From Planctomycetota bacterium (GTDB lineage: Bacteria > Planctomycetota > Phycisphaerae > Phycisphaerales > UBA1924), in contig JBCBZM010000021.1 of the NCBI GenBank assembly GCA_039815345.1, positions 1-31,866 of the forward strand: a stretch of DNA of 31,866 nt, read 5' to 3'. This document shows, piece after piece, positions 1 through 31,866 of this stretch. Within the stretch, counting starts at the first letter, position 1, and each line of letters begins with the position of its first letter. The notes beneath the pieces are model-generated. The model ran no database searches, had not been told where the DNA came from, and saw only the letters and a list, made by a program, of their open reading frames with translations. The translations under genes and the position numbers were made by a program.

Positions 1-374
1 AGGAGTCGGCCTCGCCCCGATTTCTTCCAGCGCGGGTCCAGCTTGTGGTACGCGGCAATGGTCTTGGCGTCTTCGTCGAGGCGGAGCATGCGGGCGATGA
101 GCGGGCGGACCTCGGCCTGCTCGGCTCGGGTGAGCGCGCGGTCGAACGTGACGCGGAGTGCTCGGCCTCTGTGGGCGGCTCGGCCTCGTTTGTTGGCATC
201 GGGCGGCTGAGAGATCACCGAGCGGGTTGGGCCCTCGGCGAGTTCGAAGATGCGGTGGAAGGCTTGGGCCTTCACGTCCCAGTGGTTGGGCGCGAGCAGG
301 AAGTAGCCGTAGGAGCAGACGTCGCGCGCGAGCTGGTAGTCGCGCGGGACCTGGATCGTAAGACGCGAACCCAT
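1..374 (-). CDS. hypothetical protein, N-terminal part only (gene runs off the window start)
   Basis: ATG at 374 on the minus strand opens a frame with no stop to position 1 (MGSRLTIQVPRDYQLARDVCSYGYFLLAPNHWDV...). It lies co-directional and 15 bp downstream of the GATase gene. It is absent from the ORF track because it is incomplete. I do not recognise the family. Confidence 0.4.
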   Translation of the reverse strand, partial: MGSRLTIQVPRDYQLARDVCSYGYFLLAPNHWDVKAQAFHRIFELAEGPTRSVISQPPDANKRGRAAHRGRALRVTFDRALTRAEQAEVRPLIARMLRLDEDAKTIAAYHKLDPRWKKSGRGRL

Positions 375-389
375 GGAATCAGGCGGCCA

Positions 390-1118
390 CTAGACAGCCA
401 TCAGGCTGTCGAACGGGAAGGCGAACGTGGCCATGTTGACGCAGACTCGGTCGGCGGCGCGGGCGAACATTTCGTAGGCGTCTTCGGCTTCGGCGGTGAC
501 CTGTCCGGGCGTGTTGCCCGCGGCTTCGATCATCGCGGCGTGCTGGTCGATCCAGGTCGGCAGCGCGTCTTGAACGACCTCGATGTGCGACTGGAACGCG
601 AACGTGCGGAGGCCGACGCGGAAGACGTGGTTCTTGCACGCCTCGCTGGAGCCGAGCAGGGCGGCGCCGGGGGGTAGTTCGGTGACCTCGCGGCTGTGGA
701 AGCAGAGTTGGCGGACGTTCCACGGCACACCCGCGAGCAGGATGTCGGTCTGGCCGGCGTGGTTGAGCTGAACGGGAACGAAGCCGGCTTCGGGCGTTTC
801 GGCCTGGGCCACCTTCCCGCCGAGGGCCTCGGCGATGATCTGGGCGCCGAGGCAGACACCGATCACAGGCAGGTCGCGCTCGTGGGCGGCTTTGGTGAAC
901 GCGCGCAGCGGCTGGAGCCACGGGTGCGACTCGTCGACATTCTGTCCGCCGCCCATGATGACGACGCCGCCGACGTTGTCGAGATCGATCGGGACGCCCT
1001 CGGCGCCGAGTTGGTCGAGGCGACGGATATCGAGCCGGAAGCCGTGATCGCGCAGCGTGGCGCCGATGCGGCCGGAGGTGCGCCAGTGGTCAAACTCGAA
1101 GACGATGATGTGGGCCAT
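390..1118 (-). CDS. class I glutamine amidotransferase-like protein (GATase1 / GMP synthase-like)
   Basis: 242-aa ORF. GVCLGAQ nucleophile-elbow motif with conserved Cys, His/Glu near the C-terminus, about 230 aa length typical of a stand-alone GATase1. Confidence 0.8.
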   Translation of the reverse strand: MAHIIVFEFDHWRTSGRIGATLRDHGFRLDIRRLDQLGAEGVPIDLDNVGGVVIMGGGQNVDESHPWLQPLRAFTKAAHERDLPVIGVCLGAQIIAEALGGKVAQAETPEAGFVPVQLNHAGQTDILLAGVPWNVRQLCFHSREVTELPPGAALLGSSEACKNHVFRVGLRTFAFQSHIEVVQDALPTWIDQHAAMIEAAGNTPGQVTAEAEDAYEMFARAADRVCVNMATFAFPFDSLMAV

Positions 1119-1148
1119 GGGCGGATGGTAGCCGCTCGGGCGCGCGTG

Positions 1149-1886
1149 TTACTCGGCCCAGCGCTCGCCGGGGGTGTCCATCGCGATGGTCGCGTCGCGG
1201 CCTTCGAGGTAGTCGTGGCGGAAGCGGACCCGGGGCGTGCGGCCGAGGGCCCAGCTGAGCATGGCCTGCGTGTCGAAGCGGTGGGCCGGGCCGAGGTCTT
1301 CACCTTCCTTGGCGGCGTAGCTGGACAGGAAGTTGAAGACGAGCGTCTTGGCGGGCGCGTTCGGGTTGGCCTCGGCGTGCCGGGTGAGGCTCTGCCAAGC
1401 TCGGTCGAGCAGGTCGGTCGCGGCCTTCTGGGTGAACGTGTTGAGCGAGCCGCTGAAGAGCAGGACCGACACGCCGTGCTCACGGATCAGACGATCGAAC
1501 AGCCGACGGTCGGCGGCGAAATCGGCTTCTTCGATGGCGGCGTTGGGCTGCTTCTCCCGCTCGAGGCGGTCGCGGCAGAACGAAGCGAGTTCGGGCACGC
1601 CCTCGACGCCGACGTAGCCCGCGTAGGGGACCCGGCGTTCGATCCATCGGGCGAGCAGATCGGCACGGCCGCAACCGAGATCGGCGACGACCCGGTCTTG
1701 AACGAAGCCCGTGTCGGTCAGCGCGTCGAAGCGGATGCGCTGGAAATCTTTGTTGCGCCAGAGAAGGGACTCGAACGTGGCGCCGGCTTCGTCCACGGCT
1801 TCCTGATAGGGCGCGAGATAGGCGGGCGTGTGCGCGGCCCGCGGAGTGGCGCCGGCTGGGTCTTTGCGTTTGCCGAAGAATCCCAT
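1149..1886 (-). CDS. class I SAM-dependent methyltransferase
   Basis: VADLGCGRADLL glycine-rich SAM-binding motif I. Start set at the internal Met (MGFFGKRKD) at 1886; the longer ORF to 2060 would overlap the kinase C-terminus. GGAG lies 9 nt upstream of this ATG. Confidence 0.75.
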   Translation of the reverse strand: MGFFGKRKDPAGATPRAAHTPAYLAPYQEAVDEAGATFESLLWRNKDFQRIRFDALTDTGFVQDRVVADLGCGRADLLARWIERRVPYAGYVGVEGVPELASFCRDRLEREKQPNAAIEEADFAADRRLFDRLIREHGVSVLLFSGSLNTFTQKAATDLLDRAWQSLTRHAEANPNAPAKTLVFNFLSSYAAKEGEDLGPAHRFDTQAMLSWALGRTPRVRFRHDYLEGRDATIAMDTPGERWAE

Positions 1887-1911
1887 GGGCGGCGCTCCGG
1901 CGCGTGCGTCG

Positions 1912-2844
1912 TCAGGCGATGCGGACCATGCGGACATAGGACTCGAAGCGTTCTTCGAGCTCTTCCTTCGAGAGCTTCTCGAAACGTTCGAGGCTGAAGG
2001 CTTCGACGTTGAAGCTGGCGATGACGGTGCCGAAGGCGAGCGAGCGGTGGACCGTTTCAAACGCGCCGGGATCGCTCTGCTTGCCGCCGCCGCCTTCGAA
2101 GGCGATGTGCCCCATCATGCCGCCGGCGAAGGAGTCGCCCGCGCCGGTGGGATCGACGACGTGCTCAGTTGGGTAAGCGGGCAGTGCGGCGATGCCGTCC
2201 TTGTGGATGAGGATGCAGCCGTGCTCGCCTTTCTTAACGACGACGAAGCGGGGGCCGTGCTCGAGGAGCTTGCGTCCCGCGGCGACGGGGTTGCGCAGGC
2301 CGGTGAAGAGTTCGGCTTCGTCGAAGTTGAGCACGAGGCCGTCGACCGTGGTGAGCAGTTGTTCGAGCTCTTCGCGTGCGATGTTGATCCAGAGGTCCAT
2401 CGTGTCGGCCACGGCCAGCGCGCGGTTGGGGAACTGCTCGAGCAGGCCCATCTGCACCGCTGGGTGGCTGTTGGCGAGGAAGATGTACTTGGAATCGTGG
2501 TAGCTCTCGGGCACGGGCGGGGGCGCCTCGCCCAGCACGCCGAGCTCGGTGAAGAGCGTGTCGCGGCGGTCCATGTCGTCGTGGTACTTGCCGCCCCAGC
2601 GGAAGGTCTTGGAGCCCTTGCGGATCTCAAGGCCTTCGTGATCGACGTTGGGGAAAGCGTCGAAGGTTTTGCGGAGTTCTGCGGGGAAGTCGTCCCCGGC
2701 CGCGCCGACAAGCCGGACGGGGCTGAAGAACGAGGCGGCGGCGGAGAAATAGACGCACGACCCGCCGAGGACGTCCTCCCGGCGTTCGCCGGTGGGGAGT
2801 TCGACGGTGTCGATGCCGATGGATCCGGTGACAATCAGGCTCAT
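1912..2844 (-). CDS. PfkB-family carbohydrate/nucleoside kinase (ribokinase-like)
   Basis: 310 aa. N-terminal GG di-glycine region and C-terminal DPTGAGDSFAGG anion-hole motif, both diagnostic of the ribokinase/PfkB superfamily. Confidence 0.85.
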   Translation of the reverse strand: MSLIVTGSIGIDTVELPTGERREDVLGGSCVYFSAAASFFSPVRLVGAAGDDFPAELRKTFDAFPNVDHEGLEIRKGSKTFRWGGKYHDDMDRRDTLFTELGVLGEAPPPVPESYHDSKYIFLANSHPAVQMGLLEQFPNRALAVADTMDLWINIAREELEQLLTTVDGLVLNFDEAELFTGLRNPVAAGRKLLEHGPRFVVVKKGEHGCILIHKDGIAALPAYPTEHVVDPTGAGDSFAGGMMGHIAFEGGGGKQSDPGAFETVHRSLAFGTVIASFNVEAFSLERFEKLSKEELEERFESYVRMVRIA

Positions 2845-2981
2845 GCGGCGAGTCTAGACCCGGGGTTTGTGACGTTGTGTAAAACCAGCGGAAGACCCTG
2901 TACCAAAGTACGAACAAACACGGTAGCGTGTGGGAGACATGACCCCGGCTGGTGGGGCCGGGAGGATCGGAGAAGACGGCG

Positions 2982-3353
2982 ATGAGCGCGATGGAAGTCG
3001 GGAAGAAGCTGGTGGCGTACCTCGAGGCGAACGAGGAACGCAAGGCGATCGAGGAGTTGTACGCCGACGACGCGGTGAGCATCGAGGCGATGGAAATGAA
3101 CCCGGGCCAGGGGCGCGAGACCAAGGGGAAGGACGCCATCCTCGCCGCGAGCGATTGGTTCTTCGAGAACATGGAAGTCCACGACGGCGGCGTCGAGGGG
3201 CCGTACCCGTTCGACGACGAGTTCATCGTGCCGATGTGGATCGATCTGACGCCGAAGGACGGGGCCCGCATGAAGATGCACGAGGCGGCCCGGTACAAGG
3301 TCAAGGACGGCAAGATTTCCGAGGTTCGGTTTTACTACGACACGAACTGCTGA
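2982..3353 (+). CDS. SnoaL/NTF2-like small protein (ketosteroid-isomerase-like fold), paralog 1
   Basis: About 123 aa from ATG 2982 (MSAMEVGKK...). GGAGG lies 15 nt upstream. Composition (FYYD end, EVHDGGVEGPYPFDDEFIVPMW) is consistent with a cone-shaped alpha+beta barrel NTF2-like protein. Tandem paralog follows. Confidence 0.65.
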   Translation: MSAMEVGKKLVAYLEANEERKAIEELYADDAVSIEAMEMNPGQGRETKGKDAILAASDWFFENMEVHDGGVEGPYPFDDEFIVPMWIDLTPKDGARMKMHEAARYKVKDGKISEVRFYYDTNC

Positions 3354-3382
3354 GTCCAGAACAACTGCTGAGACCAGAACAA
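3347..3382 (+). repeat. 18-bp tandem direct repeat x2 (ctgctgagtccagaacaa / ctgctgagaccagaacaa) at the junction of the tandem SnoaL-like genes
   Basis: One mismatch between copies. The first copy contains the stop codon of paralog 1; the second ends at the SD of paralog 2. Confidence 0.8.
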
Positions 3383-3397
3383 GGGAGGCACAGAGCG

Positions 3398-3787
3398 ATG
3401 AGTGCAATGGACGTGGGCAAGCGGCTGGTGGAGTTGTGCAAGGCGGGCGAGTACGAGCGTGCAGTGGAAGAGCTGTACGCCGACGACGCGGTGCACATCG
3501 AAGCGATGGAGTGCGAGCCCGGCGCCGGGCGTGAGACGAAGGGGAAGGCGGCGATCCTGGAGGGGACGCGGCTTTGGATGCGCACGATGGAGGTGCACGA
3601 CGGCGGCGTGGACGGGCCGTACCCGTGCGACGATGAGTTCATCGTGCCGATGTGGTCGGACTCGACACCGAGCGAGGGGCCGATGGCGGGCCAGCGGTTC
3701 ACCATGCGCGAGGCGGGGAAGTACAAAGTGAAGGACGGGAAGATTGTGGAGGGGCGGTTTTACTACGACATGGACATGGGTGGGTGA
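3398..3787 (+). CDS. SnoaL/NTF2-like small protein, paralog 2 (tandem duplicate)
   Basis: 129 aa from ATG 3398 (MSAMDVGKR...). AAGGGAGG SD lies 9 nt upstream. About 65% identical to the upstream paralog (same ELYADDAV..IEAME, GRETKGK, MEVHDGGV.GPYP.DDEFIVPMW, YKVKDGKI.E.RFYYD blocks). Confidence 0.7.
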   Translation: MSAMDVGKRLVELCKAGEYERAVEELYADDAVHIEAMECEPGAGRETKGKAAILEGTRLWMRTMEVHDGGVDGPYPCDDEFIVPMWSDSTPSEGPMAGQRFTMREAGKYKVKDGKIVEGRFYYDMDMGG

Positions 3788-3840
3788 CAAATCACCGCAC
3801 CGCCATATCTTTGCCTGAGACGCCCTTGCTATCGCGACGC

Positions 3841-4473
3841 TTACGAGCGAGCTGGGCTGAGGTCATGCCAGATGGGCGGCTTGCGAATCCGACCGACCGT
3901 CCAGAGCAAAGGCACGATCGCGATGACGCCTGTCGCGACGAGCACGCCGGTCACACCGAGCGTTTGTGCAGTCCATAGAAGCATCCGCTTGAAGGCAGCA
4001 TGCCTGCCGGCGGCATCGACGTTGGCCGCCGCTTCACTGGCAAGGAACGCGACGAGGCCGCCCGCACCCAACACGATCACAAGCGACAGAAGCGGGAACA
4101 GCGAGGCTGTCAGTGGATTCAGTTGGGTGACTTGACGACTCCAGCCGGTCACACGCTGGAGTTCTTCGAACACTTCGTCTCGCGGGCCTGACTCGAACAA
4201 ATCAAGGTTCTTCTCTTCAGACCCATTCTTTCCGGCAACCATTAGGCGGAGCGAGGTATCACGAAGATTCGATCTGACGCGCTTTACTTGAGCAAGCGGC
4301 GCCGTTCTTACAGAGTCCCCGAGGGACTCAGCAAGCGTGCCACCCGACTCCAAGGCTTCGCGAGCCGCGTTAATCTGCTCGGCGGTCAGGGATTCGGCCC
4401 ATTGCACGCTCTCAGAATCGACGGCAATCACGCCCACGTGCAGAAGCCTCGGTTCACAGTACCAAGCTCGCAT
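3841..4473 (-). CDS. hypothetical membrane protein (two C-terminal TM helices), orphan in a lower-GC islet
   Basis: 210-aa ORF with a strong SD (GGAGG 6 nt upstream of ATG 4473). Two hydrophobic helices near the C-terminus. Codon usage is atypical for the window (AGA, AGG, CTA, GTA, AAT, GAT, TTG used) and local GC is visibly lower than its flanks. Confidence 0.5.
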   Translation of the reverse strand: MRAWYCEPRLLHVGVIAVDSESVQWAESLTAEQINAAREALESGGTLAESLGDSVRTAPLAQVKRVRSNLRDTSLRLMVAGKNGSEEKNLDLFESGPRDEVFEELQRVTGWSRQVTQLNPLTASLFPLLSLVIVLGAGGLVAFLASEAAANVDAAGRHAAFKRMLLWTAQTLGVTGVLVATGVIAIVPLLWTVGRIRKPPIWHDLSPARS

Positions 4474-4552
4474 GCTCAGCCTCCGCTCTCATCGCCTGCT
4501 TTAGCGTTCGGTCCGCACGCATAATACTAGCGAAGCACCCATCGCAACTCAG

Positions 4553-6472
4553 CTACTTCGCTGCCGCCTTGGCCCATGAGTCCTTGAGCGTCACCGTGCG
4601 GTTGAAGATGGGGCGGTCGGGCGCGGCGTCCTCGTCGACGCAGAAGTACCCGTGCCGCTCGAACTGGTAGCGGCGGATGCCGTCAGGCCAGTTAGGCTCG
4701 TCATCCGTCCGACTGGCGAGGGCCGGTTCGAGTTTGGCGGCTTCGATCACTTCGAGTGAGTCAGGGTTGAGGTCGTCGAGCGGGTCGCCCGTTTTCTTGC
4801 CGGGCTGGGGCTCGGTGAAGAGGCGGTCGAACAGGCGGACCTCGGCGTTGATGGCGTGCTGAGCGCTGACCCAGTGCAGCGTGCCCTTGACCTTGCGGAC
4901 CTTGCCCTCGGCGTCGGGCGGCGGGTTGTCGCCGCCGCGGGTGTGGGGGTCGTAGGTGCAGCGCAGTTCGATGACTTCGCCCGCGTCGTCTTTGATGACT
5001 TCGTTGCACGTGATCCAGTAGGCGTAGCGGAGGCGGACCTCGCCGCCGGGTTTCAGGCGGAAGAACTTCTTGGGCGCGTCTTCCATGAAGTCTTCGCGCT
5101 CGATGTAGAGCTCGCGGGTGAACGTAACCAACCTTGTGCCGGCGGCTTCGTCCTCGGGGTTGTTGACGGCGTCCATCCATTCCGTGCCGTCGGCGTCGCG
5201 GCGATGTCCTTCGAGGTTGGGGCCTTCGAGCGTTTCGTCCCAGTTGGTGATGGTCACCTTGAGCGGGCGCAGCACGGCCAGACGGCGCGGGGCGACCTTG
5301 TTGAGATGGGCACGCTGGGCGCCTTCGAACAGGCCCAAGTCGTGCACGGCCTTGAACTTGGTCACGCCCGTGTCCAGGCTGAACGCGCGCAATGCCTCGG
5401 GCGTGCAGCCGCGACGGCGGAGACCGGAAACAGTCGGCATGCGCGGGTCGTCCCACCCGGTGACGCGGCCGTCGTCGACGAGCTGCTTGAGCTTGCGCTT
5501 GCTGGTGACGATGTAGGTCGGTTCGAGCCGGCTGAACTCGATCTGCTGGGCGTGGTGGAGACGGTCGGCGGTGTTGGCGGCGTCGCGTTCGCCGCCGGCG
5601 CCCGGGCCGCTGCCGGTTCGCTCGGGCTGACGGCCCCGATTGATCGCGTTGATGAACCAGTCGTAGAGCGGGCGGTGGTCCTCAAACTCGAGCGTGCAGA
5701 TGGAGTGCGTGACGTTCTCGATGGAGTCCTCGAGGCCGTGGGCCCAGTCGTACATCGGGTAGATGTGCCACGCCGAGCCTGTGCGGTGGTGCGGACGGTT
5801 GACGACGCGGTACATGACCGGATCGCGCAAGTTGAAGTTACTGGCGGCGAGATCGATCTTGGCGCGGAGCACGCGGGAGCCGTCGGTGAACTCGCCGGCT
5901 TTCATGCGTGCAAAGAGGTCGAGGCTCTCCTCGGCCGGGCGGTCGCGCCAGGGCGAGGGCGTGTCGGCCTTGCCCGGCCCGCCGCGGCTGGCCTTGATCT
6001 GTTCGGCGGTCTGTTCGTCGACGTACGCCAGGCCCTTGGTGATCAGCTCGCACGCCCAGGCGTACATGCGTTCGAAGTAGTCGCTGGCGAAGGTGACACC
6101 CGCTTCGCTTTCGTGGTTGTCCGGGTCGCAGCCGGTCCAGTCGCCGCCGAGCCAGCGGATGTCGCGGATGATCGAGCGGACGTATTCGGCTTCTTCTTTT
6201 TCGGGGTTGGTGTCGTCGAAGCGGAGGTAGCAGCGACCGCCGTGCTCGTGGGCGAGGCCGAAGCTGAGCACCACGGCCTTGGCGTGGCCGATGTGCATGT
6301 ACCCGTTGGGCTCGGGCGGGAAGCGCGTGGTGACGACCGAGCGATCGCCGGCGGGGCCCCACTTGCCGGCGGCCACGTCGGCGTCGATCGCCTGCTGGAT
6401 GAAGTGCTTGGTGGGCTGCGATTCGGAAGGGTTGGCACGGCTGTCGGGGCGATCTGGACGGTCTGGGCTCAT
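4553..6472 (-). CDS. glnS: glutamine--tRNA ligase (GlnRS)
   Basis: FPPEPNGYMHIGHAKA HIGH-region and LRFDDTNP block align to GlnRS; KMSKS-region equivalent present. Start chosen at Met 6472 (MSPDRPD..); Met 6484 and the longest-ORF start 6568 are alternatives. The 6568 start would run through a terminator-like hairpin. Confidence 0.88.
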   Translation of the reverse strand: MSPDRPDRPDSRANPSESQPTKHFIQQAIDADVAAGKWGPAGDRSVVTTRFPPEPNGYMHIGHAKAVVLSFGLAHEHGGRCYLRFDDTNPEKEEAEYVRSIIRDIRWLGGDWTGCDPDNHESEAGVTFASDYFERMYAWACELITKGLAYVDEQTAEQIKASRGGPGKADTPSPWRDRPAEESLDLFARMKAGEFTDGSRVLRAKIDLAASNFNLRDPVMYRVVNRPHHRTGSAWHIYPMYDWAHGLEDSIENVTHSICTLEFEDHRPLYDWFINAINRGRQPERTGSGPGAGGERDAANTADRLHHAQQIEFSRLEPTYIVTSKRKLKQLVDDGRVTGWDDPRMPTVSGLRRRGCTPEALRAFSLDTGVTKFKAVHDLGLFEGAQRAHLNKVAPRRLAVLRPLKVTITNWDETLEGPNLEGHRRDADGTEWMDAVNNPEDEAAGTRLVTFTRELYIEREDFMEDAPKKFFRLKPGGEVRLRYAYWITCNEVIKDDAGEVIELRCTYDPHTRGGDNPPPDAEGKVRKVKGTLHWVSAQHAINAEVRLFDRLFTEPQPGKKTGDPLDDLNPDSLEVIEAAKLEPALASRTDDEPNWPDGIRRYQFERHGYFCVDEDAAPDRPIFNRTVTLKDSWAKAAAK

Positions 6473-6537
6473 GGGCCTGAGCATATGCCCGACAGGACCG
6501 CGACTTGATCGTGACGTGCCCTTAGCCCGCCTCGTGC

Positions 6538-6574
6538 AACGAAAGACACGGCTCGCCCGTTGGGTCAAGCCGTG
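6538..6574 (-). terminator. putative intrinsic terminator downstream of the DM13 gene
   Basis: On the minus strand, CACGGCT...AGCCGTG (7-bp stem, 6547-6553/6568-6574) is followed by TCTTTCGTT. It sits 31 bp after the DM13 stop (6605) and upstream of glnS. Confidence 0.4.
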
Positions 6575-6604
6575 CCACCCCCGCGTTCGTGTGTTCCGGT
6601 GCGT

Positions 6605-7156
6605 TCAGCCGCTGGTGACGACGAGTTCACTGGCCGACCAGAGCTTGGTGTACTGCTCGCAGTGGATCAGCACGGTGCTGAACGAGCCGAGATCGACGCT
6701 GTCGGGGATGACGAACTCCTGAGCGCCCTTATGGCTGGCGAGCAGCCCCAGGACCGTGCCGCCTTCGAGGGCGTTCTTGCTCTTGGCCTGCTTGGTGGTG
6801 TGGGGGCTCAGGACGAGCTTGAGGTCGGGGGCTTTCTTGGTCTTGAAGTTGTCGCCCAGGCGGAGGACGCGGGAGCCGTCGTCCCGGCGGACGATTTCCC
6901 AGTAGCCTTTGGTCTTGCTGGTTTTCTTGACCCACTTGTCGCCGCTGGCGATGACCGAGTCGGCGAAGGCAGCTTCGGCGGGCGCGGTCGCGGCCGTCGT
7001 CGTGGCCGTTGTCGTGGCAACCGGCTGGGCGATGCCCGCGGCCGAGGCGGCGGTGACGCCAAAGCCGAGCACGGCGGCGGCCGCGGCTGCCTGAGCCAAG
7101 CGGGCGAAGGCGGGTGTGGTGTTCGATGCGTTCGTGTTCGTCTGGTTCGCGTTCAT
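6605..7156 (-). CDS. secreted DM13 domain-containing protein
   Basis: Start at internal Met 7156 (MNANQTNTNASNTTPAFARLAQAAAAAAVLGF...), a signal-peptide-like N-terminus, then an Ala/Thr-rich linker. The C-terminal block GYWEIVRRDDGSRVLRLGDNFKTKKAPDLKLVLS ... VLIHCEQYTKLW matches the conserved DM13 pattern (G.W..dG...L.l.nF.t..GPDL.v.L ... viwCeqF). Confidence 0.7.
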   Translation of the reverse strand: MNANQTNTNASNTTPAFARLAQAAAAAAVLGFGVTAASAAGIAQPVATTTATTTAATAPAEAAFADSVIASGDKWVKKTSKTKGYWEIVRRDDGSRVLRLGDNFKTKKAPDLKLVLSPHTTKQAKSKNALEGGTVLGLLASHKGAQEFVIPDSVDLGSFSTVLIHCEQYTKLWSASELVVTSG

Positions 7157-7377
7157 TGTTCGAAGCCTTTCTGATAGCGGCGTGACCAGGACGCCGTTCG
7201 TTCGTAACTCGCCGGGGCACACGCCGCGACAGGAGAGCGAACGCGGCGTGCCGGCCAACGATTCCGCCAATCTCAAACTTCGGCGTCTCCGCTCTGTCAC
7301 GCGGTGACGCTCTAAGGGCGGCTGCGGATACGCTCGGGCGCCGGTCGCATCCGACCTCACACGCCCAGGAGCCCGAT

Positions 7378-8004
7378 ATGGCGATCGCGACCCGACGCGA
7401 CCACGAACATGACGCCGAGGCTCTCTCGCAGGCTCTTTCTTCCGATGATGCAGCACATTGGAGCGCCGGAACGTTCGCTACGCCGCTCGGGCCGATGCTG
7501 GCCATCGCGGGCGACGCGGGGTTAACGCTGCTCGAGTTCGCGGACCGTCGAGCCCTGCCGCGGGAACTTCAAGACGTGCAGGCCGGAGGCGCCATCGCAC
7601 GCCGACCGCACGCGGTCATCGAGCAGACCGAGCACGAGCTGGGCGAGTACTTCGAAGGCCGGCGCACCCGCTTCACGATCCCGCTCGACCCGCGCGGCAC
7701 GCCGTTCGAGCGGTCGGTGTGGGATCGCCTGCTGACCATCCCGCACGGCGCCACGGCCAGCTACGCCGATATCGCGCGCACGCTCGGCAAACCGGGCGCG
7801 AGCCGGGCTATCGGGCGGGCCAACGGCGCCAACCGCATCGCCGTCGTGATCCCCTGCCACCGCGTCATCCGCAGCGACGGAGCGCTCTGCGGCTACGGCG
7901 GCGGGCTTGAACGCAAGCGGTGGCTGTTGCAGCACGAAGGCGCGGGCTTCGAAGGACAGCCGAGCCTCTTTGCCTCGGGCGGCGATCAATCCAACGCCGG
8001 ATAG
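7378..8004 (+). CDS. ogt: methylated-DNA--protein-cysteine methyltransferase
   Basis: Active-site PCHRVI motif and the preceding ASYADIAR...G.P.A.RAVG.A...N block. AGGAG lies 6 nt upstream of ATG 7378. Confidence 0.85.
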   Translation: MAIATRRDHEHDAEALSQALSSDDAAHWSAGTFATPLGPMLAIAGDAGLTLLEFADRRALPRELQDVQAGGAIARRPHAVIEQTEHELGEYFEGRRTRFTIPLDPRGTPFERSVWDRLLTIPHGATASYADIARTLGKPGASRAIGRANGANRIAVVIPCHRVIRSDGALCGYGGGLERKRWLLQHEGAGFEGQPSLFASGGDQSNAG

Positions 8005-9113
8005 TCCGTGTAGCCCTTCGCATCGCCGCCGTAGAACGTGGACTGATCCCACTCGGTGTACGGGCCGCCTTGTTGCATGCGTTGGGGCAGGTCGGGGTTT
8101 GAGATGAACAGCTTGCCGAAGGCGATAGCGTCGGCCTTGCCCGTCTGGATGCGCTCGCGGGCGGAGTCGGCGGTGTACTCGCCGTTGCCGATGTAGACGG
8201 GGTGGGCGTCGTTGGGCGCGGCCGCCTTGAAACGCCGCTGGATCTCATCGCAGATCGGCTCGAGGGTTGCGTTGCGTTCGCTGGCGCCGAAGGCTTCGAC
8301 GACGTGGATGTACGCGAGGCCCATGGCCCCCAGCTTGTCGCAGAGATAGCCGAACGTCTCGATCGGGTCGTCGTCGTGCGTGTCATCGAATCGGCCGACG
8401 GGGGTGACGCGGTAGCCGACGCGGCCGGCGCCCCAGACATCGGCCACGGCTTCGGCGACTTCCAGACAGAATCGTGCGCGATTCTCCAGCGATCCGCCGT
8501 AGCGGTCGGTGCGCTTGTTGGTGCCGGTGCGGAGGAACTGATCGAGCAGGTAGCTGTTGGCGCCGTGGATTTCGACGCCGTCGAACCCCGCGGCCTTGGC
8601 GTTGGCGGCGCCGTCGCGGAACTGTTGCACCACGCCGGGGATCTCGTCGGTCTCAAGCGCCCGCGGCTCGGACAGATCGACCATGCCGCCGTCGGCGTTG
8701 ACGTAGGTCTTGGAGCCCTCGGCCCGGATCGCTGACGGCGCGACGGGCTTGGCGCCGTTGGGCTGCAGATCGACGTGGCTGATGCGGCCGACGTGCCAGA
8801 GCTGGAGATAGATGCGGCCGCCCCGCGCGTGCACCGCGTCGGTCACGAGCTTCCAGCCGTCGATCTGTTCTTGCGAGTGGATACCTGGCGTGAAGGCGTA
8901 GCCCTTGCCCTGCGGCGAGACCTGCGTGGCTTCGGCGATGATGAGGCCGCTGGAGGCGCGCTGAGCGTAGTACTCGGCGTTCATCGCATTGGGGATGTCG
9001 CCCGGCTGGGTGCTGCGGCTGCGCGTGAGGGGCGCCATGAGGACGCGGTTGGGGACTTCGACGTCGCCTACCTGCAGCGGCTCGAACAAGACATCGGAGG
9101 TGGCGTTGGACAT
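7986..9113 (-). CDS. NADH:flavin oxidoreductase, Old Yellow Enzyme family (alkene reductase / NemA-like)
   Basis: 375 aa. N-terminal LMAPLTR, conserved HVGR / HGANSYLLDQFL and a C-terminal FGR-type block, typical of OYE/NemA TIM-barrel FMN reductases. AGGAA SD upstream of ATG 9113. Confidence 0.88.
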   Translation of the reverse strand: MSNATSDVLFEPLQVGDVEVPNRVLMAPLTRSRSTQPGDIPNAMNAEYYAQRASSGLIIAEATQVSPQGKGYAFTPGIHSQEQIDGWKLVTDAVHARGGRIYLQLWHVGRISHVDLQPNGAKPVAPSAIRAEGSKTYVNADGGMVDLSEPRALETDEIPGVVQQFRDGAANAKAAGFDGVEIHGANSYLLDQFLRTGTNKRTDRYGGSLENRARFCLEVAEAVADVWGAGRVGYRVTPVGRFDDTHDDDPIETFGYLCDKLGAMGLAYIHVVEAFGASERNATLEPICDEIQRRFKAAAPNDAHPVYIGNGEYTADSARERIQTGKADAIAFGKLFISNPDLPQRMQQGGPYTEWDQSTFYGGDAKGYTDYPALD

Positions 9114-9158
9114 GCGGGTTCCTAAGCGTGTGATCGATTCGGTGTGATGATCGAGCGG

Positions 9159-10895
9159 CTACGACGCGGCGGGCGCGCACTCGGCGAGTGCGCGGGCGAC
9201 GCGGGCGGAAACGCCGTCGCGACCGACGAGCGCCAGCGTCTCGCCCAGCGGCGGGCTGACGTTGGTTCCGGTGATAGCGACGCGCAGGGGCGCGGCGAGC
9301 TTGCCCATGCCGACGCCCCTGGACTCAGCGAAGGCCTTCACGGCATCCTCGATCGCCTCGGGCGTGTATGGGTCGATGTGCGCGAGCGTGGGGGCGAAGG
9401 CCTCCAACAGAGCGTGGCCGCTCGGGTCGCCTTTTATCAAACCCTTAGCGACGGCCTTCTCGTCGTACACAATCGCGTCATCGGGCGTCAGCACAAACCG
9501 CAGCGGCTCGATCGCGTCGCAGAGCGTGCGCGTGCGCGGGCGGGTGGCCTTGGCGGCCAGTGCGAAGCGGTCGCCGAGTTGGTCGATCAGCCCGGGCTCG
9601 AACTCGGCGAGCCACACCCGCCAGAGTGTTGCGAACTCCGCGTCGCTCAGCTCGTGCTGGATCGTGTGCGCGTTGAACGAGGAGAGCTTCTCACGGTCGA
9701 ACTTGCTGGCCGACGAGCCGACGCGGTCGAACGAGAACTTCGAGCACAGATAGTCCGCGTCGAAGCGCTCGAGGTCTTTGCCGTCGTCGGCTTTCTCGCC
9801 CGGGTTCCAGCCGAGCAACTCGATGAAGTTGCAAACGACCTCTGGCAGGTATCCCGCGGCCTTGAAGTCGGCGACTTCGATCGCGGGCAGATCGACTTGC
9901 AGATGCTCGGCCAACGCGGCGAGCGGCGCGGTGTCGAGTTGGGCCTTCTTGTCCTTGATCCACTTGGCGAGCGCGGCATCCGTGAGACCCTCGACGGGGG
10001 ACGCCGAGAGGCCCGCCGCTTTGGCGGCCTCGCGTGCGGCCTTGTCTTTGTCGCGCTTGCTCATCTTGGAGCCGTCGGGGTTGAAGATGAGCGGCACGTG
10101 CGCGTAGCTGGGCACGCAAAAGGCCGAGCCGTCGTCGTGCTGCAGCAGAGATTGCAGCGCCACGTGCTTGGGCGTGTTGTTGAGGTGCTCTTGCCCGCGG
10201 ACGACATGCGTGACGCCCATCAGTTCATCATCGACGACGACCGCGAAGTGGTACGTGGGGAAGCCGTCGATCTTGCGGATGACGAAGTCGTCGGTGTGCT
10301 CGTCGGTAAACGTGACCTCACCGAGAATCTCGTCGTGGACCGTGATCGGATCGGCCGGCATCTTGAGCCGCAGCACGTGGGGCTCGGCCTGCATGCGCGC
10401 GAGCGCGGCGTCGCGGTCGTAGTCGGGCGCCTGCGCGTACCGAAATGTCCGCTTCTCGGCCTGCGCGGCTTGGCGCATCGCGTTGAGCTCTTCGGGCGTG
10501 TCGAACGCCGGGTAGGCCAGCCCGCGTTCGACGAGCTGGTCGAAGAAGCGGATGTAGGTGTCGAGTCTCTGGGCCTGATAGAACGGCCCGACGCCCCGGG
10601 CATCGCCGCCGAGTTGCTTGTCACCGCGTTGCGTGTCGCGGAGCAAGAACTCGGGCCCGTCGTCCCAATCGATGCCGAGCCAGGCGAGGTCTTCGAGGAT
10701 GCCCTTGGCGGCGTCCTCGCTGGAGCGGGCTCGGTCTGTGTCTTCGACACGCAGGACAAACCGGCCGCCGCCGCCTTCACGCTGGGCCCGCTGAGCGAAC
10801 ACCCAGCAGAAGAGCGCGGTGCGGGCGCCGCCGATATGGAGGTGGCCCGTGGGAGAGGGTGCGAATCGTGTGATCACGGGGGACGGGTCGGTCAT
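9159..10895 (-). CDS. gltX: glutamate--tRNA ligase (GluRS), long form
   Basis: TRFAPSPTGHLHIGGARTALF HIGH motif and KMSKR (KMSKS) motif; 578 aa with a C-terminal anticodon-binding extension. Confidence 0.9.
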   Translation of the reverse strand: MTDPSPVITRFAPSPTGHLHIGGARTALFCWVFAQRAQREGGGGRFVLRVEDTDRARSSEDAAKGILEDLAWLGIDWDDGPEFLLRDTQRGDKQLGGDARGVGPFYQAQRLDTYIRFFDQLVERGLAYPAFDTPEELNAMRQAAQAEKRTFRYAQAPDYDRDAALARMQAEPHVLRLKMPADPITVHDEILGEVTFTDEHTDDFVIRKIDGFPTYHFAVVVDDELMGVTHVVRGQEHLNNTPKHVALQSLLQHDDGSAFCVPSYAHVPLIFNPDGSKMSKRDKDKAAREAAKAAGLSASPVEGLTDAALAKWIKDKKAQLDTAPLAALAEHLQVDLPAIEVADFKAAGYLPEVVCNFIELLGWNPGEKADDGKDLERFDADYLCSKFSFDRVGSSASKFDREKLSSFNAHTIQHELSDAEFATLWRVWLAEFEPGLIDQLGDRFALAAKATRPRTRTLCDAIEPLRFVLTPDDAIVYDEKAVAKGLIKGDPSGHALLEAFAPTLAHIDPYTPEAIEDAVKAFAESRGVGMGKLAAPLRVAITGTNVSPPLGETLALVGRDGVSARVARALAECAPAAS

Positions 10896-11090
10896 ACGCG
10901 AAGCCTACGCATGTCCGGACCCGGGCCCCGCGATCGTGACGATCGGCATGCGCCGGCACGCCCAAGGGCGCCGACTTCTCGGACGCCGAGGTGCCCCCGC
11001 GGCTACCCCGGCCCGGACAGACCCGCGCTTCGGGGGCCTGGCGGTTCAATCGGATCACCTCGACGTGATCGGGCGCCGATAGGAACAGCG

Positions 11091-11627
11091 ATGACGTTTG
11101 CGCCCCGCATGCACTCCGGTTCGCACCGCGTTCCCGTTCACCGCGGACGCCGCGCGTTCAGTCTGCTTGAGTTGGTCGTCGTGGTTGTGATCCTCGGCAC
11201 GATCGCGGCGATCGCGATCCCGCGGACCAGCCGAGGGAGCGAGGGCGCTGCGGAGAGCGCAACCGCGACGGATCTTTCGAGAATGCGCCGCGCGATCGAG
11301 ATGTACCGCGTCGAACACGGCGGCGCGCCCCCGCCCGGCGCCGTCGTCGCGACAGCGCTGACCCAGTTCACCGACGACGCGCACGATGTCTCGGCGACGA
11401 GAACAACCACGCACATCTTCGGGCCCTACCTCAACGAGATCCCGCCGGTCAAGACCGGGCCGAACAAGGGCTCGAACGCGATCACCCTGACCGCCGGCGG
11501 CTCGGCCGGGTGGCTCTACACCGCGTCCACGGGGTTCATCCGCATGAACACGCCGATCGGGGACGCTGGCGCAGAAGACCTGAGCAACCGTGTCGAGGGG
11601 CTGCTCGGTCGGTTGACGATCAACTGA
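11091..11627 (+). CDS. prepilin-type N-terminal cleavage/methylation domain protein (pseudopilin-like)
   Basis: Only the last 178 codons of the 9144..11627 track ORF are plausible. They begin at ATG 11091 with the N-terminal RRAFSLLELVVVVVILGTIAAIAIP motif (an LLE core plus hydrophobic helix, typical of type IV pilin/pseudopilin leaders). Confidence 0.65.
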   Translation: MTFAPRMHSGSHRVPVHRGRRAFSLLELVVVVVILGTIAAIAIPRTSRGSEGAAESATATDLSRMRRAIEMYRVEHGGAPPPGAVVATALTQFTDDAHDVSATRTTTHIFGPYLNEIPPVKTGPNKGSNAITLTAGGSAGWLYTASTGFIRMNTPIGDAGAEDLSNRVEGLLGRLTIN

Positions 11628-11656
11628 TCACGAGGATCGGTGGAAAATGGCCCTCG

Positions 11657-12436
11657 TCAGGGCTGACCGTTGTTAGGCGGATCCTGGCACGTGAACTGGC
11701 AAGAAAAATCGTCCCAGTCGTAGGCAAACGACTTGACCCCATATGGGTTGCACGCAGCTATCGCCGCAGTTAAGCACTCATTGAACGTTGGCGGATCATT
11801 TTCTCCTTGAGAGATCGGAGCCGGGTCCAAAGGAGTGCAGGGCTCGCCCAACGAAGACAGAACCGCGAGCGAGAGCCCGAGCGCGAGTGTGCGTTCGTCT
11901 ACATCGAGCACTCTCGCAAGCGGCGCATGGACGCCAAAGACTTGGGCACTCGACGTGACACCGGTACTGAGATCTCGGTGTTCAACGAGGAGCGCACCCT
12001 GTTCGCCATCGGCCTGCACAGCGGTGGTGAGTGACACGCGATCGAGTTTGCCGCGCGTGATAGCCCAGCCGTCTTGCCCGACCGGCGCCGACTGCACGCA
12101 AGGACCGAAAGCCGCCGCTCTGATGGAAGCGGCATTGAGCGTGACCGTGATCGGGAATTCACTGTCGTCCGCCGTTTGATAGGTCCCGATGAGCGTAAGC
12201 CGCGCGCCGCGGTCGTCACCGACGCGGGTCACCACGCCGCCAACTTGGAGCAGCACAGTGCCACCATCAGGGAGTTCAGCGAGTACCGCCGCACCCTGCT
12301 GAGCCGCGACCAATGGTGCCCGATCCCCAGCGGCCGCCTCAGGTCGATCCATCTGACCGAACGCCGAACCCGCTGCGAGAGCAATCGTGCAGGCCGCCCA
12401 AGCGACGCCGCGCGACTTGCTCATCGTGCTGCTCAT
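11657..12436 (-). CDS. hypothetical secreted protein, Cys-rich C-terminus, orphan in a lower-GC islet
   Basis: Start at Met 12436 (MSSTMSKSRGVAWAACTIALAAGSAFGQ...) with GGAG 6 nt upstream. Signal peptide with an AFG-Q cleavage-like site. The C-terminal NECLTAAIAACNPYG...FSCQFTCQ is cysteine-rich. Local GC is lower and A/T-ending codons are frequent. Confidence 0.55.
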   Translation of the reverse strand: MSSTMSKSRGVAWAACTIALAAGSAFGQMDRPEAAAGDRAPLVAAQQGAAVLAELPDGGTVLLQVGGVVTRVGDDRGARLTLIGTYQTADDSEFPITVTLNAASIRAAAFGPCVQSAPVGQDGWAITRGKLDRVSLTTAVQADGEQGALLVEHRDLSTGVTSSAQVFGVHAPLARVLDVDERTLALGLSLAVLSSLGEPCTPLDPAPISQGENDPPTFNECLTAAIAACNPYGVKSFAYDWDDFSCQFTCQDPPNNGQP

Positions 12437-12442
12437 CGTGCT
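12419..12442 (-). repeat. perfect 12-bp tandem duplication (gctcatcgtgct x2) spanning the start codon of the secreted orphan gene
   Basis: Creates two in-frame ATGs (MSST-MSKS) 12 nt apart. Only the upstream one (12436) has an SD. Confidence 0.8.
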
Positions 12443-12731
12443 GCTCCAATGTTGTAACAAACCATGCCCTAGCGTGAGTTTGCTTAGGTTCATCGAGCCA
12501 GTCAATAGCGTAACAGCAATGAATCCTCAAATCGTGACCGATACGCGACACCCAATACGCGGGGCCGACTCATCCATGGGATTCATTTCCACACGCGGGC
12601 GCCACCTCCCGAGCAGGATTCCCGATAACGCGTATCCCTACTTTGGGGCCTGGCGCCCAATCCTCTACACTCTCCGGTCCCGCCCGCCCGGTTCTCGGCG
12701 TGGCGTCTGAGACCGTGTGGAGACCCCAATC

Positions 12732-14807
12732 ATGACCGTTCGCGACCCCGCCGACATCCGCAACATCCTTCTCACCGGGCAGTCCGGCTCGGGCAAGACG
12801 ATTCTGACCGAGCGGCTGCTGTTCGCCGCGGGCGCCATCACGCGGATGGGATCGATCGAAGAGGGCAACACGGTCAGCGATTGGCGGGACGAAGAGAAGC
12901 ACCACAAACACTCGCTGCACACGACGGTCGTCCACTTCGAGCACGAGCAGCACCTGGTCAACGTCATCGACGCGCCCGGACTGACCGACTTCATCGGGCA
13001 CGCGATCGCCGCCTTCCCGGCCGTCGAGACGGTCTGCGTGGTCATCGACGCAACCAAGGGCATCGAGCCGGTCGCCCGGCGCATGATGCAGGTCGCCAAG
13101 CAACGCAACCTGCCGCGGATGCTGATCGTCAACAAGATCGACGAAGCGGCGGCCGACCTGGAAGCGCTGACCGCCGAACTGCAAGACGAGTTCGGCGCCG
13201 AGTGCCTGGGTGTCAACCTGCCCAGCGCCGATCGGTCGGGCGTGGTCAAGGTCTTCGAGGGCGAGAGCGACGGCGACCCTCTGTTCAGCAGCGCCGACGA
13301 CAGCCACCAGCGCATCATCGAGCAGATCGTGGAGATGCAGGACGACCTGATGACGCAGTACCTCGAGGAAGGCAGCGACGCCAAGCTCGACCCGAGCAAG
13401 GTGCACGACGCGTTCGAGGCGGCGCTGCGCGACGGGCACCTGGTGCCGATCTGCTACTGCTCGGCCGAAACCGGCGCGGGCATCGAACACCTGCTGCACG
13501 TCTTCGCCAGCCTGCTGCCCAATCCGCTGGAGGGCAACCCGCGGCCGTTCATGCGGACCGACACCGAGACGGGCGAGGAGACCGAGATCCACGCCGAGCC
13601 CGACCCGGACAAGCCGGCGCTCGCGCACATTTTCAAGGTCACGGGCGATCGCCACGTGGGCAAGCTGGGCGTCTTCCGCGTGCATCAGGGCACGATCAAG
13701 TCCAAGGGCGAGCTGATCCTCGACGACAACCGCAAGCCGATCCGCATCGGGCACGTCCTCAAGCGGATGGGCAAGGACCAGGTCGAGGTGGACGCGCTCG
13801 GCCCGGGCGACATCGGCGCCCTGGCCAAGATCGACGAGGTCCACTTCGACGCGGTGCTGCACCAGGACCACGACATGGACTCGGTGCACCTCAAGCCGCT
13901 GCCCCTGCCGCGGCCGCTGTTCGGACTGGCGATCGAACTGAAGAACCACGCCGACGAGACCAAGTTCTCGACCGCGATCCACAAGCTGACCGAAGAGGAC
14001 CCGTGCCTGAAGCTCGAGCGCATCGCCGCGACCAAGCAGACCGTGCTGCGCGGCCTGGGCGACCTGCACCTGCGCGTCGCGCTCGAGAAGCTCAAAGAGA
14101 TGTACGGCATTGAGGTGCTGACCAGCCCGCCCAAGGTGGCGTACAAGGAAACCATCGCCGCCAAGGCCGAGGGCCACCATCGGCACAAGAAGCAGACCGG
14201 CGGCGCCGGGCAGTTCGGCGAGGTCTACCTCCGCGTCGAGCCGCTGGGCGCCGACGCCGACGACCCCGAAGGCCTCGAGTTCGTCAACGCGACCGTCGGC
14301 GGCGCCATCCCGCGGCAGTTCATGCCCGCGATCGAAAAAGGCGTCCGGCAGGTCCTCGAGCACGGCGCGGTCGCCGGCTACCCGCTCGGCGGGGTCAAGG
14401 TCGAGGTCTACGACGGCAAGTACCACCCGGTGGATTCCAAGGAAGTCGCCTTCATCACCGCCGGCAAGCGGGCCTTCATCGACGCGGTCAGCAAAGCCCG
14501 CCCGGCGTTGCTCGAACCGTTTGTCACGCTCGAAGTCACGGCGCCGCAGCAGTACATGGGCGATATGACCGGCGACCTGTCGACCCGTCGCGGCCGCGTG
14601 CAGGACACCCGGATCCTCGCGGGCGATCTGTGCACGATCGTCGCGCAGGTGCCGCTGGGCGAGGTCCAAAACTACTCCACCGAACTGAAGAGCATTACCC
14701 ACGGCGCCGGGTCGTACACCATGGATTACTCCCACGACGAGCCCACACCGCCGCATATCCAGCAGGAAGTCATCGCGGCCTTCGAGGGCCACGCCGAGGA
14801 CGACTGA
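12732..14807 (+). CDS. elongation factor G-like GTPase (EF-G2 paralog)
   Basis: 691 aa from ATG 12732 (GGAG 9 nt upstream). G1 = GQSGSGKT (EF-G2-type GHSGxGKT variant), G3 = DAPG, G4 = NKID. The downstream domains II-V are EF-G-like throughout. The canonical RGITI switch I is absent, consistent with EF-G2 rather than housekeeping FusA. Confidence 0.85.
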   Translation: MTVRDPADIRNILLTGQSGSGKTILTERLLFAAGAITRMGSIEEGNTVSDWRDEEKHHKHSLHTTVVHFEHEQHLVNVIDAPGLTDFIGHAIAAFPAVETVCVVIDATKGIEPVARRMMQVAKQRNLPRMLIVNKIDEAAADLEALTAELQDEFGAECLGVNLPSADRSGVVKVFEGESDGDPLFSSADDSHQRIIEQIVEMQDDLMTQYLEEGSDAKLDPSKVHDAFEAALRDGHLVPICYCSAETGAGIEHLLHVFASLLPNPLEGNPRPFMRTDTETGEETEIHAEPDPDKPALAHIFKVTGDRHVGKLGVFRVHQGTIKSKGELILDDNRKPIRIGHVLKRMGKDQVEVDALGPGDIGALAKIDEVHFDAVLHQDHDMDSVHLKPLPLPRPLFGLAIELKNHADETKFSTAIHKLTEEDPCLKLERIAATKQTVLRGLGDLHLRVALEKLKEMYGIEVLTSPPKVAYKETIAAKAEGHHRHKKQTGGAGQFGEVYLRVEPLGADADDPEGLEFVNATVGGAIPRQFMPAIEKGVRQVLEHGAVAGYPLGGVKVEVYDGKYHPVDSKEVAFITAGKRAFIDAVSKARPALLEPFVTLEVTAPQQYMGDMTGDLSTRRGRVQDTRILAGDLCTIVAQVPLGEVQNYSTELKSITHGAGSYTMDYSHDEPTPPHIQQEVIAAFEGHAEDD

Positions 14808-14837
14808 TCGCGTTCGGCCGCTCTCGCGGGCCGACAC

Positions 14838-14864
14838 GCCCCGTCATCCGGCGGGGCTGTTGCC
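14838..14864 (+). terminator. possible terminator hairpin after the EF-G2 gene
   Basis: GCCCCG..CGGGGC (14838-14843/14852-14857) followed by TGTTGCC; preceded by a second GC hairpin TCGGCC..GGCCGA. The U-tract is weak. Confidence 0.3.
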
Positions 14865-14950
14865 TCGTGCCCCGTGCTATGGTTGAATAGGTCTCTGGCG
14901 TCACCGGCACGCTCCGGTTCGACGCAATCCAACCCGAATGGGGGCGCCCC

Positions 14951-15898
14951 GTGTCGGCCTCGAATCAGAAGAACATCTCACTCGTCGTCATCGTCCTGAG
15001 TTTGCTCGTCGCGGGCGGGCTGCTGTTCGCGGCGGTCCGAGAGCTGTCGGCCGAGATCGAACGCTCCGGCGCCGAGGGGTCGGGCGAGGCCGCCGCGTTG
15101 CACGAGGCCGCCCGCACGGGCGACGTCGCCGCGATCCGCCGCGAGCTCGAAGCGGGCGTCAGCGTGGACGCAAAGATGGAGGGTGCGGAAAACTGGATGC
15201 GCGGCATGACGCCGCTCATGTCTTCAGTGTTCTTCAACCAACCCGACGCCGCCGCGCTGCTGCTTGAGAACGGCGCCAACCCCGACCTCGCCGCGTCCGA
15301 CGGGCGCACGCCGATCATCTACGCCGCCGGCTGGGCGGACGCCCCGATGGTCGAGTCGCTGCTCGATCGCGGCGTGACGATCAACGCCCGCTCGCGCGAG
15401 GGCTGGACCGCGCTCATGTTCGCCGCCGGCTCGCGCGGCGACGCCTCCTCGGTCGATCTCCTTCTTGCCAAGGGCGCCGATACCTCGTTCCGCAACAAGT
15501 GGGGTCAGACGGCGTTGCACCTCGCCGCCGTCAGCCGCGACCGCGCCAAGATCGAGCGCCTCCTCGCCGGCGGCGCCGACCCGAGCGTGCGCGACAACGA
15601 CGGGCTCACGCCGCTCTCCGTCCTCGCCGCCAGCGACGCCGACCCGGATCTGCTGCGCCTGGTCATCTCCGGGGCCGGCTCGGCCAACGTGGTCAACATC
15701 GCCGACCACGACGGCGTGACCCCGCTGATGCGCGCCGCCGACCGCGGCGACGCCGACAAGGTCCTCGTCTTGCTCAACGCGGGCGCCGACGCCGCTTCGC
15801 GTGACGCCGCCGGGCGCTCGGCGCTCGATTGGGCCCTGCAACGCGACGACGATCTGGGCGAATCCGTCGGCGAGATCCTCGCCGACGCCGACGCCTGA
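14951..15898 (+). CDS. ankyrin-repeat protein with N-terminal membrane anchor
   Basis: 315 aa. GTG 14951 is the first start in frame after the upstream stop. N-terminal hydrophobic helix ISLVVIVLSLLVAGGLLFAAV, then at least six ankyrin repeats (G.TPL..AA..G......LL..GAD.N blocks). Confidence 0.8.
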   Translation: MSASNQKNISLVVIVLSLLVAGGLLFAAVRELSAEIERSGAEGSGEAAALHEAARTGDVAAIRRELEAGVSVDAKMEGAENWMRGMTPLMSSVFFNQPDAAALLLENGANPDLAASDGRTPIIYAAGWADAPMVESLLDRGVTINARSREGWTALMFAAGSRGDASSVDLLLAKGADTSFRNKWGQTALHLAAVSRDRAKIERLLAGGADPSVRDNDGLTPLSVLAASDADPDLLRLVISGAGSANVVNIADHDGVTPLMRAADRGDADKVLVLLNAGADAASRDAAGRSALDWALQRDDDLGESVGEILADADA

Positions 15899-15964
15899 AC
15901 GGGCGCCCGCCCAACCGCGCTCCTCTTTGCACAGCTTCTCTTTGCACACCATCCGGAGACCCCG

Positions 15965-16264
15965 ATGACCACGGACGGCATCAACGCCTCAGGATCACTC
16001 CCCAACCCAATGGGCCTGCGCCTCGCACAGGCGTACAACGTGCGCCCGAAGCCCGCGGCGTCGATCGAAACACCGCCCTCGACGCCGATCAAGAACGGCC
16101 TGACCGCCGGCAAGGTGCCGGGCGCCGTTCGCTTCGACGAGGGCCTTTCAGACGTATCAGCGGCGGCCAAGCCCGATGCGCTGCCATTCTACACCCGGCC
16201 GGGCGATGTCAACGCCGCCGCCACGGGCGTGCATGCGGGACGATCGCTCGATATCGAGGGCTGA
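15965..16264 (+). CDS. small hypothetical protein (99 aa)
   Basis: Fills the only gap between the ankyrin and aminotransferase genes. ATG 15965 with GGAG about 9 nt upstream. Pro/Ala-rich, no recognisable family. Could be spurious. Confidence 0.3.
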   Translation: MTTDGINASGSLPNPMGLRLAQAYNVRPKPAASIETPPSTPIKNGLTAGKVPGAVRFDEGLSDVSAAAKPDALPFYTRPGDVNAAATGVHAGRSLDIEG

Positions 16265-16300
16265 TCGCCAGCAACTGCCGCCCGGCCGGTACGCTCCGGC

Positions 16301-17557
16301 ATGCCCGAATCGCTCGCTCGCCACTGGCGCCTCGACCTCGAGGTCATCCAACTCAACCACGGCTCCTACGGCGGCGTGCCCACCGCCGTCCTCGACGCGC
16401 AGTCCCGCGTCCGCGACGAGATGGAAGCCGATCTCACGCTGTACTACATGGAACGCCTCACGCCCGCGCTCGAGCGCAGCCGCGCGGCACTGGCGCCCTT
16501 CATGGCGTGCGACGCGGACGACCTCGCGTTTGTCACCAACGCGAGCCAGGGCGTGGCCACGATCTTTTCCAACGTACCGCTCACGACCGGCGACGAGGTG
16601 CTCGTCAGCCATCACGAGTACGCGAGCTGCCTGCACCAACTCCACCGCGACGCTTACGTCCGCGGCTTCACCGTGTCCTCCGCCGATCTCCCGTTCCCAC
16701 TGCCCGCCAACGCGAACGACGCGGCACGAGCGATCACCGACGGCCTGCTCAATGCCGTCAACGAGCGCACGAAGCTGGTGCTGCTCAGTTGGATCACGAG
16801 CTCGTCGGCCGTGGTCTTTCCGGCCGAGTCGATCACGCGGGCGATCAAGGCCAAGGCGCCCCACTGCCGCGTGCTGATCGACGCGGCCCACGCGCCAGGA
16901 CAGATCCCGATCGACCTCCGCGCACTCGAAGCCGCGGGCGTGGACTACCTGACCGGCAACCTGCACAAATGGGTGTGCGCCCCCAAGAGCTCGGCCTTCA
17001 TCTGGATCCGCCGCGGCTTGCACGAAACCGGCTCGGCGACGCCCTCCGGCGCGTTCGAGCCGCTGACGCTCTCCAGCCGCGCCGGCTACACGCCGAGCAA
17101 CGTCAGCCGCCTGCATCACCTGTTCGACTACCCCGCCACGGCCGACTTTAGCGCCTGGGCCGTCGTGCCCGAAGCCCTCGACACGATGTGCGCGATCGGC
17201 GACGAGCTTGCGGGTGCATCAGGCCTGCAAGGATGGGCGGCTCTGCGCGCGCACAACAACGACCTCTGCCGCCGCGCCCGTGATCTGCTCTGCGAAGCGG
17301 TCAACGCCGAGCCGCCGGTGCCGGACGCCCTGCTCGCCCATATGGCCGTCATCCCGCTCCCGCCGCTGAAGAACCCGCCGGCGACCATCAACAGCGACCC
17401 CCTGTGGCGCCGACTCCGCAACGAGCACGGCATCCAGGCCCCGGTCTGGGTGCAACCGGGCGTGGACCTGCGCTGCCTGCGCATCAGTGCGCAGGCGTAC
17501 AACGGCATCGGGCAGTACGAGCGGTTGGCGACGCTGCTCAGCGACTCAATCGGCTAG
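16301..17557 (+). CDS. aminotransferase class V / isopenicillin-N-epimerase-like PLP enzyme
   Basis: 418 aa. Fold-type I PLP pattern with the lysine in GNLHKW and preceding LSWITSSSAVVFP / DAAHAPG blocks, typical of class-V (NifS/IscS/epimerase-like) enzymes. Confidence 0.85.
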   Translation: MPESLARHWRLDLEVIQLNHGSYGGVPTAVLDAQSRVRDEMEADLTLYYMERLTPALERSRAALAPFMACDADDLAFVTNASQGVATIFSNVPLTTGDEVLVSHHEYASCLHQLHRDAYVRGFTVSSADLPFPLPANANDAARAITDGLLNAVNERTKLVLLSWITSSSAVVFPAESITRAIKAKAPHCRVLIDAAHAPGQIPIDLRALEAAGVDYLTGNLHKWVCAPKSSAFIWIRRGLHETGSATPSGAFEPLTLSSRAGYTPSNVSRLHHLFDYPATADFSAWAVVPEALDTMCAIGDELAGASGLQGWAALRAHNNDLCRRARDLLCEAVNAEPPVPDALLAHMAVIPLPPLKNPPATINSDPLWRRLRNEHGIQAPVWVQPGVDLRCLRISAQAYNGIGQYERLATLLSDSIG

Positions 17558-17560
17558 CAC

Positions 17561-19114
17561 TCACACACCATAAATCGGCTTCAGCTTCCCTTCCAGATAC
17601 ACCAACAGCGGCTCGTGGCTCAGGGGCTTGCCGGTGATGCGTTCGCAGAGTTCGCCCGCTCGGTAGCGCTTGCCCGGCGCATGGACGTGTTCTTTGAGCC
17701 ACGTGCGCAGCGTGCCGAAGTCGCCGCTCGCCATGCGGGTGTCGAGGTCGGGGATCTGCTCGTTGATCGTCTGCCAGAACTGGGCCGAGTACAGGTTGCC
17801 GAGTGTATAGGTCGGGAAGTAGCCGATGAGGCCGAACGACCAGTGAACGTCTTGCAGGCAGCCGCGGCGGTCGTCGGGCACGTCGAGGCCGAACAGCTCT
17901 TTGAAGCGGCTGTTCCACACGCCCGGCAGGTCCTTGGGCGCAAGGTCGCCGCGAACCAGCGCACGCTCGATCTCGAACCGCAGCAGCACGTGCAGGTTGT
18001 ACGTCGCCTCGTCCGCCTCGACGCGGATATAGCTGGGGATGGCCGTGTTGACCGCGCGGTACATGCTCTCGGGCGTCTGGCCTTGCAGGGCGTCCGCGAA
18101 GTGCTTGTTGGCGATCGGCAGCGCCCACGTCCAGAACGCCTCGCTCCGGCCGACGAGGTTTTCGAGCATCCGCGACTGGCTCTCGTGGATGCCCAGGCTG
18201 ATCGCCTCGGACAGCGGCGTGCCGAAGAGCGTGGCTTTGTCGAGGCCCTGTTCGTAGAGCCCGTGCCCGGCTTCGTGCATGGTGCCGTAGAGCGCATCGG
18301 TGAAACGTTCGTCGCGGTAGCGCGTGGTCAGGCGCGTATCGCCCGGCGCCAGGCCCTCGCAGAACGGGTGCGTGGTGGTGTCGAGTCGGCCCGTGTTCAG
18401 ATCGAACCCGAGCGCCGCGATGACTTCCAAGCCGAACGCGTGCTGGGCCTCGGCCGGGATGCGCGTCGAGAGCACGGCCGTGTCCGGCGGCGTGCCCTTA
18501 TCGCGCAGCTCGGCGATCAGCGCGCTCAGCCGGCTGGCCAGCGGCGTAAAGACCGCTTCGACCTCGGCCGCGCGGGCGCCGGGCTCGTAGTCATCGAGCA
18601 ACGCGTCGTACAACTCACCGCCCTCGGGCGCGCCCCAGCACTCGGCCTTGCGCCGCGTGAGATCGAGCATGGTCTCCAGGTGCGGCAGGAAAGATGCAAA
18701 GTCCGACGACTCCCGCGCGTGCTTCCACGCGTCCTGCGCCAGGCTGCCGACACGGGCCAGCTCACGGACCAACTCGCCCGGCAGGCGCACGGCCCGGTCG
18801 TAGTCGCGGCGCATCTCGCGCAGGTTGCGCGCGGTCCGGCCCTCGCTGTCGCTTGTCAGGGCGTCGTCCGCCTCGCACGCCGCGAGCAGGTCGCCGAACG
18901 CCGCGCTCGTGCTGCGTTCGTGCACGATGGACGCCATCGCGGCCGACTGCTCCGCCCGCGCCGCCGCGGCGCCCAGCGGCATGTACGTCTCCTGATCCCA
19001 CCCCAGCAAACGCGACACGCTCGCGAGTGTCCCGGTCTCGCGCGCGAGGGCGCAGAGTGCTTCGTAGTCCGCGGTCGTCGCGTCGCCGTGCGGCGCGGTG
19101 GTCATGCTGGTCAT
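17561..19114 (-). CDS. carboxypeptidase Taq-type metallopeptidase (M32 family)
   Basis: HEAGHGLYEQG zinc-binding HExxH plus downstream HESQSR and DVHWSFGLIGYFPTYTLG, diagnostic of M32. Start set at Met 19114 (MTSMTT..) because GGAGAGG lies 7 nt upstream. Confidence 0.88.
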   Translation of the reverse strand: MTSMTTAPHGDATTADYEALCALARETGTLASVSRLLGWDQETYMPLGAAAARAEQSAAMASIVHERSTSAAFGDLLAACEADDALTSDSEGRTARNLREMRRDYDRAVRLPGELVRELARVGSLAQDAWKHARESSDFASFLPHLETMLDLTRRKAECWGAPEGGELYDALLDDYEPGARAAEVEAVFTPLASRLSALIAELRDKGTPPDTAVLSTRIPAEAQHAFGLEVIAALGFDLNTGRLDTTTHPFCEGLAPGDTRLTTRYRDERFTDALYGTMHEAGHGLYEQGLDKATLFGTPLSEAISLGIHESQSRMLENLVGRSEAFWTWALPIANKHFADALQGQTPESMYRAVNTAIPSYIRVEADEATYNLHVLLRFEIERALVRGDLAPKDLPGVWNSRFKELFGLDVPDDRRGCLQDVHWSFGLIGYFPTYTLGNLYSAQFWQTINEQIPDLDTRMASGDFGTLRTWLKEHVHAPGKRYRAGELCERITGKPLSHEPLLVYLEGKLKPIYGV

Positions 19115-19182
19115 GTTCGATCCTCTCCGGGTTGCCTCTCGCGGCCCGTGGTGTTGCAAAGCCGGGGTTTGAAGTGCCTGAA

Positions 19183-20445
19183 TCAGTCTTCACGCACCGC
19201 GTGGCGCAGCGCGATCAGCGCATACGCCGTGATGAGCGTGGTGTTGTTTTCCATCCACCGGTCGTCCACCGAGGTAAACGAGCCGTCATCGTTCTGCAGC
19301 AGCGCGAGCCGGTCGACCAGGTCGCCACGCCAAGGCCGCTGGCCTTCGGGCCCGCCGTCCATCGCGCCATCGGCGCCGACCTGCACGAACGGTTCGCCCC
19401 ACGCGTACATCGCCCGGCCGAACGTCATGAAGTAGTAGTACAAGCCATCCAGCCCGATGCCGGGGTTTTCTTGCAGCGTGTAGTTCGACTCGATCCACGA
19501 GCGCGCCGCCGCGACGCGCGGGTCGTCGGCGTCCAGTTCGGCGTACGCGAAGCTCTTGAACCCGGCGTACGTCATCGAGCCGTAGGCCCGCAGCCGGCTG
19601 CCGCGGCCGCCGTCGCTGAGCGTTTCTTCGATCACGCCCGCTTTGCTCTCGCCTTCGCCGATGCGTTCGCCGTCGGGCCCGGTCGCGTAGATAAACCCGC
19701 CCTGGGCCGAGCCGTCGGCGTACGGCATGTCGTTCACGGCATCGAGCATCTGCGTGCGCTGTAGAAACACGAGCGCCCGCTGGTAGGCCTCGTGCTGCGC
19801 GGGCACGCCGGAATCGTGCAACGCCTGAAGCATGAGGTTGAGATTGCTGTTGTCCGGCCGGCCGTTGCGGCCGTACCCGATGCCGCCGTAGAACGGATGC
19901 TCGCGTGAGACGCGCTGCGTGGTTTCCGACGCGGGCGTGAGCTCGTCGCCCGCAAACGCGTCCTCGCTGTACTGCAGCCCGATCAGGAACCGCTGGGCGC
20001 CAGGGATGACCGCCTCCACAGCCGGCGCGCGTCGGCCGTCCGGGCCCTGCGCCAGCGCGAGCGCCGACAGACAGATCGCCGTGTTGTAGCTCGGCAGGAT
20101 CTGGTCGTAGATGCCGCCGTCCTCTTGGACGTAACTCAGGATCGCCGTGATCGCCCGGCGCACGCGGGGGTCGCTCGCGTCGATGTCCGGATCGAGCAAC
20201 ATCCCCGTGACGACCAGCCCCGTGATCGCCGGCAGCGTGGGCCCGCGCTCGCTGCGCTCCCACTCGCCCGTGTCAGGGTCTTGCTGAACGCTCAGATACT
20301 CGACCGCGCGGTCCATCATCTGCTCGGCGCGGTCGCGTTGATCGGGGCTGAGACCTTCGAGCCGTGGGCCCTGCGCCGCCGCGACGGCACCGAAAACGAA
20401 CCAAGCCGCGCACGCCGCCGAGATCCAATCGCCGAGCCTTCGCAT
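19183..20445 (-). CDS. secreted prenyltransferase/squalene-oxidase-repeat (alpha-alpha toroid) protein
   Basis: Start at internal Met 20445 (MRRLGDWISAACAAWFVFGAVAAAQGP, signal peptide). Repeated Q..D(G/T)G.(W/Y/F) units (QQDPDTGEWE, QEDGGIY, QNDDGSF) like terpene-cyclase / prenyltransferase beta-subunit repeats. Confidence 0.65.
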   Translation of the reverse strand: MRRLGDWISAACAAWFVFGAVAAAQGPRLEGLSPDQRDRAEQMMDRAVEYLSVQQDPDTGEWERSERGPTLPAITGLVVTGMLLDPDIDASDPRVRRAITAILSYVQEDGGIYDQILPSYNTAICLSALALAQGPDGRRAPAVEAVIPGAQRFLIGLQYSEDAFAGDELTPASETTQRVSREHPFYGGIGYGRNGRPDNSNLNLMLQALHDSGVPAQHEAYQRALVFLQRTQMLDAVNDMPYADGSAQGGFIYATGPDGERIGEGESKAGVIEETLSDGGRGSRLRAYGSMTYAGFKSFAYAELDADDPRVAAARSWIESNYTLQENPGIGLDGLYYYFMTFGRAMYAWGEPFVQVGADGAMDGGPEGQRPWRGDLVDRLALLQNDDGSFTSVDDRWMENNTTLITAYALIALRHAVRED

Positions 20446-20512
20446 CGCGCCACCCTTCTCATCCAACAAACACCCGCCCGTACCACGAGGTACGACCGCT
20501 CCGCATCGAATG

Positions 20513-21364
20513 CTACCGCTCGGAGCCGGCCTCGGACGCGGGCCCGGCCGCTGAGGCCGATGACCCGGCCGACTCGCCCGACATGATGACCCCCGCGGCG
20601 ACCACGCAGGCCGTTTCGATCCGCATGACGTGGACTCCGAACGACACCACCGTGGCGCCGGCGTGACGCGCCCGGTCCAACTCGGCCGGCGTCCAGCCGC
20701 CCTCCGGGCCGACCAGCAGACGGATACGCCCCGCGCCGGAGGGCTCGTAGGGCGTGCCGGACGCGTCGGCGACGACCAGAGTCGGACCATCCTCCGAGCC
20801 GCCGCGCAAGGCCTCGGCCATCCCGCAGCTCGGCCGGATCGCTAGCCGCCACGCCCGCCCGCACTGCTTGGACGCCTCACCCGCGACGCGCTCGAGCCGA
20901 CCGAGCTTGCCGTCACGCGGGTGCACCACCGTGCGGTCGGCGTCCAACGGCGTCCACGACGCAACACCCGCCTGCGCGAGCTGATCGATCATCCGCTCCA
21001 GCCGTTCCCCCTTCGGCGGCGCCGACCAGACGTCCAACTCCGGCCGCGTCGGCTCCACCATGCGCACCGAGTCCACCCGCAGCGTGAGGACCCAGCCCGC
21101 CTTGCCCTGCTTTTCGGTCCGGGCGACGGACGCCGACGCGATCGATCCCAAGCCGTCGAGCACCTCGACCGGCGCGCCCTCGCTCAAGCGCTTGACACGC
21201 ACCGCGTGCTTGGCTTCGTCGCCTTCGATCAAAACTTCCCCGCCGGGAGTCAGCGGCGACAGGTCATGGTCGTCGGCCGGTCGCCCGCTCACGGAGCGAT
21301 CGCGTAAGCCCTCGGGTTCCAGATGGATGCGGTGCGGCGCCAAGGTGTGCTCCAGACGCCGCAA
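20513..21364 (-). CDS. rsmE: 16S rRNA (uracil1498-N3)-methyltransferase
   Basis: C-terminal [14 protein letters not shown] motif and the N-terminal [10 protein letters not shown] region align to RsmE. The track ORF starts with TTG at 21364; an alternative TTG at 21343 would align better with E. coli RsmE, so the start is uncertain by about 7 codons. Confidence 0.78.
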
Positions 21365-21499
21365 GCGAGCGGCGCGCTTCTTGCGTCATGCCGCGGCGGC
21401 CGAGCGGCCTCGGTGCATGCCGCGCAGGAAGCGGCGCCCGACCCCGATATCGGTCTAGAGTGCCGCGCACGAACGGCCGATAGTACCGACAGCGCCGCG

Positions 21500-23125
21500 A
21501 TGACCACCGATTCAACCCCAAACAGCACGACCGAGCCCCTGGACCTCGACGACCAACTCTCCGACCTGCTGGGTCGGATCGATGAAGCCTGCGCCGAGGT
21601 CGAAGAGCGCCTGCGCGAACACGACGAGGACCCGGCCACGCTCGATCTCGAAGCGGCCTTGGCGCTCGGGGTGGCCGTGGACGACGTCGGGCAGGTCGCG
21701 GCGCCCACCAACACCACGGACGCGGCAATAGAGCCCGAGCCGGAGCAAAAGACAGAGCCGGAAGCCGCATCCGAGTCTGACCCAGCACCGGAACCCGAGG
21801 CGGCTGGGCAAGCAGAGGTCGAAGCCGAGGCCGAGGCCGAGGTCGAACGAGACCCCGTAGCTGAGATCGAGACCGAGCCAGAACCAGAACCAGAACCAGA
21901 ATCAGAAGCAGAATCAGAGTCGGAGCCAGAGTCGGAGCCAGAACCCGCATCGGTCGCCGATGCTGAGCCAGAAGCCATCTCTGATCCTGAGCCAGACCCC
22001 GAGCCAGGCCCCGACCCGGAGCCCGACCCAACTCCACAAGCGGCGACCGAGCCCGAGGCGCCCGGCGGCGATGAAGGCGACGAGTTCGATCTCGGCGCTC
22101 TGATTGATGACGCCGTCACCCGATCTGCGGAAGGGGTGGACGAGCAAACCTCCGAGGTCGTGGCCAAGCTCGACGAAGAGCTCGCCGAACGGGCCGACAA
22201 CGCGGCGCTCGATGTTGATCAGCCCGTCGAAACGGAACCCGAGCCCGCCGCCGAACTGCTCGGCGATGCGTCCGAGCTGCCAGCAAACGACACCAACGAC
22301 GACGATCAGACCACCCCGGATTCCAGTGCCGAGCCCAACGCCGAGCCCGAGCCCGTAGGCGAGGCCCCCGACGAGTCGGCCGCCGCCTTCGCCGCCAGCG
22401 ACCCGCCGGCGCCCGAAGTCGAAGAAGCGTGGCCGGATCTCGACGACGAGCCTCAACCCAACGATGAGACTGCGGCCCAGGCCGAAGCCGAGACCCCGCC
22501 AGCGCCGGAGCCCGAACCGACGCCCGCGGCCAACGCCGAGCCCGACACCAAGCCCAAATCCGAATCCAAGTCCGAGCCCAAGCCCGAGTCCAAGCCGGCC
22601 GCGAAACCGCCGAAGCCTGCAAAGGCGCCGAAACCCGCCAAGGCTTCCAAGCCCACAAAGCCGAGCAAGCCGGCCAAAGCCGCAAAGCCGGTCAAGGCCG
22701 CCGGCCTCCAACCCGCCGCCGCGACGCCCGCAAGCGCCAAGGCCGGCGGCCGATCCGTCAAGCAACTCGGCCCATGGATCATCGCCAAAGCCAAAGACTG
22801 GACACCCAAGGTCACGGCGTGGCTCATCGCGACCGGTCGGCGCCTCGCGCCCAAGCTCGCGCCGGCCGCGCTCACCACCAGCCGCGCCATCAGCAAGCCG
22901 CTGGAGCGCAAGCCCAAGGCCGTGCGCGACATGATCGGCTGGGTCGCGCTCGGCTCACTGTTCTGGGGCGGGTGCGTCTGGGTCGTGGTGCTCTTCTTCC
23001 GCGAGCCCGCGATCCCGCAGGCCGCCACACCGCCGGCCGCCCTGATCCCACCCGACGCCGGGCCGGGCCCAACGCCCGGAACGACGCCGATGCCAAGCGC
23101 AAGCGGAGTCTCGCTCGGGGAGTAA
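21500..23125 (+). CDS. low-complexity acidic (E/P/A/D-rich) protein with a lysine-rich KP-repeat segment and C-terminal transmembrane anchor
   Basis: 541 aa from ATG 21500; the upstream part of the 21323 track ORF overlaps rsmE. pI-extreme: about 350 aa with many EPEPEP/SE repeats, then [51 protein letters not shown] (histone-H1/AlgP-like). The hydrophobic helix [23 protein letters not shown] lies near the C-terminus. Confidence 0.6.
21875..21946 (+). repeat. hexanucleotide tandem repeats (GAGCCA/GAACCA/GAATCA)n encoding (EP/ES)n
   Basis: Direct reading: gagccagaaccagaaccagaaccagaatcagaagcagaatcagagtcggagccagagtcggagccagaa. Confidence 0.85.
22549..22700 (+). repeat. degenerate 9/12-nt tandem repeats encoding the KP(x)K lysine/proline array
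   Basis: Repeated aagcc(c/g)..aag units across about 150 bp. Confidence 0.7.
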
Positions 23126-23133
23126 GGCGGGTC

Positions 23134-24534
23134 TTAGAACGCCGCCTGTTTGGGCGCCCGCGGGAACGGGATCACGTCGCGGATGTTCGCCATCCCCGTC
23201 GTGAACTGCACCAGCCGCTCAAAGCCCAAGCCGAAGCCCGCGTGCGGCACCGTGCCGTACTTCCGCAGATCCCGGTACCAGTCATAATCGGCCTTGGGCA
23301 GGTTCATCTCGTCGAGGCGTGCGTCGAGCACGTCGAGCCGTTCCTCGCGCTGGGAGCCGCCGATGATCTCGCCGATGCCCGGCGCCAGCACGTCCATCGC
23401 CGCCACGGTCTTGCCGTCGTCGTTCATGCGCATGTAGAACGCCTTGATGTCCTTCGGATAGTCCATCAGCACCAGCGGCTGCTTGAAGTGCTCCTCCGTC
23501 AGGTACCGCTCGTGCTCTGATTGCAGGTCGGTCCCCCACTCCACCGGGAACTCGAACGACTTCTTGGCTCCCTTGAGAATGTCGATCGCTTCAGTGTACG
23601 ACAGCCGGCGGAAGGGCGTGTCGACCACGTGCCGCAGCCGTTCGATCAGGCCCTTCTCGATCCGAAGATCAAAGAACGCCATATCGTCGGCCCGCTTGGT
23701 CAGCACCTCGTCGAGCACCTCTTTCAGCATCGCCTCGGCAAGGTCCGCGTTGTCGTTCAGGTCGGCAAACGCGACCTCCGGCTCGATCATCCAGAACTCG
23801 CTGAGATGCCGGGTCGTGTTCGAGTTCTCGGCACGAAACGTCGGCCCGAACGTGTACACCCGGCTGAGCGCACAGCAATAGGTCTCCACGTTCAACTGCC
23901 CCGACACGGTCAGGTGGGCCTCGCGACCAAAGAAGTCCTCGCCGAAGTCCACGCCGCCGCCTTCCGCTCGCGGCGGGTTGAGCGCATCCAGCGTCGAGAC
24001 GCGAAACATCTCACCCGCGCCCTCGCAGTCGCTGGCCGTGATGATCGGCGTGTGGATGTAGTAAAACCCGCGCCGATCAAAGAAGTTGTGGATCGCCAGG
24101 CTCAGCGCGTGCCGCACGCGCGCAACGGCGCCGAACGTGTTCGTCCGCGCCCGCAGGTGTGCCACCTCGCGCAGGTACTCGAAGCTGTGGCGTTTGTTGC
24201 TCACCGGGTAGGTGTCGGGCTCCTCGACCCAGCCGACGACGCGCACGGCGTCGGCCGCGATCTCGACCGACTGCCCCTTGCCTTTGCTTTCCACGAGCGT
24301 GCCGTCCACCTCGATCGCGCAGCCCGTGGTGAGCTTGGCGACCTCGTCGGCGTAGTTGTTCAGACCGTTCCGCGCCACGACCTGGATCGGGTCGTGGCAG
24401 GTGCCGTCGTGCAACGCGATGAACGAAAGCCCGCCGTCGGCCTTGCTGTCGCGCCGGGTGCGGACCCAGCCCTTGACCGTCACCGCCGTGCCGGGCGATG
24501 CCGCCGCCGCCTCGGAAATCTTCAACCACGCCAT
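23134..24534 (-). CDS. asnS: asparagine--tRNA ligase (AsnRS)
   Basis: Class II aaRS motifs with the AsnRS-specific [21 protein letters not shown] block, an N-terminal OB-fold and the C-terminal GFGLGFERL motif 3. Start at Met 24534 (MAWLKI..) with GGAAAGGA about 10 nt upstream. Confidence 0.9.
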
Positions 24535-24666
24535 GCCCTTGGTCCTTTCCGGCGCCGCCCGCCGGGATCGTTCCGGACGGAGGCGCAAGCCGCCGCGATG
24601 CTAGGTCGCCCCGCCCCGAGCCAGACCGCCCCGGTACCATCACGCCCGTTCTTTCAGGAGCCTTGC

Positions 24667-26085
24667 GTGGATCATTTCGCATACCGCGACGGCGAACTCT
24701 GGGCCGACGGCCTCCGAGCCGCCGAACTCGCCGACCGCTTCGGCACGCCGCTCTACGTCTACACCGCCGCCACCATCGCCGAGCACATCAGCCGGTTCCG
24801 CCAGGCCTTCGCGCCGTTGAACCCCGGCCTGCGCTACGCCGTCAAGGCCAGCGGCAACCTCCAACTCATCCGTCTCATGGCCGAGCTCGGCATGGGCGCC
24901 GACGCCGTGAGTCAGGGCGAGGTCGAACGCGCCTGGCTCGCGGGCGTCCCCATGGATCAGATCGTCATGGCCGGCGTCGCCAAAACCGACGACGAGATCG
25001 CCTCAGCCCTTTCAGGCGCCCACAGCCCGCTTGCGGGCTCCGACCTCCGCGGCCCCGCCGGCGCCGGCCCCGAACACCGAGGACCGATCGGCCGATTCAA
25101 TGTCGAGTCCGAAGGCGAACTCCTCCGCATCGACCGCGTCGCGCGCTCACTCGGATCGACGCCACAACACGCCGCGCACTGCTCACTCCGCGTCAACCCC
25201 GACGTAGACGCCCACGCCCACGCCTACACCACCACCGGCACCCACGCCAACAAGTTCGGCGTCCCCATCGAGCACGCGGCCGACGCCTTCGACCACGCCC
25301 GTGCGCTCGACGCCGTCACGCTCGACGGCCTGCACCTGCACCTCGGCTCGCCCATCCTTTCCACAGAACCCTTCAAGCTCGCAATCACCAAAGCTCTCGA
25401 CCTGATCGATGAGTTGGCCCGCCGTGGCCACGCGATCCGCTCGCTCAACATCGGCGGCGGGTTCGCCGCCGACTACCACACAGGCCAGGCCCCCTGGGCC
25501 CGCCAGTACGCCGACACCATCGTGCCCATGCTCGAACCCCGCGTCCGCGAAGGGCTGGAAATCCTGCTCGAGCCCGGCCGTACGATCATGGCCTCCGCCG
25601 GTGTTCTGCTCGTGCGCGTGGTCGATGTGAAACGCACCATCAGCAAACGCTTCATCGTCTGCGACGCCGGGATGAACGCGCTCGTCCGCCCTTCGCTCTA
25701 CGGCGCCGAGCACTTCGTCTGGCCCACACGCCCGGGCGATGCGCTCACACCCCTCGAGCGCGCGGTCTCGCCCAAGCTCGCCAACGAAGACATCGCCGAG
25801 ATCGAACCCGCCGACGTGGTCGGGCCGCTCTGCGAATCCAGCGACTTCCTCGCCCGCGACCGCCGGCTGCCGCCCGTGCAACCGGGCGAGGTGCTGGCTG
25901 TCTTCACCGCCGGCGCCTACGGCATGTCGATGGCGACGACCTACAACGACCGCCCCAAACCCGCAGAAGCACTGGTCCAAGGCGACGAAGCCGAACTCAT
26001 CCGCCGCCGACAAACGCTCGCCGACCTGCTCGCGCCCGAGCTCTCGTTGCGGTCGCCACAGCCGAACGATCCGCGTCCATCCTGA
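24667..26085 (+). CDS. lysA: diaminopimelate decarboxylase
   Basis: Only the last 472 codons of the 23521..26085 track ORF are real. GTG 24667 is preceded by AGGAG 7 nt upstream. N-terminal FAYRDGELWADGL, YAVKAS (PLP Lys), GGGF and the C-terminal CESSD / AGAYG blocks are all typical of LysA. Confidence 0.9.
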   Translation: MDHFAYRDGELWADGLRAAELADRFGTPLYVYTAATIAEHISRFRQAFAPLNPGLRYAVKASGNLQLIRLMAELGMGADAVSQGEVERAWLAGVPMDQIVMAGVAKTDDEIASALSGAHSPLAGSDLRGPAGAGPEHRGPIGRFNVESEGELLRIDRVARSLGSTPQHAAHCSLRVNPDVDAHAHAYTTTGTHANKFGVPIEHAADAFDHARALDAVTLDGLHLHLGSPILSTEPFKLAITKALDLIDELARRGHAIRSLNIGGGFAADYHTGQAPWARQYADTIVPMLEPRVREGLEILLEPGRTIMASAGVLLVRVVDVKRTISKRFIVCDAGMNALVRPSLYGAEHFVWPTRPGDALTPLERAVSPKLANEDIAEIEPADVVGPLCESSDFLARDRRLPPVQPGEVLAVFTAGAYGMSMATTYNDRPKPAEALVQGDEAELIRRRQTLADLLAPELSLRSPQPNDPRPS

Positions 26086-26214
26086 AACTCGGGGTCGTCC
26101 GTTCCCAATACAGGACTAGGCTAGAAGCGAAGCGTGCGCGGTCGCCCCATCCCGGCAGGCCGCAACGCATAGGTCTCCACACGCCGCGCCGCGGCTTAAA
26201 GAAAGGACGCCACC

Positions 26215-27873
26215 ATGTACGGGCTCGTGATCCTGTCGCTCGGTCTGTTCCTCGGCATCGCCGTCGCCAGCGCCGCGGTGCGCGCGCCCAACCAGGCCGC
26301 CAAGCTCGCCGCGATCATTGCGGGTGTGGTGATCTTCCTGCTCGGCGCCGCGTTCAGTTCCGTCCGCTACGTCGGCGCCGACGAGGTCGGCATCGTCAAG
26401 AAGAACGCGCTCGGCCCGAGCCTGACCGGCGGCCGCATCATCGCGACCGAGGGCGAGATGGGCATCCAGGCCGACGTCCTCAGCCCCGGCTGGCACTTCG
26501 GCCTCTGGCCGGTTATCTACGACGTCTCGACCGAGAGCCTGATCGACATCACAGGCGATCAGGTCGGCCTCGTCGAAGCGCTCGACGGGGAGGCCCTGGA
26601 CGCAGGCCAGCTCTTTGCGCCGGAAGTCCCCGAAGCCGAGTTCAAAAAAATGGTCGAAGACGCTTCGTACTTCTTCGCCAACGGCGGGCGAAAGGGGCCC
26701 CAGTCCAACGTCCTTACGCCCGGCAAGTACCGCATCAACTCCTCGCTCTTCCGCATCACCATGGTCGATCAGACCGACGTACCCAGCGCCACCGTTGCGG
26801 TGCTCAAGGCCAACTTCGGCGACGACCCCTCCGTCGTCAGCAACGCGATGGAAGGCGACGAGCCCGTCGTGCTCGCCGGCGAAGGCCAGAAGGGCGTCCG
26901 CGAGGAATACCTCGACCCGGGCAAGTTCCCCGTGAACACCCGCGCCTTCGAGGTCTACATCGTCTCCACTAAAGAAACCATCCTCCGCTTCACAAGCGGG
27001 CAGCGCGGCTATATCCAACAGAGCGGCGCCGCACGCGCCAACCCCGACGCGCCCATCAGCGAAGAAAGCGAGATCACCGTCCGAACCAGCGACGGCTTCA
27101 CCTTCCCCGTTGATGTCCGTGTCGAGTACCGCATCGAACCCAAGAACGCGCCCGTCGTCGTCGCCAAGCTCGGCTCCGACGGCACACCACTGCTCAACAA
27201 AATGAACTCCACCGTCCGAGCCATCTTCCGCAACAACGCCGAAAGCGTGAAGGCGCTCGACTACGTCAACCAGCGCTCGCAGCAGGAACGCCAGTCCCTC
27301 GTCATGCTCAAAGATGAGATGTCTGAAGTCGGCGTCACCGTCCTCGCGGTGCGCATCGGCGACGTGGGCGACGAAGAAACCCTGGGCAACCTGCTCGCCA
27401 CGCAGCGCGACCGCGAAATCGCGCTCCAGCAGCAGGAAACCTTCCGAGAGCAGCAGCGCGCCGCCGAGCAGGAAAAAGAACTCACCCGCACCCAGCAGGA
27501 AGCCGTGGAAGAGAAGCGCCTCGCCACGGCCAAGTACCAGGTGCAGATCTCCGAACAGGAAAAAGAGCAGCGCCTCATCGCCGCCAGCGCCGAAGCCGAG
27601 GCCATCCGAATCCAGGCCGAAGCCCAGGCCGAGGCCTACCGCGTCATCGCCGAGCAGATCGGCCCGGGTAACGCCGCGCTCGTCGAGGTCCTCAGGGTCG
27701 TCGGCGACAACGGCATCCAGATCACGCCCCGCGTGATGGTCACGGGCGACAACGCGGGCAACGGCGACGCCGAGACCACCGCCCTCATCGGCACCATGCT
27801 CGACACCATGATGAACCGGGCGCCGCTCCCCACCAGCAACGCCTCGCCGCAAGTCACCAACCGCGAGAACTGA
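26215..27873 (+). CDS. flotillin-like SPFH/band-7 membrane protein
   Basis: 552 aa. N-terminal hydrophobic hairpin (MYGLVILSLGLFLGIAVA ... AAIIAGVVIFLLGAAF), SPFH core, then a long coiled-coil with EA repeats (AEAEAIRIQAEAQAEA) characteristic of flotillins. GAAAGGA SD upstream. Confidence 0.85.
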   Translation: MYGLVILSLGLFLGIAVASAAVRAPNQAAKLAAIIAGVVIFLLGAAFSSVRYVGADEVGIVKKNALGPSLTGGRIIATEGEMGIQADVLSPGWHFGLWPVIYDVSTESLIDITGDQVGLVEALDGEALDAGQLFAPEVPEAEFKKMVEDASYFFANGGRKGPQSNVLTPGKYRINSSLFRITMVDQTDVPSATVAVLKANFGDDPSVVSNAMEGDEPVVLAGEGQKGVREEYLDPGKFPVNTRAFEVYIVSTKETILRFTSGQRGYIQQSGAARANPDAPISEESEITVRTSDGFTFPVDVRVEYRIEPKNAPVVVAKLGSDGTPLLNKMNSTVRAIFRNNAESVKALDYVNQRSQQERQSLVMLKDEMSEVGVTVLAVRIGDVGDEETLGNLLATQRDREIALQQQETFREQQRAAEQEKELTRTQQEAVEEKRLATAKYQVQISEQEKEQRLIAASAEAEAIRIQAEAQAEAYRVIAEQIGPGNAALVEVLRVVGDNGIQITPRVMVTGDNAGNGDAETTALIGTMLDTMMNRAPLPTSNASPQVTNREN

Positions 27874-27903
27874 GTCTGCCAACCCGCCGACCTACCCTCA
27901 CCC

Positions 27904-29142
27904 ATGCGTGTCTCGGCCGACATCCACCTGCCCCCCCACGCCTCGCCCGCCGGCGATGATCCCCTCGGTCTCACCGCGGGCGAGCTTGTCGCGCGCCGGG
28001 TCCGAGAGGGCGCGGGGCCCGGCCAGGCCCTCACCGCCTACCGCCGACTCTTCCGCGAAGGCGTCACCGACCACTCGCTCGCCACGACCCGCACGGCGCC
28101 CATCGTCCGCGTGCTCCGCTCCGAAAGCCCCGAGGGCGAGGTCTACAAGTTCGTCCAACGCCTCGACCCGCCGAGCCGCGGCCCGCTGGCGCGCGATGAA
28201 CGCGTGGAACACCTCGACATCGAATCCGTCGTCATCCCCATGGTCGGCCGACGCGGCTACCGCACCCACACCCTCTGCGTCTCCAGCCAGGTCGGCTGCG
28301 CGATGGGATGCGACTTCTGCGAGACCGCGCAGATGGGCCTCGTCCGTTCGCTCACCGCGGCCGAGATCGTCGGCCAGTGGCACGCCGCCACGCACGCGCT
28401 CAACAGCCACCCCGATGTGAACGCCGACCCTTCCGATCGGGAAGCGCGACGGATCACCAACATCGTCTTCATGGGCATGGGTGAGCCCATGGACAACGCG
28501 GCCGAGGTCATCCGCGCCATCGCCGTCCTCACCGATCACAACGGCGCCGGGCTCGCCGCGAGCAAGATCACTGTCTCCACCGTCGGCCGGATCGACGGCC
28601 TGGAGAAACTCGCCGACGTCGCCAACACCTCCAACTGGCGCCGACTCGGTCTGGCCGTCAGCCTCAACGCACCCAACGACACCGTCCGTTCGTCCATCAT
28701 GCCGATCAACAAGGGCATGCCCATGGCCGACCTGCGCGAGGCCCTCGCCCGCTTCCCGCGGCTCGCCCAGAGCAAGCTCTGCGTCGAGTACGTCCTGATC
28801 CCGGGCGTCAACGATCAGCCGGACCACGCCGCCGAACTCGCTGAGTACCTCCGGCCTTTGGGCGCCCTCATCGACCCAACCCGAGGCGCCCCGCCCTCGG
28901 CCGTGGTCAACGTTATCCCCTACAACCCGCGCCGAGACTCCCCTTGGCCCGCGCCCGCCGAAGAGCGCGTCGCCGACTTCATCGCCGAACTCGCCGATCA
29001 GGGCCTGTTCGTCAAACGCCGCCGCACCAAAGGCCGGGACACCATGGCCGCCTGCGGCCAACTCGGCGCCGCCAGCATCCGCAAACGCAAGTACGTCGGC
29101 GTCACGCTCGCCGGCGAAACCGCCGACCCCGATCCCCGCTAG
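27904..29142 (+). CDS. rlmN: radical-SAM 23S rRNA/tRNA adenine-C2 methyltransferase (RlmN/Cfr family)
   Basis: CVSSQVGCAMGCDFCETA (CxxxCxxC cluster), FMGMGEP, ITVSTVG, AVSLNAPND and VNVIPYNP with a C-terminal ACGQL, all RlmN signature blocks. Confidence 0.85.
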   Translation: MRVSADIHLPPHASPAGDDPLGLTAGELVARRVREGAGPGQALTAYRRLFREGVTDHSLATTRTAPIVRVLRSESPEGEVYKFVQRLDPPSRGPLARDERVEHLDIESVVIPMVGRRGYRTHTLCVSSQVGCAMGCDFCETAQMGLVRSLTAAEIVGQWHAATHALNSHPDVNADPSDREARRITNIVFMGMGEPMDNAAEVIRAIAVLTDHNGAGLAASKITVSTVGRIDGLEKLADVANTSNWRRLGLAVSLNAPNDTVRSSIMPINKGMPMADLREALARFPRLAQSKLCVEYVLIPGVNDQPDHAAELAEYLRPLGALIDPTRGAPPSAVVNVIPYNPRRDSPWPAPAEERVADFIAELADQGLFVKRRRTKGRDTMAACGQLGAASIRKRKYVGVTLAGETADPDPR

Positions 29143-29170
29143 CGCCAACACACGCTAACGTCACCGCATC

Positions 29171-31675
29171 ATGCGACGACGGCGGCGATGGCTCTCGAAG
29201 TGGTGGTGGGCGTTCTATCTCGCGCTGCTTGTCGTGTCGCATTGGGTCCAGGGGTCATTCGACAGTCAAGCGGATCCGCCCGATCCGAGCGCGTTCGACC
29301 GAAGTGTGGTCAAGATCGACGTCCCCACTTCGACCGGCCCGGCGCCCATCGACTTTGCCTACATCGAACACGCGCCGACGCCTTCCGACCCATCACGCCC
29401 CGCCGTCGTCCTACTCCACGGCTCACCCGGCAACGCACGAAGCCTCTCCGACATGGGCGAACTGCTCGCCCGGCCCACTGACAACCAACTCGACGCCCAC
29501 CCCGGCTTTCGAACCCTCGCCGCCGATCTGCCCGGCTTCGGCGTCTCCACCGGTTACATCCCCGACTACTCCATCTCGTTCCACGCCGACAGCGTCATCG
29601 CGTGGCTCGACGCCGTCGACGTCGAGCGTGCGCACCTCGTCGGCTTCAGCCTCGGCGGCGGCGTCATCCTCCACGTCGCCGAGCGACGCCCCGACCTCGT
29701 CGCCTCCCTCACACTCCTCGCAGCCGTCGGCGCCGAAGAAACCGAAGGCTCCGGCCGACACTGGTTCGAACAACTCAAATACGCCATCGGCTACGGCGCC
29801 CTCGTCGTCGCACCCGAAGCCATCCCCCACTTCGGCCTGCTCGGCCCGCGCCAACCGCGCCACGCGTTCCTGCGCAACTTCTTCGACACCGACCAACGCC
29901 CGCTGCGCGCACTGCTCGAATCCAACGAACACCCGATGCTCATCCTCCACGGCCGAAACGACCCGCTCATAGCGCCCTGGGTCGCCGAGTTCCACCACGA
30001 GATCACGCCGAACAGCCGGCTGCTGATGCTCGATGACGACCACTTCATGCCCTTCCGGCGCCCCGAACGCACCACCGCCGCCCTGCGCCCGTTTCTTGAA
30101 TCCCACGACAACCCGGACGCGCCCGTGCGCACAGACGCGGCGTACGAAGTCGAACCCAGCGTCCACCCCTTCGGCCCGTTCGGCGCCAACATCGAACGCC
30201 GCGTGCGCCTGGCGCCGCCCGGCCTTGCCATCGCGCTCATCGCCATCGCGTCACTGCTGGCGCCGCGTCTCACACTTGTCCTCGCCGGCCTGCTGATCCC
30301 GGGCGCCTATCTCGACATCGGCGTCGTCCTTGTCGGCGCGCTCATCGGCCGAGCCGTGCGCTCGCGGCTGCGCCGACCGTTTGCGACCTTCTTCCGCACG
30401 CTCGGCGCCCTCATCGTCGTCGCCTTCATCCTCGGCCCCACTGCGTTTGCAGTCGTCCGCGCCCTCGACCCGCCGCTCTCGTCGATCGCCGTGCTGCTCG
30501 CGCCCGTCATCGCCTATGCAATCCTCGCCCTCGTGCCGCGAGGCTTCACGCGCCGCGGCCGTCAACGCCTGCACGCCTCCTTCCGCAAGCGCGTCCATCA
30601 CGAGTTCTGGCCCGCGTGGCTGCTCTACCTCCCGCTGGCGCCGTACGTGCTCTGGCTCTCTGTCCGTCACCGCAACCCGCTCGTCTTTACCGCCGCCAAC
30701 CCGGGCGTCCCCGCGGGCGGCGGGCTGGTCGGCGAGAGCAAGCACGAAATCCTCGCCGGCTTGGCAACGACCGACGCCGGGCGCACGGCCGTGCTGCAAT
30801 ACGTCTTTATCGAAGCCGGCCCGCCCGAAGCCCGCGCCGCCCGAGCCGTGCGCGCCGTCGAGACGGACCCCGACCTCGGCGGCTGGCCGGTCATCTGCAA
30901 GCCCGATCTCGGCTGGCGCGGCGCCTCGGTACGGCTCTGCCGAAACGCGGACGACATCCGCCGATACTTCGACGCCGTCGATCGCCCCTCCATCGTGCAG
31001 CGCTATCACCCCGGCCCGGAAGAAGCCGGGCTGTTCTGGATCCGCGACCCAGCCACCATCGCCGAACCCGCGCGCACGCCGGCCGGATCCATCTACGCCG
31101 TCACACGCAAGCACTTCCCGACCATCACAGGCGACGGCGTGCGCACGCTGGAGCAACTCGTCATGGACAGCCCGCGCCTCCGCCTTCAGGAACGCGCCTT
31201 CCGAGCACGCCACGCGGAACACTGGCGCGACGTGGTTCCTGACGGCGAAACACGCCGACTCGTCCAAGCCGGCAACCACTACCAGGGCTGCCGATTCACC
31301 GACGGCGCCGACCTCGTCACACCCGAGCTCGAAGCGGTCATCGACACCATCGCCCGCGGCTACCGCGGGCCCACCGGCGCCCATCTCGACTTCGGCCGAT
31401 TCGATGTGCGCTACGACAACGACGAGTCCCTACGCCGAGGCGAAGCCTTCGGCATCGTCGAACTCAACGGCTCGACCAGCGAAGCGACCAACATCTACGA
31501 CCCCGAACGCTCCACGCCCTGGGCGTACCGCGTGCTGTTCGGCCAATGGAAACGCCTGTACGCCCTCGGCGCCGCCCGTCGCGCCGCGGGCGCACGGCCC
31601 ATGCGCTCGTGGGAACTCATCGCCCTGCTGTGGCACTACTGGCGCAAGCCCCGCACACCACCCGAAGCCGATTGA
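29171..31675 (+). CDS. tripartite fusion protein: N-terminal alpha/beta-hydrolase domain, about 4-helix transmembrane segment, and a C-terminal putative ATP-grasp-like ligase domain
   Basis: 834 aa. Residues about 60-300 carry VVLLHGSPGN ... GFSLGGGV (GxSxG nucleophile elbow) and a later HGRNDP / DDDHF acid/His region. Residues about 345-460 (nt about 30211-30540) have about 4 hydrophobic helices. The C-terminal about 370 aa contains WPVICKPDLGWRGASV (like the ATP-grasp hhhKPxxGxxGxGV phosphate-binding loop) and GIVELNGSTSE (like the ATP-grasp E.N Mg-binding motif). The domain call for the last part is from motif resemblance only. Confidence 0.8.
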   Translation: MRRRRRWLSKWWWAFYLALLVVSHWVQGSFDSQADPPDPSAFDRSVVKIDVPTSTGPAPIDFAYIEHAPTPSDPSRPAVVLLHGSPGNARSLSDMGELLARPTDNQLDAHPGFRTLAADLPGFGVSTGYIPDYSISFHADSVIAWLDAVDVERAHLVGFSLGGGVILHVAERRPDLVASLTLLAAVGAEETEGSGRHWFEQLKYAIGYGALVVAPEAIPHFGLLGPRQPRHAFLRNFFDTDQRPLRALLESNEHPMLILHGRNDPLIAPWVAEFHHEITPNSRLLMLDDDHFMPFRRPERTTAALRPFLESHDNPDAPVRTDAAYEVEPSVHPFGPFGANIERRVRLAPPGLAIALIAIASLLAPRLTLVLAGLLIPGAYLDIGVVLVGALIGRAVRSRLRRPFATFFRTLGALIVVAFILGPTAFAVVRALDPPLSSIAVLLAPVIAYAILALVPRGFTRRGRQRLHASFRKRVHHEFWPAWLLYLPLAPYVLWLSVRHRNPLVFTAANPGVPAGGGLVGESKHEILAGLATTDAGRTAVLQYVFIEAGPPEARAARAVRAVETDPDLGGWPVICKPDLGWRGASVRLCRNADDIRRYFDAVDRPSIVQRYHPGPEEAGLFWIRDPATIAEPARTPAGSIYAVTRKHFPTITGDGVRTLEQLVMDSPRLRLQERAFRARHAEHWRDVVPDGETRRLVQAGNHYQGCRFTDGADLVTPELEAVIDTIARGYRGPTGAHLDFGRFDVRYDNDESLRRGEAFGIVELNGSTSEATNIYDPERSTPWAYRVLFGQWKRLYALGAARRAAGARPMRSWELIALLWHYWRKPRTPPEAD

Positions 31676-31710
31676 TCGTCAAGCTTCCGGCTCACGCTCC
31701 CCATCCTGCT

Positions 31711-31733
31711 CCCTCTCCCATTGGGGGAGAGGG
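31711..31733 (+). terminator. GC-rich hairpin downstream of the fusion gene (possible terminator; no U-tract)
   Basis: CCCTCTCCC (31711-31719), loop ATTGG, GGGAGAGGG (31725-31733). A second hairpin GAGGGG-tctc-CCCCTC lies at 31741-31756. The GGAGAGGG arm can alternatively pair with CCCTCTCC at 31752-31759. Confidence 0.3.
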
Positions 31734-31789
31734 CTGGGGTGAGGGGTCTCCCCCTCTCCGTTGCTACGCAATCTCTAACGCCCGCTCCG

Positions 31790-31847
<58 letters not shown>

Positions 31848-31866
31848 ACCACAACACCCACCCCAC

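Follow-up and report, generated by a model that had tools for sequence, protein, structure and literature searches.

Organization of the Locus and Identification of the Gene

The analyzed window comprises the whole 31,866-nucleotide stretch of contig JBCBZM010000021.1 of a Planctomycetota bacterium. A gene encoding a highly acidic protein with a C-terminal membrane anchor is located between the rsmE and asnS genes (Table 1). The rsmE gene is divergent from the acidic-protein gene, with a 135-bp spacer between them. The same divergent order beside rsmE was found in 10 of 12 distinct related loci, where the genes form the block M32 / SQHop-like / rsmE / acidic-protein gene / asnS. Since the whole housekeeping block of ~15 kb is syntenic in the related loci, the adjacency of rsmE gives no functional clue and may reflect only general gene-order conservation in the clade. 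At this locus, scans for promoters/terminators, Rfam families, and tRNA genes were negative or gave matches at chance level.

Table 1. Coordinates of the genes at the locus and of the segments of the acidic protein.
Feature	Residues	Position	Strand	Basis or remarks
rsmE (16S rRNA methyltransferase)		20513..21364	-	Pfam Methyltrans_RNA, PUA_4
Gene for tail-anchored acidic protein, complete (541 codons + stop)	1-541	21500..23125	+	ORF list, sequence, ortholog P0002, family
N module, conserved amphipathic acidic helix	13-42	21536..21625	+	Family consensus PDTPDLDARVDALLEEIDEACE / DLDxxVDALLxEID
Acidic disordered tract 1	71-190	21710..22069	+	E/P/A/D-rich; short 6-, 12-, and 18-nt arrays encoding EA, EP, ES, and DP runs
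Central helical island (short helix + M module)	196-240	22085..22219	+	M consensus DIDSLDDELAALADELLEGEFE / LDDELAxLAxxLL
Acidic disordered tract 2, with small conserved island 293-312	241-347	22220..22540	+	Composition, pLDDT, identity to P0002
K/P/A array, lineage-specific hypervariable basic tract	348-400	22541..22699	+	Composition, TRF, family comparison, strain L015
Pre-anchor basic amphipathic helix, ends in S-K-P-L motif	424-468	22769..22903	+	AlphaFold2, conservation, charge
Transmembrane anchor	473-501	22916..23002	+	Hydropathy, conservation
Pro-rich tail, predicted periplasmic; proximal pattern xPxxPxPxxxPxxL	502-541	23003..23122	+	Conservation, charge
asnS		23134..24588	-	Neighbor of the acidic-protein gene

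According to the ORF list and the sequence, the reading frame starts with ATG at position 21500 and ends with a stop codon at 23123-23125, encoding a protein of 541 aa. A longer alternative ORF from position 21323 overlaps rsmE, and its N-terminal extension is missing in the full-length ortholog P0002 (45% identity), whose N-terminus begins MTTDPTPNAVTEP. The start was therefore placed at 21500, and the start of P0002 bears out the initial annotation, which had assumed this position. An exact look-up of the 541-aa protein matched no record.

Because long spurious ORFs are common in a genome with 68% GC, the low complexity of the protein raises the question of whether the frame is real, and the GC3 of the whole gene (0.77) is below that of the neighboring genes (0.81-0.92). 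However, the lower GC3 is accounted for by the GAA and CCA codons of the repeats, and the frame, the start, the modules, and the synteny are kept across many independent assemblies; the same architecture in more than 100 homologs confirms the frame. Long ORFs in the other frames and on the antisense strand are composition artefacts, for example, that at 21289-22200 of the minus strand (SGSGSG...). As for a collapsed or chimeric assembly of the repeats, upstream of the M module the contig L015 of a related strain is a chimera or has been rearranged, whereas the C-terminal 60% of the gene is also recovered in an independent metagenome assembly, which matches positions 22158-23235 at 92% identity. 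The probability that the ORF is spurious or that its repeats come from a faulty assembly is thus negligible, and sequence comparison identifies the gene at 21500-23125 as genuine.

Composition and Predicted Structure of the Protein

The protein is dominated by four amino acids (A 94, P 84, E 77, and D 45 residues). Its E/P/A/D-rich part comprises 277 aa (residues 71-347), contains 93 D/E against 5 K/R, and has a net charge of -5 to -14 in every 30-residue window. The initial annotation had described an acidic region of about 350 residues; its acidic character was confirmed, whereas its length is 277 residues and it is broken by non-repetitive conserved helical islands (residues 196-207, 215-240, and 293-312). 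Acidic tract 1 contains 43 D/E, 2 K/R, and 26 P residues and is 29% identical to the corresponding part of P0002, with gaps. Acidic tract 2 contains 32 D/E and no K/R and shows 31-34% identity to P0002, compared with 80% in the island at residues 293-312. In both tracts, pLDDT is below 50 according to AlphaFold2 (AF2).

The analysis in the TRF program detected hexanucleotide arrays at positions 21815-21846, 21878-21918, 22329-22355, and 22548-22596, with 4.5-8.2 copies each; periods of 12 and 18 nt are also present. The proposal that the acidic region is encoded by hexanucleotide tandem repeats therefore stands in part: such arrays do occur, but they are short and cover just a portion of the tract.

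The AF2 program, using an alignment of 99 sequences, shows six confident helices only, at residues 16-42, 48-55, 199-207, 215-236, 424-468, and 473-500; elsewhere pLDDT is below 55, in agreement with the description of the protein as largely disordered.

Conserved Modules

Comparison with P0002 reveals mosaic conservation, with 62-86% identity in the modules and 29-34% in the acidic tracts. Across the family, conservation is confined to three kinds of segment. The N-terminal helix has the core [VI]-D-x-L-L-x-E-[IV], and the second helix, likewise acidic, has the pattern L-D-D-E-L-A-x-L-A; the third segment is the anchor module, made up of the basic pre-anchor helix, a strongly conserved TM helix rich in aromatic residues, and the Pro-rich stub. 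Nearly invariant are L16, L23, L24, D225, P467, R476, G480, F488, and W494.

In the N module, L16, L23, and L24 are conserved in 94-96% of sequences, and V/I20 and D21 are also conserved. The AF2 helix at residues 16-42 has pLDDT above 90, and the module is 80% identical to that of P0002. The motif [DE]-L-x-x-x-[VI]-[DE]-x-L-L-x-[ED]-[IVM] is found at residues 14-32 (19.8 bits with the family HMM) and occurs in 108 of the 151 retrieved proteins. At least two N-like motifs are present in 50 of 99 members and in none of the shuffled sequences; the protein described here carries one strong copy of the N-type motif only.

The M module of the central island contains the motif L-D-[DAE]-[EA]-L-A at residues 222-235 (HMM score 7.8 bits) and is conserved at L224 (87%), D225 (91%), L228 (87%), and A229 (85%). 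The AF2 helices at residues 199-207 and 215-236 have pLDDT of ~86, and identity to P0002 is 62-69%. The parts of the protein that likely carry its function are the two conserved helices (N and M) and the anchor module, which were overlooked in the initial annotation.

The Protein Family

An exhaustive search with a profile of the C-terminal region found 458 cluster representatives at E <= 1e-3 (clusters at 50% identity), 122 of them at E <= 1e-10. The profile match is located at or near the C-terminus in all representatives, and all labelled ones come from Phycisphaerales or Planctomycetota. A word-indexed homolog search with C-terminal alignment gave no matches. Scanning the whole protein, its four separate modules, and the 99 aligned members against Pfam and NCBIfam gave compositional noise only (Trypan_PARP, SdrC, TonB spacer); the profile search against the PDB returned low-complexity matches only (E >= 0.003), and Foldseek comparison of the AF2 model with the PDB returned nothing. 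These results agree with the earlier statement that the protein belongs to no standard annotated family and extend it to relatives in sequence or fold in the PDB. Look-ups of cluster names showed that 7 of the 29 listed sequences are named, always as 'hypothetical protein', and the literature searched for Phycisphaerae proteins that are tail-anchored or acidic and disordered yielded no relevant report. Judged by its sequence relationships, the protein belongs to a family of Phycisphaerales (phylum Planctomycetota) that had not been annotated before.

The spacing of the modules is highly variable. The N-to-M distance ranges from 56 to 417 aa and the M-to-TM distance from 107 to 283 aa, so that linker length varies several-fold in the family. 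The net negative charge is always kept: that of the cytoplasmic part ranges from -6 to -180 (-80 in the present protein), and D/E account for 10-31% of residues across members. This constancy would suit a function of the acidic tracts themselves, namely, a polyanionic brush that is anchored in the membrane, stores or buffers divalent cations or keeps macromolecules away from the membrane surface, and has no specific protein partner. However, such a brush leaves the conserved N and M helices and the sequence-specific conservation of the TM helix unexplained, and the charge varies 30-fold among members, which makes this explanation quite improbable.

Membrane Anchor and Topology

The single hydrophobic C-terminal helix proposed in the initial annotation as a tail anchor for the acidic protein was confirmed by hydropathy analysis, which places it at residues 478-501 (positions 22931-23002), with a 19-residue Kyte-Doolittle maximum of 2.17 at residues 482-500. 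In the rest of the protein, no Kyte-Doolittle value exceeds 0.65, and neither a signal peptide nor an N-terminal hydrophobic segment was found. The TM segment is 86% identical to that of P0002 and is conserved in the family at R476 (95%), G480 (99%), F488 (94%), and W494 (93%). The pre-anchor helix (pLDDT 84-93) has a net positive charge and is conserved at P455 (89%), S465 (72%), P467 (98%), and L468 (84%); in the tail, conservation was noted for P503 (75%), P506 (92%), and P512 (65%). The anchor module SKPL..KP..VRD.IGW.A.WT.FLA.C.W.Y.LFFR.P..P is found at residues 465-506, with S465, P467, L468, R476, G480, W481, A483, F488, W494, R501, P503, and P506 present; the protein is itself included in the seed profile and matches it by construction, so the independent evidence for the module is the alignment with P0002, P0003, and P0004.

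In 98% of members, the 15-residue segment preceding the TM helix has a net positive charge, and the charge of the first 15 residues after the helix averages -0.5. From the positive flank before the helix, a cytoplasmic location is predicted for the N-terminal 477 residues and a periplasmic one for the Pro-rich stub of 40 residues. Long Lys/His-rich tails after the TM helix, found in one third of the family, sit uneasily with the positive-inside rule.

In the reverse topology, the acidic N-terminal domain would be exported and span the periplasm in the manner of the TonB EP/KP rod or TolA domain II, and the tail would be cytoplasmic. The succession of an EP run and a KP run recalls the TonB spacer, and a cytoplasmic tail would suit the 16 of 99 members in which the TM helix is followed by a long Lys-rich segment. 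The sole database echo of the KP tract is an NCBIfam match to the TonB spacer, which is non-significant (E = 2.8). However, the absence of a signal peptide or N-terminal hydrophobic segment, the positive upstream flank in nearly all members, and the C-terminal rather than N-terminal position of the TM helix argue against this topology, as does the absence of a TonB_C or TolA domain. Moreover, we know of no precedent for the export of a tail of ~480 residues lacking a signal peptide. The reverse orientation is therefore very unlikely.

A possible resemblance to TonB concerns the order of the acidic EP and basic KP runs in a single-pass inner-membrane protein, and the Pro-rich tracts are probably extended spacers in both. 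TonB is anchored at its N-terminus, its spacer lies in the periplasm, and it ends in the TonB_C domain, whereas the present protein has a C-terminal anchor and predicted cytoplasmic tracts; Pfam and NCBIfam scans found no TonB_C domain in it, and its only TM helix lies at residues 478-501 of 541. In addition, its EP runs (residues ~126-175) and KP runs (348-400) are ~200 residues apart, unlike those of TonB.

The K/P/A Array

The basic array noted in the initial annotation is located at residues 348-400, with 16 K/R and 14 P in 53 residues and TRF periods of 6, 12, and 18 nt; the 26-residue K/P stretch quoted there corresponds to positions 22613-22690. The pLDDT of the array is ~50, and its identity to P0002 is 26% (12% for residues 401-440). 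P0002 has PQ/AQ repeats in place of the KP array, which the alignment shows to be absent from P0002, P0003, and P0004. Among 99 family members, only the present protein has a Lys-dense tract (at least 8 K per 30 aa) on the N-terminal side of the TM helix; 16 other members carry such tracts on the other side of the membrane, after the TM helix. Compared with the ~98%-identical strain L015, the array is the only scrambled, indel-bearing segment, with a net in-frame length difference of 15 nt, in line with the expectation that the repeats are prone to length variation.

The initial annotation had likened the array to the nucleoid- or polyanion-binding tails of AlgP and H1-like proteins. The K/P/A repeats of AlgP and of H1 C-terminal domains bind polyanions. 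By analogy, the array could tether the nucleoid (or polyphosphate/RNA) to the membrane, with the acidic tract as an autoinhibitory or competing polyanion. The Lys and Pro content, the K-P-A periodicity, and the predicted cytoplasmic location of the array are compatible with this possibility. However, no H1-like profile (for example, Pfam HC2 or Linker_histone) matched the whole protein at E <= 1 or residues 340-420 alone at E <= 10. On the cytoplasmic side of the membrane, the array is missing in P0002 and in all 98 other aligned members. In most family members, the equivalent region, 60-120 residues before the TM helix, carries a net negative charge. The array is also the least conserved segment between near-identical strains, and its ~50 residues adjoin a tract with a net charge near -90 that would compete for binding. 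The likeness to AlgP and H1-like proteins is thus limited to the K, P, and A composition and short periodicity; unlike them, the tract is short, matches no profile, is unconserved, and is joined to a membrane anchor and a large polyanion. An AlgP/H1-like functional basic domain was rejected as a candidate because the repeat is not conserved among orthologs and is a hotspot of change relative to L015. A polyanion-tethering role of the array is accordingly unlikely.

The KP array is neither a family feature nor a functional core but a young, fast-evolving low-complexity expansion, and it is probably not a histone-like DNA-binding domain. Most likely, it contacts the anionic head groups of membrane lipids or associates with the acidic tract of the same protein. 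In the present lineage only, it would extend the basic membrane-adjacent zone from ~60 to ~130 residues.

Proposed Function and Comparison with Known Proteins

Judging from the architecture, from which any scaffold function is inferred, the protein is somewhat more probably than otherwise a membrane-tethered scaffold, tail-anchored with its N-terminus in the cytoplasm, that carries helices on a polyanionic leash; its KP array would enlarge, in this lineage only, the basic zone next to the membrane. By means of the conserved TM helix and the stub, the protein would dock into, or beside, a membrane complex. The linkers, polyanionic and stiffened by proline, would be repelled by the anionic membrane and may act as an extended leash, and the conserved helices would serve as docking motifs capturing one or more cytoplasmic partners.

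With its core [VI]DxLLxE[IV], the N module falls into the class of acidic amphipathic docking helices that includes the paxillin LDxLLxxL motif and the bacterial EIDAL/CheZ C-terminal peptides; this is a weak short-motif resemblance, not homology. The family HMM scores paxillin LD motifs at 7.2 bits, a value reached in 0 of 2000 shuffles, and recognizes the CheZ and FliM peptides weakly. It could be supposed that the N and M helices are EIDAL/CheZ-like peptides binding a CheY-type receiver or an FlhG/MinD-type ATPase, with the protein serving motility or polarity signalling as a recruiter or sink at the membrane. The N-module HMM does align to CheZ 203-210 and FliM 10-15, which are the right places, and ~1% of shuffles score as well. 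However, the scores of 3.5 and 0.8 bits are too weak, and the higher score of the paxillin motifs points to a generic class of acidic amphipathic helices. No chemotaxis or flagellar gene is present in the window or in the related loci, and this supposition is highly improbable.

Several bacterial proteins share parts of the architecture. PopZ, a polar organizing protein of Alphaproteobacteria, similarly has a short conserved N-terminal amphipathic helix (putatively client-binding) followed by an acidic disordered linker of variable length rich in Pro, Glu, and Asp. PopZ is soluble and self-assembles via the C-terminal helical DUF2497, whereas the present protein ends in a TM anchor; Pfam detected no DUF2497 in it, and the N and M HMMs found nothing in a PopZ sequence. 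HubP/FimV proteins are likewise anchored in the membrane, and their strongly acidic, repetitive cytoplasmic region could serve to recruit partners. They differ in that their TM helix is N-proximal, a LysM domain lies in the periplasm, and the C-terminus carries a FimV motif. None of these features was found here, and Pfam and NCBIfam searches for the LysM domain and the FimV motif gave no match. The ElaB/YqjD/YgaM proteins (DUF883) share a helical cytoplasmic N-terminus and the N-in, C-tail-anchored topology predicted here. Unlike the present protein, they have ~100 residues and no acidic disordered region; Pfam gave no match to DUF883, and HMM comparison showed no similarity to a YqjD sequence.

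In a more far-reaching interpretation, the family would be a lineage-specific organizing hub of Phycisphaerales and a membrane-tethered functional analogue of PopZ, HubP, or ZipA, with helices recruiting the division or polarity machinery and a leash setting their reach; this is considered improbable. Planctomycetes lack FtsZ, and their mode of division is an open question (PMC5147048, PMC6952346). The core-genome context of the gene and the strongly conserved TM helix are compatible with an organizing hub.

The present analysis also calls for caution, since the most eye-catching feature of the protein, the KP array, is the least conserved, and an H1/AlgP annotation based on low-complexity likeness would mislead. 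If the protein is merely a passive spacer, its interest is modest. Nevertheless, the 458 clusters define a sizeable family that no database names, and its design is unusual and clear: polyanionic disordered linkers, several-fold variable in length, connect two conserved putative docking helices and a tail anchor whose sequence is conserved. Since the labelled members are confined to Phycisphaerales, a group with poorly understood membrane organization and FtsZ-less division, the family may provide a handle for interaction and localization studies in these bacteria.

Gene and Encoded Protein

Analysis of the region revealed an ORF of 541 residues, whose start was placed at 21500 because the longest ORF, beginning at 21323, overlaps the divergent rsmE gene and adds 59 residues without a counterpart in the full-length ortholog P0002, which starts with MTTDPTPNAVTEP. 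Other-frame and antisense long ORFs were rejected as by-products of repeat composition; their translations (SGSGSG..., GLGLGL..., RPRP...) had no homolog support.

The initial annotation described a membrane-anchored, acidic, disordered protein of no annotated family, and this observation was confirmed with qualifications. A (94), P (84), E (77) and D (45) predominate in the protein; the acidic region contains 93 D/E versus 5 K/R, and the adjoining KP array contains 16 K/R and 14 P. The sole hydrophobic segment lies near the C-terminus (Kyte-Doolittle 19-residue maximum 2.17), while a peak of 0.65 over the N-terminal 60 residues indicates that a signal peptide is absent. The hexanucleotide repeats noted initially are genuine yet patchy: Tandem Repeats Finder detected short 6-nt arrays within the acidic tracts and the K/P tract, together with 12- and 18-nt arrays. 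The protein has only two cysteines, both in conserved columns (Cys frequency 35% in the N-terminal helix and 59% in the TM helix).

Coordinates of the features analyzed; identity is to P0002, and percentages beside single residues give conservation in the 99-sequence alignment
Feature	Position	Strand	Remarks
Window protein gene	21500–23125	+	ATG 21500; stop 23123–23125
rsmE	20513–21364	-	divergent; 135 bp between genes
asnS (AsnRS)	23134–24588	-	convergent; stop codons 8 bp apart
lysA ORF	23521–26085	+	854 aa; Orn/DAP decarboxylase domains from ~24700
ORF next to rsmE	19183–20790	-	overlaps rsmE 3' end
Glu/Gln-type tRNA synthetases (class I)	4553–6568; 9159–10895	-	
EF-G	12717–14807		
Ankyrin-repeat protein, bacterial	14951–15898	+	Pfam Ank E-values to 6e-37
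By-product ORFs	21289–22200; 21914–22765	-	
By-product ORF	22464–22934	+	
C31; C492 codons	21590–21592; 22973–22975	+	
Peptidase_MA_2 gene, related contigs	L009 9715–10875; L010 8890–10050; L011 2135–4351; L013 9695–10864; L014 5132–6301		
N module	residues 13–35		L16, L23, L24 94–96%; V/I20; D/E21; E/D26; I/V/M27; identity 80%
M module	residues 221–240		L224 87%, D225 91%, L228 87%, A229 85%; identity 69%
Small island	residues 293–312		identity 80%
Acidic region	residues 71–347		acidic tracts, identity 29–34%
KP array	residues 348–400		identity 26%
Following segment	residues 401–440		identity 12%
Pre-anchor helix			identity 62%
C module	residues 455–515		P467 98%, R476 95%, G480 99%, F488 94%, W494 93%, P506 92%
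TM helix	residues 478–501		identity 86%
Confident AlphaFold2 helices	residues 16–42, 48–55, 199–207, 215–236, 424–468, 473–500		

Family Membership and Conserved Modules

A word-indexed search found four relatives: P0001 (a fragment, 86% identical), P0002 (547 aa, 45–48% identical in alignments), and P0003 and P0004, which have the same layout and are shorter, the latter from a Planctomycetota MAG. A profile built on the final ~115 positions of the alignment was then searched exhaustively through 1.84 billion cluster representatives; it matched 458 proteins at E ≤ 1e-3, with 122 of them reaching E ≤ 1e-10. Among the best 150 of the 458, the match was C-terminal or near-C-terminal in all; lengths ranged from 56 to 640 residues, full-length members having ~270–640 and shorter entries being fragments. 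Taxon labels, where present, were "Phycisphaerales bacterium", "Phycisphaeraceae bacterium" or "Planctomycetota bacterium", with no others, and sources giving a protein name used "hypothetical protein". No credible Pfam domain was found in any of the 99 aligned members, Pfam/NCBIfam scans of the whole window protein, and of its modules one by one, gave nothing above compositional noise, and no PDB relative was detected by profile or by fold. The protein is a conserved gene product, best classed in a new, unnamed family.

In the 99-sequence alignment, conservation is restricted to three modules, namely, the N-terminal helix (HMM consensus PDTPDLDARVDALLEEIDEACE), the middle helix (consensus DIDSLDDELAALADELLEGEFE) and the C-terminal anchor region. 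AlphaFold2, run with this alignment, gave only six confident helices, and pLDDT was below ~55 elsewhere, including the KP array. The identity pattern with the 45%-identical P0002 appears as a clear mosaic. Across the family, the N-to-M distance varies from 56 to 417 residues and the M-to-TM distance from 107 to 283; despite this spread, the cytoplasmic part is net negative in every member (-6 to -180; window protein, -80). At least two copies of the N-type motif occur in half of the members and in none of the shuffled controls; a single strong copy is present in the window protein.

Net charge over the 15 residues preceding the TM helix is positive in 98% of members, and over the 15 that follow it averages -0.5. 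Together with the absence of a signal peptide, the positive-inside rule predicts that the N-terminus is cytoplasmic and that a short C-terminal stub lies in the periplasm, which would make the protein C-tail-anchored.

A third of the family (33/99, alignment A3; P0013, P0020, P0031, P0035, P0038, P0046 and P0061 among them) has a long Lys/His/Gly-rich post-TM tail of 46–126 residues, which is absent from the window protein. A C-terminal His (...GGH, ...GEH, ...GHH) occurs in 33 proteins, every one long-tailed; at least one long-tailed member, P0046, ends in ...GHGEE. The long tail may serve in metal binding in the periplasm or in sorting.

The KP Array

The basic membrane-adjoining zone of the family spans ~60 residues. 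Farther from the TM helix, the zone 60–120 residues ahead of it has a net negative charge in most members (just 6–24% are positive); in the window protein this zone carries +0.20 to +0.27 charge per residue. Only the window protein, 1 of 99, reaches at least 8 Lys in a stretch of 30 residues on the N-terminal side of the TM helix; 16 others have Lys-dense tracts in the post-TM tail, on the other membrane side. P0002 has PQ/AQ repeats at the array position. The independent metagenomic contig L015 is 92% identical overall to window 22158–23235, with flanks ~98–99% identical, and the alignment is scrambled at 22550–22680, where the net in-frame length difference is 15 nt; the length variation anticipated for the repeats is thus seen. 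Taken together, these comparisons indicate that the array is young, unstable and lineage-specific, which counts against a conserved H1/AlgP-like function. In the tests that could be applied, the window protein failed to qualify as H1/AlgP-like. The initial interpretation is partly supported: membrane anchoring, acidity, disorder, lack of annotation and repeat-length variability stand, and the H1/AlgP-like function is not supported.

In L015, which carries P0001, similarity to the window stops at the M module: positions 1–948, upstream of it, do not match, and P0001 as called has an unrelated 83-residue N-terminus. At a coverage of 0.7x, L015 is probably a chimeric assembly, the alternative being that this upstream divergence reflects a real rearrangement.

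Genomic Context

The window has a GC content of 63–72% and housekeeping gene content; two Glu/Gln-type synthetases, AsnRS, EF-G and rsmE within 31 kb make the neighbourhood rich in translation genes. A bacterial ankyrin-repeat protein is also encoded. The recurring order is aminotransferase, M32 carboxypeptidase, SQHop-cyclase-like gene, rsmE, the family gene, (MA_2 peptidase), asnS, (lysA), SPFH, radical SAM and alpha/beta hydrolase. It is kept in relatives with C module identity of just 38–46%, and rsmE lies directly upstream of the family gene in 10 of 12 distinct loci. Since the whole block is syntenic, this shows orthology and core-genome status and is no evidence that the neighbours are specifically linked in function. 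Scans of the locus gave no promoter-like site and neither Rfam nor tRNA features, and two terminator-like matches were at chance level.

In several relatives, a Peptidase_MA_2 gene, missing from the window, lies between the family gene and asnS, convergent with the former and with a few-base 3'-end overlap in some loci. The ORF overlapping rsmE encodes a hydrophobic signal-like segment (MRRLGDWISAACAAWFVFGAVAAAQG) and has no Pfam match at 1e-5; its orthologs give faint SQHop_cyclase_C (terpene-cyclase/prenyltransferase fold) matches, and its equivalent comes after rsmE in most related loci. This ORF and the gene for the M32 carboxypeptidase probably form an operon. The long N-terminal extension of the lysA ORF, antisense to asnS, was rejected as spurious.

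Putative Function

The window protein would be a bitopic disordered tether, a known type of protein. In its working it would most resemble disordered scaffolds tethered to the membrane or the pole, namely PopZ, HubP/FimV, ZipA-type tethers and the tail-anchored ElaB/YqjD, but it lacks the defining features of each of these families: DUF2497 of PopZ, the LysM/FimV domains of HubP/FimV and DUF883 of ElaB/YqjD are missing. Its runs of EP and KP are reminiscent of the spacer in TonB; here too the defining features are lacking, as the TonB_C domain is missing and the anchor is at the opposite end.

By its sequence, the N core, [VI]DxLLxE[IV], is of the class of acidic docking helices that includes the LD motifs of paxillin (LDxLLxxL) and the peptides through which CheZ and FliM bind CheY. 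In the comparison sequences, the family HMM located the paxillin LD, CheZ and FliM peptides at the right positions with low scores of 7.2, 3.5 and 0.8 bits, matched by 0, 29 and 18 of 2000 shuffles, respectively; this likeness is a lead at the level of motif class and is evidence neither for homology nor for any one partner. It is very unlikely that the family is a division or polarity hub of this lineage, which lacks FtsZ (PMC5147048, PMC6952346).

The analysis establishes the architecture, the pattern of conservation, the disorder, the charge pattern and the topology as predicted; beyond these, we infer that the protein acts as a scaffold tethered to the membrane. The TM helix is conserved in sequence and rich in aromatic residues; together with the Pro-rich stub, it points to specific docking into a membrane complex, not passive anchoring. 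The polyanionic Pro-rich linkers, extended and pushed off the anionic bilayer, would fix the reach, and the conserved amphipathic acidic helices would be the likely elements for partner binding. In the window lineage, the KP array would most plausibly provide further electrostatic interaction, either with anionic lipids or with the acidic tract of the same protein.

Follow-up and report, generated by a model that had tools for sequence, protein, structure and literature searches.

A predicted inner-membrane protein of Planctomycetota combines an alpha/beta-hydrolase, a decayed DedA/VTT module and an ATP-grasp domain and is a candidate aminolipid head-group enzyme

The window analysed here is a stretch of 31,866 nucleotides from contig JBCBZM010000021.1 (assembly GCA_039815345.1) of a Planctomycetota bacterium (Phycisphaerales; UBA1924). 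It contains an open reading frame encoding a protein of 834 amino acids, which harbors a hydrolase, a membrane module and a ligase in a single chain. The ORF is preceded by a radical-SAM gene, from which it is separated by 28 nt. The features of the locus are as follows.

27904..29142 (+), RlmN/Cfr-type radical-SAM gene, 28-nt gap upstream of the ORF (NCBIfam RlmN)
29171..31675 (+), whole ORF, 834 aa, ATG to stop: TM1, alpha/beta-hydrolase, degenerate VTT membrane module, ATP-grasp ligase
29171..29260 (+), Arg-rich N-terminus and TM1 signal anchor, residues 1-30, N-in (AF2 helix 2-30; conserved hydrophobic core)
29303..30130 (+), alpha/beta-hydrolase, residues 45-320, predicted periplasmic, with the HGSPG oxyanion motif at 83-87 (Pfam Abhydrolase_1, Foldseek)
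29648..29650 (+), Ser160, nucleophile in GFSLGG, invariant in 44 aligned homologues and both subfamilies
29960-29962 (+), Asp264, triad partner of Ser160
30041-30043 (+), His291, triad partner of Ser160
30173..30598 (+), degenerate DedA/VTT domain serving as the membrane module, residues 335-476 (hhalign, AF2 helices), composed of re-entrant loop 1 (350-374), short TMH1 (383-397), TM 403-431, TM 436-458 and an Arg-rich cytoplasmic helix (461-475) at its C-terminal end
30314..30316 (+), Asp382, nearly invariant acidic residue within the membrane, following closely on re-entrant loop 1
30602..30667 (+), EFWP helix, residues 478-499, hydrophobic and probably interfacial, connecting to the ligase (AF2 helix 482-499)
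30668..31600 (+), ATP-grasp carboxylate-amine ligase domain, residues 500-810, predicted cytoplasmic (profile, AF2, Foldseek)
30899..30901 (+), Lys577 in the PVICKP strand, the invariant lysine for ATP binding; a Gly-rich loop comes next
31385..31468 (+), block for catalysis and Mg binding, made up of DFGRFDVR (D740, R743, D745, R747) and VELNG (E764, N766)

The frame runs uninterrupted from ATG to stop over 834 codons, as the sequence-only reading of this DNA had described, and the motifs quoted there were all located in the translation: VVLLHGSPGN at residues 79-88, GFSLGGGV at 158-165, WPVICKPDLGWRGASV at 572-587 and GIVELNGSTSE at 761-771. An identical 834-codon ORF is present on an independent Logan contig. 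The full-length architecture is shared with relatives at 92% and 65% identity from independent assemblies, and the same order of modules occurs in more than 100 full-length homologues of 38-47% identity from NCBI, ENA, JGI and Logan assemblies. The AF2 model of the full-length ORF is confident throughout (pLDDT 91, pTM 0.78). These independent occurrences exclude a fusion by frameshift or mis-assembly; nothing was found in favor of two or three separate genes having been joined artificially, and we regard the chance of it as negligible. The division into three modules also stands, the hydrolase and the ATP-grasp domain being upheld by profile search and structure prediction, with a real hydrophobic block at 345-458 between them.

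The hydrolase module matches Pfam Abhydrolase_1 with an E-value of 1.2e-23 (84.5 bits, cutoff 25.8) and possesses the GxSxG nucleophile elbow, the acid, the histidine and the HG oxyanion motif of the alpha/beta-hydrolase fold. The triad S160/D264/H291 shows no exchange in alignments of 73 proteins from three groups, and H83-G84 vary little or not at all. The best Foldseek matches of this module are small carboxylesterases, dehalogenases and C-C hydrolases, with TM-scores of ~0.75 on the target. The modelled fold is generic, which counts against the aminolipid reading set out below. An orthologous relationship to OlsI (NF052614) was rejected, the match reaching 30.1 bits vs a cutoff of 385 and being weaker than those to generic hydrolase models.

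The C-terminal module gave sub-threshold matches in single-sequence searches of the C-terminal half against Pfam, NCBIfam and the PDB, and its detection as an ATP-grasp domain required a family profile. Among the matches listed for this profile in the PDB, only ATP-grasp enzymes were found, the best being cyanophycin synthase (E 8e-6). The AF2 model of the domain (pLDDT 92.2, pTM 0.90) has 365 Foldseek matches in the PDB at E<1e-3, with a best value of 2.8e-10; the best 50 of the 365 are all ATP-grasp enzymes, headed by CphA2, CphA1, GshAB, Ddl and CPS. The ATP-grasp assignment made from the sequence was therefore borne out by profile search, AF2 and Foldseek. Lys577 aligns with the PVVIKP...G..G motif of CphA, biotin carboxylases and RimK; the motif is the lysine strand and Gly-rich loop of ATP-grasp enzymes, not a Walker P-loop, so the earlier label "P-loop-like" is imprecise. 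K577 and E618 are also invariant in the 73 proteins from three groups, and R743, D745, R747, E764 and N766 are invariant in all groups, with the E-x-N pair aligning with ivEvN of CphA. D740 is invariant only in the subfamily of our protein and varies in type 2 and Leptospira. The fold and the conserved ATP and Mg motifs predict a carboxylate-amine ligase activity. Of the three subdomains expected for the fold, the classical N-terminal one is reduced in the AF2 model, its place being taken by a mostly helical membrane-proximal region. The ATP-grasp domain holds on average 4.5 cysteines vs 0.5 in the hydrolase domain.

The membrane module had been read as about four hydrophobic helices; the hydrophobic block is real, but its identity as a decayed DedA/VTT domain had been missed. 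Alignment of the module with the VTT-type module of relatives by hhalign gives a probability of 98.5% (E 1.9e-15) with a gap of ~65 residues. Pfam VTT_dom is detected in the relatives, and Pfam VTT (PF09335) gives no direct match in our protein, from whose module the cytosolic region and re-entrant loop 2 are deleted. The sequence comparison identifies it as a VTT remnant, homologous to the module of the relatives and not a full DedA/VTT member. The decay proceeds progressively within the subfamily. As re-entrant loop 2 is missing, the module probably cannot translocate anything alone. Asp382 is retained, being invariant in group A2 and an aspartate in 42/43 type-1 and 20/22 type-2 proteins. 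In the EFWP helix, E478 is invariant, W480 is invariant in A2 and conservatively W/Y across loci, and P481 is nearly invariant. Stand-alone ATP-grasp proteins of Leptospira, which are devoid of a TM domain, retain the helix too, and this points to a membrane substrate.

The hydrolase and the ligase are predicted to be separated by the membrane, the former being periplasmic and the latter cytoplasmic, because the N-terminal signal anchor places the hydrolase outside. The orientation rests on helix lengths, charge and domain fusions. A mean of 4.1 K+R precedes the conserved hydrophobic stretch of the TM1 core (residues ~8-30). The N-terminus and the loops 394-409 and 457-478 are rich in K/R, and the loop 430-437 is not. 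AF2 places two short helices at 350-363 and 365-374, as expected of a re-entrant hairpin. Relatives fused to TANGO2 start with MCTV..., lack a signal peptide and carry, behind a cytoplasmic TANGO2 domain, an Arg-rich linker and the same TM helix before the hydrolase. The low cysteine content of the hydrolase domain is likewise in line with a periplasmic location. The canonical DedA topology (bioRxiv 10.1101/2020.12.18.423352) matches the N-in/C-in arrangement assigned here, with re-entrant loop 1 on the trans side. A reading from hydropathy only, with two TM helices in 349-394 and a cytoplasmic hydrolase, was rejected, as it conflicts with the N-in anchor and the TANGO2 fusions and is contradicted by the AF2 short-helix hairpin and the DedA topology. 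The conserved N-terminal TM helix (residues ~8-30) had been overlooked in the sequence-only reading.

When clustered at 50% identity, the family has 1,400 clusters or more. It occurs in Planctomycetota, where its members are annotated merely as "alpha/beta fold hydrolase", and as separate genes in Leptospira. No Pfam model covers the family, and the ligase part is also without an NCBIfam model. Together with the literature searched, where nothing described the family, this agrees with the earlier impression that it is not a characterised one; the same literature held nothing relevant on ATP-grasp domains combined with DedA, VTT, TANGO2 or DinB. Each fold is well known, and it is the combination of a periplasmic hydrolase inside a DedA/VTT scaffold with a cytoplasmic ATP-grasp domain that is not catalogued.

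Gene neighbourhoods were examined at 80 loci, including 22 with an intact VTT module and 38 that lack re-entrant loop 2, the subtype of our protein. Among the 22 intact-VTT loci, an OlsH-like GH3 gene (NF052613, E 1e-117) occurs together with an OlsI-like hydrolase at 13, a DinB-like gene is found at 17, TANGO2 at 16 and an OlsF-like gene at 2. TANGO2 is sometimes fused to intact-VTT members. At one further locus (L090), beyond the 22, an OlsF-like gene (E 5e-122) and a TMEM164-type acyltransferase adjoin the family gene, bringing the OlsF-like genes beside family members to three loci in all. The OlsH-like and OlsF-like matches lie under the NCBIfam equivalog cutoffs (394 and 408 bits vs 620), which leaves room for these synthases to produce N-acyl amino acids of another kind. 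The DinB-like partner is recognised only via Pfam DinB_2 on individual members, and its family profile has no match in the PDB. The lipid-gene partners occur at 0/38 of the loci lacking re-entrant loop 2, and no aminolipid, DinB, TANGO2 or GH3 gene lies within 31.8 kb at our locus. The aminolipid link of our protein is consequently one of homology only. A flotillin gene, singled out earlier for possible co-occurrence with the fusion, accompanies it at 5/80 loci, all from close relatives, and was rejected as a functional partner in favor of local synteny.

The closest solved relatives of the ligase are the CphA G domain and the GshAB module, which share its fold and give the best profile and Foldseek matches. 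The common motifs include the KP strand with its Gly loop, the GDG...L insert, N-x-x-x-G, R-x-D and E-x-N. In contrast to these enzymes, our protein has neither a Mur-ligase-like M domain nor a gamma-glutamylcysteine ligase domain; its N-terminal subdomain is the helical membrane-proximal region, and the ligase forms one polypeptide with the membrane module and the predicted periplasmic hydrolase. Membership of the cyanophycin synthetases (CphA1/CphA2) is not indicated, since the G-domain region alone aligns (profile positions 96-296) and Pfam and NCBIfam find no Mur-ligase domain. The membrane module is homologous to the DedA/VTT proteins (YqjA, TMEM41B, VMP1; PF09335) and matches them in topology, whereas it differs from them by the loss of the cytosolic region, re-entrant loop 2 and the acidic SED motif of loop 1, by a hydrolase domain inserted in the trans-side loop and by the ATP-grasp domain appended at the C-terminus. 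MprF contains a cytoplasmic aminoacyl-PG synthase domain fused to a lipid-translocating domain, and extracytoplasmic hydrolases reverse its modification. The likeness is one of logic only, as MprF uses aminoacyl-tRNA and a GNAT-like synthase instead of an ATP-grasp domain and ATP, and Pfam/NCBIfam scans found no MprF domain (flippase TM, LPG_synthase_C/DUF2156) in our protein.

OlsH (GH3) and OlsI (alpha/beta-hydrolase) constitute the planctomycete ornithine-lipid pathway, which was discovered in a lineage shared with the family (PMC12493201); ATP-grasp, DedA, TANGO2 and the DinB partner are not mentioned in that paper. Homologues of OlsH/OlsI and OlsF stand in operon with or next to VTT-type members in Planctomycetota, and the fusion protein itself is not OlsH, OlsI or OlsF. 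In the formation of cerilipin (tauro-ornithine lipid) by Gluconacetobacter cerinus, the carboxylate of ornithine lipid is amidated at the expense of ATP, an activity established by biochemistry and without an assigned gene (PMC12971839). The reaction type has been known since the 1970s. It belongs to the class that ATP-grasp carboxylate-amine ligases perform, hence its likeness to the family, although the activity comes from Acetobacteraceae and the family is known here from Planctomycetota and Leptospira.

Because relatives share operons with ornithine-lipid synthesis genes, our protein is a candidate head-group modifying enzyme. We tentatively favor a single inner-membrane protein in which an amidoligase acts with ATP on aminolipid head groups and is coupled to a hydrolase in the periplasm, a reading that may well be right, though we stop short of calling it probable; we infer which substrate class is used, by what chemistry and in what sequence of steps. 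The Arg-rich N-terminus and signal-anchor helix would place the Ser-Asp-His hydrolase in the periplasm, the decayed DedA/VTT module (re-entrant loop 1 and three membrane helices) would return the chain to the cytoplasm, and the EFWP helix would keep the ligase at the membrane surface. With ATP, the ligase may form an acyl-phosphate on a carboxylate and join it to an amine on an ornithine-lipid-type aminolipid head group; for example, the free carboxylate of ornithine could receive an amine or amino acid. Once modified, the lipid would reach the outer leaflet, a step for which relatives have an intact scramblase-like VTT domain, and the periplasmic hydrolase would then remove or transfer an acyl or aminoacyl group. 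The sequence-only reading had suggested, as an example, the adding and removing of an amino-acid or peptide decoration on a lipid or envelope polymer. The genomic context of relatives, with its ornithine-lipid synthase genes, agrees in spirit with such a putative function on a lipid.

Three other explanations have to be weighed against this aminolipid reading. The ligase might make a soluble peptide- or thiol-type metabolite of the glutathione or cyanophycin kind, with the membrane module anchoring or exporting and the hydrolase degrading or recycling the product outside. We consider this distinctly unlikely. The solved enzymes to which the domain is closest, cyanophycin synthetase through its G domain and GshAB through its glutathione-synthetase module, act on soluble substrates, but sequence identity to these and to Ddl is only 15-18%. 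The DinB-superfamily protein is the most consistent partner across phyla, and the DinB fold is used by low-molecular-weight-thiol transferases. TANGO2 has an Ntn-type amidase-like fold (PMC13044924). However, the ligase is always tethered to the membrane or equipped with the hydrophobic EFWP helix, even when it stands alone, the recurrent enzyme neighbours (OlsH, OlsI, OlsF and TMEM164-type) are lipid enzymes, and glutamate-cysteine ligase or peptide-export genes were not found in the neighbourhoods. An undecaprenyl-linked precursor (Lipid II or a glycan carrier) as the substrate, with Ddl- or D-Asp-ligase-like addition, DedA-type flipping and periplasmic trimming by the hydrolase, appears very unlikely. 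Bacterial DedA proteins have been proposed as undecaprenyl-phosphate flippases (PMC10127716), and Ddl enzymes are among the significant Foldseek matches, but the genes that recur across the 80 neighbourhoods include aminolipid genes and none of the peptidoglycan, glycosyltransferase or polyprenyl kind, and the VTT module of our protein is decayed.

The remaining alternative concerns the subfamily of our protein only, which could have acquired a role other than that of the operon-linked relatives; its two activities could be independent and fused for co-localisation, or could work with the RlmN/Cfr-type enzyme. The radical-SAM gene is probably co-transcribed with the ORF. It scores below the NCBIfam RlmN cutoff (E 5.6e-71, 239 bits vs 290), and its N-terminal ~100 residues are divergent. 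At 32/80 loci such a gene is located directly upstream, often overlapping the start codon. A different role is also suggested by the progressive degeneration of the VTT module and by the absence of lipid-gene partners throughout the 38 loci. Against it, all 32 loci are of Phycisphaerae type, the radical-SAM gene retains the RlmN catalytic Cys motifs, and the other neighbours LysA, PNPOx and DnaB are housekeeping genes, pointing to inherited synteny, as which we treat the linkage. Moreover, little or no variation is seen in the EFWP helix, at Asp382 or at any catalytic position of either enzyme, and our protein is equally similar to the operon-linked type and to its own type, with no deep clade split. 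A separate role of the subfamily therefore seems unlikely to us.

A wider form of the aminolipid reading takes the family as the missing class of ATP-dependent aminolipid head-group amidoligases, whose complete form would be a single-polypeptide assembly line working with OlsH/OlsI or OlsF; we hold this to be doubtful. In such an assembly line, a TANGO2 Cys-Ntn amidase/acyltransferase and the ATP-grasp ligase would act on the cytoplasmic side, followed by the VTT/DedA lipid translocator and the periplasmic serine hydrolase, with OlsH/OlsI or OlsF and the DinB-like metalloenzyme as partners. If this were true, the bacterial operons would also suggest that TANGO2, a protein implicated in human disease, naturally acts on N-acyl amino-acid lipids. 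The bacterial TANGO2/VTT fusions and operons hint at what two eukaryotic proteins of lipid homeostasis may do, and through the linkage to the recently discovered OlsH/OlsI pathway the family becomes a concrete candidate for a step of aminolipid modification or turnover that is without known genes.

In pathogenic Leptospira, the ligase, the DinB-like protein and the hydrolase form a conserved gene set. To our knowledge, aminolipids have not been reported in pathogenic Leptospira. OlsB homologues are carried by Leptospirales, an observation that we counted toward the aminolipid reading.

The fusion gene is an ORF of 834 codons, from ATG to stop, at positions 29171..31675 (+) of the window. All motifs quoted from it in the sequence-only reading are found in the protein (residues 79–88, 158–165, 572–587, and 761–771). 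The proposed single uninterrupted frame with three modules is borne out by an identical protein encoded on an independent Logan contig, which also rules out an assembly or frameshift artefact, and by more than 100 full-length relatives. These relatives (about 800–940 aa, 38–92% identity), among the 751 returned by database search, are drawn from NCBI, ENA, JGI, and Logan assemblies and belong nearly all to Phycisphaerae/Planctomycetota. The G+C content in the window is 63–72%, and the neighboring genes are ordinary chromosomal genes.

The first module (residues ~45–320) is a canonical alpha/beta-hydrolase, as its motifs had indicated (Pfam Abhydrolase_1, E 1.2e-23). Among the aligned relatives, Ser160 (in GFSLGG), Asp264, and His291 are invariant, and likewise the distinctive lid motif ETEGSG...E...Y. 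Among solved structures it lies closest to small carboxylesterases, haloalkane dehalogenases, and C–C hydrolases, neighbors that tell nothing about the substrate.

The C-terminal ~365 residues match no Pfam or NCBIfam model, and single-sequence searches give only sub-threshold matches to TTL, RimK, GSP synthase, and biotin carboxylases, all on the segment PVICKP...G..G. When a profile of 29 sequences is run against PDB sequences, the matches listed are all ATP-grasp enzymes, the best being cyanophycin synthetases (E 8e-6), whose alignment starts at the KP strand and extends as far as the E-x-N motif. The AlphaFold2 model built from that alignment of 29 sequences (pLDDT 92.2, pTM 0.90) has 365 Foldseek matches in the PDB at E<1e-3, led by CphA2, CphA1, and GshAB and followed by Ddl, CPS, and biotin carboxylase. 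In addition, 73 proteins share K577, Q610, E618, N702, H703, R743, D745, R747, E764, and N766 without exception. Because these results agree, the domain earlier called ATP-grasp-like is confirmed as ATP-grasp, with the caveat that a mostly helical region stands in place of the classical N-terminal subdomain, and the ligase looks active from its predicted fold and invariant residues. A hydrophobic EFWP helix precedes the ligase (E478 invariant, W480 either W or Y, P481 nearly invariant); its retention even in stand-alone Leptospira ligases lacking a transmembrane domain suggests that the ligase acts at the membrane surface.

In the full-length AlphaFold2 model (pLDDT 91, pTM 0.78), helices follow the hydrolase at residues 350–363, 365–374, 383–397, 403–431, 436–458, 461–475, and 482–499, and there is a long N-terminal helix (residues 2–30) that the sequence-only reading had overlooked. 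The membrane modules of the relatives comprise ~140 residues, as in the query (the window's fusion protein), or ~207 residues, many of the latter matching Pfam VTT_dom/DedA. Profile–profile alignment with hhalign relates the short module to the VTT-type one as a homologue (probability 98.5%, E 1.9e-15) that lacks ~65 central residues. DedA proteins contain re-entrant loop 1, TMH1, a cytosolic region, re-entrant loop 2, and TMH2, with an extra transmembrane helix at each end and both termini inside (Okawa et al.); by this layout, the missing residues correspond to the cytosolic region and re-entrant loop 2.

The hydrolase is placed at the periplasmic side and the ligase at the cytoplasmic side by prediction, from parity arguments rather than geometry. 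The N-terminus carries on average 4.1 Lys and Arg residues, and the loops 394–409 and 457–478 are strongly positive, whereas the loop 430–437 is not. TANGO2-headed relatives start with MCTV... (NRDE motif) and lack a signal peptide; between TANGO2 and the hydrolase they have an Arg-rich linker followed by the same transmembrane helix. Moreover, the hydrolase is nearly Cys-free (0.5 Cys per domain versus 4.5 in the ligase), and helices 350–363 and 365–374, too short to span the membrane, fit a trans-side re-entrant hairpin of the Okawa et al. layout. With this predicted sidedness, the hydrolase behaves as an insertion in the periplasmic loop between the extra N-terminal helix and re-entrant loop 1 of the DedA scaffold.

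Exhaustive profile search yields 3,508 cluster representatives at 50% identity, including 1,432 at E<1e-30. Members are present in Phycisphaerae, Gemmataceae, Isosphaeraceae, Leptospirales, and eight Leptospira species. The family occurs in the following architectures:

hydrolase, short module, and ligase (query type)
hydrolase, VTT, and ligase
VTT and ligase only
TANGO2, hydrolase, VTT, and ligase
stand-alone ligase

Database names for the planctomycete fusions go no further than 'alpha/beta fold hydrolase', and the Leptospira protein is a 'carboxylate--amine ligase' in NCBI and an 'ATP-grasp domain protein' in UniProt. Searchable literature yielded no description of the architecture or the gene set.

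Gene context was compared by clustering all ORFs around 80 genome loci (L numbers). Where the VTT module is intact (22 loci), a GH3 gene accompanied by a separate hydrolase of ~300 aa occurs in 13 loci, a DinB-superfamily gene of ~190 aa in 17 (12/14 members match Pfam DinB_2), TANGO2 in 16, and an OlsF-like gene in two. A typical operon (L006/L037) is tightly packed in the order hydrolase, GH3, DinB-like, TANGO2, and fusion gene. The GH3 protein is a strong homologue of the lyso-ornithine lipid synthetase OlsH (NCBIfam E 9.6e-118), although its 394 bits do not reach the equivalog cutoff of 620. In L090, an OlsF-like gene (NCBIfam E 5e-122; 408 bits versus a cutoff of 620) adjoins a TANGO2-fused member and is followed by a TMEM164-related acyltransferase scoring above its cutoff; OlsF-like genes also adjoin family members in L086 and L064. 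Bacterial TANGO2 (start MC..., NRDE motif) is either a separate gene overlapping the fusion-gene start (L006:7219-8007) or fused N-terminally (proteins P0240 and P0243), a possible clue to human TANGO2 function and to a TANGO2–VTT domain partnership. TANGO2 is described as a Cys-Ntn-hydrolase-like, acyl-CoA-binding protein whose substrate is not known (PMC13044924; PMC11867700).

In Leptospira, pathogenic species included, the modules lie on separate genes (L073:9303-14022; L041, L053, L054, L070, L072, L074, L076). All eight loci, together with L088/L089, encode a DinB-like protein (176 aa in Leptospira), a ligase (stand-alone, 361 aa in Leptospira) or VTT-ligase, an adenylate cyclase (a membrane protein in Leptospira), and, on a gene of its own, a membrane-anchored hydrolase. 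This hydrolase has the motifs HGSPG, DxPGFG, GHSYGG, HGxxD, and DHFxP, as in the query, and is 24% identical to the query's module (E 5e-8); in Leptospira, a lipobox-like FLGC closes its N-terminal hydrophobic segment. We know of no aminolipid reported from Leptospira. OlsB homologues occur in Leptospirales (2026 review, PMC12971839).

The 38 query-type loci, without the re-entrant-loop-2 motif, show a housekeeping synteny of LysA, RlmN-type radical SAM, fusion gene, and then HDOD/HD, PNPOx, and DnaB. An RlmN/Cfr-type radical-SAM gene lies directly upstream in 32 of the 80 loci, often overlapping the fusion gene's start codon, and in the window at 27904-29142 (+). The window protein still has CVSSQVGC..C..C and ACGQL, the catalytic Cys motifs, but scores 239 bits against the NCBIfam RlmN cutoff of 290 and fails to align to RlmN over its first ~100 residues; it may be the housekeeping RlmN or a specialised paralogue. 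The upstream flotillin, singled out earlier for a co-occurrence check, is no recurrent partner, flotillin/SPFH lying upstream in only 5/80 loci, all close relatives. RlmN-linked lineages include ~900-aa forms with a recognisable but degenerate loop-2 region (L013, L015, L018, L025, L033, and similar) and ~830-aa forms with this region deleted, such as the query (membrane module at window 30173-30598). Since degenerate and deleted forms coexist and both enzyme active sites are invariant across them, the translocator part appears to be decaying in these lineages while both sites are retained.

These data show a predicted two-sided membrane enzyme on a DedA-derived scaffold, with an intact, putatively periplasmic Ser hydrolase and an intact, putatively cytoplasmic ATP-grasp ligase, whose relatives are encoded alongside aminolipid synthases. 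The fusion protein belongs to the ATP-grasp and alpha/beta-hydrolase superfamilies, is no more than a remnant of the DedA/VTT family, and is none of CphA, GshAB, or OlsI. A mechanism acting on an aminolipid head group, the presumed substrate, is plausible in the light of the literature. The ligase would activate a carboxylate as acyl-phosphate and couple it to an amine on the head group; the lipid would cross the membrane, in relatives via their intact VTT domain and in the query by some other route; and the periplasmic hydrolase would then remove or transfer an acyl or aminoacyl group. Biochemical work has established an ATP-dependent transfer of taurine onto the carboxyl group of ornithine lipid, for which no gene is known (2026 review, PMC12971839), and the paper on the planctomycete OlsH/OlsI ornithine-lipid pathway names none of these partners (PMC12493201). 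The fusion protein would share with MprF a 'modify and translocate' logic, with an external hydrolase, although the two have no domain in common.

Alternatively, the ligase product may be a soluble peptide or thiol, or the enzyme may modify a polyprenyl-linked precursor. The RlmN-linked subfamily may also have a diverged role. The window's own copy is of a decayed, context-poor subtype, and because its 31.8 kb contains no DinB-like, TANGO2, or GH3 gene, its link to the presumed aminolipid substrate is by homology. The query is 48% (ligase) and 46% (hydrolase) identical to the operon-linked, intact-VTT type, versus 49% and 46% to its own synteny type. In a star-like neighbor-joining tree, lineages of the query type enclose both the operon-linked type and Leptospira, so that, as judged from these sequences, no deep split into paralogues separates the two types. 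With the aminolipid reading, the family supplies candidates that can be tested for a part in aminolipid modification, and it sets TANGO2 and VTT proteins in a bacterial context.

Cyclic-nucleotide signalling genes recur beside family members (L002:10506-11849, L004:10549-11883, L088:9842-11119, L073:11753-13051), as HD or HDOD proteins in Phycisphaerae (HDOD-GGDEF in 16 loci) and as adenylate/guanylate cyclases in Leptospira and L088. Past the stop codon of the fusion gene, two short GC-rich hairpins without a T tract (CCCTCTCCC/GGGAGAGGG and GAGGGG/CCCCTC) lie at window 31711-31733 and 31741-31756, where a terminator scan detected none, and a perfect-looking (AG)25 microsatellite (TRF score 93) lies ~120 nt past the stop codon, near the window end (31796-31845). 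The first ~11 kb have a positive GC skew and the stretch from ~12 kb to the window end a negative one, with a cumulative maximum near 11–12 kb; the switch at ~11000-12500 may mark a replication landmark or stem from a shift in gene-strand bias. The 854-aa ORF at 23521-26085 (+), corresponding to the LysA cluster of related loci, is probably LysA-like with a true start much later than called, because its Orn/DAP/Arg decarboxylase domains begin only at residue ~417. In the 827-aa ORF at 9144-11627 (+), a prepilin-type N-methylation motif lies as far in as residue 667, a position suggesting that this ORF is called too long.
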